DNA of 64,000 nucleotides from an uncultured virus (IMG/VR IMGVR_UViG_3300044591_001667) (lineage: Duplodnaviria; Heunggongvirae; Uroviricota; Caudoviricetes), in IMG/VR virus record IMGVR_UViG_3300044591_001667; one strand, 5' to 3'. Position 1 is the first letter of the stretch, and each line of letters begins with the position of its first letter. The notes beneath the pieces are model-generated. The model made no database searches. It saw only the letters and a program-made list of their open reading frames with translations, and was not told where the DNA came from. Shown one piece after another: positions 1 to 64,000 of the stretch. The translations under genes and the position numbers were made by a program.

Positions 1-127
1 GCCTGAACCAGAACCTGAAACACCTGTGGAACCAGAACCTGAACCAGAGACTCCTGTTGAGCCTGAACCAGAACCTGAAACACCTGTGGAACCAGAACCT
101 GAACCAGAGACTCCTGTTGAGCCTGAA
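1..127 (+). repeat. Tandem 60-bp repeat (two related 30-bp subunits) encoding PEPEPETPVE
   Basis: nt 1-60 and 61-120 are identical; a partial third copy follows. Confidence 0.95.
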
Positions 128-676
128 ACAGAACCAACTCCAGAAACAATTATAGAAGATGCTTTGTCTGATGGTGTTTTGACACAAGAAGAAAAAGCAG
201 TAGTTGTTGAAGCGATTTTGGAGAATCTAGCTCCAGGTGAAGCTGTAACTTCAGAACAACTTCAAGAAGCTGGCGTTACCTACGAAGACCTTCCACCAGA
301 AACTCCTGTTGAAACTAGAACTGACGAGGATGGAAATCCAGTTATCATAACAGCCGAGGTTGCTGCTGCTTTAGTTTTGTTGGAGAACCCTGCTGAACTC
401 TTGGGCGAAATTTTTTCTGACCCAGGACAAGTGCTTCTAGCTCTTGGAAGTATTGGTGCAGATATGTCAGAAGAAGAACGTGAAGAAGCAGAGAAGATGG
501 TTGTAGCAACTGTTGTTGCTGCTGGCGCTGCAATTCAAGCAGCAGCTGGTGCAGCAGGTGCCGCTGGGTCATCTTCTGGTGGAAGTGGCGGCGGCAGTGG
601 CGGCGGTGGGGCAAGCGGAAAAATGGATGGAACTCGCAGAAGAACTACTAGTGGAAGAGTTAGGAAGGTGAAATAA
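1..676 (+). CDS. 5'-truncated Pro/Glu-repeat membrane-anchored protein
   Basis: Frame is open from nt 2. It reads (PEPEPETPVE)n, an acidic domain, hydrophobic MVVATVVAAGAAIQAAAG, a Gly/Ser linker and a basic tail RRRTTSGRVRKVK. Confidence 0.75.
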   Translation, partial: PEPEPETPVEPEPEPETPVEPEPEPETPVEPEPEPETPVEPETEPTPETIIEDALSDGVLTQEEKAVVVEAILENLAPGEAVTSEQLQEAGVTYEDLPPETPVETRTDEDGNPVIITAEVAAALVLLENPAELLGEIFSDPGQVLLALGSIGADMSEEEREEAEKMVVATVVAAGAAIQAAAGAAGAAGSSSGGSGGGSGGGGASGKMDGTRRRTTSGRVRKVK

Positions 677-856
677 ATGAAAAACTTCTTGAGAGATGTG
701 CTAGACCAGCTTTGGACATTGCTAGGCATGTTTGTTGCTTGGATTGTTTTAGACGGTTCAGCTAAGACTATAGTCGGCTATGCCATTATCTGGGCTACAG
801 CCGTATGGGTTATTACATACGGATTAAGAAATCCTAAAGAAGAAGACGAGGAGTAA
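677..856 (+). CDS. 59-aa two-TM small membrane protein (not in ORF track)
   Basis: ATG directly follows the upstream TAA, with AGGAAGG upstream. Translation: MKNFLRDVLDQLWTLLGMFVAWIVLDGSAKTIVGYAIIWATAVWVITYGLRNPKEEDEE. Confidence 0.8.
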   Translation: MKNFLRDVLDQLWTLLGMFVAWIVLDGSAKTIVGYAIIWATAVWVITYGLRNPKEEDEE

Positions 857-900
857 AAGTCAGGAAGGCTGATTCCTGACTACTCCTTGATTTATTCTTG
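850..900 (+). terminator. Stem-loop, probable intrinsic terminator
   Basis: AGTCAGGAA (858-866) pairs with TTCCTGACT (873-881), extendable by GGAGTA/TACTCC, and is followed by T-rich TTGATTTATTCTT. Confidence 0.55.
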
Positions 901-915
901 TCTTTATGATAGATT
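887..915 (+). promoter_or_regulatory. Sigma70/SigA-like promoter for the HTH-terL genes
   Basis: TTGATT (887-892), 17-nt spacer, TAGATT (910-915), with extended -10 TG at 907-908. Confidence 0.5.
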
Positions 916-960
916 TCTGAAGGACGCGTTGGATACAATGACACAGATGGAGATATAAAG

Positions 961-1419
961 ATGAGTAATGAGCTTGTAGAGCAGTATGCCCAGCTTATTC
1001 AGCCGCACCTTGAAGATGCAAAAAAGGCTTATGGCGCAAGAAACCAAAATAGTCCAGCACACAACGCTAGCCGCGAGTACACAAGATTGTTAATTGAATT
1101 TCGCAGTAAGGGCGGAAGTCTCCCACTTCTTGCAAAGCGGCTAAAAGTTGCTTATGCAGGAGTCAGACGCCGTGTCGTTATGAATGAAATTAATGTATCT
1201 AACGTAAAGCCTCGAACTAAGATTCGAGGAGAAGCAGTTAAAGCATCTGCTGAAAGAGTTAGAAGTGCAAAAGAACAAGGTACTGACCAATATCACGACC
1301 AGCTTGCTGAAGAATATAAGTCAGGTATTTCTCTGTCTAATTTGGCTAAGGAGTTAGGTCTTAGTTCTGCTGCACCACTGTACTATGGAGTCCAGAGAAG
1401 TTTGCAACGTAACAGATAG
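961..1419 (+). CDS. Tandem-HTH DNA-binding protein; candidate terminase small subunit
   Basis: Two similar HTH-like segments (GGSLPLLAKRLKVAYAGVRRRV; GISLSNLAKELGLSSAAPLYYGV), GGAG RBS, directly upstream of terL. Confidence 0.55.
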   Translation: MSNELVEQYAQLIQPHLEDAKKAYGARNQNSPAHNASREYTRLLIEFRSKGGSLPLLAKRLKVAYAGVRRRVVMNEINVSNVKPRTKIRGEAVKASAERVRSAKEQGTDQYHDQLAEEYKSGISLSNLAKELGLSSAAPLYYGVQRSLQRNR

Positions 1420-1427
1420 GTATTGAT

Positions 1428-2849
1428 ATGGGAAAGAGCTTTATGGAACAGCTCGCCCTTCTGCCTAAAGAAGAGCAAGCAATAGTTCTTTCTAATATTG
1501 ATCCAGAAGTTTTACAGTGGGATTGGCGTTCTTGGGGAAGACCAGAACAATTGCCACCAGAAGGTGATGATTGGAATATCTGGCTTGTACTTGCAGGTCG
1601 TGGTTTTGGTAAAACAAGACTTGCGTCCGAATGGGTAAGAGAGCAAGCTAAATACACCACTGAAGGTCAAAGACGTTTTGCTTTGGTGGCTCGTACTGCC
1701 GCTGACGTTCGTGACGTTATTGTTGAAGGTGAGTCTGGGATTATTAATGTTTCCCCACCATCTGAGCGTCCGCATTATGAGCCATCAAAACGTCGTCTAA
1801 CTTGGCCCAACGGAAACACAGCAACTTTATTTACAGCAGACGAACCTGACTCTCTTCGTGGTCCTCAGTTCACTCACGCTTGGGGTGATGAGATTGCAGC
1901 TTGGCGTCAGACTCCAGATGCTGCAGGTATGACCGCATTCGATAACTTACGAGTTGGTACTCGTCTTGGTGCAAAACCAAAAATTCTTGTGACCACTACT
2001 CCAAAGCGAGTCCCTCTTCTTTACAAATTAATTGAAGAATCAGCTAATTCAAAGAGTATGTCAAAAGTAATTGTTACTAGAGGTTCTACTATGGATAACG
2101 CTGGAAACTTGTCTGGCGCATATCTTGACACAATCATGGGTGTTTACGAAGGAACAAGTCTTGCTCGTCAAGAGCTTTACGGAGAAATGCTCAGTGATGT
2201 TGAAGGAACTCTGTGGACAATGGAGATGATTGAAGCTTCAAGACAAGGGCTTCTTCCACCGCAAGCGCCGCTTCGTTGTATCGGAGTTGACCCTTCTGTT
2301 GCAGAAAATCCTCGAGATGAGTGCGGAATTGTTGTTTGCGCATCTACATCTGACAGAGATTTATATAAACGTCATGCTTGGGTATTAGAAGATGCATCAG
2401 TTCTAGGTTCACCTGAAGTTTGGGCAAACAAAGTTGTTGAAATGGCTAGACGTTGGGGAGCACCAGTAATTGCTGAAGTAAACCAAGGTGGAGCTTTAGT
2501 TCGTAATGCAATTAATGCAATTGATCCAAATGTTAAGGTTTTGGAAGTGCACTCAAAACACGGTAAAGCACTTCGCGCTGAGCCTGTCGTTCTTGCGTAC
2601 GAGCAGAATCGTGTTCATCATATTGGATATCTTCCAGATCTTGAGTCCCAGATGACAACTTGGGTTCCAGGAGAGACCAAAAAATCTCCAGACCGAGTGG
2701 ATGCTTTGGTTCACGCAATGACGGCTCTCCTAATCAAACCTCCGCAAGGGTTTGTTGGTGGAAACTTGGTAGCCAAGTCCTTTTCCTCACGACGACTACC
2801 TAATTTTAGAACAGGTGGCGGAGGTCGAGTTTTTACTCCTAGAAGTTAA
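1428..2849 (+). CDS. terL: Terminase large subunit (Terminase_6 / GTA-like type)
   Basis: RPEQLPP adenine motif, Walker A AGRGFGKT, LRGPQF, Walker B AWGDE, TTTP, nuclease motifs GVDP, EVNQGG and SPDRVDA. Confidence 0.95.
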   Translation: MGKSFMEQLALLPKEEQAIVLSNIDPEVLQWDWRSWGRPEQLPPEGDDWNIWLVLAGRGFGKTRLASEWVREQAKYTTEGQRRFALVARTAADVRDVIVEGESGIINVSPPSERPHYEPSKRRLTWPNGNTATLFTADEPDSLRGPQFTHAWGDEIAAWRQTPDAAGMTAFDNLRVGTRLGAKPKILVTTTPKRVPLLYKLIEESANSKSMSKVIVTRGSTMDNAGNLSGAYLDTIMGVYEGTSLARQELYGEMLSDVEGTLWTMEMIEASRQGLLPPQAPLRCIGVDPSVAENPRDECGIVVCASTSDRDLYKRHAWVLEDASVLGSPEVWANKVVEMARRWGAPVIAEVNQGGALVRNAINAIDPNVKVLEVHSKHGKALRAEPVVLAYEQNRVHHIGYLPDLESQMTTWVPGETKKSPDRVDALVHAMTALLIKPPQGFVGGNLVAKSFSSRRLPNFRTGGGGRVFTPRS

Positions 2850-5446
2850 AAACTCCTATTAAAAGCGTTTAGGTTAGACCAGTCGATTTCAGCACTTTGA
2901 ACTGCACGTGGAATAAGGCTTCTTCCTTTAATAACAGCCCGAGCTCCAGTACCCTCAACTGATACACCACGTTCTGTAAGTTTCTTTTGTAAAGAGCCTT
3001 GACTTAGAGGACGTTCTCCACGTTCTTCACTCCATTGACGATAGACACCATAAACAATCTTCAACCCAACACTTGATGAAGGATTTTCATTAGTTTCTTC
3101 TGACAAGAAGATTCCAATTCTGTCTTCGTTTCTTCTATACATCTCTGCAGCTTCAGAAACTTGTGAACACCAACCCAATGCATCACGAGACGATGAACCT
3201 AGAATTTTTATTGCACCTTCAACAGCCCATGACAAAACTGCTGGGAGTGCTCCTTCTGGGTCAAATATGTATGCCTTCAGACTTGGGTCTGGATTTTCTG
3301 GCACACGGGTCATTGGCATCGGACGGATACGACGCCACATAGCATCATCCGTGATGATTGGGCGGTGATTTGTCGTAACCCAAAGTTTTGCTTTGGATTC
3401 GAACGAGAATGGCTGTTCTCCAGGAGAACGAGCTGAGATTACGGAAGAACCTGTCAAACGTTTTACAGAATTTTCTTTGATTCGTTCATTGTCTGGCAAC
3501 TCATCTACCCAAACCAAACGACGACCACGCAATTGGGCCCAGTGGTATTGGTCTGTATTTCCTGTGTTCATGTCAGAAGCAGCAAGAATATTTGAATCAA
3601 GAGGCCAAGCATATTGTTCTGTACCTAAACATTTAACAATTGCTTCAACAAGAGTGTTTTTACCTGAACCAGCTGGTCCATAAACCAAAAACATAATGTC
3701 ATAATTTTTTAGACCAGTAATTGAATACCCTGCAGCTTTTTGAAGCCAGTTTTGATATTCCCTATCTCCACCAGTAGCAAAATCTAAAAACTCTTGCCAA
3801 CGAACATTTGTGTGTCCTCGAGTGTATGTAACAGGTGCACGTCGTGTGATGTGTAGGTCTGGACGTCCTTTTAAAAGTTCTCCAGTTCGCAAATCAATAA
3901 CACCATTTAAAACACCTATAAGAGTGTCGTCTTGATCCCATTTTTGAACAGGAATCTCAATTCGAGGATCTGACTTTGCACTTTCAATAGCACTCTTCAT
4001 TCGAGCATTAGAACGAGATTGGTGTGCCCATTGAATTACAGAAGCTTGCTGTGAATCTGGGTAGTGAATCACTTCAGCAGAAATAATTGGGGGAATTCTT
4101 TTTGTTAGTTCATGAACTTCTAAAGATTCCTTGTCTGGCTTCCAATATCCTTCTTTCCAAATAAACCAACCCAAACCGCTCGTATAGCGAATACCAGTGC
4201 CGAATACGTCAACAAGGCGGCGACCGTTGCCAGTGTCAGAAAGCGAACGTTTGCTTTCATTTCCTCCGTCTTCGATTCGTAGAGCATCTGGGTCCTTAGG
4301 TACATTGATGTTAGTTAGAGATGTGGCCTCTTCGATGGAGTCTCCATCTTCAATGCCAGCCATAACTGTACTTGATATAGGACCAGTGCCCATTGGAAAC
4401 ATTGTTGGTTGTTTAACAGGTTGGACGACTCCAGTTAAAGGCTTGAGTTCATTTTGTTGCTTAGATAAGCGGTCTGCTTGCTCTTTTTGCCATGTAGCTG
4501 TTTCTGGCGAAATGAATCCAAGTTTTGGATTTGAGGCGACAAAATCAATTGCTCTATGTACGTGGTGTAGAAGACCATTAGTTCCGTCTATGTGTAGAGG
4601 TGGTCTAATTTTTGTTGCATTAAATCGAATCATGTCCGACTCAATCATTCGTCGGGCATCTTTACCAGTTCCAAACTTATTTGCAAGAGCGCAAGCTAGT
4701 TTGTAAACATCTACAGCACGAGCACCTTCGTCAATACCTTTTTCAAGAATTCCAGAAATGTCTACTTTTTCATACTCTAGATCGTCCCAATCGCCAGACT
4801 CTAAAGTGAAATTAGTTCTCTTTGTTCTTTTCCGAAGCGCAGCAAGTAGCTCTTCTGGAGCTTCTGCCATTTCAATTTCCCATGGAGCTTTTCCAGCAAC
4901 CCATTCGTAACTAACTCCAGAGAAGTGCTTACTTGGATTAATAAGAACATAGCCGTTGTGCTTAATATCAATTCCACTAAGACCCATCTTAGAAAGATTT
5001 CCGATAAGTCCTTCTGAATCATCGCAACGATAAAAAATGTGACGCCCACGAGTAGCAACACCACGATCATTGGTGTACACACCAGTCAAAGCTTCAACTG
5101 TTGGCGGAAGTGCTCCTTCAACTAATTCTTCAAATTTAATAAATGAATCTGGACCACCAGAACGAGGGTCAATATCAATTACAAAAAATCCAGATTTTTG
5201 ACAGTGAACACCAATGTTGTAGTTAGGGTTATCTGTCCACCACTTGTCTACTGTTTCGGCATTACTTGTGGACAAAACATTCCACTCATTTAATGCTGGA
5301 TGCTTACCAACTTCTTTTGGTTCACCGTGGGGTTTACTACATGTACAACGACCATCAATAATTCCGTGGCAGGGATGAATATTCCAACCAATACTCGCAT
5401 AGAACCTTGCACCTTTGGAAAGGCGCTCAGCGGAGTCGTCGCTCAT
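2846..5446 (-). CDS. Bifunctional primase-polymerase fused to a D5/P4-type SF3 helicase
   Basis: N-terminal Prim-Pol motifs (GKHP, NIGV, VIDIDPR, GRHIFYR, GIDIK, PSKH), D5_N-like DTGNGRRL and NGVIDLRTG, Walker A GPAGSGKNT, TNHRP and AMWRR. Confidence 0.93.
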   Translation of the reverse strand: MSDDSAERLSKGARFYASIGWNIHPCHGIIDGRCTCSKPHGEPKEVGKHPALNEWNVLSTSNAETVDKWWTDNPNYNIGVHCQKSGFFVIDIDPRSGGPDSFIKFEELVEGALPPTVEALTGVYTNDRGVATRGRHIFYRCDDSEGLIGNLSKMGLSGIDIKHNGYVLINPSKHFSGVSYEWVAGKAPWEIEMAEAPEELLAALRKRTKRTNFTLESGDWDDLEYEKVDISGILEKGIDEGARAVDVYKLACALANKFGTGKDARRMIESDMIRFNATKIRPPLHIDGTNGLLHHVHRAIDFVASNPKLGFISPETATWQKEQADRLSKQQNELKPLTGVVQPVKQPTMFPMGTGPISSTVMAGIEDGDSIEEATSLTNINVPKDPDALRIEDGGNESKRSLSDTGNGRRLVDVFGTGIRYTSGLGWFIWKEGYWKPDKESLEVHELTKRIPPIISAEVIHYPDSQQASVIQWAHQSRSNARMKSAIESAKSDPRIEIPVQKWDQDDTLIGVLNGVIDLRTGELLKGRPDLHITRRAPVTYTRGHTNVRWQEFLDFATGGDREYQNWLQKAAGYSITGLKNYDIMFLVYGPAGSGKNTLVEAIVKCLGTEQYAWPLDSNILAASDMNTGNTDQYHWAQLRGRRLVWVDELPDNERIKENSVKRLTGSSVISARSPGEQPFSFESKAKLWVTTNHRPIITDDAMWRRIRPMPMTRVPENPDPSLKAYIFDPEGALPAVLSWAVEGAIKILGSSSRDALGWCSQVSEAAEMYRRNEDRIGIFLSEETNENPSSSVGLKIVYGVYRQWSEERGERPLSQGSLQKKLTERGVSVEGTGARAVIKGRSLIPRAVQSAEIDWSNLNAFNRSF

Positions 5447-5470
5447 AAAACCTCCGTCGTCATGAAACCC

Positions 5471-5500
5471 AAGTTATCCCAACTCTACAATAAGAGTCAA
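5471..5500 (-). promoter_or_regulatory. Promoter for the primase-helicase
   Basis: Minus strand reads TTGACT, 18-nt spacer, TAACTT, then a GGAGG RBS before the ATG at 5446. Confidence 0.45.
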
Positions 5501-5626
5501 GAGGAAATCCTATTTTTATCCAGCGTGTAGCAAAAAACAAATCCGCTTAAGGCTAGGCAAAACTAACCAACTAAGTTTTACTATAAACTATGTCTATAGT
5601 TCCCTATTTCGGAAGTCGGTACCCAA

Positions 5627-6025
5627 ATGTCCATACCCTTCGCCAGCGAATGGTGGGAACCAGGTACCCCAAATTTCTTAGACATCGGCGATGTCTCAGC
5701 AATTCTAGTCTTTTTGATTACCCTTACAGGCGCTTTCTTTGCGGTAACTAGGTTTTGGTTAAAGCTACTCCGTCGAATCATTCGCGAAGAGATAGAAGTG
5801 GCTACGCAGCCAATCCATCCTTCCGCAAATGGAGGGCTCAGTCTAGCAGATGTGGCACGAAAAGCCAATAAGCTAGAAGAGCAGCTCACCGAGATGCATA
5901 AAGATAACTTAGAAACCAAGGACTTGTTGATAAAAGTCCTAGCTCAGTCAGTAGTAATTCCAGACACTGTGCCAATGGCTGAACCACCTGTGAAGCGAAA
6001 GAGCCGTAAGTCTAGCTCTTCTTAG
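5627..6025 (+). CDS. Single-TM membrane protein with coiled coil (DUF2746-like, often lysis-associated in actinophages)
   Basis: TM segment SAILVFLITLTGAFFAV, an NGGLSLAD motif (NGGSSLxD-like) and a heptad-rich helix. Confidence 0.55.
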   Translation: MSIPFASEWWEPGTPNFLDIGDVSAILVFLITLTGAFFAVTRFWLKLLRRIIREEIEVATQPIHPSANGGLSLADVARKANKLEEQLTEMHKDNLETKDLLIKVLAQSVVIPDTVPMAEPPVKRKSRKSSSS

Positions 6026-6092
6026 AAACACTTTTTTGGCGATATTTATGACACGCCGAAAGTACATAATTATTTCATTTTTATATCTTGAC

Positions 6093-6101
6093 TGCTATCC
6101 T
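6093..6101 (+). promoter_or_regulatory. Extended -10 promoter element
   Basis: TG-C-TATCCT in an AT-rich gap upstream of the GGAGG RBS of the 6164 gene. Confidence 0.35.
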
Positions 6102-6163
6102 GATGCGTAGAGTAACTGTAAGGTTTACGGTAACTCTATAGACAATAAAACTGGAGGATTAGC

Positions 6164-6439
6164 ATGAGTTTAGCTGAGAAATTAAAGAGTGCGACTCGTA
6201 GCCAACCAGGCCTCCCTTGCGGTGTTGGCAAGCTTTTAACACAGCTGCAAGGCGAAGATAAAGAAGCCTTGGAAATTATATTTTCTACTCGTTCCGTATC
6301 TGGAACAGTCTCAAATAGACAAGTACACAAAATCCTTCTTGAGGAAGGATATGAAATTGCATTTGCTTCTATCACACTTCATCGACGTAAACAGTGTCGC
6401 TGTTACACCAGTCGAGACTTGGCACATAAGGAGAACTAA
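6164..6439 (+). CDS. Small putative Zn-binding/HTH-like protein
   Basis: GGAGG RBS; PC...HRRKQCRC Cys/His pattern; stop overlaps the next start (TAATG). Confidence 0.65.
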   Translation: MSLAEKLKSATRSQPGLPCGVGKLLTQLQGEDKEALEIIFSTRSVSGTVSNRQVHKILLEEGYEIAFASITLHRRKQCRCYTSRDLAHKEN

Positions 6440-7656
6440 TGTCGTCTTTAACCGACAAGCTGACCGAGCTAATTTCTCCTGGCCCCAGCGGTTCGGATAT
6501 AAGAGCGACTAATACCCCTGAGTCTTGGAGACCTCGCCTCGAGATAGACCCAGAAAAGGGTGAAGGTTATTTTGTCTCCACTCCTAGACCAGCAGGAAAT
6601 AGTCCTGATGGCACTGAATTATTAAAAGAATTTGATTTAAGTCCAGATGATTGGACAATCACGGCAATAAGAAAATCTAGATGGCAAAATCATAAAGGTG
6701 ACTGGCTTGAAGCTTTTCGAGCAAGTTTAGTTCCTACAGTTGCACATCGTAATTCAGAACTTGATTTTGATTTAGAAAAATTATTACAAGAAGTTTCAAA
6801 ATGGCGACCTTCAAAAGTCTCTCAAAAAATTACAGGAGATTTGTCATACATATTTGCTCCAAGCGACCAACAAATTGGTAAAAAGCAGGGGGACATAGGG
6901 ACGGATTCAACAGTCTCAAGACTTTTAACTTTGACGGAGATGGGAGTTCATAGACTCCACGAACTCAGAAAAATTGGTAGGTCAATTGGAACCGTTGTGA
7001 TCCCACTTCCAGGCGACCATGTTGAGGGAAATGTAAGCCAGAATGGAAAGCTTCAAGGACTTGCAGCCTCTGATTTAGGGCTTACAGAACAAACTAGAGT
7101 TGCTAGACGTCTTCTTTTAGCTCAAATTAAAGCTTTTGCTCCATTTGCAGAACGCATTGTTGTGCCAGTAGTCAATGGTAATCACGACGAGGTAACTCGT
7201 CAGGTTTCTGCTGACCCGTCAGATGGATGGAATGTTGAAATTGCTAGTGCTGTACAAGACGCTTGCGCAGAGAATGAAAACTTATCTCATGTGGAATTTA
7301 GATTCCCTGAAAAACAACATCAGACTTTGGCAGTCAATGTTTCTGGTGTGATGCTTGGACTTTTCCATGGGCACCAGACAGGAAGAGATGTGGTCAAGTA
7401 TTTGTCTGAGCAAAGCGCTGGTCAAACACCTTTAGGCGCTTGTGATGTGTGGATTTCTGGGCATTATCACTCATTTAAGAGTATGGATATAGGTAACCGT
7501 CTATGGCTTCAAGCCCCAACAACTGACCCCGGAAGTGCGTGGTTTAGGGACCGTCATGGTCTTGAGTCGCCTCCAGGAGTTCTAACTTTGGTAGTTGGCG
7601 ATGGTTACAACCCAAGAAGGGATATAAGCGTTTTATCAGTGTCTAGGTCTGCATAA
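6439..7656 (+). CDS. Calcineurin-like metallophosphoesterase
   Basis: Motifs SDQQIG, GDHVEG, GNHDE, HGH and GHYH. Confidence 0.9.
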   Translation: MSSLTDKLTELISPGPSGSDIRATNTPESWRPRLEIDPEKGEGYFVSTPRPAGNSPDGTELLKEFDLSPDDWTITAIRKSRWQNHKGDWLEAFRASLVPTVAHRNSELDFDLEKLLQEVSKWRPSKVSQKITGDLSYIFAPSDQQIGKKQGDIGTDSTVSRLLTLTEMGVHRLHELRKIGRSIGTVVIPLPGDHVEGNVSQNGKLQGLAASDLGLTEQTRVARRLLLAQIKAFAPFAERIVVPVVNGNHDEVTRQVSADPSDGWNVEIASAVQDACAENENLSHVEFRFPEKQHQTLAVNVSGVMLGLFHGHQTGRDVVKYLSEQSAGQTPLGACDVWISGHYHSFKSMDIGNRLWLQAPTTDPGSAWFRDRHGLESPPGVLTLVVGDGYNPRRDISVLSVSRSA

Positions 7657-7704
7657 TTTCAGACATAGCCATGTCTATAAGAGCGTACAATAGAGAACAG
7701 TCTA

Positions 7705-7730
7705 GGAGTCTGCTTGCCTGTGCAGATTCC
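7705..7730 (+). promoter_or_regulatory. 5'-UTR hairpin ahead of the collagen block
   Basis: GGAGTCTGC pairs with GCAGATTCC (one G-U) just downstream of a TACAAT -10-like box. Confidence 0.35.
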
Positions 7731-7762
7731 GTCGCTTGCTATCGAGACCTGGAGCACCGCTA

Positions 7763-13624
<5,862 letters not shown>

Positions 13625-13649
13625 GAACTAGGAATAGAGAGGAGATAAC

Positions 13650-14351
13650 ATGCCAGCGATTGATTTTCCAAATAACCCGACGCTAAATCAGGTCTACACA
13701 AATGGAGTTAATACCTATTTCTGGGATGGTACTGCTTGGCGACTAGTTCGTACTAGTGCTCAGGGTCCGACTGGCCCTACAGGTCCAGCTGGTGCAGACT
13801 CGACAGCTATTGGAGCAACTGGTCCTACAGGTCCAGCAGGATTGGAAGGTCCAACAGGTCCAACTGGTGCTCCTTCTCTGATTCCTGGTGCTACTGGCCC
13901 AACTGGTGCTACAGGATCTTTTGCAATCACTCCTTGGACTCTATACACACCTGTCTGGTATGGCAGTACAACTAATCCTCAAATTGGAAATGGAAGTATT
14001 GTAGGAAGATATACAAACGTAGGTGCAACTATTTTTGGTGAGATAAGAATTCAAGCTGGTACATCTGGATTTAACAGAGGTAGTGGTACTTATTCTTTAA
14101 GTCTTCCATCCGCTGGAATTGTTGCAAACTATCAACCAGTAGGACAAGTTGTTATGCGTGACGAAGGTCCAGGAATTAACTATTTTGGTACAGCAATTTT
14201 CAACAACAACTTTACAAACCGCGTAGAACTATTTATGCATTCTCAGTCCGCAACATTTGATGAAGGTGTGGCAGTTACAGAAAGCACTCCGTTTTTGTTT
14301 TCTGGAAATGACAAAATTTTTATTCAATTTACATACGAGTCACAGCTATAG
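13650..14351 (+). CDS. Short collagen-like fibre with C-terminal head domain
   Basis: MPAIDFP N-motif, GPT triplets, and a C-terminal domain similar to the C-terminus of the 7763 protein. Confidence 0.85.
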
Positions 14352-14365
14352 GGAGGAGATGAAAA

Positions 14366-16255
14366 ATGGCAGCTATTGATTTTCCTAATTCTCCTACAGT
14401 AAATGATTTATTTACATCAGGCACTCAGACTTGGCGTTGGGATGGAACTTCTTGGAATTTAGTTATTTCTCAAGTTGTAGGCCCTACTGGGCCTCAAGGA
14501 CCAACTGGTGCTGCAAGCACAGTTACAGGACCAACTGGCTCTCGTGGAACTGTTTTATTAGCCTCAGAAACTCCACCAACTGGAGCTTCTGCAGGTGATG
14601 CTTGGCTTAACACCGCTACAGGAAAAATTTATGTTTATTTTGATGACTACTGGGTTGAATCTGCTTCAAGTTTAAGTGGTAGTGAAGGTCCAACTGGACC
14701 AACGGGTGCAACTGGTCCTCAGAGTACGGCTCTTGGTCCTACTGGTCCACAAGGTTCTACTGGTCCTACAGGGCCACAAGGAAACACTGGACCGTCTGGT
14801 CCTCGTGGTTTTGATATAACTGGCCCAACAGGACCTGCTGGTCCTACTGGTGCTCAAGGTGCAACTGGCCCTGAAGGTCAACGTGGACCTACTGGTCCAG
14901 TTGGCGCTCTTGGACCTACTGGTCCTCAGGGTGAAGAAGGTGTAACTGGTCCAACTGGTGCGCAAGGTCTACAAGGTCCTCAGGGTCCAACTGGAGCTCG
15001 TGGATTCGTAGGACCTACTGGTCCAGTAGGTGCTACTGGTCCATCTGTCACTGGCCCAACTGGTGCAACAGGTGCTCAAGGTGCAACAGGTCCTGCTGGT
15101 GGTCCAATAGGTCCAACTGGTTCTACTGGCCCAACAGGTCCTCAAGGTGAGCAAGGTCTAGCAGGTCTTCGTGGTGCGACAGGTGCTACAGGTGCAACAG
15201 GTGCAGCTTCAACTATTCCTGGCCCTACAGGACCAACAGGTCCTGCTGTTACTGGTCCTACTGGTGCTGCTTCAACTATTCCTGGCCCTACAGGACCAAC
15301 AGGTCCTGCTGTTACTGGTCCTACTGGTGCTAGTGGTCCAGCGGGTGCAAGTTTTGCTGGAGTAACTTCTACAAGCAATCTTTCAATTTCTCTTGGTTCT
15401 GAAAACTTTATTGTCAATAAAGTTGATGCTTTTGCTGTTGGAACAAGAGCTCGTTTAGCCAGCGCTACCTTCCCGACAGATTATATGGAAGGCATTATCA
15501 CTACAATCGTGGGAACAACAATCACCATGGATGTAGACAAAATAAATGGCGAGGGTAATACATATGCAAGTTGGAGATTGCTCCTCGGTGCTGGTGAAAT
15601 TGGACCTACTGGCCCTACTGGTCCTCAAGGTGCATCAATTAAATTTAAAGGTACTGTTGCCCAAGATGTAAACCTTCCAGCAACTGGAAACCAAATCAAC
15701 GATGCTTATGTTATTACCGCAACAGGAGACTTGTGGGTTTGGAACGGAACTATTTGGCAGAATACTGGACGTATTGTCGGGCCAACAGGTGCAACAGGTT
15801 CTCAGGGAATTCAAGGGCCAGTAGGACCAACAGGTGCGACTGGTTCAGCTTCTACAGTTCCTGGCCCTACAGGACCAACAGGTTCTCAAGGTTCACAAGG
15901 TGTTCAAGGTATTACAGGACCAACAGGACCTGCCTTCTTCAACCTAACTGGTCCTCAATATCTATCTTCTGTAACTCTTACTGCTAACGACAACGCTTCT
16001 TTAGTTAAGTTAAACAGCTCTTCTCCTACTGTTGTAACTGTTCCAGCAGATGGAACTGGCGGATATACATTTGACACAGGATCTCAAATTGTCCTTACTC
16101 AATTGGGAAGCGCCGTGTTTAGTGTTACTGGAGCAGCTGGAGTGAGTGTTTTAAGCGAAGGAAGCCGTTATACAAGTAAACAGCGTTATGCAGTAGCTTC
16201 TTTAATAAAGCTTGGAGCTAATTCATGGCTTTTGAGCGGAAACCTACAGGCGTAA
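14366..16255 (+). CDS. Collagen-like fibre protein
   Basis: MAAIDFP N-motif, long Gly-X-Y runs, C-terminal domain ending WLLSGNL. Confidence 0.88.
15206..15331 (+). repeat. Exact 63-bp tandem duplication
   Basis: 15206-15268 = 15269-15331, encoding [21 protein letters not shown] twice. Confidence 0.9.
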
Positions 16256-16256
16256 T

Positions 16257-17180
16257 ATGCTGATAGCCACCCATGCGATGCATTCTACTTTGCCAGTAGC
16301 TTTTTTGCCTACCCTTTGGTCTCTTGTCACAAATACCTCTTTCGGAAGCACAAACATAAATTCAATTGCTACAAATGGTATGGGCCAATTTGTAGCAGTT
16401 GGTAGTTCTGGAAAGCTTGCTACTTCTAATGATGTCTCATCTTCATGGACTCAGCGTGTTTCTGGGTTTGCTGGAAGTAACATCTATTCAGTTGCGTATG
16501 GAGATGATATTTATGTTATTGGGGGTAGCTCTGGAAAATTGGCTACTTCAACAGACGGCATAAATTGGACTTTACGCTCATCTTCTTTTGGTGCCAGCGC
16601 CATTTTGGGAATTACATACTCTCAATCAGCAAGTCTTTGGATTGCAGTTGGTGGTTCAGGAAAATTGGCTACTTCAATTGATGGAATTGAGTGGACTCAA
16701 AGACTTTCCTCTTTTGGAACTTCTTTTATCAATAATGTTTATTCTGATTCAAGTCTTATTATTGCTGTTGGTTATGATGGAAAACTAGCTACTTCAACAA
16801 ATGGAATTAGTTGGACTCAACGTGGTTCTTCTTTTATATCAAGTACAATATTTTCAGTAGCGGGAAATCCAACAAGAGATAAGTACATTGCCGTTGGAGA
16901 CTCAGGAAAAATTGCTAGTTCAACAAATGGACTAACTTGGATTCAATCGTTTCCAGCTAGCAGCTTCGGGTCATCTCAAATTAGGTCTGTTGCAGCTAAC
17001 AGCGAGAATTACTACTTAGCTGGAGGAACAGCTGGAAAAGTGGCGACTTCAACAGACTCCACTCAATGGATTCAAAGAAACTCTGGTTTAGGGATATCTA
17101 ACGTAAATGATGTCTATTTTGATGATTCGCTAGCAATTGCTGTTGCAAATGGTGGCAAGATTGCCTACTCGGGAGGATAA
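16257..17180 (+). CDS. Beta-propeller protein (BNR/Ycf48-like repeats), putative adhesin
   Basis: About seven repeats of the form AVGxSGKLATSxDGxxWTxRxSxFGxSxI. Confidence 0.85.
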   Translation: MLIATHAMHSTLPVAFLPTLWSLVTNTSFGSTNINSIATNGMGQFVAVGSSGKLATSNDVSSSWTQRVSGFAGSNIYSVAYGDDIYVIGGSSGKLATSTDGINWTLRSSSFGASAILGITYSQSASLWIAVGGSGKLATSIDGIEWTQRLSSFGTSFINNVYSDSSLIIAVGYDGKLATSTNGISWTQRGSSFISSTIFSVAGNPTRDKYIAVGDSGKIASSTNGLTWIQSFPASSFGSSQIRSVAANSENYYLAGGTAGKVATSTDSTQWIQRNSGLGISNVNDVYFDDSLAIAVANGGKIAYSGG

Positions 17181-17182
17181 AG

Positions 17183-17359
17183 ATGTTTAGTTACAACTTA
17201 ACAACCAGCAATCCAAGAGGGCCAATGGTAGAAATTTTGGATGGTTCTAATGTTATTGACGAGAGTGGCCCTTGGGAGTCTATCGAGTCAGCAACCACTT
17301 GGGCAGAAGCATATGTTGGGTTAAAAAATTCAAATCAAGCAGAACCACAAGTTGGGTAA
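17183..17359 (+). CDS. 58-aa hypothetical protein (not in ORF track)
   Basis: GGAGG RBS; MFSYNLTTSNPRGPMVEILDGSNVIDESGPWESIESATTWAEAYVGLKNSNQAEPQVG fills the gap after the propeller gene. Confidence 0.7.
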   Translation: MFSYNLTTSNPRGPMVEILDGSNVIDESGPWESIESATTWAEAYVGLKNSNQAEPQVG

Positions 17360-17407
17360 AGATTCTCAAAGTAGAATAGATAGTTAGTCCAGAGAGGAGC
17401 AAGCAAA

Positions 17408-18058
17408 GTGGCAGCAATTGACTTTCCAACACCCGTAGTGGTTGGAGAAGAGTTCACCGCTGGCGGTCAAACCTGGGTCTGGACTGGATTAGTTTGGGAA
17501 GCTAAGCGTGTAACTCCTACAGGTCCAACGGGTCCACAAGGTATTCAAGGACCTACTGGTGCTACAGGAGCCACTGGTGCAACAGGTGCTCAGGGTATTC
17601 AGGGTCCAACTGGTCCTGTTTCTGATGTAGCAGGTCCAAGTGGTCCTATCGGTCCAACTGGACCTCAAGGTCCGACTGGTCCACAAGGATTGCAAGGAGA
17701 GCAAGGACCTAGAGGTTTTACTGGCCCTACAGGTGCAGATTCAACTGTAACTGGTCCACAAGGTCCAACAGGACCTCGTGGAACTACTGGTCCCACAGGA
17801 CCTACAGGTGCCCAGTCTGAAGTTCCTGGTCCTACAGGTCCTACTGGTCCAGTAGGTAAGTTCACTGCCAGCCCAAATCCGCCTGACTTACTGACATCTG
17901 TAAATGGTGATGCATGGTTTAACACAAACACTGCTATTACTTACGTTTTTTATAATGGAGTATTTATTGAAACTCAGGGTGGATCTACAGGTCCTGCTGG
18001 TCCTACAGGTCCAATGGGCTCTCTAGGTGTTACAACAAGTTGGTGGCTAGGTACATAA
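17408..18058 (+). CDS. Short collagen-like fibre protein
   Basis: GTG start with GAGGAG RBS, AAIDFP motif, Gly-X-Y runs, a GDAWFN module and terminal SWWLGT. Confidence 0.85.
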
Positions 18059-18152
18059 AAATGCAAAACACAAGCACTTTTTTAAAATCAAAGATTTGTA
18101 GCAGTGGTATTCTACTAACAGATCTCGTGTGTGGTGAGAGAGGTAATAAATA

Positions 18153-20837
18153 ATGCCCGGCTTTTTAGGTGGTAGCTCAGGCTCAAGCGGTACTGGCGGA
18201 GAGATTTCTTTTCCTAAAGAATTTATCGATCCAGTAACTAAGCTTCGCGTCAGCGAACCGCAAAACCTCATCGATACCGACTTTGAGTATGGTCTTCAGC
18301 CTACCAAGTGGGAAACTGTTGAACTTATCAACAACACACCGTCGTTCTTTTCTAAATCTGGTGATACCACAATCCCAAATATTACGGCTATCACTACAAA
18401 CGATGGCACTCGAGAAATTACCGTTACTACTGGCCTCCCACACGGGTTAGCAGTCGGTATCCCTATTAACGTAACTGGTACTAAGTCAATTACAGCTGAT
18501 GGTGCTTACATCATCAACTCCATTCCAAATGCTACAAAGTTTACTTACCTATGTAGAGATATTCAGCTTGGAAACAACTCGATTGAGGATTTGTATTCTT
18601 CAGTTATTACTGGAGAATTTTTTCAAGGTTCTCAGCTTCGCCTAGCAGATGCGGCAGGTATTACAACTGACGGTGAGTCAATTTCTACGCTTACAGTAAC
18701 TACTGGCTCGACCCACGGTTTTTATGTAGATACTCCGTTCTACTTCTTGAACCTGAACTCAACTATTTCTCAAGAATTTCCTGCAAATAACAATGAAGCT
18801 AAGTCTTTTGATGCTTCTAACTCTGCAACTGCGCAGACATTTGACGGCTCAAACACACTTTCTCAAATCAATATTGATTGGTCTAACTCTGCAACAGTTG
18901 CTGGTGTCACTAGCACTGTAAATATGAATGCGCAGAACCTTGTTAACAACACAATTACTGTTGCTCATGGAACTGAAAATTTTGCAAATAGAGTTATTGG
19001 AACCCCTTTTTATTACGATGTTGTCTCTGGCGGTGGGTATTTTGCCACTAACCCTCGCGGAGTTGTTTTCTTAAAGACCGCAACATCCCTTGGAACTTCA
19101 ACATCTACATTCCAAGTTTCTGCTGTACCAGACGGCGATGTTATTGAGATTCCAACAACAATGACTGGAACTTTCCAGCTAGCTAATCAAGCTCGTACTT
19201 TTGCTGGAAATAACATAAATGCGAGTACTGAAGTATCAGTTCAGATTATTAAAGATTTACCAAAAGAATTTGATGGGTCAAATAGCTCTATTCAAGTAGG
19301 TCAAGTAACTTCTTATAGTGGCTCTCTTGTAAACGTAACTTCAGCGCAAGCTGTACCGCTTACATGGTACTCAGGGTCTATGGTCTTCTACTCAACCACA
19401 GGTACTGCTGCAAACGGACTTACAAACAACACTACATATTTTGTTGATACTTTTATTACAGTAAATGCTGGAACTTTTCAGTATGCATTTACTCTAAAAC
19501 CAACTCCTACAGGAGCAGCAATTACTTCTGTTTCAGGAGGAACTGGTACTCAGACTTTTAAGCAAATTGGTGTATCTCTTGATAGAAACATCTTCCACGT
19601 AAAAGACCATCAGTATGCTCGATTCGACATGCTGCGCTATGAAAAGCCAGAAAATGGCGCTTTTGCTGTAGTTTCTTCTGATCAAGTTAAAAACTTCTAC
19701 TTTGTAGCTCAGGTTCTTGATCAGCATAATTTCACGCTAAACCAAACTGTTGGTGAGCTAAGCCCTCAGACTATTAGTCGCACTGGGTTCTCTAGATATG
19801 CAATTACTCCGACAACAGTAACTGCTATCGGTATGACTGCTCCTATTACTTACGCAGTCACAAGTGGAACTTTGCCTAACGGTCTTACTCTAAATACTTC
19901 TACTGGTGTTGTATCTGGTACACCTCTAGAAAATATTGCAGTTCCAGGTCGTACAGTTATTATTACTGCAACTGACGTAGACGGAATCTCTGCATTCCAA
20001 ACACACACATATCAGTTTGACCAACCACCTGCTTTGTACTCTTTCTCAAGCGTTACATTCACTCCAGGTGGTGCTGGTGGTTCTGGTGGTCCTAACCTTT
20101 CACAAGTTCGCTCTGGAGCAGGAAACCCATCTTGGGGTAACACTTACATTGAAATGCCAGGCAATACTGGAACATTTGTATGGACAGTTCCTGAAGTAGC
20201 AACTTATCGCGTAGAAGCTTATGGAGCTGCTGGCGGATGGGCTAGCAACTGGGGTAACCGTGGTGGTTACGGAGTTCGTATGCGTGGAGATTTCCAGTGG
20301 AATCTTGGCGACAGAATTAAAATGGTTGTTGGTCAAGCTGGTGGTGGTATGGGTGACAACGGCGGCGGCGGTGGTGGAAGTTATGTAGCTCTTGAAAACA
20401 ATACGCCACTTCTCGTTGCTGGTGGTGGTGGTGGAGCATCTCCAGGTTGGTATGGATATGCAGATGCAACTACTGGTTGGTCTTCTCGCGGTTCTAATAA
20501 CTGGGGCGGTGCCTCAGGAGGTAACGGCGGTAACGGTGATTCATTTGGTGGAGGCGGTGGCTTCTACGGTAACGGTGGAGGCTGGGCAGGTCCAGGTACT
20601 TCATTCGTAAATGGTGCTTACGGTGGAAACTACTCAAGTCACGGTGGATTTGGTGGCGGTGGCGCACCTCGCGGTTGGGCTGGAGGCGCTGGCGGTGGCG
20701 GTGGCTTCAATGGTGGTCCAGGTGCATATTGGTCAGCTAATGGTGCTGGCGCTGGTTCATACAACGTTGGAACTAACCAATCTAGTGGCGAAGTTGAAAG
20801 CTCAGGTAATGGTCAAATCACCATTACTAGGCTGTAA
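18153..20837 (+). CDS. Large virion structural protein: beta-repeat modules, Ig-like (He_PIG-type) domain, C-terminal ALK/LTK-like Gly-rich domain
   Basis: KLRVSEPQNLIDTDFEYG N-segment, HG-type repeats, GTLPNGLTLNTSTGVVSGTP, and WTVP...AYGAAGG...VGQAG...GGFGGGG. Confidence 0.75.
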   Translation: MPGFLGGSSGSSGTGGEISFPKEFIDPVTKLRVSEPQNLIDTDFEYGLQPTKWETVELINNTPSFFSKSGDTTIPNITAITTNDGTREITVTTGLPHGLAVGIPINVTGTKSITADGAYIINSIPNATKFTYLCRDIQLGNNSIEDLYSSVITGEFFQGSQLRLADAAGITTDGESISTLTVTTGSTHGFYVDTPFYFLNLNSTISQEFPANNNEAKSFDASNSATAQTFDGSNTLSQINIDWSNSATVAGVTSTVNMNAQNLVNNTITVAHGTENFANRVIGTPFYYDVVSGGGYFATNPRGVVFLKTATSLGTSTSTFQVSAVPDGDVIEIPTTMTGTFQLANQARTFAGNNINASTEVSVQIIKDLPKEFDGSNSSIQVGQVTSYSGSLVNVTSAQAVPLTWYSGSMVFYSTTGTAANGLTNNTTYFVDTFITVNAGTFQYAFTLKPTPTGAAITSVSGGTGTQTFKQIGVSLDRNIFHVKDHQYARFDMLRYEKPENGAFAVVSSDQVKNFYFVAQVLDQHNFTLNQTVGELSPQTISRTGFSRYAITPTTVTAIGMTAPITYAVTSGTLPNGLTLNTSTGVVSGTPLENIAVPGRTVIITATDVDGISAFQTHTYQFDQPPALYSFSSVTFTPGGAGGSGGPNLSQVRSGAGNPSWGNTYIEMPGNTGTFVWTVPEVATYRVEAYGAAGGWASNWGNRGGYGVRMRGDFQWNLGDRIKMVVGQAGGGMGDNGGGGGGSYVALENNTPLLVAGGGGGASPGWYGYADATTGWSSRGSNNWGGASGGNGGNGDSFGGGGGFYGNGGGWAGPGTSFVNGAYGGNYSSHGGFGGGGAPRGWAGGAGGGGGFNGGPGAYWSANGAGAGSYNVGTNQSSGEVESSGNGQITITRL

Positions 20838-20855
20838 AGGAAAAGGAGAATATAA

Positions 20856-23800
20856 ATGCCAATTGACGTAACCGCTGCGGGTGCAGCAGGTACTCACTCT
20901 TTTTCTCGTGTAAATGTTAATCTTGATGAAGATTTCATCTACTTTAAGAACACTTCTCCTGATGTAATTCCTGCTGCTTTGGCTCCGGGAGTTGCTTTTC
21001 TTTACACTTCTGGTATTGGTTCTCTTACTGGTTTCACTGAAAACGGTCTTGTATATGTAACTACAACAGAACCTAAAAAACTAAAATTTAGTACAACTTT
21101 TAACGGTACTGCAATCAACATTACAGAGAGCACTGCTGGAACTATTAAATTTAACACTCCTGTTGTTTTTGCAAATAAGCTCAATATTGACGCTTCAACC
21201 CCTACAAATCAAGCTGTTAAATATTTTACAAATGGAACACCTCTTACAGGACTAACTAGCGGTGACACGTACTTCCTAAAGAACGTTTCAATTTCTGAGT
21301 TTGCTGGTTCTCAAGCTTTATACGCATTCACATCCCACACATTTACCACTTGTGGAAAAACTGGTCGAGTAGGTCCTACTCAAACTGAAATGAGAAACTC
21401 ATACAGCACAACGTGGGATGACCTATACATTTCTCAAGGTGCCTTCCAAGGCTACCAAGACTGGACAGTTCCTGTTTCTGGTATTTATAGCTTTAACGTC
21501 CGTGGTGCTTCTGGTTTTGATGGTGGAGGAGCGGGCTCTGTTGGTCGTGGAGCAATTGTTGAAGGTCGTATTGCTCTAACCAAGGGTGAAGTTATCACTA
21601 TTGCTGTTGGACAACGAGGAGACGCTCCAACTTCAGGTGGAGTTTGGGGTGGTTCTGGTGGTGGAACATTTGTTGTTCGTAAAACTGGTAACGAGCCTTT
21701 GTTTGTTGCTGGTGGTGGTGCAGGTGAGCCAAACACTGGTGCTGGACGAGATGGTGTTTTAACAAGACTTGGTGGAACTTCTACTAACAATCAGCAAGCT
21801 GGTGGAGCTGTAGGTTTTGGTGGTCGTGCTCAGAGTCCTTTTGGTTACTCTGCTGCTGGTGGTGGTTTCTTCTCTCGCGGACAGAACGGTAGTTTTACTT
21901 CAGAGCCTACATTTGGTGGAGGTTCATTCCTTGACGGCTTGACCATGGGAACCAACACTCGTATTGGTGGATACGGTGGATTTGGTGGTGGTGGTCAGTC
22001 AGACGGCCAGCGTGTAGGTCAATCTGGTGGTGGTGGTGGTTACTCTGGTGGTGGCGGTGCTCGCTCCACAACTGCAAACCATTCAGGTGGTGGTGGTGGT
22101 TCATTTATCGTATCTACTGCTACAAACGTAGGAACATCTACAGGTTTGTTTGATGGCGCTAATACATTTAACGGCTCACCTATTGCAAACATTTCTGCCT
22201 ATAACACTGGTGAAGGTCAAGTTACAGTAACACTAATTTCTAGCTTTACCACTGGTAACAGTATTCACCCTACGGCACAAGATGCAGAAAATGGGACTAA
22301 CGCAATTGCTATTGCTGCTGCTGGTACTTCATTCCACTCATTTGTTCCAATTAACTTTGATACACAGAACGATCAAATTCACAGTCCTGCAGCTCACACG
22401 CTTACCAATGGTGAAGCAATTCAAGTAACCTTTAATGGAGTTCCTCCAACAGGAATTACAAATAACGCTATTTATTATGTAAACACTGTGAATGCGTTCA
22501 GCTATCGTTTGAGCACAACTCCTTCTCCTTCATTCACAAATATTAACCTTACAAATCCATCTTCAAGAGAAGTTGCTACTACAGCAAAGATTAGTAGAGT
22601 TGTTGTAAACGTAGCCACAGATACCTTGACTATTAGTAACCACGGTTTCTTGGTTGATCAGCCGTTGAGATATCAAGTTGGTGACGGAACAGCAATCGCA
22701 CCTCTTATTGACCAAGCTACTTACTATGTTGCTGAGGTTCTAAACGCTAACCAAATTCGTTTGAAGTCTTCTTTGAACTCTCCAACATATATTAACTTCA
22801 CTAGTGCTGGAACTGGAACTGGTCACAGCTTTATCTTCTTGACTGTTAATGCTCTTGAAGATACTTTGTATATTCCTAACCATGGTCTTGTTTCTGGTCA
22901 GGCTATTCGCTATTCAAAGGGTATTACAGCCAACGTTGTAATTCCTGGTTTAACAGATAACACTACCTACTTTATTGTTAAGGTTGACAACAGCATTGTT
23001 CGACTAGCTACTAACAGAGCTTTGACTACAATTGCTAACATCACAAACCAAGATCCTTGGCCAGCAACAGGTACTCACTCCTTGTTCATCACCTCTCTTG
23101 ATTACACAACAGACACAATCACCTTGCCTAACCACGGATTCTTACAGGGCGAACTTGTTGAGTATGACTCAAAGGGTCAAACAGTTGTAAATGGTCTAAC
23201 TACAGCTACTCCTTATTATGTGATTTTCGTAGATGGTGACAACATTAAGTTGGCAACTACCCCTGAAAATGCTGATGCAGGTACTGCAGTAGATTTGACT
23301 GCAAGCCCAGTTGGTGTTGGTCGACACACTCTACGTTCTTTGTCTAAGACTCCAGACGGCATTTACACAATCACTTCAACACCTTCTCCAGACACATTTA
23401 CTGTAGAAGCTGCTGGTAACGTTCCAATTATTACAAAGGTATTTAACCCTCGTGGCGCTGTAGATCTTGAATTAAACACATTCTTGATTCAATCTCATGG
23501 TTTCACTACTGGAACAAAAGTTACATATGACCAAGGAGATGCAGCTACTGATATTGGTGGTTTAACAAACAACACAGATTACTACGTTGTTGCAATTAAC
23601 CGAGACTACCTACGCTTAGCAACTTCTGCAGAAAATGCTGCATCTGGTATCACTCTCAATATTACCGACTGGGGAACTGGTGTAGGTCACAAGCTTATTA
23701 CTGACCAAATTAACGGTAACGTTACTGGTTCTGGAACTGTAAGCGTTACCTCAGGTTCTGTTCTTGTTAACGGTTCTGGTACTGCGTTCTCTAAGATTCT

Positions 23801-26800
23801 AAAGGTGGGAGACCGTTTCCGCCTCTTCCCACCTAACACAATTAAGCAGCATGGAACTATGGTTTTTGCTGCTGCAGATGTTAACGCATCAACTAATCTC
23901 ATCACTAAGAGCAACACTTTTACAACTGGTACACAGGTTGTTTTCTCTGCTGGTGGTGGAACTGCCCCAGCGCCTCTTGTAGAAGGTGCTACTTACTTTG
24001 TAAGAGCTGTTTCTGCTGGTTCAACTATGAGCCTACACCCAACAGCAACTGATGCTACTAATAATACAAATATTATTGACATCACAACTACAGGTACTGG
24101 AACTAACTTCTCTATCTCAAATGTTTCAAAGACATTTGCTGACGTAGATGTAAACACAACCAACAATCGAATTCTAGATAGCCACAACTTTGCAACTGGA
24201 GATGTGGTCAAGTTTGCGGCAAATGGCGGTGTACCACCAGCTCCTCTAGTTGATGGTTACTACTACTACGTTCGTGCAGTTTCTAACACAGAAGTTACCC
24301 TTCACTCAACACTGAGTGACGCTCAAAACAACCTTCAAGCTGTTGACTTCAGCACTCAAGGTACTGGTACAGGGTTTACTTTAACAAACACAATCCCAGT
24401 CGGACCAATCATTCGTCGTATCACTGCTATCGGTGGTGACACTCAGATTACGGTTGACCGTCCATATGCAAATGCATACAGCGCTGTTTCCTATTCGTAT
24501 CCAACCTTCGTATATGTTCGTCCACAAGGTTACTCACTACACCGTCCATTCGACGGTGGCGTTGAGATGTCAGTGGGATCTAAGACATCGTTTGGTCAGA
24601 TTGTTCGTCAAACACGTAAGTACTTCCGTTACCAGTCAGGTAAGGGTATTCAGTCTTCTTGCGGTGTTAACTTCCAACCTTCAATTGACCTTGAGAGCAT
24701 GAAGCAGTTCTCATCACTTCAAATTGAGTGTAAGACTAGACGTCCACACGGTCTTGTGTCAGGTTTGTTTATTGTTGTCAATGCTGCTGAAGATTCTTAT
24801 GGAAATACAAGCACGGTATATAACGGTGAGTTCCAAGTAACAGTTGTTGACTTAACTACCTTCCGCTTTACGGCATTAGAGCCAATTGTAGAGAACCGTG
24901 CCTACGGATTCCCTCAGTTCTATGTCCGTGAGTGGTCAAATGGTGCTGTTCGTGAAGGTATGTTTGACTTCCAGAACGGTGCTTTCTTTGAGTTTGATGG
25001 TCAAGATATCTATGCAGTCCGTCGCTCTTCTACTCAGCAGCTTGCTGGAACAGCATCATGTCTACAAGGTTCAGAACTTGTATTTGGATCAAACACAAGC
25101 TTTGAAGCGCAACTTACTGTTGGTGACTTTATTGTAATGCGTGGTCAGTCTTATAGAATTGCTGAAATTGAGTCTGATACACGTATGGCAATCCGCCCTG
25201 AATATAAGGGATCTTCTGGAACTGAGAAAGAATTTAATCCACAGACTCAAGTAAATACAACTACTAACGTATTTAGTATTATTGGTCACGGTTTCTCAGA
25301 CCGTTTGCCAGTTATTTATAACTCAATCGATGGTGAGCCTGTTGGTGGAATGATTAACGGTCGTACTTACTACGTTGATTTAATTAACAACAACAGTTTT
25401 ATGCTTCTTGCTGACCCAGATTCAGAAGTTAACGTAGATTTGTCTACAACAGGAACAACTACAGTTCACTCATTTGTACCTGCTAAGTCAGGTATTGTTA
25501 TCACAAAGACTGTAGACACTCGTGTACCACAAAGTCAGTGGAATATTGATATTTGTGATGGCTCTGGACCAACTGGTTATAACCTCGACATCTCTCGTAT
25601 TCAAATGGCCTACATCGACTACTCTTGGTACGGTGCAGGTAAGATTCGTTTTGGATTCAAGACTGTAGACGGTCAGGTTCAATATGTCCACGAGTTTGTC
25701 CACAACAACAACCTCTTTGAGTCATACTTCCGCTCTGGTAACTTGCCAGCTCGTTACGAAGTTGTAACTTACGAGAACCCAACTTACATTCCTTACTTGT
25801 TCCACTGGGGTACATCGGTCATCATGGATGGTCGATTTGACGACGACAACGCGTACTTGTTCACTGGTTCAAGCCAGACCTTGGATGTTCGTGGAACCAC
25901 AGCTAAGTCATTTGCTTCATCTGGTATCAACCTAACAACTGACTTGTTTACTGTTCAAAGTCACGGTTTTGCTACTGGTGACATCCTACAGTTCCAGTCA
26001 ATTGCAACTAACGGGTTCCCAGGTACTAATACTTTGAACCCAGCAACTCAAATTGTTGGTTCAAATACTCGTGCAAACTTGACAAACGATGGGTTGTATG
26101 GAGTTTTGGTTAACTCACCAAACTTGATTCACTTGACTCCACCTAACGTAACAATTAGCCGTGGCACTGGATACTCTATTAATCCTCAGACCATTCAGAG
26201 TGCTCAAAGTGGAACTACAGTAACTATCACAACAACACTGCCACACGGTCTAACTACTGGTATGTATGCTGGTATTTATGGTTCTAGTCGTGTACCAAAT
26301 GGTCCGTTCTATGTAACTAGAACAAGTGACACAGTGTTTACATATCAAGCAACTAACGTTACTACCCCTGTGACCGCTGCTAATGATCCAAACATCATTA
26401 TCTCTGAAGTTATTAACTTCACTTCACAAGGTAATACTCAGTACACCTACTTCCTATATCCAAACGGCTCATTGAACAATACTTCTGGTCCTAACTACCA
26501 GCCATTGCTTTCAATCCGTCTCTCTCCTTCAGTATCTGAAGGTTTGACAGGTAAGCTTGGTGACCGAGATGTTCTTAACCGAATGCAGCTACGCCTACAA
26601 GAAATTGGTGTATCTACAACACAGCTTGTCGACGTTAAGGTTCTTTTGAACCCACGTTTGAACAACTTGAACTTCGTAGGTGTAGACTCACCTTCCTTGA
26701 CTCAGATTGTTGAGCACACTGCTCAAGACACTGTTTCAGGTGGAGTTCAGGTTTACAACTTCCGTGCCGCTGGTGGAGCTGCTGGTGCAGAAGACACCAC

Positions 26801-26963
26801 CGTGGTGGACGTATCAACCTTGTTCGAGCTTTCAAACTCGATTCTTGGTGGAGACTCTATCTTCCCAGACGGTCCAGATATTTTGACAGTAGCTGTGTCA
26901 AGATTGACTGGTAACTCTACACTAACTTCAGCGAAGATGTCATGGGCAGAAGCTCAGGCGTAG
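20856..26963 (+). CDS. Giant virion structural/fibre protein (2035 aa) with ALK/LTK-like Gly-rich domain and many NHG-type repeats
   Basis: AGGAG RBS; FTTCGKTGRVGPTQ motif; repeats of NHGFxxGxxVxY...GLTxxTxYYV; HRPFDGG and RQTRKYFRYQSGKG core; IDYSWYGAG. Confidence 0.8.
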   Translation: MPIDVTAAGAAGTHSFSRVNVNLDEDFIYFKNTSPDVIPAALAPGVAFLYTSGIGSLTGFTENGLVYVTTTEPKKLKFSTTFNGTAINITESTAGTIKFNTPVVFANKLNIDASTPTNQAVKYFTNGTPLTGLTSGDTYFLKNVSISEFAGSQALYAFTSHTFTTCGKTGRVGPTQTEMRNSYSTTWDDLYISQGAFQGYQDWTVPVSGIYSFNVRGASGFDGGGAGSVGRGAIVEGRIALTKGEVITIAVGQRGDAPTSGGVWGGSGGGTFVVRKTGNEPLFVAGGGAGEPNTGAGRDGVLTRLGGTSTNNQQAGGAVGFGGRAQSPFGYSAAGGGFFSRGQNGSFTSEPTFGGGSFLDGLTMGTNTRIGGYGGFGGGGQSDGQRVGQSGGGGGYSGGGGARSTTANHSGGGGGSFIVSTATNVGTSTGLFDGANTFNGSPIANISAYNTGEGQVTVTLISSFTTGNSIHPTAQDAENGTNAIAIAAAGTSFHSFVPINFDTQNDQIHSPAAHTLTNGEAIQVTFNGVPPTGITNNAIYYVNTVNAFSYRLSTTPSPSFTNINLTNPSSREVATTAKISRVVVNVATDTLTISNHGFLVDQPLRYQVGDGTAIAPLIDQATYYVAEVLNANQIRLKSSLNSPTYINFTSAGTGTGHSFIFLTVNALEDTLYIPNHGLVSGQAIRYSKGITANVVIPGLTDNTTYFIVKVDNSIVRLATNRALTTIANITNQDPWPATGTHSLFITSLDYTTDTITLPNHGFLQGELVEYDSKGQTVVNGLTTATPYYVIFVDGDNIKLATTPENADAGTAVDLTASPVGVGRHTLRSLSKTPDGIYTITSTPSPDTFTVEAAGNVPIITKVFNPRGAVDLELNTFLIQSHGFTTGTKVTYDQGDAATDIGGLTNNTDYYVVAINRDYLRLATSAENAASGITLNITDWGTGVGHKLITDQINGNVTGSGTVSVTSGSVLVNGSGTAFSKILKVGDRFRLFPPNTIKQHGTMVFAAADVNASTNLITKSNTFTTGTQVVFSAGGGTAPAPLVEGATYFVRAVSAGSTMSLHPTATDATNNTNIIDITTTGTGTNFSISNVSKTFADVDVNTTNNRILDSHNFATGDVVKFAANGGVPPAPLVDGYYYYVRAVSNTEVTLHSTLSDAQNNLQAVDFSTQGTGTGFTLTNTIPVGPIIRRITAIGGDTQITVDRPYANAYSAVSYSYPTFVYVRPQGYSLHRPFDGGVEMSVGSKTSFGQIVRQTRKYFRYQSGKGIQSSCGVNFQPSIDLESMKQFSSLQIECKTRRPHGLVSGLFIVVNAAEDSYGNTSTVYNGEFQVTVVDLTTFRFTALEPIVENRAYGFPQFYVREWSNGAVREGMFDFQNGAFFEFDGQDIYAVRRSSTQQLAGTASCLQGSELVFGSNTSFEAQLTVGDFIVMRGQSYRIAEIESDTRMAIRPEYKGSSGTEKEFNPQTQVNTTTNVFSIIGHGFSDRLPVIYNSIDGEPVGGMINGRTYYVDLINNNSFMLLADPDSEVNVDLSTTGTTTVHSFVPAKSGIVITKTVDTRVPQSQWNIDICDGSGPTGYNLDISRIQMAYIDYSWYGAGKIRFGFKTVDGQVQYVHEFVHNNNLFESYFRSGNLPARYEVVTYENPTYIPYLFHWGTSVIMDGRFDDDNAYLFTGSSQTLDVRGTTAKSFASSGINLTTDLFTVQSHGFATGDILQFQSIATNGFPGTNTLNPATQIVGSNTRANLTNDGLYGVLVNSPNLIHLTPPNVTISRGTGYSINPQTIQSAQSGTTVTITTTLPHGLTTGMYAGIYGSSRVPNGPFYVTRTSDTVFTYQATNVTTPVTAANDPNIIISEVINFTSQGNTQYTYFLYPNGSLNNTSGPNYQPLLSIRLSPSVSEGLTGKLGDRDVLNRMQLRLQEIGVSTTQLVDVKVLLNPRLNNLNFVGVDSPSLTQIVEHTAQDTVSGGVQVYNFRAAGGAAGAEDTTVVDVSTLFELSNSILGGDSIFPDGPDILTVAVSRLTGNSTLTSAKMSWAEAQA

Positions 26964-26972
26964 GAGAGACAC

Positions 26973-29351
26973 ATGCCAATTCAGCGACTTGGGATATCAA
27001 ACCCAACGGGTAATACTGACACAGTTCTTGCTACATTTTCTGATGCACATCTTGTTTCAGTCATTGTCGCAAATAGAGGTGTAGTAGCAGTACCAGCATG
27101 TAAGGTTAGTATTTGGATTGCACCAGCAAATGCTGTTCAACAGTCCAACTTTGCTTACATTGCTTTTAATCTTGATATCCCTATCGGGGCTTCTTTTGAA
27201 ACATTTAGATTTGCTATAAATCCAGGTGACACACTTTGGGTACGTTCAAGCACTCCTAATGCTTCATTTAGCTGCGTAGGTATCGCTCAAGAGGACTCGG
27301 CGTTACCTGAAAATTTGTCACAAACTTTTACTAATAAAGAGATTAGAGGTTTGTACAACACTATCTATGTAGATGCTGGTCCTACAGCAGATAGAAGGTC
27401 TACAGCTGAAGTTGGCTATATTCGATTTAACACAGAGCTTAACTCTGGAAGAGGCGCCCTAGAACAAAAAACAACCACAGGTTGGGAAATTGTTGGTACA
27501 GGAGTTACTTCTGGGCCAACGGGTGCTACAGGTCCTGCAGGTGCTACAGGTGCTACTGGTCCATCTGGTGGACCTACAGGACCAACAGGTTCCGTCGGTC
27601 CAACAGGTGCGACAGGCCCTGCTGGAATTGGTGGAGATATTGGACCTTCTGGTCCTACAGGTCCTGCTGGCCCAGCTGGGCCTCAGGCAACTAGTCTTGA
27701 TTTAAAGGGCGGGGTAGCTAATTTTGCTGCATTGCCATCCAGTGGGAACACGACTGGGGATGCGTATGTAACTCTTGATACAAAAGATGTTTATGTTTGG
27801 ACTGGCTCTGAGTGGTCAAATGTTGGTCCTATTTATGGAGCAACTGGTCCAACTGGAGCCACAGGTGCGACAGGTGCCGCATCAACTGTGCAGGGTCCAA
27901 CTGGACCAACGGGTGCAACAGGACCTCGTGGAACTACTGGTCCACAGGGAGACCCTTCAGTTATTCCAGGACCAACAGGAAGTACAGGACCTACAGGTGC
28001 AACTGGTGCCGCAAGCACTGTTGCAGGACCTACAGGACCTACAGGACCGACAGGTGTTCAAGGTCCAGCTGGAACAAATATCACTATTAAGGGAAGTGTT
28101 GTTGATTTTGCATCTCTACCTTCAAGTGGAAATACAACAGCTGATGCATATGTAACTCTTGATACAGGAGATACTTATTTTTGGACTGGCTCTACTTGGA
28201 TAAATCTTGGAGCAATTTCTGGTCCAGTCGGACCAACAGGTTCTACAGGGTCAACTGGTCCAGCAGGTCCAACAGGCCCTTCTGGCGGCCCAACTGGTCC
28301 GACGGGAGCTACTGGTCCTGTAGGGCCTCAAGGACAAGCTGGAGCTTCAAATGTTGCTGTTGTTCAAACTTTAGACGCAACAACATTTGTTGGATTATAC
28401 GAAAATATTCAAGGAGTTCAAGGCGGAGTTACCAATGAAGGAATTCAGTTTGATGCTTCAACACAAACACTAAAAGTAACTCAAATTGAAAGCTCACAAA
28501 TTTTACCTCCTAGCTCAGGATTAGGTACTTTTACTGTTAGCTCTCCTACAACACTTACTTTAGCTGCTACAACAGAAGTTATTGCAAACTCTCCTCTAAA
28601 ACTTTATAGCACTACTGTAGCTAATCTTTCATCAGTTACAGCAAGTGCTGGTGCAATTATTTATGTTAGTGATGCACCTATTGGTTCTCAGTTGTACTAC
28701 TACAACGGCACTCAATGGGTTGAGATTGAGGGAACTGGTCAAGGTCCTACAGGTGCTACAGGACCTACTGGCCCATCTGGTGGACCTACTGGTCCTCAAG
28801 GTCCTACAGGACCAACTGGAGCCACAGGACCTGCAGTAACGGGGCCTCAAGGTATCACTGGTCCAACTGGTCCGGGAGTTACAGGCCCAACTGGTGCGAC
28901 TGGTGCGACTGGTCCTGCTGGAACTACAAATTTTGGATCGCTCAACGATATTACATCTGCATCAGTTACAGTAGATGAAATTTATGAGTCAGCTATAGCG
29001 ACGTTAGCAGTATCTAATCAAGGAACAACAGCGTATAGATTTACTAGTCATTACGGATTATCTAATAATCCAGTTGTTTATGCAATTTCTGGAACAACAA
29101 TTGCATTTAATCTTGCTAATGCTGGACACCCGTTTGCTATTCAAACAGCCGATGGAAACAACTTCAGCGAAGGTCTTGTTCACGTAGACACTAACGGAAT
29201 TATAAGCACTGCTTCAAATGCACAAGGTAAAACATCTGGAACCTTGTATTGGAGAATTCGTCAAAACATAACTGGAGGATATAGATATCAATGCTTATCA
29301 CATCCAGCTATGGGTAACACTATTATTATTAAAGATATATCAACCATTTAA
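26973..29351 (+). CDS. Collagen-like fibre with C-terminal cupredoxin-like domain
   Basis: N-domain paralogous to that of 31007, Gly-X-Y runs, and GHPF...[10 protein letters not shown]. Confidence 0.85.
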
Positions 29352-29363
29352 TAGGACTGGTAT

Positions 29364-30953
29364 ATGAGTGAATACAAGGAATACACAGTAACCGCAGACA
29401 GTCTTGAAAAAACAGACTCTTTGTGGGATGACTTGCTGCGCGATGGAAGTAATTTAGTAACTATTCCAATTCGAGAAGTAGAAGTTGCTAATCCAAGACC
29501 AGACAATCCTCACAATACTTCCTATTGGTTGACAGACAAAGAAGCAGAATTTCTACGTCAGGATTCAAGAGTTACTGATGTTCAAGATTTGTCTATTTTT
29601 AAGCCTACAAAATTAGCTTTTCAAGTTGGAACTTTTGATAAAACCTCTACAGAAACTGGTCCAAAATCCAACTGGGGGCTTTTAAGACATGCCCTTACAA
29701 CAAATATTTATGGAACAAGTCTAAGCGATCCTGGTGGAACATATGACTATGTTCTTGATGGTAGCAATGTTGACGTTGTAATTATTGATAGTGGTATTCA
29801 AGCTAATCATCCAGAGTTTCAAAGTTTAGATGGTTCTGGAGCTAGCAGAGTAAATTTAGTCGACTGGTTTCAAGTCAGCGGGATTTCTGGAAGCATGCCA
29901 CCTGGTTTTTATCAAGACTATGATGGTCACGGTACCCATGTAGCAGCTACTGTTGCAGGTAAAACTTTTGGTTGGGCAAAAAATTCTCAAATATTTTCTA
30001 TCAAATTAGAAGGTTTAAAAGGTCCAGGAGATACTGGAGGTGGTTTAGATGTGGCAACAGCATTTGATGTTCTTATCGGTTGGCACAATAATAAAACAAA
30101 TGGAAGACCTACGGTAGTTGTAAACAGCTGGGGCTTTGGTATTTTTCATAGAGCCGATTCAGAATCTTTCTCCTTTGGTCTTGATGAATCAGAAATTCTT
30201 TACGCAATTAATGGTGGTACATATAGAGGAACGCCTTGGACTGGTGCTACTTTATCTACTGCTCGAGGACACACTGGTGCATTAGTAGCTCCTTCAACAT
30301 ACTTCTACCCCTTTAGGGTTTCATCGGTAGATTTTGACATTGTTACTGGTGCTCAAGCGGGTATTTTATTTGTCAATGCTGCTGGAAACGAGTATCTAAA
30401 AATAGATGTTGAATCTGGTTTAGATTACGACAACTTTATAAATACAGATTTTGGTAACTTTTTTTATCATAGAGGTGGGACTCCAGGCGCTAGCATAAAT
30501 GCTCGAGATTCTGTTCTAACTGTTGGAGCTATGGATCATGAAACAACTCCTCAAGGGGAGGAAAGAAAAGCAGCTTTTAGTAATTCAGGGCCAGGAATTT
30601 CTGTTTATGCGGCAGGTTCAAGAATTATCAGTGCTATGAGCCAAACAAACGATAGTAATTCAAACAATCCATACTTTCTTAATGGCTCTTTCAAGCAGCA
30701 ACTTTTAAGCGGCACATCAATGGCAGCCCCTCAAATAGCTGGTATAGCTGCTTTAGTTTTTCAGATGCACCCCGATTGGGAACCAAGACAGGTAGCTCAT
30801 TTTATAAAGAGCAGAGCCCTCCCAGCTCTCTATACAAGTGGACAAAATAATGATTATACTAACCAACACAGCGTCCACGGGGGAGAGACAAAAATAGCTT
30901 ATGTTCCTATGGCATCACAGAGGAAATACTCCTTCTTTAGAGCCACGGTGTAG
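29364..30953 (+). CDS. Subtilisin-like serine protease (S8)
   Basis: IIDSG (D142), GHGTHVAATVAG (H189), oxyanion AAGN, GTSMAAPQIAG (S452); prodomain-like N-terminus. Confidence 0.95.
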   Translation: MSEYKEYTVTADSLEKTDSLWDDLLRDGSNLVTIPIREVEVANPRPDNPHNTSYWLTDKEAEFLRQDSRVTDVQDLSIFKPTKLAFQVGTFDKTSTETGPKSNWGLLRHALTTNIYGTSLSDPGGTYDYVLDGSNVDVVIIDSGIQANHPEFQSLDGSGASRVNLVDWFQVSGISGSMPPGFYQDYDGHGTHVAATVAGKTFGWAKNSQIFSIKLEGLKGPGDTGGGLDVATAFDVLIGWHNNKTNGRPTVVVNSWGFGIFHRADSESFSFGLDESEILYAINGGTYRGTPWTGATLSTARGHTGALVAPSTYFYPFRVSSVDFDIVTGAQAGILFVNAAGNEYLKIDVESGLDYDNFINTDFGNFFYHRGGTPGASINARDSVLTVGAMDHETTPQGEERKAAFSNSGPGISVYAAGSRIISAMSQTNDSNSNNPYFLNGSFKQQLLSGTSMAAPQIAGIAALVFQMHPDWEPRQVAHFIKSRALPALYTSGQNNDYTNQHSVHGGETKIAYVPMASQRKYSFFRATV

Positions 30954-31006
30954 TAAGTTGAAGGTATAATTATGAAGCATAGTATGGACGGAGTAAGGAG
31001 AGACTA

Positions 31007-32593
31007 ATGGCAACCAAACGACTGGGATTATCGACTCCTAATTCCAATATTCCTACCCTTTTAGCTACAAATGACGTTACTGGTGTTGCTTCTGTTATTG
31101 TCGCAAATCGCGCCAATGTTGCAACCCTTGTAACTATTTATATCGAACCTGCGGAAGCACTGGGAGTAGAGGCTACTCGAGCATATATTGTAGATAATTT
31201 ATCGGTAGCAGTTGGTCAATCTTTTGAAACTTTTAGATTTGCTCTTAATGTTGGAGACCAAATCTGGGTTAAATCTAGCACCTCTCTTGCTAATTTTTCC
31301 TCAACTATTGTGTACGACCAAGCAGGGCGTTCAAATATAACTTATTCTGCAAATCAACCAGGATTTCCTTCAGTTGGAGATATTTGGATTGATACCGATA
31401 CTGATGAAGTAAGTTTTTATACAGGCTCTGGTTTTAACACTATAGCTAGTATCGCACCTTCGGGTCCAACAGGTCCTGCTGGTCCATTTGGTCCGACAGG
31501 TCCTGCTGGTCCTACTGGACCTCAAGGGTCTAGTGTTCGTATTCTTGGAACTTATGCAACTTTAAATCTTCTGCAATCTGATAACCCAATTGGAGCTATT
31601 GGTGACGCATACGTTGTTGCTCAAGAATTTGTTTATGCATGGTCTGATCTAAACCAAGAATGGGCACTTGTTGGTCCAATTGGTGTGACTGGACCAACGG
31701 GTGCAACAGGTGCTACTGGTCCACAAGGTACAGGTGGAGCAGATGGTGTAACAGGACCCACAGGTCCTGCTGGTATTCCTGGTGGTCCAACTGGTCCAGT
31801 AGGACCAACTGGAGTTACTGGACCCACAGGTCCTACTGGAGCCACAGGACCTGAAGGACCAACTGGGGCAACTGGTTCGGTAGGTGCGACAGGATTAGTT
31901 TCTGGAGCTATTCCACCTGCAAATACAGATCTTATTTGGGTAGACACTACTCAAGAGTCAGCAATTCTTTTGCATGCAGCAACTCACGCAGTTGGTGGTG
32001 GAGATGAAATAACTATTTCTACAAGTCAAGTTACTGGTCTAACTACAAGACTTGGTGATATAGATATTTTGACTAATGGTGAAGGAAGTATTGATAGAAA
32101 AGCTCCGCTTACTGGTGTTGCTTACGGTACATCAGGAAATATGTTACTAACCTATCGTCGAGCAATTAAAACAGAAACAATCACAAAACTTTCTATGGCA
32201 TGCGGTACTGCTGCAGGTGCTACACCTTCATTGATTAAATTTGCTGTATATTCAGTTAATGAAAATACAGGCGATTTAACTTTGGTTGCTTCAACAGCAA
32301 ACGATACGACAATATTTGCTAGTGCAAACACAGGCTATGAAGTAAATCTATCTAGCTCTTGGTCAAAAACTGCTGGAACTCTATATGCATACGGTCTTTT
32401 GCTTATAAGTTCACAAACACTACCAACAGTTATTGGGCACGCACACCTTGCTTCAACTGGTGTAAACAATATACTTGCACTTCCTCCAAGAGTTACAGGA
32501 CTTGTATCAGGTCAAACTGATTTACCGTCTTCTGTAGTTTCTTCATCAATTGCCGTCTCTAACCGTGCTCTTTGGACGCACGCTATTCCATAG
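31007..32593 (+). CDS. Collagen-like fibre protein
   Basis: AGGAG RBS, N-domain paralogous to 26973, Gly-X-Y runs, [13 protein letters not shown] motif and a C-terminal beta domain. Confidence 0.85.
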
Positions 32594-32601
32594 GAGCATA
32601 T

Positions 32602-33063
32602 ATGCCAATTATCAAGAAATATAACTCTACTGGCGGTATCTGGGAGCCAATTGCTGTTGGTGCTACTGGACCGACTGGACCACAAGGTATCTTAGGACCT
32701 ACTGGTGCACAAGGCATTCAAGGTATAACTGGACCTCAAGGCGACTGGTCTACTGCTCAAGTTGTTGAAACAAGGAGCTCTGCTTTTGGAGTTGTATTGT
32801 CAGACGCTGGAAAAATTTTAAAGTGTGACAACGGTGCAGCAATGATTGCCACTCTACCTACTAATGCTTCACATGCTTTTGTAATTGGTCAAAAAATAGA
32901 CTTTATTCAATATGGAGCAGGTCAATTAACCATTGCTGGAGCCACGGGAGTCACGCTAAGAGCTACACCAACCAATAAAACAAGAACAACCAACTCAGTT
33001 GTGTCAGCTGTAAAGATTGACACAAACGAATGGATTCTTGTGGGAGATTTGGCGATATCTTAA
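32602..33063 (+). CDS. Short collagen-like protein with C-terminal domain paralogous to that of 14366
   Basis: ATG 32602 with AGGAG RBS, about nine Gly-X-Y triplets, ends WILVGDLAIS. Confidence 0.82.
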   Translation: MPIIKKYNSTGGIWEPIAVGATGPTGPQGILGPTGAQGIQGITGPQGDWSTAQVVETRSSAFGVVLSDAGKILKCDNGAAMIATLPTNASHAFVIGQKIDFIQYGAGQLTIAGATGVTLRATPTNKTRTTNSVVSAVKIDTNEWILVGDLAIS

Positions 33064-33064
33064 A

Positions 33065-33694
33065 ATGCCAGTAAACGTAGGTTGTATTGCGGGAGCTGGT
33101 AATTTAAAAAATCCAGCCGAAGCTTTTAGGCTTGGTTATAGAGTTAATTATATAAAAAATCCAAGTTTTGAAGTAGACATCTCTGACTGGACTTCTTTTA
33201 ATGGGACAACCCTATCTAGATCTACAGATGAGTTTAATAACGGGTCAGCATCACTAAGAGTTGTTAATACTTCTGGAGGAGGAGTTCAGACTGTAGAAAG
33301 AGTTCCATTTATATCTGCTTCTGATGTTTGGACTATTAGTGCTTATATAAAACTTGACCCGTTAAACGACAATGCAACTTACTATCTACGCCATCTTCAA
33401 TACACAACTACCAGTGCTGCAGCAGCTATTTCAAGCGGAAATATAGGAATTCAATCTGTTACAGGGGCCGACGGATGGGTGAGACTCAGTGGTTCTTTTG
33501 AGAGGACGTCGGGAGCCAACTTTTTTGCTATGAGAATAGTAACTACTTCTGCCTCAAACACAGACGTTTTCTATGTAGATGGTGTTATGGCAGAGAGAAC
33601 TCCTACTGTAGGCACCTATTTTGATGGCTCATCAGGGGGATTTTGGACTGGAGTTCCTCATTCAAGTTACAGTGGTGCTACCCCATACGTGTGA
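33065..33694 (+). CDS. Carbohydrate-binding-module-like (CBM4/9-type jelly roll) minor tail protein
   Basis: NYIKNPSFE, GSASLRV, WTISAYIK, WVRLS, FYVDGVMAE, YFDG; ATG at 33065 just after the upstream stop. Confidence 0.7.
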   Translation: MPVNVGCIAGAGNLKNPAEAFRLGYRVNYIKNPSFEVDISDWTSFNGTTLSRSTDEFNNGSASLRVVNTSGGGVQTVERVPFISASDVWTISAYIKLDPLNDNATYYLRHLQYTTTSAAAAISSGNIGIQSVTGADGWVRLSGSFERTSGANFFAMRIVTTSASNTDVFYVDGVMAERTPTVGTYFDGSSGGFWTGVPHSSYSGATPYV

Positions 33695-33728
33695 TTTAAG
33701 GTAGGCTTATCTCTAAGAAAGGACGAAA

Positions 33729-34304
33729 ATGACATATCCCAATTGGTTTGAAAATGATGGTCAAGAAAACTTTAAAAACCATCTGATGCAGTTTTTAAAT
33801 AAACCTGTTCGCATGCTCCAAATTGGTGCATATACAGGGGACGCATCTCTTTGGCTGTATGACAATATTTTAAAATACAATAGCGAGTCAGTCCTAGTTG
33901 ATGTAGATACTTGGGAAGGTTCAGATGAGCCTTCTCATCATCAAATGAATTGGGAATCAGTTGAACAGTTTTATGATGTAAAGACAGAGGCTGGCCAACA
34001 ATCTAAAAAAATAGTAAAAGTAAAGTCAACTAGCGATTGGTTTTTTAAAAACAATCTAGAAAAATATGACTTTATTTATGTAGATGGGGACCACACTTCT
34101 TATGGTGTTATAAAAGACGCAATTAATGCATACGAATGTTTAAATGTAAATGGAATAATAGGTTTTGATGATTATCAGTGGTCAGCTGGTCTTGGGTACT
34201 TAAATGAGCCAAGGTTGGCTATTGAAGCTTTTCATGCTGTTTATTATGACCGTTTAGAAATTTTAGTTGATGGCTATCAGCGCTGGTACAAGAAGACAAG
34301 GTAG
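33729..34304 (+). CDS. Class I SAM-dependent methyltransferase (Methyltransf_24-like)
   Basis: LQIGAYTGDAS, VDTWEGS, YDFIYVDGDH and GIIGFDDY. Confidence 0.88.
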   Translation: MTYPNWFENDGQENFKNHLMQFLNKPVRMLQIGAYTGDASLWLYDNILKYNSESVLVDVDTWEGSDEPSHHQMNWESVEQFYDVKTEAGQQSKKIVKVKSTSDWFFKNNLEKYDFIYVDGDHTSYGVIKDAINAYECLNVNGIIGFDDYQWSAGLGYLNEPRLAIEAFHAVYYDRLEILVDGYQRWYKKTR

Positions 34305-34313
34305 GATGCTCAC

Positions 34314-35393
34314 ATGAAAGTAGCTATATACACAATTGCATTAAACGAAAGACAATTTGTTGACACATGGTATGAAGCCGCAAAAGATGCTGATTACTTG
34401 CTGATAGCTGACACGGGCTCTACCGATGGAACCGTCGAGCGTGCTAAAGAATTAGGAATTAATGTTGTAGATGTCCGAATCTCCCCATGGAGATTTGATG
34501 ATGCTCGAAACGCAGCAATGGCCGCACTTCCAATTGATATTGATATGTGTATTTCTCTCGATATGGATGAAGTAATCACTCCTAATTGGAGAGGTCCCCT
34601 CGAGAAAGCGTGGCAGCGTGGGGTAACAAGACCTAGATATAAGCACATCTGGTCATGGAATGATGACGGGACTCCAGGTCTTGAATTCAGCTACGACCAC
34701 ATTCATGCTCGAAAAAACTATCGTTGGCGTCACCCAGTGCATGAGTGTTTGTATGTTTATGGTCGCGAAGAAGTTCAAGAGTGGATTGAAGAAATTCAAA
34801 CTCACCACCACCCTGACCCAACAAAATCTCGCTCTCAGTATCTACCTTTGCTTGCCTTATCTGTTCAAGAAGATCCATACAACGATAGAAATGCTTTTTA
34901 CTATGGACGTGAGCTCTACTTCTATGGTCGATACCAAGAAGCAGCAGTAGAGCTTAAGCGTCACTTAGATCTGCCTACAGCCCGTTGGGCACCTGAGCGT
35001 GCTGCCTCTATGCGTTTTATCGGTAAGAGTCTTCCATTAGAAGCAGAGATTTGGTTTCGTAGAGCAATCGATCAAGCTCCCGGCCGCCGCGAACCGTTTG
35101 TTGATTTAGCAGAGATTTATTATCAACGCAAAGACTGGGAGAAGTGTTACGAGGCTTCTAAAGATGCTTTAGCAATTGTTGAAAAACCTCTTGAGTATTT
35201 GTGTGAAGCAAAAGCTTGGGGAGCTGCTCCTCATGATTTTGCTGCCATTGCTGCTTTTAATTTAGGTAAATTTGAAGAAGCAGTCGAGCATGCAACTAAT
35301 GCTTTTAGTCTTGAACCAGATAATCAGAGATTAGCCGACAATCTTAAATTTTGTTTAAAGGCATTAAACCCAGAAGAAGAGGCCACTAAATGA
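34314..35393 (+). CDS. GT2 glycosyltransferase with C-terminal TPR repeats
   Basis: YTIALNE, DTGSTDGT, RFDDARNAA, SLDMDE (DxD), VHE and a TPR-like helical C-terminus. Confidence 0.92.
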   Translation: MKVAIYTIALNERQFVDTWYEAAKDADYLLIADTGSTDGTVERAKELGINVVDVRISPWRFDDARNAAMAALPIDIDMCISLDMDEVITPNWRGPLEKAWQRGVTRPRYKHIWSWNDDGTPGLEFSYDHIHARKNYRWRHPVHECLYVYGREEVQEWIEEIQTHHHPDPTKSRSQYLPLLALSVQEDPYNDRNAFYYGRELYFYGRYQEAAVELKRHLDLPTARWAPERAASMRFIGKSLPLEAEIWFRRAIDQAPGRREPFVDLAEIYYQRKDWEKCYEASKDALAIVEKPLEYLCEAKAWGAAPHDFAAIAAFNLGKFEEAVEHATNAFSLEPDNQRLADNLKFCLKALNPEEEATK

Positions 35394-36895
35394 AATTTGT
35401 AGTTTGTGGTGGAGGTACCGCTGGATGGGTTTCTGCTTTTACTATCCACGCTTCAAACCCCAATACACACGAAGTAATCGTAATTGAATCAGAATCGATT
35501 GGGATTATTGGAGCTGGAGAAGCTACAAGCGGATTTTTATATGATTTGTTAGATGGTGCTACTCTTTTTAGTAATAATGAATTTTTAAATCCAAATAGAA
35601 TTAAATTTGATTTTAATGATTTTGTAGAAAAAGTAGATGCTGTCCCAAAGTACGCTTTAAAGCATATTAATTGGGCGAAAGAAAAAGGCCATTACTGGGC
35701 TCCAATTAATGGATCTGAGACATCAAAAAGGTCTCCAGATCATTTATTTAATTATGTTATATCGGAGTTTGGTCCAGAAAAAGCTTACCTATCTTCAACA
35801 ATTGGTCAAGCTTATGATTTAAATAAAATGCCTCCTCAAGGAGGATATGGTTTTCAATTTAATGCTCCAAAAGTTGCAAAATATTTTAGAGAGCATATAA
35901 CAAAAACTACCAATACAAAACATATTGATTCTATAATCAAAGATGTAAAAGTTTCAAGTAATGGAATTGTCGACAGTGTTGTGCTTGAATCTGGTGAAAT
36001 CATTGAAGGTGATTTTTTTATCGATGCGACAGGATTCCATAGGCTACTAGCTAATAAGCTAGACATAGGTTGGATTGACTACAAAAATGAACTTCTTGTA
36101 GACAGAGCTATGCCATTTCTTATACCCTACAAAGAGGGGGGAGAAAAAGTACAACCAGTTACAGTTGCAGAGGCATTGTCTTCAGGGTGGATGTGGAGAA
36201 CTCCAACAGGCGGTCGTAGGGGATGCGGCTATGTTTATAGCAGTGCTTTTATCTCTGATGATGAGGCGCAAGCTGAGGCCGAAAAAATTATGGGACATCC
36301 TATAGAGCCAATCAAACATATTAAGTATGAATCAGGAAGATTGAAAGAGTTTTGGAAAGGTAATGTTCTAGTTACTGGACTTGCAAGCTCTTTTATTGAA
36401 CCTCTAGAAGCAACAAGCATTCATGCTACTATCATGCAAATATTTACTTTTTGTCAAGAATATTTATCTTCTACCAAAGAGAAAACACTAAATAAAGCAT
36501 CTATTGAAAAATACAATGCTAAAACATCAAAAATGTATGAATACTACAAAGATTTTACAGTTTTTCATTATCAAGGTGGTAGGGAAGATTCGGAATTTTG
36601 GAGAACTATTAAGTTCGACAAAATTACCTCTCCTGCAGTAGAAAACTACATTGAACGCTCAAAGAGCAGAATTCCTTCTGTTATGCACTTTATGGATTTC
36701 TGGGGGGTAGATGCTTTATGGAAGTGGAGCTTAGCTGGTCTTGGATATATATCAAGAGAACAAGCAATGGATGAGCTAATCCAGTTTCAACAATTTGAAT
36801 ACGCTCAAGGGCACTATCAATCGTTTAGAAACGATATGAGAAAAGCCCTAGCTAATAGACCGCCGTTTGAAGTAGAAGTTAAAAGCACTACTTAA
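35390..36895 (+). CDS. Flavin-dependent halogenase (tryptophan halogenase/PrnA family)
   Basis: GGGTAG, IGAGEAT, KYALKHINW (catalytic Lys equivalent), FIDATGF, GWMWRTP and FIEPLEATSI. Confidence 0.9.
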   Translation: MKFVVCGGGTAGWVSAFTIHASNPNTHEVIVIESESIGIIGAGEATSGFLYDLLDGATLFSNNEFLNPNRIKFDFNDFVEKVDAVPKYALKHINWAKEKGHYWAPINGSETSKRSPDHLFNYVISEFGPEKAYLSSTIGQAYDLNKMPPQGGYGFQFNAPKVAKYFREHITKTTNTKHIDSIIKDVKVSSNGIVDSVVLESGEIIEGDFFIDATGFHRLLANKLDIGWIDYKNELLVDRAMPFLIPYKEGGEKVQPVTVAEALSSGWMWRTPTGGRRGCGYVYSSAFISDDEAQAEAEKIMGHPIEPIKHIKYESGRLKEFWKGNVLVTGLASSFIEPLEATSIHATIMQIFTFCQEYLSSTKEKTLNKASIEKYNAKTSKMYEYYKDFTVFHYQGGREDSEFWRTIKFDKITSPAVENYIERSKSRIPSVMHFMDFWGVDALWKWSLAGLGYISREQAMDELIQFQQFEYAQGHYQSFRNDMRKALANRPPFEVEVKSTT

Positions 36896-37439
36896 TTTTT
36901 GATTTTGCTTTTAATTTTTTAGCCAACCGCTTTTTTTCAAGCTTTAAAGCTTTCTTTTCACGAATGCGAGCTCTCTTTTCAGATTTGTCTATTCGATCCT
37001 GTTTATAAGCTTCAATTGCGTTAACACTAGTTCGACTGCGCCAAGAGAAGTTACATACCGTACATGTAACTATCTTGGCGACAGTCCATCTCCCACCACC
37101 AGGAATTTCTTGTGAACTAGTTTCTAATTTAGAAGGACGAGCTGAGCAATAAGGGCAGTGAGGGTAACGACGTCTTTTTATCTCTTCACCTTTATATGAA
37201 ACAGATAAAGCTCGACGCATTTCACTTTCATCTTTACCGCCCCACGTACCCCAAACTTGTCTGTGCTCTAGCGCCCACTGAAGACACTGAGCTCTGACTG
37301 GGCACTCATAACAAAGGTTTTTTGCTTTGTACTTTTCTTGAGGGTCTTTTGAGAAAAACCAGTCTCTATAATGATTATTTTTTGGGAGGGCGCAAAGTGC
37401 CTCAGACTGCCATTCTAGGTTGTTAGCTGGTTTCCACAC
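36888..37439 (-). CDS. whiB: WhiB-family Fe-S transcription factor fused to a Zn ribbon and Lys-rich tail
   Basis: C...CYEC-x5-C, GTWGG, then CPYC...CTVC and a basic C-terminus. Confidence 0.88.
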   Translation of the reverse strand: MWKPANNLEWQSEALCALPKNNHYRDWFFSKDPQEKYKAKNLCYECPVRAQCLQWALEHRQVWGTWGGKDESEMRRALSVSYKGEEIKRRRYPHCPYCSARPSKLETSSQEIPGGGRWTVAKIVTCTVCNFSWRSRTSVNAIEAYKQDRIDKSEKRARIREKKALKLEKKRLAKKLKAKSKIK

Positions 37440-37500
37440 ATATTAGACTATATACTATAAAACTAAAAAATAAGTAAGTAACACACTATAAACTATAAAA

Positions 37501-37839
37501 TTATAATTCAACCCAAGTGAACTCAAAAGGCTCTTCAACATACTCTCCATATTCTGTTTCACCATTTGCATCGCAGAATGTGTAGTTATTTTCGCCTTCT
37601 ATAATACCTGCCCAACCAGTTTCAATGTGAGCATCAGTAATTAAATTAAAGCCATCTGCTAGAGAGTCTGCTACACCATCTCTTTGAAGAGTCGAAGCTA
37701 AAGCCCTACGAACTATCTCGTTCTCTAATTCAACATAAGCTTGAGTATAATAAATTACATCTGTAAATATTTTTTGTTGGGGGTAGCCCTCACCATCCCA
37801 ATGAATCCAAAGAGACTCTCCAACTCTTTTATCCTTCAT
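37501..37839 (-). CDS. Hypothetical acidic protein
   Basis: Tightly packed ORF in the minus-strand operon. Confidence 0.7.
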   Translation of the reverse strand: MKDKRVGESLWIHWDGEGYPQQKIFTDVIYYTQAYVELENEIVRRALASTLQRDGVADSLADGFNLITDAHIETGWAGIIEGENNYTFCDANGETEYGEYVEEPFEFTWVEL

Positions 37840-37841
37840 AG

Positions 37842-38162
37842 CTACTCTCTGTCTTCTCCGTAGTAGCCACCAAACTCATCTTCGTGGTCTTCATATTGAT
37901 CGTACGCCTGAGCCTCTTCTGACTCTGTTGTGAATACAATCTTGTGTTCTTTGACGTTAAAAATACCAGCAATAGTAATCTTGCCACAGACAGAGCAAGT
38001 TTCTACCGCCCCTGTATTTATCTTTTGAGGGACATCCACCCCCGATAAAGCCATCTTTATATTGCCATGGTCATCCATACTATGTGGCTCCCAGCGGGCA
38101 TGTTCCTTCAACCAGCATTGTTCGCAAACTGGTACGGGAGTGACTATTGGTCCACCGCTCAT
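37842..38162 (-). CDS. Hypothetical Zn-finger-like protein
   Basis: CEQC and CSVC pairs with an acidic tail. Confidence 0.7.
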   Translation of the reverse strand: MSGGPIVTPVPVCEQCWLKEHARWEPHSMDDHGNIKMALSGVDVPQKINTGAVETCSVCGKITIAGIFNVKEHKIVFTTESEEAQAYDQYEDHEDEFGGYYGEDRE

Positions 38163-38171
38163 ATATAAATT

Positions 38172-38456
38172 CTACGCTGTTTTCTTATAAGGGAATGGCT
38201 TACGTTTGCTTTTTATATGTTTTCTATCTACAGGACTTAGTCCGCCCCATAAGCCAAACTCTTCGTTATTCAAACCCCAAAGGGCGCACTCAATAAGGTG
38301 AGAACAGCTTCTACAAACCCTTCTTGCTCCTTCGTAATTTACTTCAGGAGTTGCTACAAGTCCAGGTTCGTCTCTGTCGTCAGCAAAAAATAAGTTGCCT
38401 CCTACCTGAGCACAAAGTGGGTCTTCATATTGCCAAGGTGGGCGAACATTTTCCAC
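38172..38456 (-). CDS. whiB: WhiB-family transcription factor (second copy)
   Basis: LCAQ...LFF...CRSC-x5-C, GLWGGLS..DR, basic tail. Confidence 0.92.
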   Translation of the reverse strand: MENVRPPWQYEDPLCAQVGGNLFFADDRDEPGLVATPEVNYEGARRVCRSCSHLIECALWGLNNEEFGLWGGLSPVDRKHIKSKRKPFPYKKTA

Positions 38457-38461
38457 TGTTG

Positions 38462-38773
38462 CTAACCTTTCTTGTTTTTCTCTTCTTTAATCCCTACTTC
38501 ATAACCACAGCCAGCGTAGCCAGCAATGTCAATCCAAGTATCAGGTTGGAAATCTCCCTTATTAGCGTAGCGAGCCATTTTCAATCCGATCATCATCATG
38601 GCTACATCTTCGTTAGAAATGTCAACACCGAGAATAGTTGACCATATTTTTCTGGTTCTATCAAAATTATCTTCTGGGTCACCATAGTTCATATTTCTTT
38701 CAGTTGAAATAATACGAGCAGCTTCCCGTAAAGCTTCAATTCTTGGAGGAGTTACTTCATTATTTTCTGACAT
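38462..38773 (-). CDS. DUF6378-like protein
   Basis: R...YGDPEDNF...W...DVAMMMIGLKMAR...DTWIDIAGYA pattern. Confidence 0.8.
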   Translation of the reverse strand: MSENNEVTPPRIEALREAARIISTERNMNYGDPEDNFDRTRKIWSTILGVDISNEDVAMMMIGLKMARYANKGDFQPDTWIDIAGYAGCGYEVGIKEEKNKKG

Positions 38774-39011
38774 CTTTTACCTTCGCAATCACTTGTGCAG
38801 AATATTCGTATTCAGATGTAATATCTTCTTTTTGAGAAACTATTAGTTCATAATTAACTTGTTGAAAATTTTCCGCTGGGTCTTCTTCAGAAAAAAAGTC
38901 GTCAACTTCATCATTAGTCCCTAAAAATTTTGCAATAGCTATATCTGCCTTCTCTCGAAGTTCTTCATAGCTATCACCTTGAACCGTTAGATTCAAGGTA
39001 ATACTTTTCAT
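38760..39011 (-). CDS. Hypothetical protein
   Basis: Overlaps both neighbours in operon fashion. Confidence 0.65.
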   Translation of the reverse strand: MKSITLNLTVQGDSYEELREKADIAIAKFLGTNDEVDDFFSEEDPAENFQQVNYELIVSQKEDITSEYEYSAQVIAKVKDVRK

Positions 39012-39430
39012 GTTAAAACCAGCTTCTCTAGTTTTGCTGGTGGGTAGTGAGCACCGTCAAGAAGAGGTTCTTTACCATCATTACTTTTTATAATGACGTC
39101 TCCGTACCTTACTCCGACAACAACTCCTCTACGCCCGTTGTGTATTGTTCCAAGTTCACCATCAAAAGCATCGTGTTTTACTCGTACCTGTTCAGCTACT
39201 TTAATAAAACCTGCTTGCACTGGAATCCATGTTTCATTTTTATTTTCTTTAGCAACAACATGACCTTTTGCTAGAGTTGCAAACATATCAATTGCTTTGG
39301 TTCTAAATTCAGGAGTAAGGTCTAAAGACTCAATTAGTTCAATCAACTTCATTGTTGCATCACCAACTGGCTTTCTTACCTTAGCTGCCTGTAATTGGGA
39401 TTTAACCCAATCCATGTCTAAGTTTGACAT
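39008..39430 (-). CDS. Hypothetical protein, possible SH3-like C-domain
   Basis: GGGAGG RBS; QVRVK...HNGRRGVVVGVRYGDVII beta pattern. Confidence 0.7.
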   Translation of the reverse strand: MSNLDMDWVKSQLQAAKVRKPVGDATMKLIELIESLDLTPEFRTKAIDMFATLAKGHVVAKENKNETWIPVQAGFIKVAEQVRVKHDAFDGELGTIHNGRRGVVVGVRYGDVIIKSNDGKEPLLDGAHYPPAKLEKLVLT

Positions 39431-39480
39431 TTGACCTCCCTTCTTTTAATTCTATTGGTTTTTACTTATTTAGTAAAGAT

Positions 39481-40494
39481 TTAAACTAAGTGTTTTAGTG
39501 TTTTAGTTAGCTTTTCTTTTATATCATCTTGAGTAGGCAGCTGATTTAGATATGATTGTTTTTGAGCAAAAGCCAACTCTGTTCTTTCTACGTAATCCAT
39601 CAATTCAATGCTAGTGGGTAGATGGGTCCACTCTTCTCCCATATAACCTGTAATCCTCCAGTCATGGACAACAGGAACTCCCTGAGAAAGAGACTGAGCA
39701 AAGACAGGTGACCACCAAGACTCACCATTTCTATATGTAGAAATAATAGTTCCAATTGAATGACGAATTCTTGACAATGTTTCTGATTCGGATTCCCAGA
39801 CATGTTCCTTTGGGGGGATTATCTTTTTTGTCAACATTTGACTGTGGGGCTTAGTTGATGAGTTGAAAGTATCACAAACCCAATACTCATCAGTCATATA
39901 ATAATTTTTAGTTTGCTCTGGTTGAAGGATTATGTATGAATCTACGTTAACCCCTACCAAATTTTCTGCAGAAAGATTCGGAAGATATTTGGTCAAAAGG
40001 TCAGTATTGCTCCAAGGAAACGAAGGGTAAAAAGTCGTAGGCCATTTTTCAGTACTTAGATACTCAACAAAACCTTGAACTTCAGATTTAAGCTCAGGGG
40101 ACTCCACAACATCAAAATAATTTCTTCTTCTGTCGTAAAAACTTTTAAAAGTTGAAGCTTCATTAGACCAAGCATTTAGAGATGGCGGAATTTTAAAACT
40201 TTCAGGGGCATCAATTAAAAGAGATAGGTTTCCTATTTTTCTGCATTTATTTGCGGCCACAAAGGCAGGGTAAATTTTATTAGCAGAAATACTTGTAGTA
40301 GGTGAGATTCCAACAATCACTAAATCATATTTTTCTAAATCCGACTCGTCCCAAGAGATGTTAGGAGATGCATAAGTTACGTCAACTTCAGCATTTTTAA
40401 AACTCTGCGCCAACAAATTACTAAATGTAGGAGTTCTCTCTGCATGCTTTCGAGAAGCTTGTTGGGCTGTACATCCAGTTATTAGAACTTTCAT
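39481..40494 (-). CDS. Putative GT-B-fold glycosyltransferase, T4 beta-glucosyltransferase-like
   Basis: N-terminal MKVLI...DLEKYDLVIVG...LLID and C-terminal ETLSRIRHSIGTII...FAQSLSQGVPVVHD resemble the GT-B/BGT layout. The ORF is solid; the function is tentative. Confidence 0.45.
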   Translation of the reverse strand: MKVLITGCTAQQASRKHAERTPTFSNLLAQSFKNAEVDVTYASPNISWDESDLEKYDLVIVGISPTTSISANKIYPAFVAANKCRKIGNLSLLIDAPESFKIPPSLNAWSNEASTFKSFYDRRRNYFDVVESPELKSEVQGFVEYLSTEKWPTTFYPSFPWSNTDLLTKYLPNLSAENLVGVNVDSYIILQPEQTKNYYMTDEYWVCDTFNSSTKPHSQMLTKKIIPPKEHVWESESETLSRIRHSIGTIISTYRNGESWWSPVFAQSLSQGVPVVHDWRITGYMGEEWTHLPTSIELMDYVERTELAFAQKQSYLNQLPTQDDIKEKLTKTLKHLV

Positions 40495-40511
40495 AGTGTC
40501 TCTTTCAATTT

Positions 40512-40550
40512 ATGTGAAGAGCCACCCAACAGTTTTTGTTGGGCGGCTCT
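40512..40550 (-). terminator. Stem-loop after the SSB gene
   Basis: Minus-strand AGAGCCGCCCAACA-AAAAC-TGTTGGGTGGCTCT. The G-U pair forms only on the minus-strand RNA; the U-tract is weak. Confidence 0.6.
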
Positions 40551-40563
40551 AACACAACGTGAT

Positions 40564-41088
40564 TTAGAACGGTGCTGCTGGTGCCGCCGCTGGAGCTGGT
40601 GCAGGAGCGGGAGCTGGTGCTGGCGCTGGTGCTGCTGCTGCAGCAGGTGCTGGTGGTACAGCAGCTCCTGCAGTTGCTCCACCTGCCGCTGGGTAGTAGT
40701 TCTTAATTTCGTTCTTCTTGTTGCCCTGATAAGTCTTCTGACCAATCTGAGCACGGAACTTACGACCCTGCATAGCAGCTTCAATCTGTGCATTTGATGG
40801 TGCACGATCAAAAAAGTCTTTTGTAAGACCTAGAGCGCTCATCTTACGGAAAAAGATTCCGAGAGCGGTTGGATTCTCAGGCGAAATTGTTAGGTTGTCC
40901 CAAACAAGACGCTTTGCAAAAGCACCTGTTTCGACCTGTGCCTTTAGTGAGAACATTGTTTTACCTGATTGCGCAACTTTTGCAGTTGCTTCTACAACAG
41001 CAAGGTCATAGTCGCCATCTGGTAGTGGTTCGTAGGAGTTTGATTCTCCTGCGTTTTTAATGAGGTCTGCCCAATTAAGAGTGCTCAT
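40564..41088 (-). CDS. ssb: DUF669-family single-stranded DNA-binding protein
   Basis: YEPLPDGDY...SGKTM...LVWDNL, Ala/Pro linker, terminal PF; adjacent to the Sak4-like ATPase. Confidence 0.8.
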   Translation of the reverse strand: MSTLNWADLIKNAGESNSYEPLPDGDYDLAVVEATAKVAQSGKTMFSLKAQVETGAFAKRLVWDNLTISPENPTALGIFFRKMSALGLTKDFFDRAPSNAQIEAAMQGRKFRAQIGQKTYQGNKKNEIKNYYPAAGGATAGAAVPPAPAAAAAPAPAPAPAPAPAPAAAPAAPF

Positions 41089-41873
41089 GCGTTAGCTTCT
41101 TTCTTCGTAGTGGTGGATTGTTCTGCTTGTGGAACTTGTTTTGGTCCGAAAATAGTGTCGAGCATGACATCAATTGACAATTTATCCTGCTCAACAATCG
41201 AGCCCAATCGGCCTTGGACTCGCTCTCCCGCTTCATACTCGTTAGTGCGTTCAACATACATACGTCGAACTTTGTAAGGAGGTGATAGTGGGTCAGGGTT
41301 CGGGAAAGACTCAATAGTCAAAGCACCAAGAATGTCGTAAAAATATGGTGCTTGAATAGCGAGCTGTCCTTGTAGGTAAGGACGGTGCTTCCCATCCTGA
41401 GTCACACGAGACATTGCTGTTAGTACAACAGCCTCGAGTGGGTTTGTTGGGTGCATAGTTAGGTCGCGGAGGTCACGTAGAAGGCCACCCATGTGACGAA
41501 GTAGTTCGCCCCACTGTTGCATCTTCATCTGCTCATTTCCAGCGATGCTGTCCATACACTTAACTTGCAACTCCGAAATGGAGTCAATAATCAAAGACTT
41601 GAACTGGTGTTTACCTAGTTGAAGCCACTGATATGTTTTGATAACCGTGTCATAGTCACGAACTGTGACTACGCAGGTATCCCAAGTACCGTCTGCAACA
41701 GGTGGTTCCTCTCGCAAAGGGTCCCAATACTTAACGACGATAGGCAAGAATCTGTGTCCGCCTTCAACGTCAAGCATGAGTCTTGGATATGGTGCGGTTA
41801 CGGCAAAAGTTGATTTACCAACCTTTGATTCTCCGTAAACCATTACGGTCAATGACCGTTGGATTTCACTCAT
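41085..41873 (-). CDS. Sak4-like / AAA_24 RecA-fold single-strand annealing ATPase
   Basis: VYGESKVGKST Walker A, LDVEGG and LIIDSISE. Confidence 0.85.
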   Translation of the reverse strand: MSEIQRSLTVMVYGESKVGKSTFAVTAPYPRLMLDVEGGHRFLPIVVKYWDPLREEPPVADGTWDTCVVTVRDYDTVIKTYQWLQLGKHQFKSLIIDSISELQVKCMDSIAGNEQMKMQQWGELLRHMGGLLRDLRDLTMHPTNPLEAVVLTAMSRVTQDGKHRPYLQGQLAIQAPYFYDILGALTIESFPNPDPLSPPYKVRRMYVERTNEYEAGERVQGRLGSIVEQDKLSIDVMLDTIFGPKQVPQAEQSTTTKKEANA

Positions 41874-41876
41874 GCG

Positions 41877-42806
41877 TCACTCATTTCCTTTAGTTTCTTC
41901 TTGACCATAGTAAGCATATGGATCTGCTACTACGAAGCTATCACTGATTGCTTGTTCTGCGGCACTGCCGTCATCAACAAGTGTGCAAACAGTGAAGAAT
42001 GGGCACTTCCACTTGCAATCACGGCTTGGCCGTGGGTACGCATGGAATGCTGGACTTTCACCTTCATCCAATGCTTTTCTAACACGCATCATGTCGGCAA
42101 TAGTGCCGTGTAGACGGTCCCAGAAGGAGCGTAGGGTAAAGATGTTGTGCCGTACCTCGATTTGGTCGTAGAACGGCGGACGTGCCGCTGCAGAACGACG
42201 AACTTTCTTCAACATTGTGAAGATGCCACCGTCTGAGCGTTCTGACTCATCCTTCTTGGTGGATTCCAAGAGCATGTATGTCAAAATCTGTTCATTCATT
42301 GGAGCTAGGTTTGCAAACTCACTAAGAGAGCCACCTACTGTTTTAAAGTCACGAAACATGCGAACTCCATCGCCTTTACGACGCACACGCATATCAAGCT
42401 TTCCTGTCAGCTCAACTTCTCCGTTAAAGAGTGGGGCTGTGATTACTTCTTCGGTAGAGATCATCTCTAACTCTGCATCAACACCGTTTTCTTCAACCCA
42501 TTGAAGATATCCCTCAAGCATGATGTGCCCAAGCTCTCCTTCTTTCTCGAGCTCTGAAACATCTTTAAATTCTGCAAGAAGTAGTTCTTTCTCTGCATTT
42601 AAAAGCTTCGTATGTGACTGTAGTAGCGGGGTTCCGTTAGCGTAGTAATCATCTAGCGCAGCGTGGATTCGTGTACCCAAAGCAAGCGCACCTGTGGCAT
42701 CACGATACTTAGGTTGGAGTCTGCGGTAGTAGGTGAGCCACCACTTGCGACGGCAATCTTTAAATGTTTGAATCTCGCTGTTGGAGATTCTGACTACTTC
42801 GCTCAT
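41877..42806 (-). CDS. Cas4/RecB-like PD-(D/E)xK exonuclease
   Basis: SNSEIQTFKDC, GTRIH, GKLD, DFKT, Q..TY and C-terminal CKWKCPFFTVC (Fe-S ligands). Confidence 0.88.
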   Translation of the reverse strand: MSEVVRISNSEIQTFKDCRRKWWLTYYRRLQPKYRDATGALALGTRIHAALDDYYANGTPLLQSHTKLLNAEKELLLAEFKDVSELEKEGELGHIMLEGYLQWVEENGVDAELEMISTEEVITAPLFNGEVELTGKLDMRVRRKGDGVRMFRDFKTVGGSLSEFANLAPMNEQILTYMLLESTKKDESERSDGGIFTMLKKVRRSAAARPPFYDQIEVRHNIFTLRSFWDRLHGTIADMMRVRKALDEGESPAFHAYPRPSRDCKWKCPFFTVCTLVDDGSAAEQAISDSFVVADPYAYYGQEETKGNE

Positions 42807-44602
42807 AGTAACCCTGCCTTATCGTCTTTGAGTAGTTTTAATAGTTGTGCTTGGTCTTGAACAATATCTTCAAAGTTCTGCGCTTTCTTATCAAGAACAT
42901 TAATGACTCGTTCTTCAATGCTTCCTTCTGTTACATAATCCGTGATGATGATTGAGTCATGAATTTCTGACCCGATGCGGTGCACACGGTCCAACGCTTG
43001 CTTATGGTCAACAAGTGACCATGGGCGTTGAAGCATAATCAAGCGACGAGCAGCGGTAAGAGTCACACCCACACCACCAGCTTGAGCAGTGAAAAGAATC
43101 CACTTTGTCTTACCAGATTGAAAATCATCAATTGCTTTCTGTCGCTCATCTTCTGTCTGAGCACCAGTGATTAGACCATGAGGGATGTTTTTCTTTGTCA
43201 TAGCGTCGCTAGCTAAATCAATTAATTGTCTAGACACAGCACACACTGCTACAGAGTCATCTCCAAAGTCTCCACTTTCAATATCATCCATCAATGCATC
43301 AACTTTACAAGATGGCTCTGTCAAATAAACAGCAACCTCTCCTGTTTGCTCATCTGTTTCTAATACAGCAGATGAACTAGCAAACTGAATTAATCTCAAC
43401 GTCTGAGTCAAAACACTTGGAGCAGTTAGAGCGTCACCATTTTCAAGTTCAGCAATCATGGTGTCACGCATCTGCTCGTAAGCCTTCTTTTGCTTAGGTG
43501 ACATTTCAATATCACGACGCTCGTTAATTACCTCTGGAAGCCAAGGCAACACTACAGACTTAAGCATTCTTCGCATAACTGGTTGCACTGCTTTATCAAA
43601 CTCTGTTTGCATATGTGGCTTCACACCAAGAACCAACATCCCACCAAAAGCATTAAGCATTGTGTCAACCATGCGTTCAATCCAACGAGTCTTTGAAGGC
43701 CAATCTTTTGGAGATAGCCAATGCAAGATTGCCCAAAGATCTACAACGTCTTTTGCAATTGGAGTTCCTGTTAAAGCAAATCGAATGTTGGCATCTCCTG
43801 TAGCAGCCCACAGAGCGCGAGTTTGTTTACTCTTAGGTTCTTTGGAGCGGTGAATCTCATCTGCAACAACAGCTTTAAAGTCAATCTCGTTTAACTCTCT
43901 ACGGTGCACTTCACAGCGGTTGGCACTGACAGACTCGTCGTGACCTCCACAATCGGAGCATCTAGTTAAAGCTACAGAGCCGTAAGGAGCTAGTTTTGAA
44001 TGACCCCTAAGGGCTTCCCAGTTGAGGATATAAACGTCTGCTTGAACATCAAATTGTTTCTTTCGTTGAACAGCCGTCCCTTTAACCACCTGTGTGCTTA
44101 CTTCAGGCCACCATTTTTCAAACTCTCTAGCCCAGTTCTTTTTTAGGGTGTTAGGGCAGACAATCAAGGCTGGGAATACTGGTTCACCCTGCTCTTGGAT
44201 TTTCTTTAGGGCACGGATAGCTTGGGCAGTCTTACCTAGACCCGGCTCATCAGCTAAAAGAGCCCTTTTAGCCGTGCTAAGGAACTGTACGCCAGCTCTT
44301 TGATGCGGGAACAAGTCTTCATCCCCATCGGCCTCTAAAACCTCTCTGAGGGCCATTGCAGGGCCTATACGGGTGCTTAATTCATTAGCTGCCCAATCAT
44401 TAAGGGCAGGGCCTATTTGTAGGTCATTGAGGAATGTAGAGCGTAATGCAAGGCAGCTAGACCAGCTCAGAGGTAGTCTCCACAGTTGGTCTTCAGTAGA
44501 CCATTTAGAGCCTGGAATAGACTTGCATAGGTCTTTATATCGCCACTCAGCTTGAATGACTATATGGCTTTTTTGAGCGTCTAACTCCACAATTACTGGC
44601 AT
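42803..44602 (-). CDS. SNF2-family DNA helicase
   Basis: LADEPGLGKT, DEIH, LTGTP, GGVGVTL and QALDRVHRIG. Confidence 0.93.
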   Translation of the reverse strand: MPVIVELDAQKSHIVIQAEWRYKDLCKSIPGSKWSTEDQLWRLPLSWSSCLALRSTFLNDLQIGPALNDWAANELSTRIGPAMALREVLEADGDEDLFPHQRAGVQFLSTAKRALLADEPGLGKTAQAIRALKKIQEQGEPVFPALIVCPNTLKKNWAREFEKWWPEVSTQVVKGTAVQRKKQFDVQADVYILNWEALRGHSKLAPYGSVALTRCSDCGGHDESVSANRCEVHRRELNEIDFKAVVADEIHRSKEPKSKQTRALWAATGDANIRFALTGTPIAKDVVDLWAILHWLSPKDWPSKTRWIERMVDTMLNAFGGMLVLGVKPHMQTEFDKAVQPVMRRMLKSVVLPWLPEVINERRDIEMSPKQKKAYEQMRDTMIAELENGDALTAPSVLTQTLRLIQFASSSAVLETDEQTGEVAVYLTEPSCKVDALMDDIESGDFGDDSVAVCAVSRQLIDLASDAMTKKNIPHGLITGAQTEDERQKAIDDFQSGKTKWILFTAQAGGVGVTLTAARRLIMLQRPWSLVDHKQALDRVHRIGSEIHDSIIITDYVTEGSIEERVINVLDKKAQNFEDIVQDQAQLLKLLKDDKAGLL

Positions 44603-44629
44603 TTATTACTTCCTGTCACTATGTCAAAC

Positions 44630-44638
44630 ATACTATCA
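44630..44638 (-). promoter_or_regulatory. Extended -10 promoter upstream of the helicase-recombination genes
   Basis: Minus strand TG-A-TAGTAT in a very AT-rich gap. Confidence 0.45.
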
Positions 44639-44671
44639 TGAAAAATTAAAAAACTTTTTATTTCTTGATAG

Positions 44672-45148
44672 TTATTTTTCTTTGTCTAAGAGTACACGAG
44701 GTACCCATTTTTGTTTAGTTAGGGCTAACAAGGCGTGTCGTATTGCATCATTAGCATGACCTTCTCCGCCAACGTGCCAAGTCCCAATCTTTTTGAGGGC
44801 ATCGTTGGGGAACATGTTCTTGGCATCAACGGGGTTTTGCATCCAAATCCCATCTACTGAGTAGCCTTCCTCCCTACAGAGATGCTTGAGGACACCTATC
44901 TGCTCCAAGGAGTAGGGAGCTTGACTATTTCGCACAGTCGCAGCATTTATAATAAAACGTTCACAAACGACTTTAAACGATGGTGCATTTTTAAACTGAG
45001 CCATTACAGCCCGAATATCGGCAGCAAAATCTTCAGGCTGAGACTCCATCGAGTAAACCTTTACTGGCAAATCATCGGACCCACCGCTCCACGTAAGTAG
45101 AGCTATGCCAGTTGCCTTACCTGGGTCTACAGATAAAACCGCATACAT
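44672..45148 (-). CDS. RuvC-like Holliday junction resolvase
   Basis: VLSVDPGKATGIA, VVCERF, EQIG and HANDAIRH. Confidence 0.8.
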   Translation of the reverse strand: MYAVLSVDPGKATGIALLTWSGGSDDLPVKVYSMESQPEDFAADIRAVMAQFKNAPSFKVVCERFIINAATVRNSQAPYSLEQIGVLKHLCREEGYSVDGIWMQNPVDAKNMFPNDALKKIGTWHVGGEGHANDAIRHALLALTKQKWVPRVLLDKEK

Positions 45149-46974
45149 TATTCGTACTTCTCCCCCCAGTTATTAAGTGGGCCCTCAACATCTGCAGTGA
45201 GCGGTACTGCCCAGCCTTCTCTTGTTGTCATACATTCCTTAACTACTTGTTTAATTTCTTCAGCTTCTCCCTTAGGAGCTTGCAAAACAATTTCATCATG
45301 TACAGGAACAATCAAATAATCTGTTAAATCTGCTTGGTCAAGCTTAAGTAGATTTGATTTAAATACCTCAGCTGCACCACCTTGAATTAAATAGTTGACC
45401 AAGGTGTAAGTGCGCTCCTCATCACAAGGAATGCGACGACCAGTCCAAGTGTGAACATAGCCTTGACCTTCGGTTCTTAATCTTTCTTGACCGATATTAT
45501 CTATTTGTTTTTGGAAAGCCATCATGCCTGGATAGTTGATATCAAAAGAATCGGATACCAAACGCATCTGAGGCTCAGGCACTCCAGCAGTTAGAGCTTG
45601 CTTTGCTACTCCCGCTCCGTAGAGTCGTCCATAAACAACACCCTTGATGAGATTACGACGCTTGTCCGACTTTTGCATAGTTGGGTCTTGATAAACCTGA
45701 CGACCAATTTCGGTGAACGGGTCTGAGCCAGTTGCATCGGCCATGTTAAACAGGTTGATGAGATTCTCATCCCCTGAGAGCGATGCAAACATACGGAACT
45801 CAACCTGATCAAGGTCGGAAGTGATGATTACATGGTCTGGGTCTTTAGGTATAAATGCTCGACGCACAGTTGCATCTCCCTTTGGAAGAGTCTGCAACGC
45901 TGGGTCGGTAATAGACATACGGGATGTTCTAGCAGCAACAGTTTTGATAGATGGATGTAGAACTCCATCTATGTTCATGTTAATGAAATTTAAGAAATAA
46001 GTGCTAGCTAGTTTTTCAGCCTTGCGAACTTGAAGAACTATTTCGGCTAACTCTTTTACTTCAGGATTACTATTAATAGCCAATTTGTCTAGTTGGTCTT
46101 TTGCAGCAGATTTTTGCCCAGATGCGGTGAACTCGGTAATCTCTCCACCAAGCTCTTCTATCATTCTTACAAGTTGCTGATTGCTTGTTATAGAACCGCC
46201 GTATCTGTTAAAAGCCCATAGTTTAGTTTTTTCTGTGTAATCCAAAAGTTCTTCGTATTTCTTTTTGGAATAGTCGACATCAACTCGAGCGCCATTTATC
46301 TCCATACGGGTAACAACTTTTCTTGCACCCATTTCAAGTTCATATGCTCGGTTGTAAGGACCATTTGGACCACACTTTTCCCAAAACATTTCCCAAAGAC
46401 GCATTGTTAGAACAGTGTCGAGTGCTCCATAAGACCAGAATGGTTCAAATGAAATAGGAACTGTTCCCCAAGTCCACCCATTTGCAGCAAGCTCTTCATC
46501 AAGTTTGCTTTGTAGATGTGCAGCGTAAGGGTCGATGTGCTGAGCGGAAAGTTCTTTCAATGCTCCTGACCCAAGTGGATCGACAATGTGAGCCATAATC
46601 ATCGTGTCATGTGCACGGTCCCAAGGGATACGCCACTTAGATTTAATCTCAAACCAACGAGCTTCAAACGCAATGTTGTGACAGACGATTGGACCGTCAA
46701 AACGATTCATTGCTTCGTAGAAGACACCGTTCCATTCATCCCAAGGGATAGACCAACCAGTCATTCCATCTCCTACTTGAACAAGTCTTAATTGACCATG
46801 CCAAGGAGATAGGGCATCTTTACGCTGCCCTCCTGGAAGTTCACCAGTTTCAGTGTCAATTGCAATAGCGTTATATGGACGTCGCTCACCTAGCCAGTGA
46901 AGAAACTCCTGCGCTTTTTCTACAGTATCAACAAGCTTTAGTTGAACTCCTGTTAAATCTCGTCTCTCAGTCAC
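45148..46974 (-). CDS. polA: Family A DNA polymerase (3'-5' exonuclease + polymerase)
   Basis: DTETG, YGALD, TSRMS..DPALQ, motif A DLDQVEFR, motif B RNLIKGVVYGRLYG, NYLIQG and motif C VHDE. Confidence 0.95.
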   Translation of the reverse strand: MTERRDLTGVQLKLVDTVEKAQEFLHWLGERRPYNAIAIDTETGELPGGQRKDALSPWHGQLRLVQVGDGMTGWSIPWDEWNGVFYEAMNRFDGPIVCHNIAFEARWFEIKSKWRIPWDRAHDTMIMAHIVDPLGSGALKELSAQHIDPYAAHLQSKLDEELAANGWTWGTVPISFEPFWSYGALDTVLTMRLWEMFWEKCGPNGPYNRAYELEMGARKVVTRMEINGARVDVDYSKKKYEELLDYTEKTKLWAFNRYGGSITSNQQLVRMIEELGGEITEFTASGQKSAAKDQLDKLAINSNPEVKELAEIVLQVRKAEKLASTYFLNFINMNIDGVLHPSIKTVAARTSRMSITDPALQTLPKGDATVRRAFIPKDPDHVIITSDLDQVEFRMFASLSGDENLINLFNMADATGSDPFTEIGRQVYQDPTMQKSDKRRNLIKGVVYGRLYGAGVAKQALTAGVPEPQMRLVSDSFDINYPGMMAFQKQIDNIGQERLRTEGQGYVHTWTGRRIPCDEERTYTLVNYLIQGGAAEVFKSNLLKLDQADLTDYLIVPVHDEIVLQAPKGEAEEIKQVVKECMTTREGWAVPLTADVEGPLNNWGEKYE

Positions 46975-46988
46975 TTACAGTCTCTCTG

Positions 46989-47459
46989 TTAAGGAATCAT
47001 CTCTATTCTATAGATTGATTCTATTTTTTCATCATACTTAGCTGCTTGTTCTAGAAGCCGCTGAGCTACATGAGTTAGATATCTTGCCCCACCAGCATCA
47101 TACTTGTAAAGAGCATCTAGCACAGGTTCAGGGTCTTCTGAGACTTGAGCCCAAGTGCGGTCTTTTTCTGGGAAAATGATAGGAAGGTTCTTACTTGGGT
47201 AGCACTCTTCGCATGGTAGAGAGTCTGTTTTTAGCTCTTCCGAGGAGGCTTCTACAAGTGCATATCGCTTCACTAGTGGACAAGCTGCCCCATGAAAAAC
47301 TAATGAAACTCCAACTCTAGAAAGAATATATGAGCCATTTTCTGTTTTGTAAAGTTTAAACTCAATCCATCGAGTAGAGCCACGACGCCAAGAAGACGAC
47401 TCACCTAAAAGACGACCACTGAATTGGAGGGTACGAGAACCGTCCTTTACTTCATACAT
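46989..47459 (-). CDS. Hypothetical protein (H/C/CxxC, possible metal site)
   Basis: Start overlaps the upstream stop; HGAAC...CEEC. Confidence 0.7.
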   Translation of the reverse strand: MYEVKDGSRTLQFSGRLLGESSSWRRGSTRWIEFKLYKTENGSYILSRVGVSLVFHGAACPLVKRYALVEASSEELKTDSLPCEECYPSKNLPIIFPEKDRTWAQVSEDPEPVLDALYKYDAGGARYLTHVAQRLLEQAAKYDEKIESIYRIEMIP

Positions 47460-47938
47460 TACGGCTGTGTCCCCTCTGGAGTAGGTTCGTTAGGGACTGC
47501 TTCGCCCGTTTCTGGGTCATGAGTGTGATCCTGTGTCTCATCACCATGCTCGTGAATAAACTCAGCTACTGCTGCATCATAGTCAGCTTCTAGCATTACT
47601 TTTACTCTTTCGTCAAAGTCTTTGTAGTAGATGTAGTTCCACCACAAAACAATTTCATTTTGACACCATTCAACTTCTGACCAACCCTTTACAGGCCAAG
47701 GTTCTGCATGATTAAATTCATTTAATTGGACTAAAGTCATAGTGTCCATTTTTGCATCAAGGTATTTAAGAACATTGTCCATGTGGCTGTAAATAACTTC
47801 TGCAGGGATAGAAGGTAGCTCACTCTCGTTACCCACATTAATTACAGTGTGAGATTCTTCTCCGCTTTCTGCAACAAATTTTTTACAGATGACAGGACGT
47901 TTTTCTGCTTCATAGAAGTTTGGAACGTATTCTATCAT
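47459..47938 (-). CDS. Hypothetical acidic protein following the tail fibre
   Basis: ATGA overlap with the fibre stop; His-rich HEHGDETQDHTHD. Confidence 0.7.
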   Translation of the reverse strand: MIEYVPNFYEAEKRPVICKKFVAESGEESHTVINVGNESELPSIPAEVIYSHMDNVLKYLDAKMDTMTLVQLNEFNHAEPWPVKGWSEVEWCQNEIVLWWNYIYYKDFDERVKVMLEADYDAAVAEFIHEHGDETQDHTHDPETGEAVPNEPTPEGTQP

Positions 47939-49506
47939 TTTGCATCCTTTAGTCGTTGTACTTCTTCTTTGAGGAAGTCTATCTCAGCTTGTTGGGATTT
48001 TAGGAGTTCTATAGCAAGTGTCGAAAGGAGGCCGTAATTTAGAGCAATTGGCTCTTGTTTTTCATTATATGCAACTATCTCTTCAATGCCTGTTTCAAGA
48101 ACTTCTTCAGCAATATATCCGTACATCCACTCTCGATTAAGAGCTTGTTGGTCTTGATTAACCAAATCTTTGTATTTATATCTTTTTAGCTTAAGATTTA
48201 AAATTTTCTTAGGGTCTACTTCATAATCTGTAATTTCTTTTTTGAAGAGCTTACTTGAAGTAGATACTCCACCAACAATACCTGACACCTGAACACCGTG
48301 AAGGTGGCTACCGTCTCTACCTAAGTGGCTGTGACCTGAAAGTGGACCAGAAGCCGTTGTAATACTACCGCCTGTAAATGAGTGGCTGTGAGCTGGAACT
48401 GTTCCACCGCTGTGGGTGTGGTTTCCAAGAGCAACTTGGTTAGAGCCAGTACCAGTTGGAATACGAGCTATGTTGAGAGTACCACTATCAATTTTTGCTG
48501 CAGAAATTTGCGGAATTCTTGCATCGGAAAAAATACCATTTGTAATTTTTGCAGTTGATAGGTCTGGAATTCTTGCAGTAGAAAAAGCACCAGTAGTAAT
48601 TTTACCTGCATCTAAATTTGGAATTCTTGCGGCATCAAAAGTTCCAGAAGTAATTTTACTTGCAGATATGTCTGCAGCTACTCTAATGTTAGTGACTGCT
48701 CCTACTGCCAACTTATCACTTGTAATTTGTCCATTAACAATTTGCTCAGTAAGAATAGAACTATCTTGAATATGTAGATTTCCTTGAATAGTTTTTGCAG
48801 CAATATCTACGCCTTGAATTGTACTTGGAAATATTTTTGCGCTTGTTATTGCATTATCTTGGATATTTTCTGTACCAACTGCGTTAGCAGCAAGCTCTGA
48901 ATTTCCTACAGCATCTAAGGCAATCTCAGAGCTGCCTACAACCTCGGCACCTATCTCTGAAGAACCAACAGCGTCAGCTGCGATTTCCGATGAGTTGACA
49001 GCATCTGAAGCAATCTCGCTGTTTCCTACAGAGTCAGTCTGAAGGTTTTCTGAAGCAGCGGCGTCTACGCCTAATTCAGAAGCACCAACTGAATCCTGTG
49101 AAATTTCGGAAGACCCAATAGCGTCGGTAGCTACTTCATCATTTCCAACAGCGTCGGTAAGAATATTTTCTCGGTAAACAGCATCAACTGATAACTCGCT
49201 GGTGCTTACAGAGTCTCCTGCAATTTCCGCAGAACCTACAGCATCTGTTGCAATTTCTGAAGATCCCACAGAATCGACATCAAGCTGCGAACTACTTATA
49301 GCAGAATCAGAAACAAGCTCTCTTGTAATTGACTGAACCATGATTTTGTCTGTGCTGACAACTCTTGGAGCAAGGTTGTTTTCATCAACAGCAAAATTGC
49401 CTAGTCTAGAAGGTGATGGTCTACTCTCTAGATACTTAATTCTGCGCTGAACATCGGAAATAGAGCCAGTGATTGTTCTATTTCTACTTCTTCTTCTACT
49501 CGCCAA
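47935..49506 (-). CDS. Tail fibre with C-terminal peptidase S74 intramolecular chaperone
   Basis: Decapeptide DAVGSSEIAx repeats, 15-aa KITSGTFxxARIP repeats, HxH motifs, and SSKLFKKEI...YGYIAEEV...LNY plus a coiled coil. Confidence 0.85.
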   Translation of the reverse strand: MASRRRSRNRTITGSISDVQRRIKYLESRPSPSRLGNFAVDENNLAPRVVSTDKIMVQSITRELVSDSAISSSQLDVDSVGSSEIATDAVGSAEIAGDSVSTSELSVDAVYRENILTDAVGNDEVATDAIGSSEISQDSVGASELGVDAAASENLQTDSVGNSEIASDAVNSSEIAADAVGSSEIGAEVVGSSEIALDAVGNSELAANAVGTENIQDNAITSAKIFPSTIQGVDIAAKTIQGNLHIQDSSILTEQIVNGQITSDKLAVGAVTNIRVAADISASKITSGTFDAARIPNLDAGKITTGAFSTARIPDLSTAKITNGIFSDARIPQISAAKIDSGTLNIARIPTGTGSNQVALGNHTHSGGTVPAHSHSFTGGSITTASGPLSGHSHLGRDGSHLHGVQVSGIVGGVSTSSKLFKKEITDYEVDPKKILNLKLKRYKYKDLVNQDQQALNREWMYGYIAEEVLETGIEEIVAYNEKQEPIALNYGLLSTLAIELLKSQQAEIDFLKEEVQRLKDAK

Positions 49507-51511
49507 TTGTTTTTATCTTTCTCTTTTTGTCAACTTTCCAGTCGGGAACTAAGACTAAATCTACCGTTTCAGGGAATGTAGGACTGTCTGGGACAGACAC
49601 TTTATAGGACTCGATTTTTCTAATAATTAAATCGTCACGGGGTTCTTGATCATTACCAAGTCTTTGTCGTATGAACTCATCATCAATAATAATTGAGCAC
49701 CAATTACCTGGGTTGTAAGAACCAATAAGTGGGGATAGAGAGCCATTGACTTGAATGTTGTAGGTGCCTATTGGAGGCAGGGATTCGTAAAGATAATCCT
49801 GAGCGTACTCAAAGAGAGCATTTTCATCTTCAACTTCGTCTATCTGTTCTACTTGGTCTAAAAGAGGCCAACTTCTACCCTCTGTATTAGAAAGGTAGCC
49901 GCGGACAGCTGCTCCAGCATATGGCTGACTAGCGTCATCGTTCATATCTTCTATACGACCCACCACAAAGAATCGAGTAGCGGACTCTTCTGCAGATTCT
50001 TCAACAGTAAATGTAAGAATATTTCCTGGATACTCAAAAACTAATTTATCAGCGCCAACTTCTTCTGCGGTGTAGTAATCACCATTAGCTGGCTCAAATT
50101 CAATGTCTGCAGAGAAAACTTCAAACTTTCTTGTAAAGCTGACAGTGTCGTAGTCGTAGTCGCAATCGATGCGGTACTCAAAAGCGCCTTCTACAGAGTT
50201 TGAATAATCTTCTAAAATTTCTCCAACTGTTTTATTTTGATACCCTCTAAAAGTAAGAGTATCTCTGTAGTAGCCACTTTTAATTGAACTATCAAGAGCA
50301 ATACCAATGTCAGAATTTGCAAGATAACTTCCAAAGTCACCATAACTTACTTTGGCACCCATTGTCACTGTACCGCCAGACACTGGCCTAAAATCTGTCA
50401 ATACGGCACCAGTTACGTATCTAATTTTATTAGTTGCTGGGACACTACTGATAACTTGACGACCGTCATAAGTAGTATCTAGAACCCCTGCAAAAAACGA
50501 ATCAACGCCTTTTACAACAACAGAAGAACCAACAATCGAGTTATGTGTTCTATCTAATGTAAGCTCTGCTACACCAACATTGTCCATTGATCTAGACACT
50601 ACGTTATAAGTTTGAAGTCCTCCAACGGCACTAGCTGGAACATCTGGACCGTTCAATACATATCTAAAAGTTGTTGGAGTGGGAACTTCAGTTACAAAGT
50701 GAGTGCCCTCTAAATTTGAACCAATCTCGTATAAAGATACTTCTTGTCCAACAATAATGTCGTGCTCTTTTTCTGTAGTAATAGTCACTACGTTTGCAGA
50801 GCGCTCTTTTTTAACTACTGGAACATCATAATCTTTGGCAGGTCTAATAGCTTCATTAGCAAAATTAATTCCTCCCAAATCTGTGTTAATTCTATAGACC
50901 AAATCACGAGCAACATCAAAAGTATCTGCTAATAATCTACAAGCACCAGAAGTGCTAGTTCCTGAGGTGTTAGCTGAAGTGCTCAGATATTGAAATTGAT
51001 TTGAAGCAGTGATATTTGTAATCTCATGAGTCCCATTTACTGCAGGGTTAACTGTGCTAATGCTTATATTTTGACCTTTTGCAAACCCGTGAGGCCCATC
51101 TGTAGTTATTGTTCCTACACCATTAGAGACAGAATAGTTAGTAACTCCAATAAACTCAGAGCCGTAAACAATAGTTTGCCAAATATTTCTATGGTAGAGA
51201 TAGCTGATAAATTCGGCTCCATCTACTGTTAATTCTTGACTCCGAACATCATAGCTGCGAGACCAAATAATTCCACCCCAGACGCAGACGCCGTTGCGCA
51301 TAATGTAGATACCAGTTCTGCCCGGCATTGTTGCTTCATATAAATCTAAGGCTTTTGTAGTTTCAATAAATGGGATAGTCCCAGAAAAAGCACCAGCTTT
51401 TCTATTTACTCTCTCATAAGAAACATTCTTAAAAGGAACCTCGGAAATAACAGTATTAGTCAATAAATCTGTTAAGTAGTATCGGTATTCGACATTAGTC
51501 TGTAGTGTCAC
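49496..51511 (-). CDS. Minor tail (tail-tip/Tal-position) protein with three inserted beta modules
   Basis: YRYYLTDLLT, AGAFSGTIP, VWGGIIW, FEYPGNI, WPLLD; follows Dit. GTG 51511 with AAAGGA RBS is the preferred start. Confidence 0.8.
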   Translation of the reverse strand: MTLQTNVEYRYYLTDLLTNTVISEVPFKNVSYERVNRKAGAFSGTIPFIETTKALDLYEATMPGRTGIYIMRNGVCVWGGIIWSRSYDVRSQELTVDGAEFISYLYHRNIWQTIVYGSEFIGVTNYSVSNGVGTITTDGPHGFAKGQNISISTVNPAVNGTHEITNITASNQFQYLSTSANTSGTSTSGACRLLADTFDVARDLVYRINTDLGGINFANEAIRPAKDYDVPVVKKERSANVVTITTEKEHDIIVGQEVSLYEIGSNLEGTHFVTEVPTPTTFRYVLNGPDVPASAVGGLQTYNVVSRSMDNVGVAELTLDRTHNSIVGSSVVVKGVDSFFAGVLDTTYDGRQVISSVPATNKIRYVTGAVLTDFRPVSGGTVTMGAKVSYGDFGSYLANSDIGIALDSSIKSGYYRDTLTFRGYQNKTVGEILEDYSNSVEGAFEYRIDCDYDYDTVSFTRKFEVFSADIEFEPANGDYYTAEEVGADKLVFEYPGNILTFTVEESAEESATRFFVVGRIEDMNDDASQPYAGAAVRGYLSNTEGRSWPLLDQVEQIDEVEDENALFEYAQDYLYESLPPIGTYNIQVNGSLSPLIGSYNPGNWCSIIIDDEFIRQRLGNDQEPRDDLIIRKIESYKVSVPDSPTFPETVDLVLVPDWKVDKKRKIKTIGE

Positions 51512-51525
51512 TAGAGGAGTCCTTT

Positions 51526-53853
51526 TTATCCAAGCCAACCAGATCGATAGTAGATGCGAAGACTAGCATCTCCATTTGTATCTCCACCGTCAATAAACTC
51601 AATTTCGTTATTTCCTGGAGCTAGTTCAATAAAATCTGCTAGAACGTCAATTCTTCCCCGAGCGCCATCAACTACACCATTAAAAGCAACTTCTCGATTT
51701 TTTGTGTCAATTTCTAATACGTCTGCACTAAGAGTTGCAGTTGCATTAGCAATACCTGGAGTAAATATAACGTCATTCTTTTTAATCGCTTTTCCGCTTG
51801 CTAAAGTTTTTGGAATAGTGTCAGAAACGCTGGCAACTCCATTTGCACCAGAGAATGGGAGGCTTCCAGAAACTGTAGCAATTCCACTTGGGGTCACTGG
51901 TACAGATGTTGCAATACCGAGTAACTCGATAAATACGGTTGTCACCTCTGTGTTTGGAATATCGGTTCCAGAAATAACCATTGTAAAAGAGTTAGCAGTT
52001 AAAACAGATGCAACAGACCTGACTCCACCACCAAAGGGGGTAGTCCCAGTAAAGGTAAGCTCTGCTCCTGTGTAAAGCCCGTGGGAACTAACTGTTGTTA
52101 TGGTGACAATATTTCCAGTTCGTAGATAAGACTTAACTTTTCTTGAGGAAGGCTCAACAAAACCAGCGGTCACAGATGTCGGAATTAAGTTAGCAACACT
52201 CTTTGTGTAGGCAAAGGTTGTTGTACTAGGCACTGCGGTGATTGTAAATGTTCCGTCATAGCTAGGGTCTACGCCAGAAATTACTACTTTCTCGCCAACA
52301 ACGTAGTTGTGAGGAGTGCTAGTCGTAAGAACTACAGTGTTTGAAGAAGCTGATCTAATCGAAATACTTCTTTCATTAGAAGAGGCTCTCTTAAATTTAA
52401 AGCTTGTTGAGGTAGGAATGTCTGTGATTGTGTACGTTCCATTAAAGTATGCGTCAACATTTGTAATAGAAACAGGCTCACCAATAATAAACCCATGAGC
52501 AGCACTAGTGACAAGAGTTGCTACGTTTAGGTTTAATTCTTTACTAATTATTTCTTTAGCGTTTGTACGAGTTGCAGCATAGCTAAAAGTATTAGAAGTT
52601 GTTGCCGTAATTGTGTAAGAACCATCAAATGGTATGCCAGTATTTGAAACAGTGACAGTATCACCAATAATAAATTGATGCTCATCTGCGGTAGTTAAAG
52701 TTGCAATATTAGAGACAACTACCTTGCCTGTAACAGCTTTAGGCGGAACACGGGTTTTGGCATATGTAAATGTAGTTGCGTTTGGGACTCCTGTGATTGT
52801 GTATGTTCCATCAAAAAGACTGTCAACTCCAGTAACAGTTATCGAATCATTTGTACCAAAACCATGCGCGGCTGCTGTTTCAAGTCTTGCAACACTACTC
52901 TGTAAAGACTTTGTTACAACATCATTGATAACGGCTGATTCTGTTTCAAAAGTAAAAGTGGTGTCTGTAGGAGTAGAAGTAATCAATTGCTGACCATCAA
53001 ATGGGAATCCAACGTTTGAGATGTAGATTTCATCTCCTACACTAAAATCATGCTTTGCTGTTGTTGTCATTGTTGCCACATCTACAAGTTTTGTAGTGTC
53101 AAAAACAAGCTGCTTATTTACAATGGCTCGAACAATACTTCCCTTTAGAGATTGCGTAATCAACATAAGTTTGTCTGTAGTTCTATTGTAAATAGAAGCA
53201 GGAGAAATAAGAGGTCCTGTAATTTCTAAAATACATGGGACAGGGTAGTTTCCAATGTTCTGAACAGCACCAACACCGTTATAACCCGCCTCGTTATTTT
53301 TTACAGGAACTTCACCTACGTTGTAACCATCTGGGCTTGCATCGTTCCAAGAGTATTTAATTGGGTCTGCGGCACGAAGTCCAATCTCAAACTCTGTTCT
53401 TCCACGAGCATTTCTTGTGTCAATCTCTACAGAACCACTTAAGCGAACAAAAGATGCTCGAATTGGGTCGTTACCAGTTTTAAGCCATGCTCCTTTGTAA
53501 ACCAAGTCGCAAGCGGCTACAAGCCTATCTCGGGCTGATTCTACTTGGGAAGGATTTTGAACTAGGTATACGCCTTTTATTACAAGATCTCTAGCGTTAT
53601 ATCTGCCTTGTACATCATAAGAACCGTCTCCAAAACCACGAGGGATATCAGGCATTTCAGCAGATGGCATAGTCCACCAGCCTTCAATGTCGGTAATTAC
53701 CCAAACAACACCTTCGTCATCAATCGTATTAAAAATAAAGTCTCCAAGAATAATGTTTGCTTGAAGTTTTAATTTTTCAATGTAGTCAGGTTGTAATGGG
53801 GTTAATCCTCTATCTACATAAAAGTTTTCTTGTCCTTGGTTATAAGCAGCCAT
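51526..53853 (-). CDS. Distal tail (Dit-like) protein with a six-module insertion
   Basis: Directly after the tape measure; WVITDIEGW, RGFGDG, LRAADPIKY, NIGNYPV, LAPGNNEI and YRSGW. Confidence 0.85.
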   Translation of the reverse strand: MAAYNQGQENFYVDRGLTPLQPDYIEKLKLQANIILGDFIFNTIDDEGVVWVITDIEGWWTMPSAEMPDIPRGFGDGSYDVQGRYNARDLVIKGVYLVQNPSQVESARDRLVAACDLVYKGAWLKTGNDPIRASFVRLSGSVEIDTRNARGRTEFEIGLRAADPIKYSWNDASPDGYNVGEVPVKNNEAGYNGVGAVQNIGNYPVPCILEITGPLISPASIYNRTTDKLMLITQSLKGSIVRAIVNKQLVFDTTKLVDVATMTTTAKHDFSVGDEIYISNVGFPFDGQQLITSTPTDTTFTFETESAVINDVVTKSLQSSVARLETAAAHGFGTNDSITVTGVDSLFDGTYTITGVPNATTFTYAKTRVPPKAVTGKVVVSNIATLTTADEHQFIIGDTVTVSNTGIPFDGSYTITATTSNTFSYAATRTNAKEIISKELNLNVATLVTSAAHGFIIGEPVSITNVDAYFNGTYTITDIPTSTSFKFKRASSNERSISIRSASSNTVVLTTSTPHNYVVGEKVVISGVDPSYDGTFTITAVPSTTTFAYTKSVANLIPTSVTAGFVEPSSRKVKSYLRTGNIVTITTVSSHGLYTGAELTFTGTTPFGGGVRSVASVLTANSFTMVISGTDIPNTEVTTVFIELLGIATSVPVTPSGIATVSGSLPFSGANGVASVSDTIPKTLASGKAIKKNDVIFTPGIANATATLSADVLEIDTKNREVAFNGVVDGARGRIDVLADFIELAPGNNEIEFIDGGDTNGDASLRIYYRSGWLG

Positions 53854-53854
53854 T

Positions 53855-56800
53855 TTATGCAGCTCCTCTTCTCATTTGATAAGCAAGCTGACGTGAAACA
53901 AGAGATGCAAGCTCACGTTCATCCATACCAGCAGACGGGTAAACATTCACAGTTACGCCCTTACCACTGCCGCCGCTTAAGTAGTCAATCATTGCTTTAT
54001 CACGCTTTGATAGACCGTTTGGATCTAGTGGTTCTACACGTTCTGGTTTACCAGCTTCTGCAATCTGAGCAATTGTGCCTCCTGCAGATGGCATAACAAC
54101 TCCACCTAGAGCAAGTCTTGGAATTCTAAAATCGAGTTTAGGTACTTGTTTACCTAAGAATGTTCCGCCACCAAGAGTAAATCCCTTTCCAGCAGCATTG
54201 GTGTTCCACCAGTTTTTTGCCTCTTCAAACCCTGACTTAACACCGTCAAACAAGAATCCAAAAATATTACCTGCTCCATCTTTAAATTTCTTTGGGAGAG
54301 TCTTTAAGAAAGCAGGAATGTCTTTTGTGAAGAAATCAGTGACAGCTGTCCAAGCAGTCTTCACTCCACCACTTAGGAAGTCCCAAGCGGCTTTTGCTCC
54401 ATCTGCAAATTTCTTCGGGATTCCTGAAATAAATGGTGCAATTGTTTTTGTGAAGTAGTCACTAATAGCTGTAAATGCCTTACTTAGAAGGTCGGTAATC
54501 CAGCTCCAGAAATTGGATACATTAGTGATAAATCTCTTTGGGGTGTCGATTAAATAAGGCAAAAGTGTCTTACTGAACCAGTCTCCAATCTTTGTGAAGA
54601 GACCTCCTAGTAAGTCAAAAATCCATAGCCAGAATCCAGATACCAGTTTGATATAAGTTGCAGGAATAGATATCAAGAATGGAACAAGAGTGTTGGTAAA
54701 CCAACTACCAATTTTTGTAAAGAGAGTTCCTAGTAAGTCAAAAATCCACAGCCAGAAGCCAGCTACAAGTTTGATGTACTTTCCAGGAAGACTGACTAAG
54801 AATGGAACCAAAGTTTCTGTAAACCATGAGGAAACTTTTGTAAATAGCTCGCTAAACCAAGTACCTATTTTGCTACCAAAATCTTTAAAGAATCCAAGAA
54901 TTTTTGGACCAAACTCTTTAAAGAAGCCAATAATCTTGTCCCAGTTTTCGATGATAAGCGGAACTAAAAGAAGAAGAAGTCCAACAGGACCACCAATAAG
55001 AGATAAAGCTCTTCCAGCAAATCGTGCAGCTACTCCAACACCACGCAATGCGCCAGCCTTAAGTTTTGCAGCGATGCTTGTTTTATCCATAGCCATAGCC
55101 GTTGAGGTTGCTCTAATACCCAAACTATAGAGTCTTCCTCCCAAAGTTTTAACAGCCATGACGTTTCCAGCAACAGCCTTACCAAAGAATGAGACAGCTT
55201 TAAATGCAAGTCGGAATGCTCTAATAAAGGCAAATGCACCAGCAGCATAGGCAAGAATCGTTGAGACGCCTGGAAGCTTGAGGAAGTTATTAAAGACCGT
55301 AAAGATTCCGTTTAAGGTGTCGAAGAAAATCTTTATAGCGCCGCTCTCGGTGAGTAGTGACACAAACTCTGCAAAAGAAACTACTAACTCACCCAAGGAA
55401 GGCAAACTCTTTGCTAGTTCAGTTCCAAGACCATTAAAAATCTCTACTGCTTCAATTAATTTGTCAACAAAAACACCAAACTCAGGTGTAGCTCCAACTT
55501 GTAGAAGACCTTCACCAATCTTTCCAACAAGGGTAAGAATCTTTGTGAAGTTAGTTGTTAGCCCGTTGAGGAAGGTTGTAAGACCTTCATTATTTTCTCC
55601 ACCCTTAGTAAAGTTTTTAAACTTGGTGAAGACATCATCAAAATACTTAATGAATATGTCTGCAGAACCACCAGGAGCAATAACATTGTCAATAATGTCG
55701 CCTAAAGCACTAAAGGCTTTTTTGAAGGCTCCTCCAAGACCACTTGTAACTCTTTCAATATCATCAAAGAAATCCTTAAGCTCGCCTGTGGCTTGCTTGG
55801 CTTTCATAGTCTTTTCGAATGTTTCACCAAGGGTTGCAACCCACTCGCCGAACTTAGTGATTAGCGGCCCAGCGGCAGCTAGGATGGCAAGCAGTCCTCC
55901 ATAGAAACCGTTAGCTGCTTTTCCTAAATTCAAAAGAAGAGTGTCATTAGTCTTCCATATAGATTCAAGATTTTCTAGGTTTTTAGCTTCAGTAATTGCA
56001 TTAGAGAACCCAATTGCAATATCTCCAAGAATTCCACCAGTGGTACGAAGTAAAGGTTCAAGCTTTGGGAAAAGATTATCTACAAGGTTTTGAATTGCAG
56101 TTTCTAGCTTTGGAAAAAGAAGTTCACCAGCAGCATCTCTAAGCTTTTTAAACTCATCTTGGATACTAATTAAGTATTTAACAAACTTCTGAGCCTCAGG
56201 GGATAGGCCAGCAAGAGCATCAGCAAACGCATCTGCTCCAGGACCCTTTTGAGCATCAGCCAAATCTTGCTCTGCATCTGCAACATCTCGAACAGCTAAT
56301 GCAATTTGACGATTGATGTCGCGAATTGCTTTGCTCTTAGTTGGATCGTCAGTTGCCTCTCTTGCAGCATTTGCTGCATCCTTTTCAGCATCTGTGACTG
56401 CTTTTAAAGCCTTTGCTTTATCTATTGCAGCATCAACCAAAGACTCCTGAGCATTACGCTGAGCAGTAATAGCATCTTTAACAGCCTGAGAGCCTTCAAC
56501 TCCAGCTGCAGTTGCAGCTTTTTCTTCCTTCTTGAGGTCCTTGTTGCGGTCAATTGCTTTACGCAAGTTAAGGTCAGCCTCGGCAAACGCAAGCTCTGCT
56601 TCTTGGCGAGCACGGGAGTTTGGCGGAAGGTCTTGAACACGCTGAAGCGCATCACGAGCCTTAATAAATTCAAGACGGGCCCTCTTCTCAGAGATAGCAG
56701 CGCCTTCTGTTTCAAATCTAAGTTGCTGTAGCTTTTCTAAAGCATCTTCACGAGCCTTAGTTAACTGCTCTGTTGTTCTTTTAGCTGCTTCTTGAGCATC

Positions 56801-57451
56801 TCTATAGGTGCGCTCAGAACGTGAAGCAGAAATTTTTGCATCAGCAAGATTTTCTTCTGCTTCCACTTGCCGCTGAGTTAGTTGAGCAAGAAGTTCTGGC
56901 TTTGCTTCTGTTTGTAGGCGCTCAAGTTTTAATGAGGCATCAGCTACTCTACGTTTGGCTGCTGCAATAGCTTTCTCATTGCTAGCAGATGCCTTTTGAG
57001 TCTTTAGTCCAGCAGCTAGCGCTTGCGAAACCCCAGAGAAGGCAAGTTTTGCAACAATAGCAGCCTGAGCCACAGCACTAAGACTTCCAGCTAATACGAC
57101 TAAACCACCAGTACCCACTGCAGCAGCAGTAGCACCAAGTGTAAGAAGTCCTCCACCAAGAGCACCAACGGCTCCAGCAAGTCCAGTAAATGCTGGAGCT
57201 AAGAAATAGCCTGTAGTAATTAATTTATCTAATCTGAGACGGGCTTCTTCAGCTTCTTTTCTAAATTTAGAGCCAAAAAGTCCGTTGCGCTCTGACCCAC
57301 CGCTGGCTAATCCTTTTGAAAAGGAATCAGAAATATTACGACCAGCATCTTCACCAATACCATCTAAGCCTTCAAAGGCTCTTTGGATATCAGGGCGGAC
57401 GCGGTTGGTAATAGCACGGACAATGACGTGCGCTTCACCTACTACTGCCAT
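53855..57451 (-). CDS. Tape measure protein
   Basis: MAVVGEAHVIVRA start, long Ala/Leu helical and coiled-coil regions, periodic W/F repeats, IPRLALGG...AEAGKPE C-terminus; downstream of the tail chaperones. Confidence 0.93.
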   Translation of the reverse strand: MAVVGEAHVIVRAITNRVRPDIQRAFEGLDGIGEDAGRNISDSFSKGLASGGSERNGLFGSKFRKEAEEARLRLDKLITTGYFLAPAFTGLAGAVGALGGGLLTLGATAAAVGTGGLVVLAGSLSAVAQAAIVAKLAFSGVSQALAAGLKTQKASASNEKAIAAAKRRVADASLKLERLQTEAKPELLAQLTQRQVEAEENLADAKISASRSERTYRDAQEAAKRTTEQLTKAREDALEKLQQLRFETEGAAISEKRARLEFIKARDALQRVQDLPPNSRARQEAELAFAEADLNLRKAIDRNKDLKKEEKAATAAGVEGSQAVKDAITAQRNAQESLVDAAIDKAKALKAVTDAEKDAANAAREATDDPTKSKAIRDINRQIALAVRDVADAEQDLADAQKGPGADAFADALAGLSPEAQKFVKYLISIQDEFKKLRDAAGELLFPKLETAIQNLVDNLFPKLEPLLRTTGGILGDIAIGFSNAITEAKNLENLESIWKTNDTLLLNLGKAANGFYGGLLAILAAAGPLITKFGEWVATLGETFEKTMKAKQATGELKDFFDDIERVTSGLGGAFKKAFSALGDIIDNVIAPGGSADIFIKYFDDVFTKFKNFTKGGENNEGLTTFLNGLTTNFTKILTLVGKIGEGLLQVGATPEFGVFVDKLIEAVEIFNGLGTELAKSLPSLGELVVSFAEFVSLLTESGAIKIFFDTLNGIFTVFNNFLKLPGVSTILAYAAGAFAFIRAFRLAFKAVSFFGKAVAGNVMAVKTLGGRLYSLGIRATSTAMAMDKTSIAAKLKAGALRGVGVAARFAGRALSLIGGPVGLLLLLVPLIIENWDKIIGFFKEFGPKILGFFKDFGSKIGTWFSELFTKVSSWFTETLVPFLVSLPGKYIKLVAGFWLWIFDLLGTLFTKIGSWFTNTLVPFLISIPATYIKLVSGFWLWIFDLLGGLFTKIGDWFSKTLLPYLIDTPKRFITNVSNFWSWITDLLSKAFTAISDYFTKTIAPFISGIPKKFADGAKAAWDFLSGGVKTAWTAVTDFFTKDIPAFLKTLPKKFKDGAGNIFGFLFDGVKSGFEEAKNWWNTNAAGKGFTLGGGTFLGKQVPKLDFRIPRLALGGVVMPSAGGTIAQIAEAGKPERVEPLDPNGLSKRDKAMIDYLSGGSGKGVTVNVYPSAGMDERELASLVSRQLAYQMRRGAA

Positions 57452-57473
57452 GTGCTATCACCTCCTATTTCAA

Positions 57474-57886
57474 TTAGCCGAGCGGTGCGTCTAGAGTTCT
57501 GCCAAACGGAGTTGCCGCATCTGGGTCAAACTCTGTTGGCGGTACATATGGTTTTGTTACGTTATTTGATGGATCAAATGGAACTAGATCATCGTAAGAA
57601 GGCGAACTAGATGCGTTATTAGAAGATTTAATTCCTGCATCTATTCTGTACTTGTAAGTCGTGCCATACAACGTTCTGTAGATCACTGAACGAGACTCTG
57701 ACTTTGCTGCTACTTGTTCTTGAGAAACAATGTTTAAATCTTCCTCAAAATAGTAGTGAAGGACGTCGACCATATCAGCCGCATCCATCTCAACTAGTTT
57801 CAGCCCGCTCACAAGTGCTTTCCCATTAACGTAAGGCCAGAGATCTACTGCCCACTCGATGAAGGCTCTGGCTGCTGCGTAGGGCG
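57474..57886 (-). CDS. Tail assembly chaperone, post-frameshift (gpT-like) portion
   Basis: In the -1 frame relative to the upstream chaperone, overlaps its 3' end, has no good RBS/start at the overlap, and precedes the tape measure. Confidence 0.7.
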
Positions 57887-58192
57887 GCTTGAATACTCCT
57901 CTACAAGCCACGCAGTAATTTCACCAAGAGTATCAACGGTGACGATTTTTTCTGGGTCACTAAGAAGTGCATTGAACTTAGTCAAGCTCTCTGGAAGGAG
58001 AGTTGTTTCAAAAAAATCATTAATGGTACGTGCTACCGCTGCACCATCAGATTCATCTGCACCTGCCACGATGTTGAGAAGTACCTTGCCCTGAATTGCT
58101 GGGCGACAGTGGAACTCTTCACCGTGAATCTTGAACGAAAGTGGGGAGTACTCCTGAGTACTTCCACCGAAGTCCTTGAATCGGTTTGTCAT
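57845..58192 (-). CDS. Tail assembly chaperone (gpG-like)
   Basis: AAGGAAATAGG RBS, FKIHGEEF, WLVEEYSSRPT end motif; canonical position. Confidence 0.8.
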   Translation of the reverse strand: MTNRFKDFGGSTQEYSPLSFKIHGEEFHCRPAIQGKVLLNIVAGADESDGAAVARTINDFFETTLLPESLTKFNALLSDPEKIVTVDTLGEITAWLVEEYSSRPTQQPEPSSSGQ

Positions 58193-58217
58193 CCTATTTC
58201 CTTTGTTTGTGTCGTTG

Positions 58218-58237
58218 CCTATTACATTTGTAATAGG
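58218..58237. promoter_or_regulatory. Short intergenic inverted repeat
   Basis: CCTATTAC-ATTT-GTAATAGG upstream of the chaperone gene. Confidence 0.35.
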
Positions 58238-58245
58238 TTTATATT

Positions 58246-58638
58246 TTACCCTGCCAACCTAAGGTTATCTGTGAGATAACGGTTCGGTTTCGTGCCAGGG
58301 TGCTTCACCACGTGGGCAAAGACAACTTGTCCTTTTGTTTGGAACTTAAGCATGTGTCTGCGAGTTGGTCTAATTATGTGGGGTGATGTACCGTCATGGT
58401 GTGCCCTCGCGTAGTTCAAATTTGAACCAACTCGAACATACTGACCTCGAGTGTCAGAAAAATGACGCATGTGGAGAGAGGCACGAAGTGCTCCAGTTTG
58501 CACACCAACTTGAGATTTAGCCCCCGCTAAAACTCTTAGGCCGCGTTGTTTTAAATCTCTTCCAATAGGCCCATTTTGACTTCTAAGCAGATACTCCATA
58601 CCTACTTTGTTTTCAATAAAAATTACATTTTTAGGCAT
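58246..58638 (-). CDS. HK97 gp10-like neck/tail-completion protein
   Basis: VQTGALRASL, VGSNLNYA..HHDGT, HPGTKPNRYL. Confidence 0.8.
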   Translation of the reverse strand: MPKNVIFIENKVGMEYLLRSQNGPIGRDLKQRGLRVLAGAKSQVGVQTGALRASLHMRHFSDTRGQYVRVGSNLNYARAHHDGTSPHIIRPTRRHMLKFQTKGQVVFAHVVKHPGTKPNRYLTDNLRLAG

Positions 58639-58639
58639 T

Positions 58640-59146
58640 TTATGGAACCGCCATCGTGATAGTCATACGAGTTGTTTGATATCCACCCTCAGGAGGTGCA
58701 GAATCAACAGTTGCAATAACTCCCATACCGTAGGGACCATTGGTTGCCCACGAATCAAACTGATTAATGCTCTCCATTAAAATCCACGCATCATATGCTG
58801 CAACCACTGCTGCTTCTTGAATGTCATCTGCAAGTGGAGGTTGCCCATTATTCTGCAAAATTGGAACAGAACGGGAAACTGAAATATTTAAAGTAACGCT
58901 TCTTGGGTCATTACAACGGCGTGGCTCTGTGGCTTCATCGCCTGGAGTTCCTACATACATTTGAATCATAGATACAACAAGCTGTTCACAATCGACAGCA
59001 GGGGTCGCAATGTTCCAATAGCGACGTGCTGGAAGAGGCATGTCATAAGACTCGTATACAGTGATGACTCTGTTGAGAACATCTTGCATCAAATTAGCTA
59101 GGTTCTTAGCGTCATTTGACACACCAGTAACATTTGGAAGTGCCAT
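58640..59146 (-). CDS. Putative tail terminator
   Basis: DCEQLVV, ISVSRSVP and PPEGG; lies between the adaptor and gp10-like genes. Confidence 0.6.
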   Translation of the reverse strand: MALPNVTGVSNDAKNLANLMQDVLNRVITVYESYDMPLPARRYWNIATPAVDCEQLVVSMIQMYVGTPGDEATEPRRCNDPRSVTLNISVSRSVPILQNNGQPPLADDIQEAAVVAAYDAWILMESINQFDSWATNGPYGMGVIATVDSAPPEGGYQTTRMTITMAVP

Positions 59147-59161
59147 TGTCTATCTCCGTCT

Positions 59162-60301
59162 CTAAGGTAGGGCTATTGGTGTTACAGGGTTACCAAGCTG
59201 ATAAATGACGTTGCTAGTCAGTAAGTTAATCACTTCATCGACCTCTGGGTTACCTAAACTTGGCCGTGTTGCGTATAAATCTAAAATTCCTGGGTCACGA
59301 GTTCCAAGAATTGGAAGAAGTTGAGAGTAGTTAAGGCTAAGACGGATTGTTCCTTCAACCCTGTCTAATACTGCTGCAGTCTCAAATACTGTGCTTATTG
59401 TATTAGTATAGTTAGAGACAGTTGTAGATACTGTCCAAGCATTATCTTCTGTCAAGAAGTCAGCATTCAATTCATCTAGATAATAAACAACTGTTCCACC
59501 CTCTTGATTAAAATACAAATCAAATGCAGACAGCTCGAATGCTGGAGCTTGTCCAACAATACGACGAGCACGAGGGGTGTCTGGAGAGAATACGCGAGAG
59601 CGTGCACGAGCCTTGTCTGGGTTTACAGTCTTGAGAAATAGGTCAATAGCATAAACACCAGTGCGAAGGTCATCAATAAAATCTTGTGAATCAAGAACTG
59701 TGTAAGTAACTCCTTGACGAGAAACCGAGGTCACACGTTGAGGGAGGGCACAGGTGTCGTCGCCTTCATACAACTTAACAAGTTCAATAGCCAACATACG
59801 TGCAGCAGCTCTACCAGCTACTGGAGGTGGGCTTCCGTATGTGTATGTAACTTCTACGTTAGATGGAGTCCATGTGGCATTAGGGGTGCCATAAATTGTC
59901 GAGTGGTCTGCCAAGTAGTAGGTGCTTGAATCAACAATATCTCCGTCACCTGTGCGAAGAGCATGCACTCGAACTACCTTACGACCGCGAAGTCTTACGC
60001 GACTATAGGAGGATGTTCCATCTCCTTGATAATCATGGTGAGAGTCAATTCCAAACCCTCCTTGAGGAAGATTTTCAACCTGACCATTAATAAGAGTAGG
60101 AGAATAATTTAAGTGAGAAGCACCAGTACGAAGGTAAGGGTCGTACATTGAAACGTAACGCTCAGTTACTGTAGTGGTGCCAGAAAACTTACGGCCTGAC
60201 ATAGCCCAGAGCATGTAAGAAGCGGTTTTGACGGCATCATAGGCATAATCAGAGTCAGCGTAGATACCCAACTCATCTGTTTCAACCCAAAGATTGCTCA
60301 T
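59162..60301 (-). CDS. Head-to-tail adaptor with a C-terminal extra domain
   Basis: LWAMSGRKF, VTYTYGSPPP, CALPQRVTSVSRQGV, TGVYAIDLFL..VNP (cluster-B-like adaptor motifs). Confidence 0.8.
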   Translation of the reverse strand: MSNLWVETDELGIYADSDYAYDAVKTASYMLWAMSGRKFSGTTTVTERYVSMYDPYLRTGASHLNYSPTLINGQVENLPQGGFGIDSHHDYQGDGTSSYSRVRLRGRKVVRVHALRTGDGDIVDSSTYYLADHSTIYGTPNATWTPSNVEVTYTYGSPPPVAGRAAARMLAIELVKLYEGDDTCALPQRVTSVSRQGVTYTVLDSQDFIDDLRTGVYAIDLFLKTVNPDKARARSRVFSPDTPRARRIVGQAPAFELSAFDLYFNQEGGTVVYYLDELNADFLTEDNAWTVSTTVSNYTNTISTVFETAAVLDRVEGTIRLSLNYSQLLPILGTRDPGILDLYATRPSLGNPEVDEVINLLTSNVIYQLGNPVTPIALP

Positions 60302-60321
60302 TTCGTCCCTTTCTTCTCCAG

Positions 60322-60385
60322 ATGTGAATAGGGGCGGGCAGGGAACCGAGTGTTAAACACTAACGGCATCTGCCCGCCCCTTTTT
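60322..60385 (-). terminator. Long GC-rich hairpin after the major tail gene
   Basis: AGGGGCGGGCAG (60330-60341) pairs with CTGCCCGCCCCT (60370-60381), with inner CCG/CGG and AGTGT/ACACT stems. Confidence 0.65.
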
Positions 60386-60395
60386 CCTACTATTA

Positions 60396-61442
60396 CTAGG
60401 CGGATGGATCCTCAGTCGACGCAATGATGAAGTCGATTGGTAGATCTGGGTTGTAGGCATCAGAGCCTGGAACGTTATATCCAGTTTCTGAACCTTGGCT
60501 ATCGAAGTCAGAGACTGCGAGATATCCGCGGTTACGAGTTGCTGAACCAGCTGGGCTTACTGCTGCTGATGGAACATCAGTTGCTGTCTTAGCAAAACGG
60601 AAGGATGTTGGAGTTGGAGCTGCAGTAATTGTGTGAGTTCCGTTGAATGTTGAATCAACGCCCTCGATGGTTACTGACTGACCAACTTCGAATCCGTGTG
60701 CAGAACCTGTTGTAAGGGTTGCAACGTTTGAAGTAAGAGCCTTGTTGGTGACTGTCTTTGTTGACAAGTCGAACCAGCGGTAGAAGCCCTTTAGTCCTTC
60801 TGGAGCCCATGATGCACGAGCGTATGAATATGGACGCTCTGCTGCTACTGGGAACTCCCAGCGGCCATCTAGACCAGCATTGAACTCAGGGTTTCCAAGA
60901 CCGTAACCTTCGAATGTGTTTGCAAGCAAACCATTCTCAATTACGCGGTCGCCGCTCTGACGAAGCTTTGCGTATGGGAATACCCAGTAGAAGTATGGAA
61001 GACCAGTTGCACGCTTTCCATCCTTAACTGCGTAAGACCAAACTTCAATTGCAACGCCATTGCCAGCAGGGTCATCGCCAACGGCTGGTGCGGCCCAACC
61101 GACTGACTTGTTGTCAGGTGATGCATAAGAACCAAAATTCTTGCGGAGAAGTAGACCGCCAGACATTAGAGCTGAAAGCTCTGAGTCTGGTTCGCAAATC
61201 GCGATCTCCATAGTGATGCGCTTTAGTGTGTCTGGGGCCTTGTATGACACGCATACAGTACCGTCAGCAGACTTTTCAACGATTTCGTCACCCTCTTCAT
61301 ATTCAGGGGTGAATGATGCGCGAAGAAACGCCGAGGTGGTGTAAGAGTCACCTGCTCCATTGAGCAAGTTACCAGCGGCGTCCAGTCGAGTGACTCGGAT
61401 CGCCACACCTTGGACGCTAGCCGCGTAGTCCTGTGTAGCCAT
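60396..61442 (-). CDS. Major tail protein with an inserted beta module
   Basis: AIRVTRLD, EEGDEIVEKSADG, CEPD, VAIEVWS and YWVFP (cluster-B-like tail tube motifs). Confidence 0.85.
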   Translation of the reverse strand: MATQDYAASVQGVAIRVTRLDAAGNLLNGAGDSYTTSAFLRASFTPEYEEGDEIVEKSADGTVCVSYKAPDTLKRITMEIAICEPDSELSALMSGGLLLRKNFGSYASPDNKSVGWAAPAVGDDPAGNGVAIEVWSYAVKDGKRATGLPYFYWVFPYAKLRQSGDRVIENGLLANTFEGYGLGNPEFNAGLDGRWEFPVAAERPYSYARASWAPEGLKGFYRWFDLSTKTVTNKALTSNVATLTTGSAHGFEVGQSVTIEGVDSTFNGTHTITAAPTPTSFRFAKTATDVPSAAVSPAGSATRNRGYLAVSDFDSQGSETGYNVPGSDAYNPDLPIDFIIASTEDPSA

Positions 61443-61477
61443 TCCAGTGTGCTCCTTATTCTATGTTGTTGTTGCTT

Positions 61478-62368
61478 TTAGTCATTAGGAAGTGTCACTC
61501 GCATTGCGTAATGAATTGACGGATCTGCATACGCAGCTGCAGGGCGGTAAGCCTTAATCCGCATGTTATTAATTGTAACATCTGCACCTTGAGCTAAGTT
61601 TTCGTTCACAATCTCGATTTTTCCGAGGTGCACGTCAACCATGCTAGTTGCATAAATCCACTTGTTGGTAGCAGATGCGGCAGCATTTGTATCACCAATA
61701 GGACCGTTACCTGTATAACCTGAACCAATGACAACATGAGTACCAAGACGTGTCATAGCACTTCCTGAATTCTCATTCTCACCCTTCTTATAAATAAGAC
61801 GGGAGCCTAGAATTGAAGCCACATCACGAGTCATGTGGATAACTGCATTCTCACCTGTAGGTGATTCAGCAATTGCTTGTTCTAAGATCATTAGGGCATT
61901 CTCTGGCTTCTTAGCACCAGAAACTGGAATAGTTGCAGCACCTGTCTTGCTGAGATACATGTTGCCATTGGCAGATGATTCAGCTCGAGCGGCTGCTCCT
62001 TCCCAGAATTCTCTTTCTACTGCCTTCTGTGTTGCTGCCTCAAGCGCTTTAACTACTTGCGCGAAGCGGTCTTCTCCAGGAAGGCTAAATGTTGAATCAA
62101 ATAGTTCTACATCTACGATGAATGGGATGTAGTCAATGTATGTGGTATCTCCAGCGTTATCGCTTAGAGTTCCGCCAGTTACAGACGCATCGTTAACTGT
62201 TAAAAGACGAAGATATGAAGGTAGAGAGTCAAACTCTTGAGCTAAACGGCGCACCCAACGCTCGTCACCTTCGCGGCCCGTGTGCTGCATAACACGGGCA
62301 ACGCTTAGGAGACCGCAAGGGGCAGGAACTAGCTCATTCGCTGGGAAAACTCCTCTGAATGTTGCCAT
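61478..62368 (-). CDS. Second capsid protein (major capsid pentamer-like)
   Basis: GLLSVA, AVEREFW, LEQAIA..VIHM, TRLGTHVVIGSGY; sits between the capsid and major tail genes as in cluster B phages. Confidence 0.65.
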   Translation of the reverse strand: MATFRGVFPANELVPAPCGLLSVARVMQHTGREGDERWVRRLAQEFDSLPSYLRLLTVNDASVTGGTLSDNAGDTTYIDYIPFIVDVELFDSTFSLPGEDRFAQVVKALEAATQKAVEREFWEGAAARAESSANGNMYLSKTGAATIPVSGAKKPENALMILEQAIAESPTGENAVIHMTRDVASILGSRLIYKKGENENSGSAMTRLGTHVVIGSGYTGNGPIGDTNAAASATNKWIYATSMVDVHLGKIEIVNENLAQGADVTINNMRIKAYRPAAAYADPSIHYAMRVTLPND

Positions 62369-62420
62369 TATTCTTTACTCCTTCGTTCCTAAGCGTTGCC
62401 TACGTGTTATTTATCGAATT

Positions 62421-64000
62421 TTAGTATTCGACTGCTGCAGCTGTTGCTCCACCAGTAGTATCGCGGAGAGCTGCTGCTACACCGTTGATGCTAATAGATG
62501 AAGTGATTGCAAGACCTTCGATACCGACCTTTGCAACACCTTCGAATGTTTCTACGAACATCTTGTAGTCGTTTGTACCGACTAGAGATGAATCGCGGAT
62601 GATTCCAAGGTCCAAAGTTCCGCCATCTAGGAACAAGAATGTTCCTTCAGCGAATAGGTACCATGTGAAGCTGTCTGCGAACTCAACAAGTGCAGTTGCA
62701 CCCTGAGCGCCGTAGACGTTCTGGTCTAGTGAGAATGAAACAACTACGTTGCGAGCTGCAAGGTAGCCATCAATTTCACCGTATGCATTTAGCAAGCTGT
62801 CACCAGGCATTGATAGAGCAAGATCTGCTGCCATTGCATCCTTAACCCATGAAGGGATAATTACGCGAAGTGGAGCGTCTGACTCTAGACGGTGACGTGA
62901 ACGGTATGCAGCTGCGGCGCGACCAACCTGTACTAGGAAGTCACGACCGAAACCGATTAGTGAAGAAGTTGTAACAGCTGTTGAGCCATCAGCAATCTTC
63001 GCTAGAAGGTTCTGCTCTGCCTCACGTGCGTGCTGAATAAGACCAAGCTCGTTGTGGCGAGCGATCAATTCAGGATATGCACGAGTTGCAAGGTTACCGA
63101 ACTGCATCTGGAGAGTTACAGCATCTGTTGCAACTGTGTTCTCGCCAGCAGCTGTAACAGTCAAGCTAGCCTTTGTTGATGGGTTTGGAGTTGTAGCTGC
63201 ATCGTTAGCAGCAGTCCAAACGCCAACAGCGTTTGCGTAGTCTGAAAGAACAGGTGGGGTAATGAAGCGAATACCACCACGGTCAGCTTGGAAACGAGGA
63301 AGAGCATCACGTACTGGACGTGCTGTTGTTCCGAATCCGAAGATGTCGTAGCGAACTTCAAATGGTGCAACGTGTCCACCAGCAGCTACGATAGCTTCTG
63401 GGGATGTTACATTGTTAATCTTTGCCCAGTTTGATTCAGCATCTGTTGTCAGAGTGCGCTCTTCTGGGAAAGAAGTGGTGATAGATGCAACGATGTGCTG
63501 CTCTCCATCTCCACCGTTGACACGACGTAGGGCGTGGATACGCTTTTCCATTGCTGATGCAACGGCTGTCATGTCCTCAAGAGTGGAACCTGCACTATAG
63601 CCAGGAATGTCAGCACCTGCCGTGATTGCCACGGGAGCGGCTGATACCTGAGCTACAGGACGGCGGTCCACTGGGACCTCTGGTGTGAGGTCGTCTGCGT
63701 TTGCAGCGGCGGTCACGGGTGCCTCCATAGTTTCCTGAACCACTACTGGTTCAATTGTTTGGGTTTCTTGAATTGAAGCTTCTGCTGCGTCTGCAACATC
63801 GGCTGCTGCATCTGCTGCATCATCTGATGCATCATCTGCGGTTGCATCAGAAGCAGTTGCTTCCTCTGCAGCATCTACAGGAGCGTCTGCAGCTGGTGCT
63901 GCTTCCTCTTCTGCTGATGCAATAACTACTGGTGCCTCTGTAGCAACTGGTGCTACTTCAGCTGTCTCGGTTGTTTCAGTTGAGAGCTCGACGGTCTTGT
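62421..64000 (-). CDS. Major capsid (hexamer-type) protein with acidic Ala/Glu N-terminal scaffold-like extension; 5' end lies outside the window
   Basis: Frame is open to the window edge; ITAGADIPG, AIVAAGG..AP....YD, RGGI, LDLGIIRDS and NDYKMFVETFEGVAKVG. Confidence 0.88.
   Translation of the reverse strand, partial: KTVELSTETTETAEVAPVATEAPVVIASAEEEAAPAADAPVDAAEEATASDATADDASDDAADAAADVADAAEASIQETQTIEPVVVQETMEAPVTAAANADDLTPEVPVDRRPVAQVSAAPVAITAGADIPGYSAGSTLEDMTAVASAMEKRIHALRRVNGGDGEQHIVASITTSFPEERTLTTDAESNWAKINNVTSPEAIVAAGGHVAPFEVRYDIFGFGTTARPVRDALPRFQADRGGIRFITPPVLSDYANAVGVWTAANDAATTPNPSTKASLTVTAAGENTVATDAVTLQMQFGNLATRAYPELIARHNELGLIQHAREAEQNLLAKIADGSTAVTTSSLIGFGRDFLVQVGRAAAAYRSRHRLESDAPLRVIIPSWVKDAMAADLALSMPGDSLLNAYGEIDGYLAARNVVVSFSLDQNVYGAQGATALVEFADSFTWYLFAEGTFLFLDGGTLDLGIIRDSSLVGTNDYKMFVETFEGVAKVGIEGLAITSSISINGVAAALRDTTGGATAAAVEY

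Follow-up and report, generated by a model that had tools for sequence, protein, structure and literature searches.

How can six copies of a small module occupy one loop of a tail protein when four of them appear to end before their last strand? This question is raised by a 775-aa protein encoded in a 64,000-nucleotide stretch of DNA from an uncultured Caudoviricetes virus (the window). The original prediction held that each module had been inserted into the previous one, such that the missing strands follow the last copy and complete the domains in reverse order. It proposed structure prediction and the comparison of module and closer counts in homologues as checks. Given the structural models and sequence statistics described below, we regard this nested topology and its order as highly likely.

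We identify the protein as the distal tail protein (Dit) of a siphophage of ~140 kb, whose relatives include freshwater actinobacterial phages. The gene order is tape measure, Dit, Tal; the Dit gene immediately follows that of the tape measure. No tRNA genes were found within the 64-kb window. The relevant genes, and the two parts of the Dit that flank the inserted modules, are as follows.

53855-57451: tape-measure-like ORF, 1198 aa
51526..53853, minus strand: Dit (distal tail protein) gene, ORF of 775 aa
49496-51538: Tal-like ORF, phrog_1885
53131..53853, minus strand: Dit residues 1-241, preceding the insert and comprising the N-terminal ring domain and the start of the C-terminal galectin-like domain
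51529..51729, minus strand: Dit residues 709-775, remainder of the C-terminal domain, after the insert (PF22768, 709-773)

The Pfam profile PF22768 (SPP1_Dit C-domain) matches the Dit with 32.4 bits, above its gathering cut-off of 25, although the match (residues 709-773) covers only profile positions 40-97 of 97. Residues 3-240 are matched by a ditN HMM, and the protein as a whole resembles phrog_5577, a minor tail protein (E 2.1e-17). We modelled the Dit with AlphaFold2, using a 120-sequence alignment, and superimposed solved structures on the model with VIA-align. The two-domain Dit fold of the model superimposes on solved Dits. SPP1 Dit (2x8k_A) aligns over model residues 29..774 with Z 17.3, rmsd 3.6 and 233/242 residues aligned, and further solved structures that match are 9j1k_K (Z 17.2), 8zdo_m (Z 16.8), 6v8i_AC (Z 15.3), 2wzp_P (Z 14.3) and 9d93_Ma (Z 14.2). 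Matches of the tube/Dit type of fold span residues 28..162. The fold is interrupted by residues 242-708, a 467-aa insert in a loop of the C-terminal domain that corresponds exactly to 51730-53130. Modules inserted in a C-domain loop place the protein among the evolved Dits.

The insert divides into six barrels and four orphan strands.

52936..53130, minus strand: barrel 1, strands b0-b4 (residues 242-306), without its sixth strand; core HMM 259-303
52741..52935, minus strand: barrel 2, strands b0-b4 (residues 307-371), without its sixth strand; core HMM 321-366
52558..52740, minus strand: barrel 3, strands b0-b4 (residues 372-432), without its sixth strand; core HMM 383-427
52372..52557, minus strand: barrel 4, strands b0-b4 (residues 433-494), without its sixth strand; core HMM 444-489
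52144..52371, minus strand: barrel 5, contiguous and complete (residues 495-570), own closing strand 556-568
51922..52143, minus strand: barrel 6, contiguous and complete (residues 571-644), the tip and the most variable unit
51868..51921, minus strand: orphan strand 1 (residues 645-662), proposed sixth strand of barrel 4; predicted strand E647-660, pLDDT 78-92
51823..51867, minus strand: orphan strand 2 (residues 663-677), predicted sixth strand of barrel 3; strand E665-675
51778..51822, minus strand: orphan strand 3 (residues 678-692), predicted sixth strand of barrel 2, from a fold match range, contacts and MIp
51730..51777, minus strand: orphan strand 4 (residues 693-708), predicted sixth strand of barrel 1; strand E695-708

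All six modules of ~60-70 aa that had been noticed in the Dit are detected by a 46-position core HMM built from the family, and each has one conserved His (residues 268, 330, 392, 453, 515 and 591), with spacings of 62, 62, 61, 62 and 76 aa. The links from core to core measure 16, 16, 16 and 16 aa and, after module 5, 30 aa. In the family consensus, the ~16-aa tail of modules 1-4 belongs to the module that follows, of which it forms the opening strand, b0 (pattern R.IvNK.L..N), and a b0 strand also precedes module 1. In the model, the strands of barrel 1 are E240-252, 257-264, 275-279, 287-293 and 299-304, with 16 aa to the next core. Module 5 carries the next b0 strand and 14 aa more, which we read from the sequence as its closer. 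The difference between the 16-aa and 30-aa links, together with the contiguous barrels 5 and 6 of the model, supports the earlier view that copies 1-4 lack a closer while copies 5 and 6 have one. The 16-aa tail was also considered as the own closer of copies 1-4; this was rejected because the consensus, covariation and the longer link of module 5 (30 aa) all assign the tail to the module that comes next.

The four closer-like segments claimed to follow copy 6 are found at residues 645-662, 663-677, 678-692 and 693-708. Each has an invariant or near-invariant Gly (657, 672, 687 and 700/703), giving a period of 15. Since the orphans share a weak 10-24% identity with one another, they are recognised through position, period and predicted strand, and not by sequence similarity alone.

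The module occurs in complete form in two other tail proteins of the phage.

60528..60761, minus strand: major tail protein, residues 228-305 of 348 (C-terminal end), one complete contiguous module
50363..51142, minus strand: three contiguous modules in Tal (approximately residues 133-204, 236-312 and 313-392 of 680)

The intact module that the original prediction placed in the major tail protein (phrog_792) is matched by the core HMM at 240-285, and its b0 strand and closer are both visible in the alignment. In Tal, which matches the minor tail protein phrog_1885 at its N-terminus, the core HMM finds 143-184, 250-294 and 323-375. Modules 1 and 2 of Tal align with their own closers, and a closer of module 3 can be read in the sequence.

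By sequence, the module resembles the FCCH domain of E1 enzymes, below the Pfam threshold. The whole Dit matches E1_FCCH (PF16190) with 22.1 bits (E 1.6e-4), below the cut-off of 29.5, and two of five single Dit units match (best E 0.043). Two module-bearing relatives lie above the cut-off (P0226 with 38.9 bits and P0156 with 50.2 bits), and 27 of the 120 homologues listed, from a family of more than 1,000 members, have a precomputed PF16190 label. Sequence searches of the PDB gave nothing usable, either with a whole-family profile (best E 0.084, to the unrelated VP3) or with a unit profile (best E 0.18, to the E1 FCCH domain, 2lzj/2v31).

The AlphaFold2 model of the Dit has a mean pLDDT of 89.2, and 10-residue block means in the orphan region, which forms strands of 5-14 residues, are 78-94; its pTM of 0.53 says nothing firm on the shape or stiffness of the arm. 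The modelled module is a six-stranded closed antiparallel barrel that superimposes on FCCH domains, as the matches to 7pvn_A, 6dc6_A (Z 9.6) and 2v31 indicate. We read the topology from the first and last aligned residues of such matches and from the contact list of a two-chain prediction. Human UBA6 (7pvn_A) aligns with model residues 306..693 (Z 10.1, rmsd 2.2, 75 aligned), UBA1 (9mc4_A) with 306..692 (Z 9.2) and a protein of phage FCWL1 (9jlf_E) with 307..693 (Z 8.2). Matches with these ends imply that module 2 and orphan 3 form one barrel in the model. Similarly, the barrel of 1i8d_A spans 367..678 (Z 7.2, 72 aligned), that is, module 3 and orphan 2, and ten FNR-type barrels (Z 6.8-7.7) start at 238-241 and end at 708-712, corresponding to module 1 and orphan 4. 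Barrels 5 and 6, on the other hand, have contiguous matches. For barrel 5 these cover 491..570 (e.g., 7k5j_C, Z 8.7). For barrel 6 they cover 569..645-648 and include 4hiz_A (Z 9.8, rmsd 2.0, 78 aligned) and the isolated FCCH domain 2v31 (Z 8.1, rmsd 2.5, 74 aligned). The predicted arm is therefore serially nested, with split domains at 238..708, 306..693 and 367..678 around contiguous ones at 491..570 and 569..647.

Among the matches listed, no range corresponds to barrel 4 with orphan 1. Each entry is given at its best placement only, so this is no evidence against the pairing. The closers were originally predicted to pair with copies 4, 3, 2 and 1, in that order. The model ranges support this for copies 3, 2 and 1, while copy 4 probably pairs with orphan 1, by elimination, membership of the interface described below and weak covariation.

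A second model, of a relative with two modules (P0240; pLDDT 85.4, pTM 0.75), is organised in the same way. Its inner barrel is matched at 345..423 and its outer barrel by 4hiz_A over 282..437 (Z 8.8, rmsd 2.4, 82 aligned).

We also predicted the docking of the returning strands with ESMFold2, giving residues 238-491 and 645-712 as two chains, with both covalent links cut and barrels 5-6 omitted. The median ipSAE of three runs was 0.74, as compared to 0.00 for the best of three controls. Among reference pairs, 116 of 157 solved complexes score at least this high, as do 2 of 215 mismatched pairs, a calibration that is rough here because our own alignment was used. The AlphaFold2 and ESMFold2 predictions used the same alignment, and a predictor that has learned the solved FCCH fold may rate a split copy of it highly for that reason. 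The three runs have at least 94% of contacts in common, and the partner pLDDT is at least 86. When an unrelated protein replaces the orphan chain, the pLDDT of barrels 1-4 falls from 92 to 72-74. The lowest-error pairs are 308-316 and 339-342 with 682-691 (308-316 and 682-691 being antiparallel) and 402 with 674. The interface includes b0 and b2 of all four barrels and partner residues 646-653, 655-701 and 703-710, and the orphan strands are thus predicted to sit between b0 and b2 of modules 1-4. Barrel 4 contributes residues 431-441 and 459-466 to this interface and orphan 1 contributes 646-653 and 655-662, although this pair is not named among the listed contact pairs. The check by structure prediction proposed beforehand thus agrees with nesting twice, through discontinuous barrels in the AlphaFold2 model and docked strands in the two-chain run.

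That the strands dock without a covalent link would also fit an arrangement in which they close barrels of a neighbouring Dit chain, cross-linking the arms of a hexamer. Dit is hexameric in solved phages, according to the matched structure entries, and closure within and between chains cannot be distinguished from sequence. Yet the monomer model closes all barrels in one chain with high confidence, the reverse order and 15-aa spacing suit a chain that returns straight along its own arm, and arms that radiate would need to run side by side for such an exchange. We consider exchange between subunits extremely improbable.

Covariation, measured as MI and MIp, is a weak source at an Neff of 47. 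The b0 strand covaries with the module after it and not with the one before, with K377-F409, R500-D529, L317-K366, K438-D467 and Y576/L577-T635 among the top MI pairs. As controls, closers 5 and 6 have their highest mean MIp with units 5 and 6, respectively. The highest mean MIp of orphan 1 is with unit 4, of orphan 3 with unit 2 and of orphan 4 with unit 1. Orphan 2 is ambiguous, in that units 2 and 1 score above unit 3, and the top-5 and top-10 MI measures do not discriminate. In the two-module family, MIp links the first closer to the inner unit and the second closer to the outer unit. Conservation of each orphan also tracks that of its proposed partner barrel.

An origin of the four nested barrels from a duplicated nested pair (modules 1 and 2 resembling 3 and 4, orphans 4 and 3 resembling 2 and 1) was considered and is unsupported by the identities. 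Modules 1-5 within the Dit are 28-37% identical, modules 1 and 3 being the least similar, and orphans 1 and 3 and orphans 2 and 4 are not the closest closer pairs.

If each short link reflects a barrel left unfinished, the tail after the last module should contain one more strand per short link. We examined 384 proteins, 314 of which have modules in the Dit loop; 292 of these passed filters. At the same Dit site, relatives have 0, 1, 2, 4, 6, 7 or 8 modules. One-module Dits (n=48) mostly have tails of 13-21 aa; six have 87-103 aa, of which five are consistent with an undetected second core. The tail is 25-32 aa in two-module Dits with one link of 12-17 aa (n=113), 77-90 aa in six-module Dits with four short links (n=100) and 84-99 aa in seven-module Dits with five (n=24). 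Overall, the tail length is 15.2 times the number of short links plus 17.8 (r 0.91), where the 292 Dits comprise a few families of close relatives and hence only a handful of independent architectures. A short link together with a tail of at most 20 aa occurs in 0 of the 292 filtered Dits. The counts in homologues therefore agree with the original prediction, the tail growing by ~15 aa per short link.

Individual relatives are informative as well. P0285 reads as two nested pairs in tandem: its links measure 13, 44 and 13 aa, and its tail 27 aa. In seven-module homologues, an extra module with its own b0 and closer splits the closing segment of module 6 in two, and forms of 787 aa have a loop of 10-12 aa where these homologues hold the extra module. 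The claim that modules were inserted into modules is thus visible in one event, and the earlier events probably followed the same course.

Three relatives do not fit. P0193 does not follow the relation of tail to links. P0208 has very divergent cores, links of 81, 17 and 19 aa and a tail of 20 aa. P0156 apparently has ten modules with links of 14-15 aa and ends 28 aa past the last core, too short for ten closers. The last two would suit a simpler arrangement, in which each barrel folds from its own ~62 aa, like beads on a string, and residues 645-708 make up a linker or small sheet of their own that leads the chain back. The ~16 aa after cores 1-4 might then act as the last strand, and the weak likeness among the orphans would be expected. 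However, the 16-aa link covaries with the following module and stands in front of both module 1 and the tail-tube copy, module 5 has this link plus 14 further residues, both predictors place the orphans within barrels 1-4, and the tail scales with the number of short links across the 292 Dits. P0156 is moreover a singleton on a single contig of 2,921 bases that may be cut, and a search for longer relatives of it found no close relative. Independent folding of the barrels is, in our judgement, very unlikely.

In the nested arrangement that we prefer, the chain would exit the Dit domain and lay down strands b0-b4 of barrels 1, 2, 3 and 4 in turn, after which barrels 5 and 6 would fold whole at the tip of the arm. 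The returning chain would donate one strand of ~15 aa each to barrels 4, 3, 2 and 1, every strand antiparallel to the b0 of its own barrel and beside b2, closing the barrel, and would finally re-enter the Dit domain. Barrel 2 would thus lie within the b4/b5 loop of barrel 1, barrel 3 within that of 2, barrel 4 within that of 3, and barrels 5 and 6 together within that of 4. Such nesting implies that two chain segments cross the junctions among barrels 1-4, between barrel 1 and the Dit body and between barrel 4 and the tip pair, and that the two ends of the arm meet at the host loop. The double connection probably stiffens the arm.

A single insertion of one domain into another is common and a twofold one rare; four levels of nesting, all with one type of domain and at one loop, are very rare. 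We found no earlier description of such serial nesting in the open-access literature searched. The arm probably grew as modules were inserted, time after time, into existing ones, always at the equivalent loop. More generally, we tentatively suggest, as a possibility rather less likely than not, that the FCCH-like barrel is a self-nesting block, copies of which enter the loop before the last strand, and that the same recursion was reused in Dits and TadG-like proteins. Arms of any length could then be built from a single surface loop, with their ends staying together. If so, the result would be a stiff arm of two chain strands that resists unfolding, and folding would proceed from the tip inward, given that an outer barrel cannot close before the inner chain is made. 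The Dit cases number hundreds, in freshwater and soil actinobacterial phages, with 1, 2, 2+2, 4+2 and 4+3 barrels. Among TadG-like pilus proteins of bacteria, we read five or six short-link modules and, after them, an approximately equal number of closer-like strands.

What the arm does is suggested by analogy. It may hold glycan-binding barrels off the baseplate for adhesion to the host envelope, the glycan binding being suggested by likeness of fold. Endosialidase barrels are among the best matches of the tip barrel (4hiz_A, Z 9.8 and 22% identity; 1v0e_A and 3ju4, Z 8.9), and a site that binds polysialic acid is described in the beta-barrel domain of phage endosialidases (PMC12632334). Binding modules are also known to interrupt loops of the galectin-like domain in other Dits (PMC7291167). 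The arm could instead be a structural spacer or scaffold that, for example, positions a fibre or shields the tip, its barrels binding nothing on the host. We identified no binding site in the arm, conservation is fairly high in barrels 1 and 3 (mean pairwise identity 61%), and the accessible text on FCCH-type barrels of tail tube proteins describes them only as outward-facing decoration (PMC13576161). Against a spacer, the tip barrel is the most variable (47%), the extra barrel of the seven-barrel homologues sits at the tip, and a barrel that binds glycans is the closest structural match from a phage. Precomputed Pfam labels also assign CBM_4_9 domains to related Dits within this phage group, and for other phages PMC7291167 describes Dit-inserted modules that bind sugars of the host. 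A purely structural role seems rather unlikely to us, and adhesion is the reading that we favor.

The arm is of interest beyond this phage. One protein family offers natural intermediates with 0, 1, 2, 2+2, 6 and 7 barrels, permitting the study of repeat growth where the loop site rules out a plain tandem array, as the chain must return. Repeat finders and domain callers would count six units and miss that four are incomplete and finished 300-400 residues later, which would lead to wrong domain boundaries and constructs for such tail proteins. The arm would be a new type among the adhesion devices of evolved Dits, in an abundant and mostly uncultured group of phages of ~130-140 kb. A barrel that tolerates its own copy in a fixed loop is also a possible scaffold for stiff spacers of tunable length.

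Among known systems, the E1 FCCH domain (PF16190) has the same six-stranded closed barrel (Z 8-10, rmsd 2.0-2.6, 72-78 residues) and has the motif HGF..GD.V.F..V.G...NG in common with the Dit modules. The FCCH-like barrels on the phage tail tube proteins gp39/gp13 are likewise outward-facing tail decoration (PMC13576161). By contrast, the E1 and gp39/gp13 barrels are single contiguous domains, and the accessible part of that source does not describe serial nesting. Of the phage structures, the endosialidase beta-barrel (endoNF/K1F, phi92; PF12195) matches the tip barrel best; it is itself inserted in another domain and has a polysialic-acid site (PMC12632334). By sequence, PF12195 matches one of five single Dit units (E 0.012). 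Unlike the arm, the endosialidase barrel is a single, unrepeated insertion, and no sialidase is encoded here.

In topology, the nearest precedent is Si3, an insertion in the RNA polymerase trigger loop of cyanobacteria (PMC10895346). Si3, like the Dit insert, interrupts a loop with a series of similar small beta domains that extend as a long arm, and its two ends lie side by side. Of its domains, SBHM-2 to -5 are described as assembled from distant parts of the chain and SBHM-1, -6, -7 and -8 as continuous (PMC10895346). The Dit arm as predicted follows a similar out-and-back course, likewise with four discontinuous domains and with continuous ones at its tip. However, Si3 consists of sandwich-barrel hybrid motifs in another host protein with another function, and no homology is implied. 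As described in PMC10895346, its inter-sheet connections vary, whereas the Dit arm would have one insertion point and a single returned strand per barrel. The two listings of 50 matches each for the Dit model, which need not show every matching family, contain no RNA polymerase chain; the barrels match FCCH-type folds.

The evolved Dits of Gram-positive siphophages resemble the Dit studied here in the host protein, the C-domain loop and the order of the tape measure, Dit and Tal genes, and by analogy in a likely role in extra host adhesion (PMC7291167). Those known have one or two CBMs, often of the BppA fold, as opposed to the six FCCH-like barrels here, four of them apparently serially nested. 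On present sequence and modelling evidence, the arm would be a variant of the evolved Dit, of which the nested FCCH-like part is new.

Structure prediction and statistics together show an out-and-back nested topology, and its order, for the predicted arm of the distal tail protein (Dit). They support the original prediction that the chain of six E1-FCCH-like barrels, inserted in a loop of the Dit C-terminal domain, runs out and back, completing its domains in reverse order. The genes concerned are as follows.

51526-53853, minus strand: Dit ORF, 775 aa; the arm region (51730-53130) is exactly residues 242-708
53855-57451, minus strand: tape-measure-like ORF, 1198 aa, preceding the Dit gene
49496-51538, minus strand: ORF like the tail-tip protein Tal, 680 aa (phrog_1885), after the Dit gene
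47935-49506, minus strand: fibre gene encoding a Peptidase_S74 chaperone domain at the C-terminus, beyond the Tal-like ORF

Upstream lie genes for the major capsid protein (phrog_777), a head-tail adaptor and the major tail protein (phrog_792). The first 13 bases of the Tal gene, which starts with TTG, are shared with the 3' end of the Dit gene. In the fibre protein, repeats of ~11 aa (S.EIa.DAVG-like) extend over a long stretch, and the intramolecular chaperone domain scores 24.1 bits (cut-off 22). Several ~40-aa hydrophobic repeats (FTKIGSWFT..L.PFL..IP..YIKLV.GFWLWIFDLLG-like) occupy the C-terminal third of the tape-measure-like protein.

The Pfam SPP1_Dit C-terminal domain matches Dit at 32.4 bits (cut-off 25), with residues 709-773 covering only profile positions 40-97 of 97. 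Therefore, the first part of this domain must precede the insert. The nearest deposited phages are large Microbacterium phages and Actinomycetia phage DSL-LC01, described as a lake phage assembled from a metagenome (PMC10611076). DSL-LC01 has the same gene order, and its Dit (gene of 1,158 bases) is 44% identical over 61% of the query. The family is large: at least 1277 proteins reached E<=0.001 among 8000 candidates scored, and a profile search of 50%-identity representatives gave 4521 at this threshold.

A complete unit consists of strand b0 (~10 aa), a 46-aa core (b1-b4) and a closer, b5 (13-15 aa). The six predicted modules are indeed present in Dit, with conserved histidines at 268, 330, 392, 453, 515 and 591 (spacings 62, 62, 61, 62 and 76 aa). 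With a 46-position core HMM, the core-to-core links are 16, 16, 16, 16 and 30 aa. We considered whether the 16-aa stretches could be the closers of modules 1-4, and rejected this, as the consensus of 120 homologues (alignment A1) shows the b0 pattern R.IvNK.L..N. The same pattern precedes module 1 and the module of the major tail protein, so the ~16 aa after the TFxY strand of copies 1-4 are in each case the first strand of the next module. Copies 1-4 thus lack closers of their own, as had been claimed, and module 5 has one, with 14 residues beyond its b0-type strand. The four orphan closer-like segments after module 6 were also recovered, at residues 645-662, 663-677, 678-692 and 693-708. They share an invariant or near-invariant Gly every 15 residues in A1, and their mutual identity is only 10-24%. 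Besides Dit modules 5 and 6, complete contiguous copies occur in Tal (three) and in the major tail protein (one); the closer of the third Tal copy, which is absent from the alignment of module copies, was read from the sequence.

An AlphaFold2 model of Dit based on A1 has mean pLDDT 89.2 and pTM 0.53. In the orphan region, 10-residue blocks average pLDDT 78-94, and strands are placed at 647-660, 665-675, 680-684 plus 688-691, and 695-708. We read the topology from structural alignments to 48,161 PDB representatives and, again, to Foldseek's top 1000 chains. The solved Dit 2x8k_A matches the model over 29..774 (Z 17.3, rmsd 3.6, 233 of 242 residues aligned), so the fold of Dit is preserved around the insert.

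Structural matches of the modelled barrels
Barrel 6 (contiguous), 569..645-648: 4hiz_A, Z 9.8, rmsd 2.0, 78 aligned; 2v31, Z 8.1
Barrel 5 (contiguous), 491..570: 7k5j_C, Z 8.7
Barrel 3 + orphan 2, 367..678: 1i8d_A, Z 7.2, 72 aligned
Barrel 2 + orphan 3, 306..692/693: 7pvn_A, Z 10.1, rmsd 2.2; 9mc4_A, Z 9.2; 9jlf_E, Z 8.2
Barrel 1 + orphan 4, 238-241..708-712: ten FNR-type FAD-binding barrels, Z 6.8-7.7, 77-86 aligned

On barrel 2, 7pvn_A aligns 75 residues of an 81-residue FCCH domain. Since this superposition is compact (~2.2 Å) and its first and last residues lie 387 apart, the late strand closes the barrel. In the model, late strands complete barrels 3, 2 and 1 in the order foreseen for orphans 2, 3 and 4. 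Barrel 4 with orphan 1 has no row among these matches, in which each entry reports its best placement only.

We also ran ESMFold2 on two chains, residues 238-491 (barrels 1-4 without closers) and 645-712 (the orphans), which cuts both covalent connections and omits barrels 5 and 6. The model supports binding, with a median score of 0.74 over three runs versus 0.00 for the best of three controls, a pass that may partly reflect its memory of FCCH barrels, because the input is a solved fold that has been cut in two. Of 157 solved complexes, 116 reach the 0.74 mark, against 2 of 215 mismatched pairs; these counts are only approximate here because our own alignment was used. The runs had at least 94% of contacts in common, with partner pLDDT of at least 86. 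The pairs of lowest error join 308-316 (b0 of barrel 2) to 682-691 in antiparallel register, 339-342 (b2, barrel 2) to 688-691 and 402 (b2, barrel 3) to 674. In each of the four barrels, b0 and b2 are part of the interface (238-251/274-281, 306-320/336-344, 368-382/398-405 and 431-441/459-466 for barrels 1-4), as are 646-653, 655-701 and 703-710 on the orphan chain. If an unrelated protein takes the place of the orphans, barrels 1-4 drop in pLDDT from 92 to 72-74. The test shows where the model places the strands, not that the strands bind.

The covariation signal is weak (Neff 47), and the top mutual information (MI) pairs link each 16-aa stretch to the following module. Mean corrected MI peaks for both positive controls (closers 5 and 6 with their units), and is also highest for orphans 1, 3 and 4 with units 4, 2 and 1; orphan 2 is ambiguous. 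In a two-module family (115 sequences, Neff 57), mean MI assigns the first closer to the inner unit and the second to the outer unit, a pairing that the top-5 and top-10 measures do not show. Conservation alternates between high and low from barrel 1 (high) to barrel 4 (low), and the orphans repeat this pattern backwards; the chance of such a pattern is about one in six.

Module and closer counts in homologues, a measure independent of any fold predictor, also fit nesting. We applied HMMs for Dit-N, Dit-C and the module core to 384 proteins, leaving out 9 without a Dit-N match, 21 without Dit-C and 40 without a loop module. Among the remaining 314, 292 passed filters on the loop residues before the first core (head, 5-30 aa), the links (8-50 aa) and the loop residues after the last core (tail, <=130 aa), and 22 were dropped.

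Loop architectures of Dit homologues
1 module, 0 short links: n=48, tail mostly 13-21 aa, six outliers at 87-103
2 modules, 1 short link (12-17 aa): n=113, tail 25-32 aa
6 modules, 4 short links: n=100, tail 77-90 aa
7 modules, 5 short links: n=24, tail 84-99 aa

The tail grows with the short links (15.2 x short links + 17.8, r 0.91, 292 Dits). All of them belong to a few families whose members are closely related, and so represent few independent architectures. For a plain tandem pair, a link of ~23 aa and a tail of ~13 aa are expected; a short link together with a tail of <=20 aa occurs in 0 of 292. Five one-module outliers, with 87-aa tails, fit an undetected second core. Misfits are P0193, P0208 (links 81/17/19 aa, tail 20 aa, very divergent cores) and P0156, a singleton on a 2,921-base contig with ten modules, 14-15-aa links and an end 28 aa past the last core. 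P0285 (612 aa; four modules, links 13, 44 and 13 aa, tail 27 aa) can be read as a tandem of two nested pairs; a nested pair would then behave as a unit of duplication. A model of the two-module Dit P0240 (AlphaFold2, pLDDT 85.4, pTM 0.75) has its inner barrel at 345..423 and its outer barrel over 282..437 (4hiz_A, Z 8.8, rmsd 2.4, 82 aligned).

Many two-module Dits of the same ~130-kb phage group (P0306, P0309, P0316 and others) bear a CBM_4_9 (PF02018) label as well, and their Dit ring domain is preceded by N-terminal extensions of 170-330 aa. Many longer Dit-like proteins (P0139-P0203 class) have one loop module and, after the Dit C-domain, arrays of core hits that overlap by ~10 residues with a period of ~36, an architecture unlike the nested arm.

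In ~850-aa homologues, A1 shows the closing segment of module 6 split in two by a seventh module, which follows NV.LE.P, precedes FG.VEM.G and has a b0 and a closer of its own. Homologues of ~787 aa have a 10-12-aa loop at this point. By their alignment, the seventh-module homologues are the step required by the nesting model, seen within the family.

The module also occurs outside Dit. The major tail protein (60396-61442, minus strand) has one complete barrel (b0, core and closer, residues 228-305), followed by an acidic ~45-aa tail that ends the protein; the whole tail tube would thus be studded with the module. Tal has three contiguous modules (cores 143-184, 250-294 and 323-375), which apparently all carry a closer of their own and are thus in tandem, not nested. 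Four proteins on bacterial contigs of up to 576 kb (P0267, P0399, P0412 and P0425, some of them annotated as TadG at the source) carry at the N-terminus a TadE/G-like pilus domain (PF13400), then five modules with 13-17-aa links and, by reading the sequence, about five closer-like strands, which suggests the same nesting outside phages. P0226 (763 aa) has six short-link modules and then about six closer-like strands. In P0394 and P0397 (~1090 aa), two modules precede a 106-aa stretch with about five closer-like strands, and four short-link modules with only one clear closer follow; this may be a reversed arrangement, with strands ahead of their barrels.

The double chain crossing at each junction, together with long antiparallel b0/closer pairs, would stiffen the arm, which could present glycan-binding barrels to the host surface. 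This role is suggested because conservation is lowest in the tip barrel (47%), the extra barrel of seven-barrel homologues sits at the tip, and related Dits bear CBM_4_9 labels. In addition, the tip barrel's best phage match is an endosialidase beta-barrel, a domain reported to have a polysialic-acid site (PMC12632334), and inserted modules of evolved Dits are reported to bind host sugars (PMC7291167). The finding is of interest for protein topology, protein evolution and the practice of annotation rather than for any new function.

In the open-access papers searched, no account of FCCH-like barrels nested in this way was found for Dits or for any other tail protein. Both the insert position and the host domain place the query Dit with the evolved Dits. 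In fold its modules resemble FCCH; the query scores 22.1 bits against a Pfam cut-off of 29.5 that relatives do reach, and the unit has as many strands as FCCH, described as a six-stranded closed antiparallel barrel present on phage tail tube proteins (PMC13576161). The arm's topology has its nearest precedent in Si3, an insertion in cyanobacterial RNA polymerase, in which distant chain segments are reported to build SBHM-2 to -5, and SBHM-1, -6, -7 and -8 are continuous (PMC10895346).
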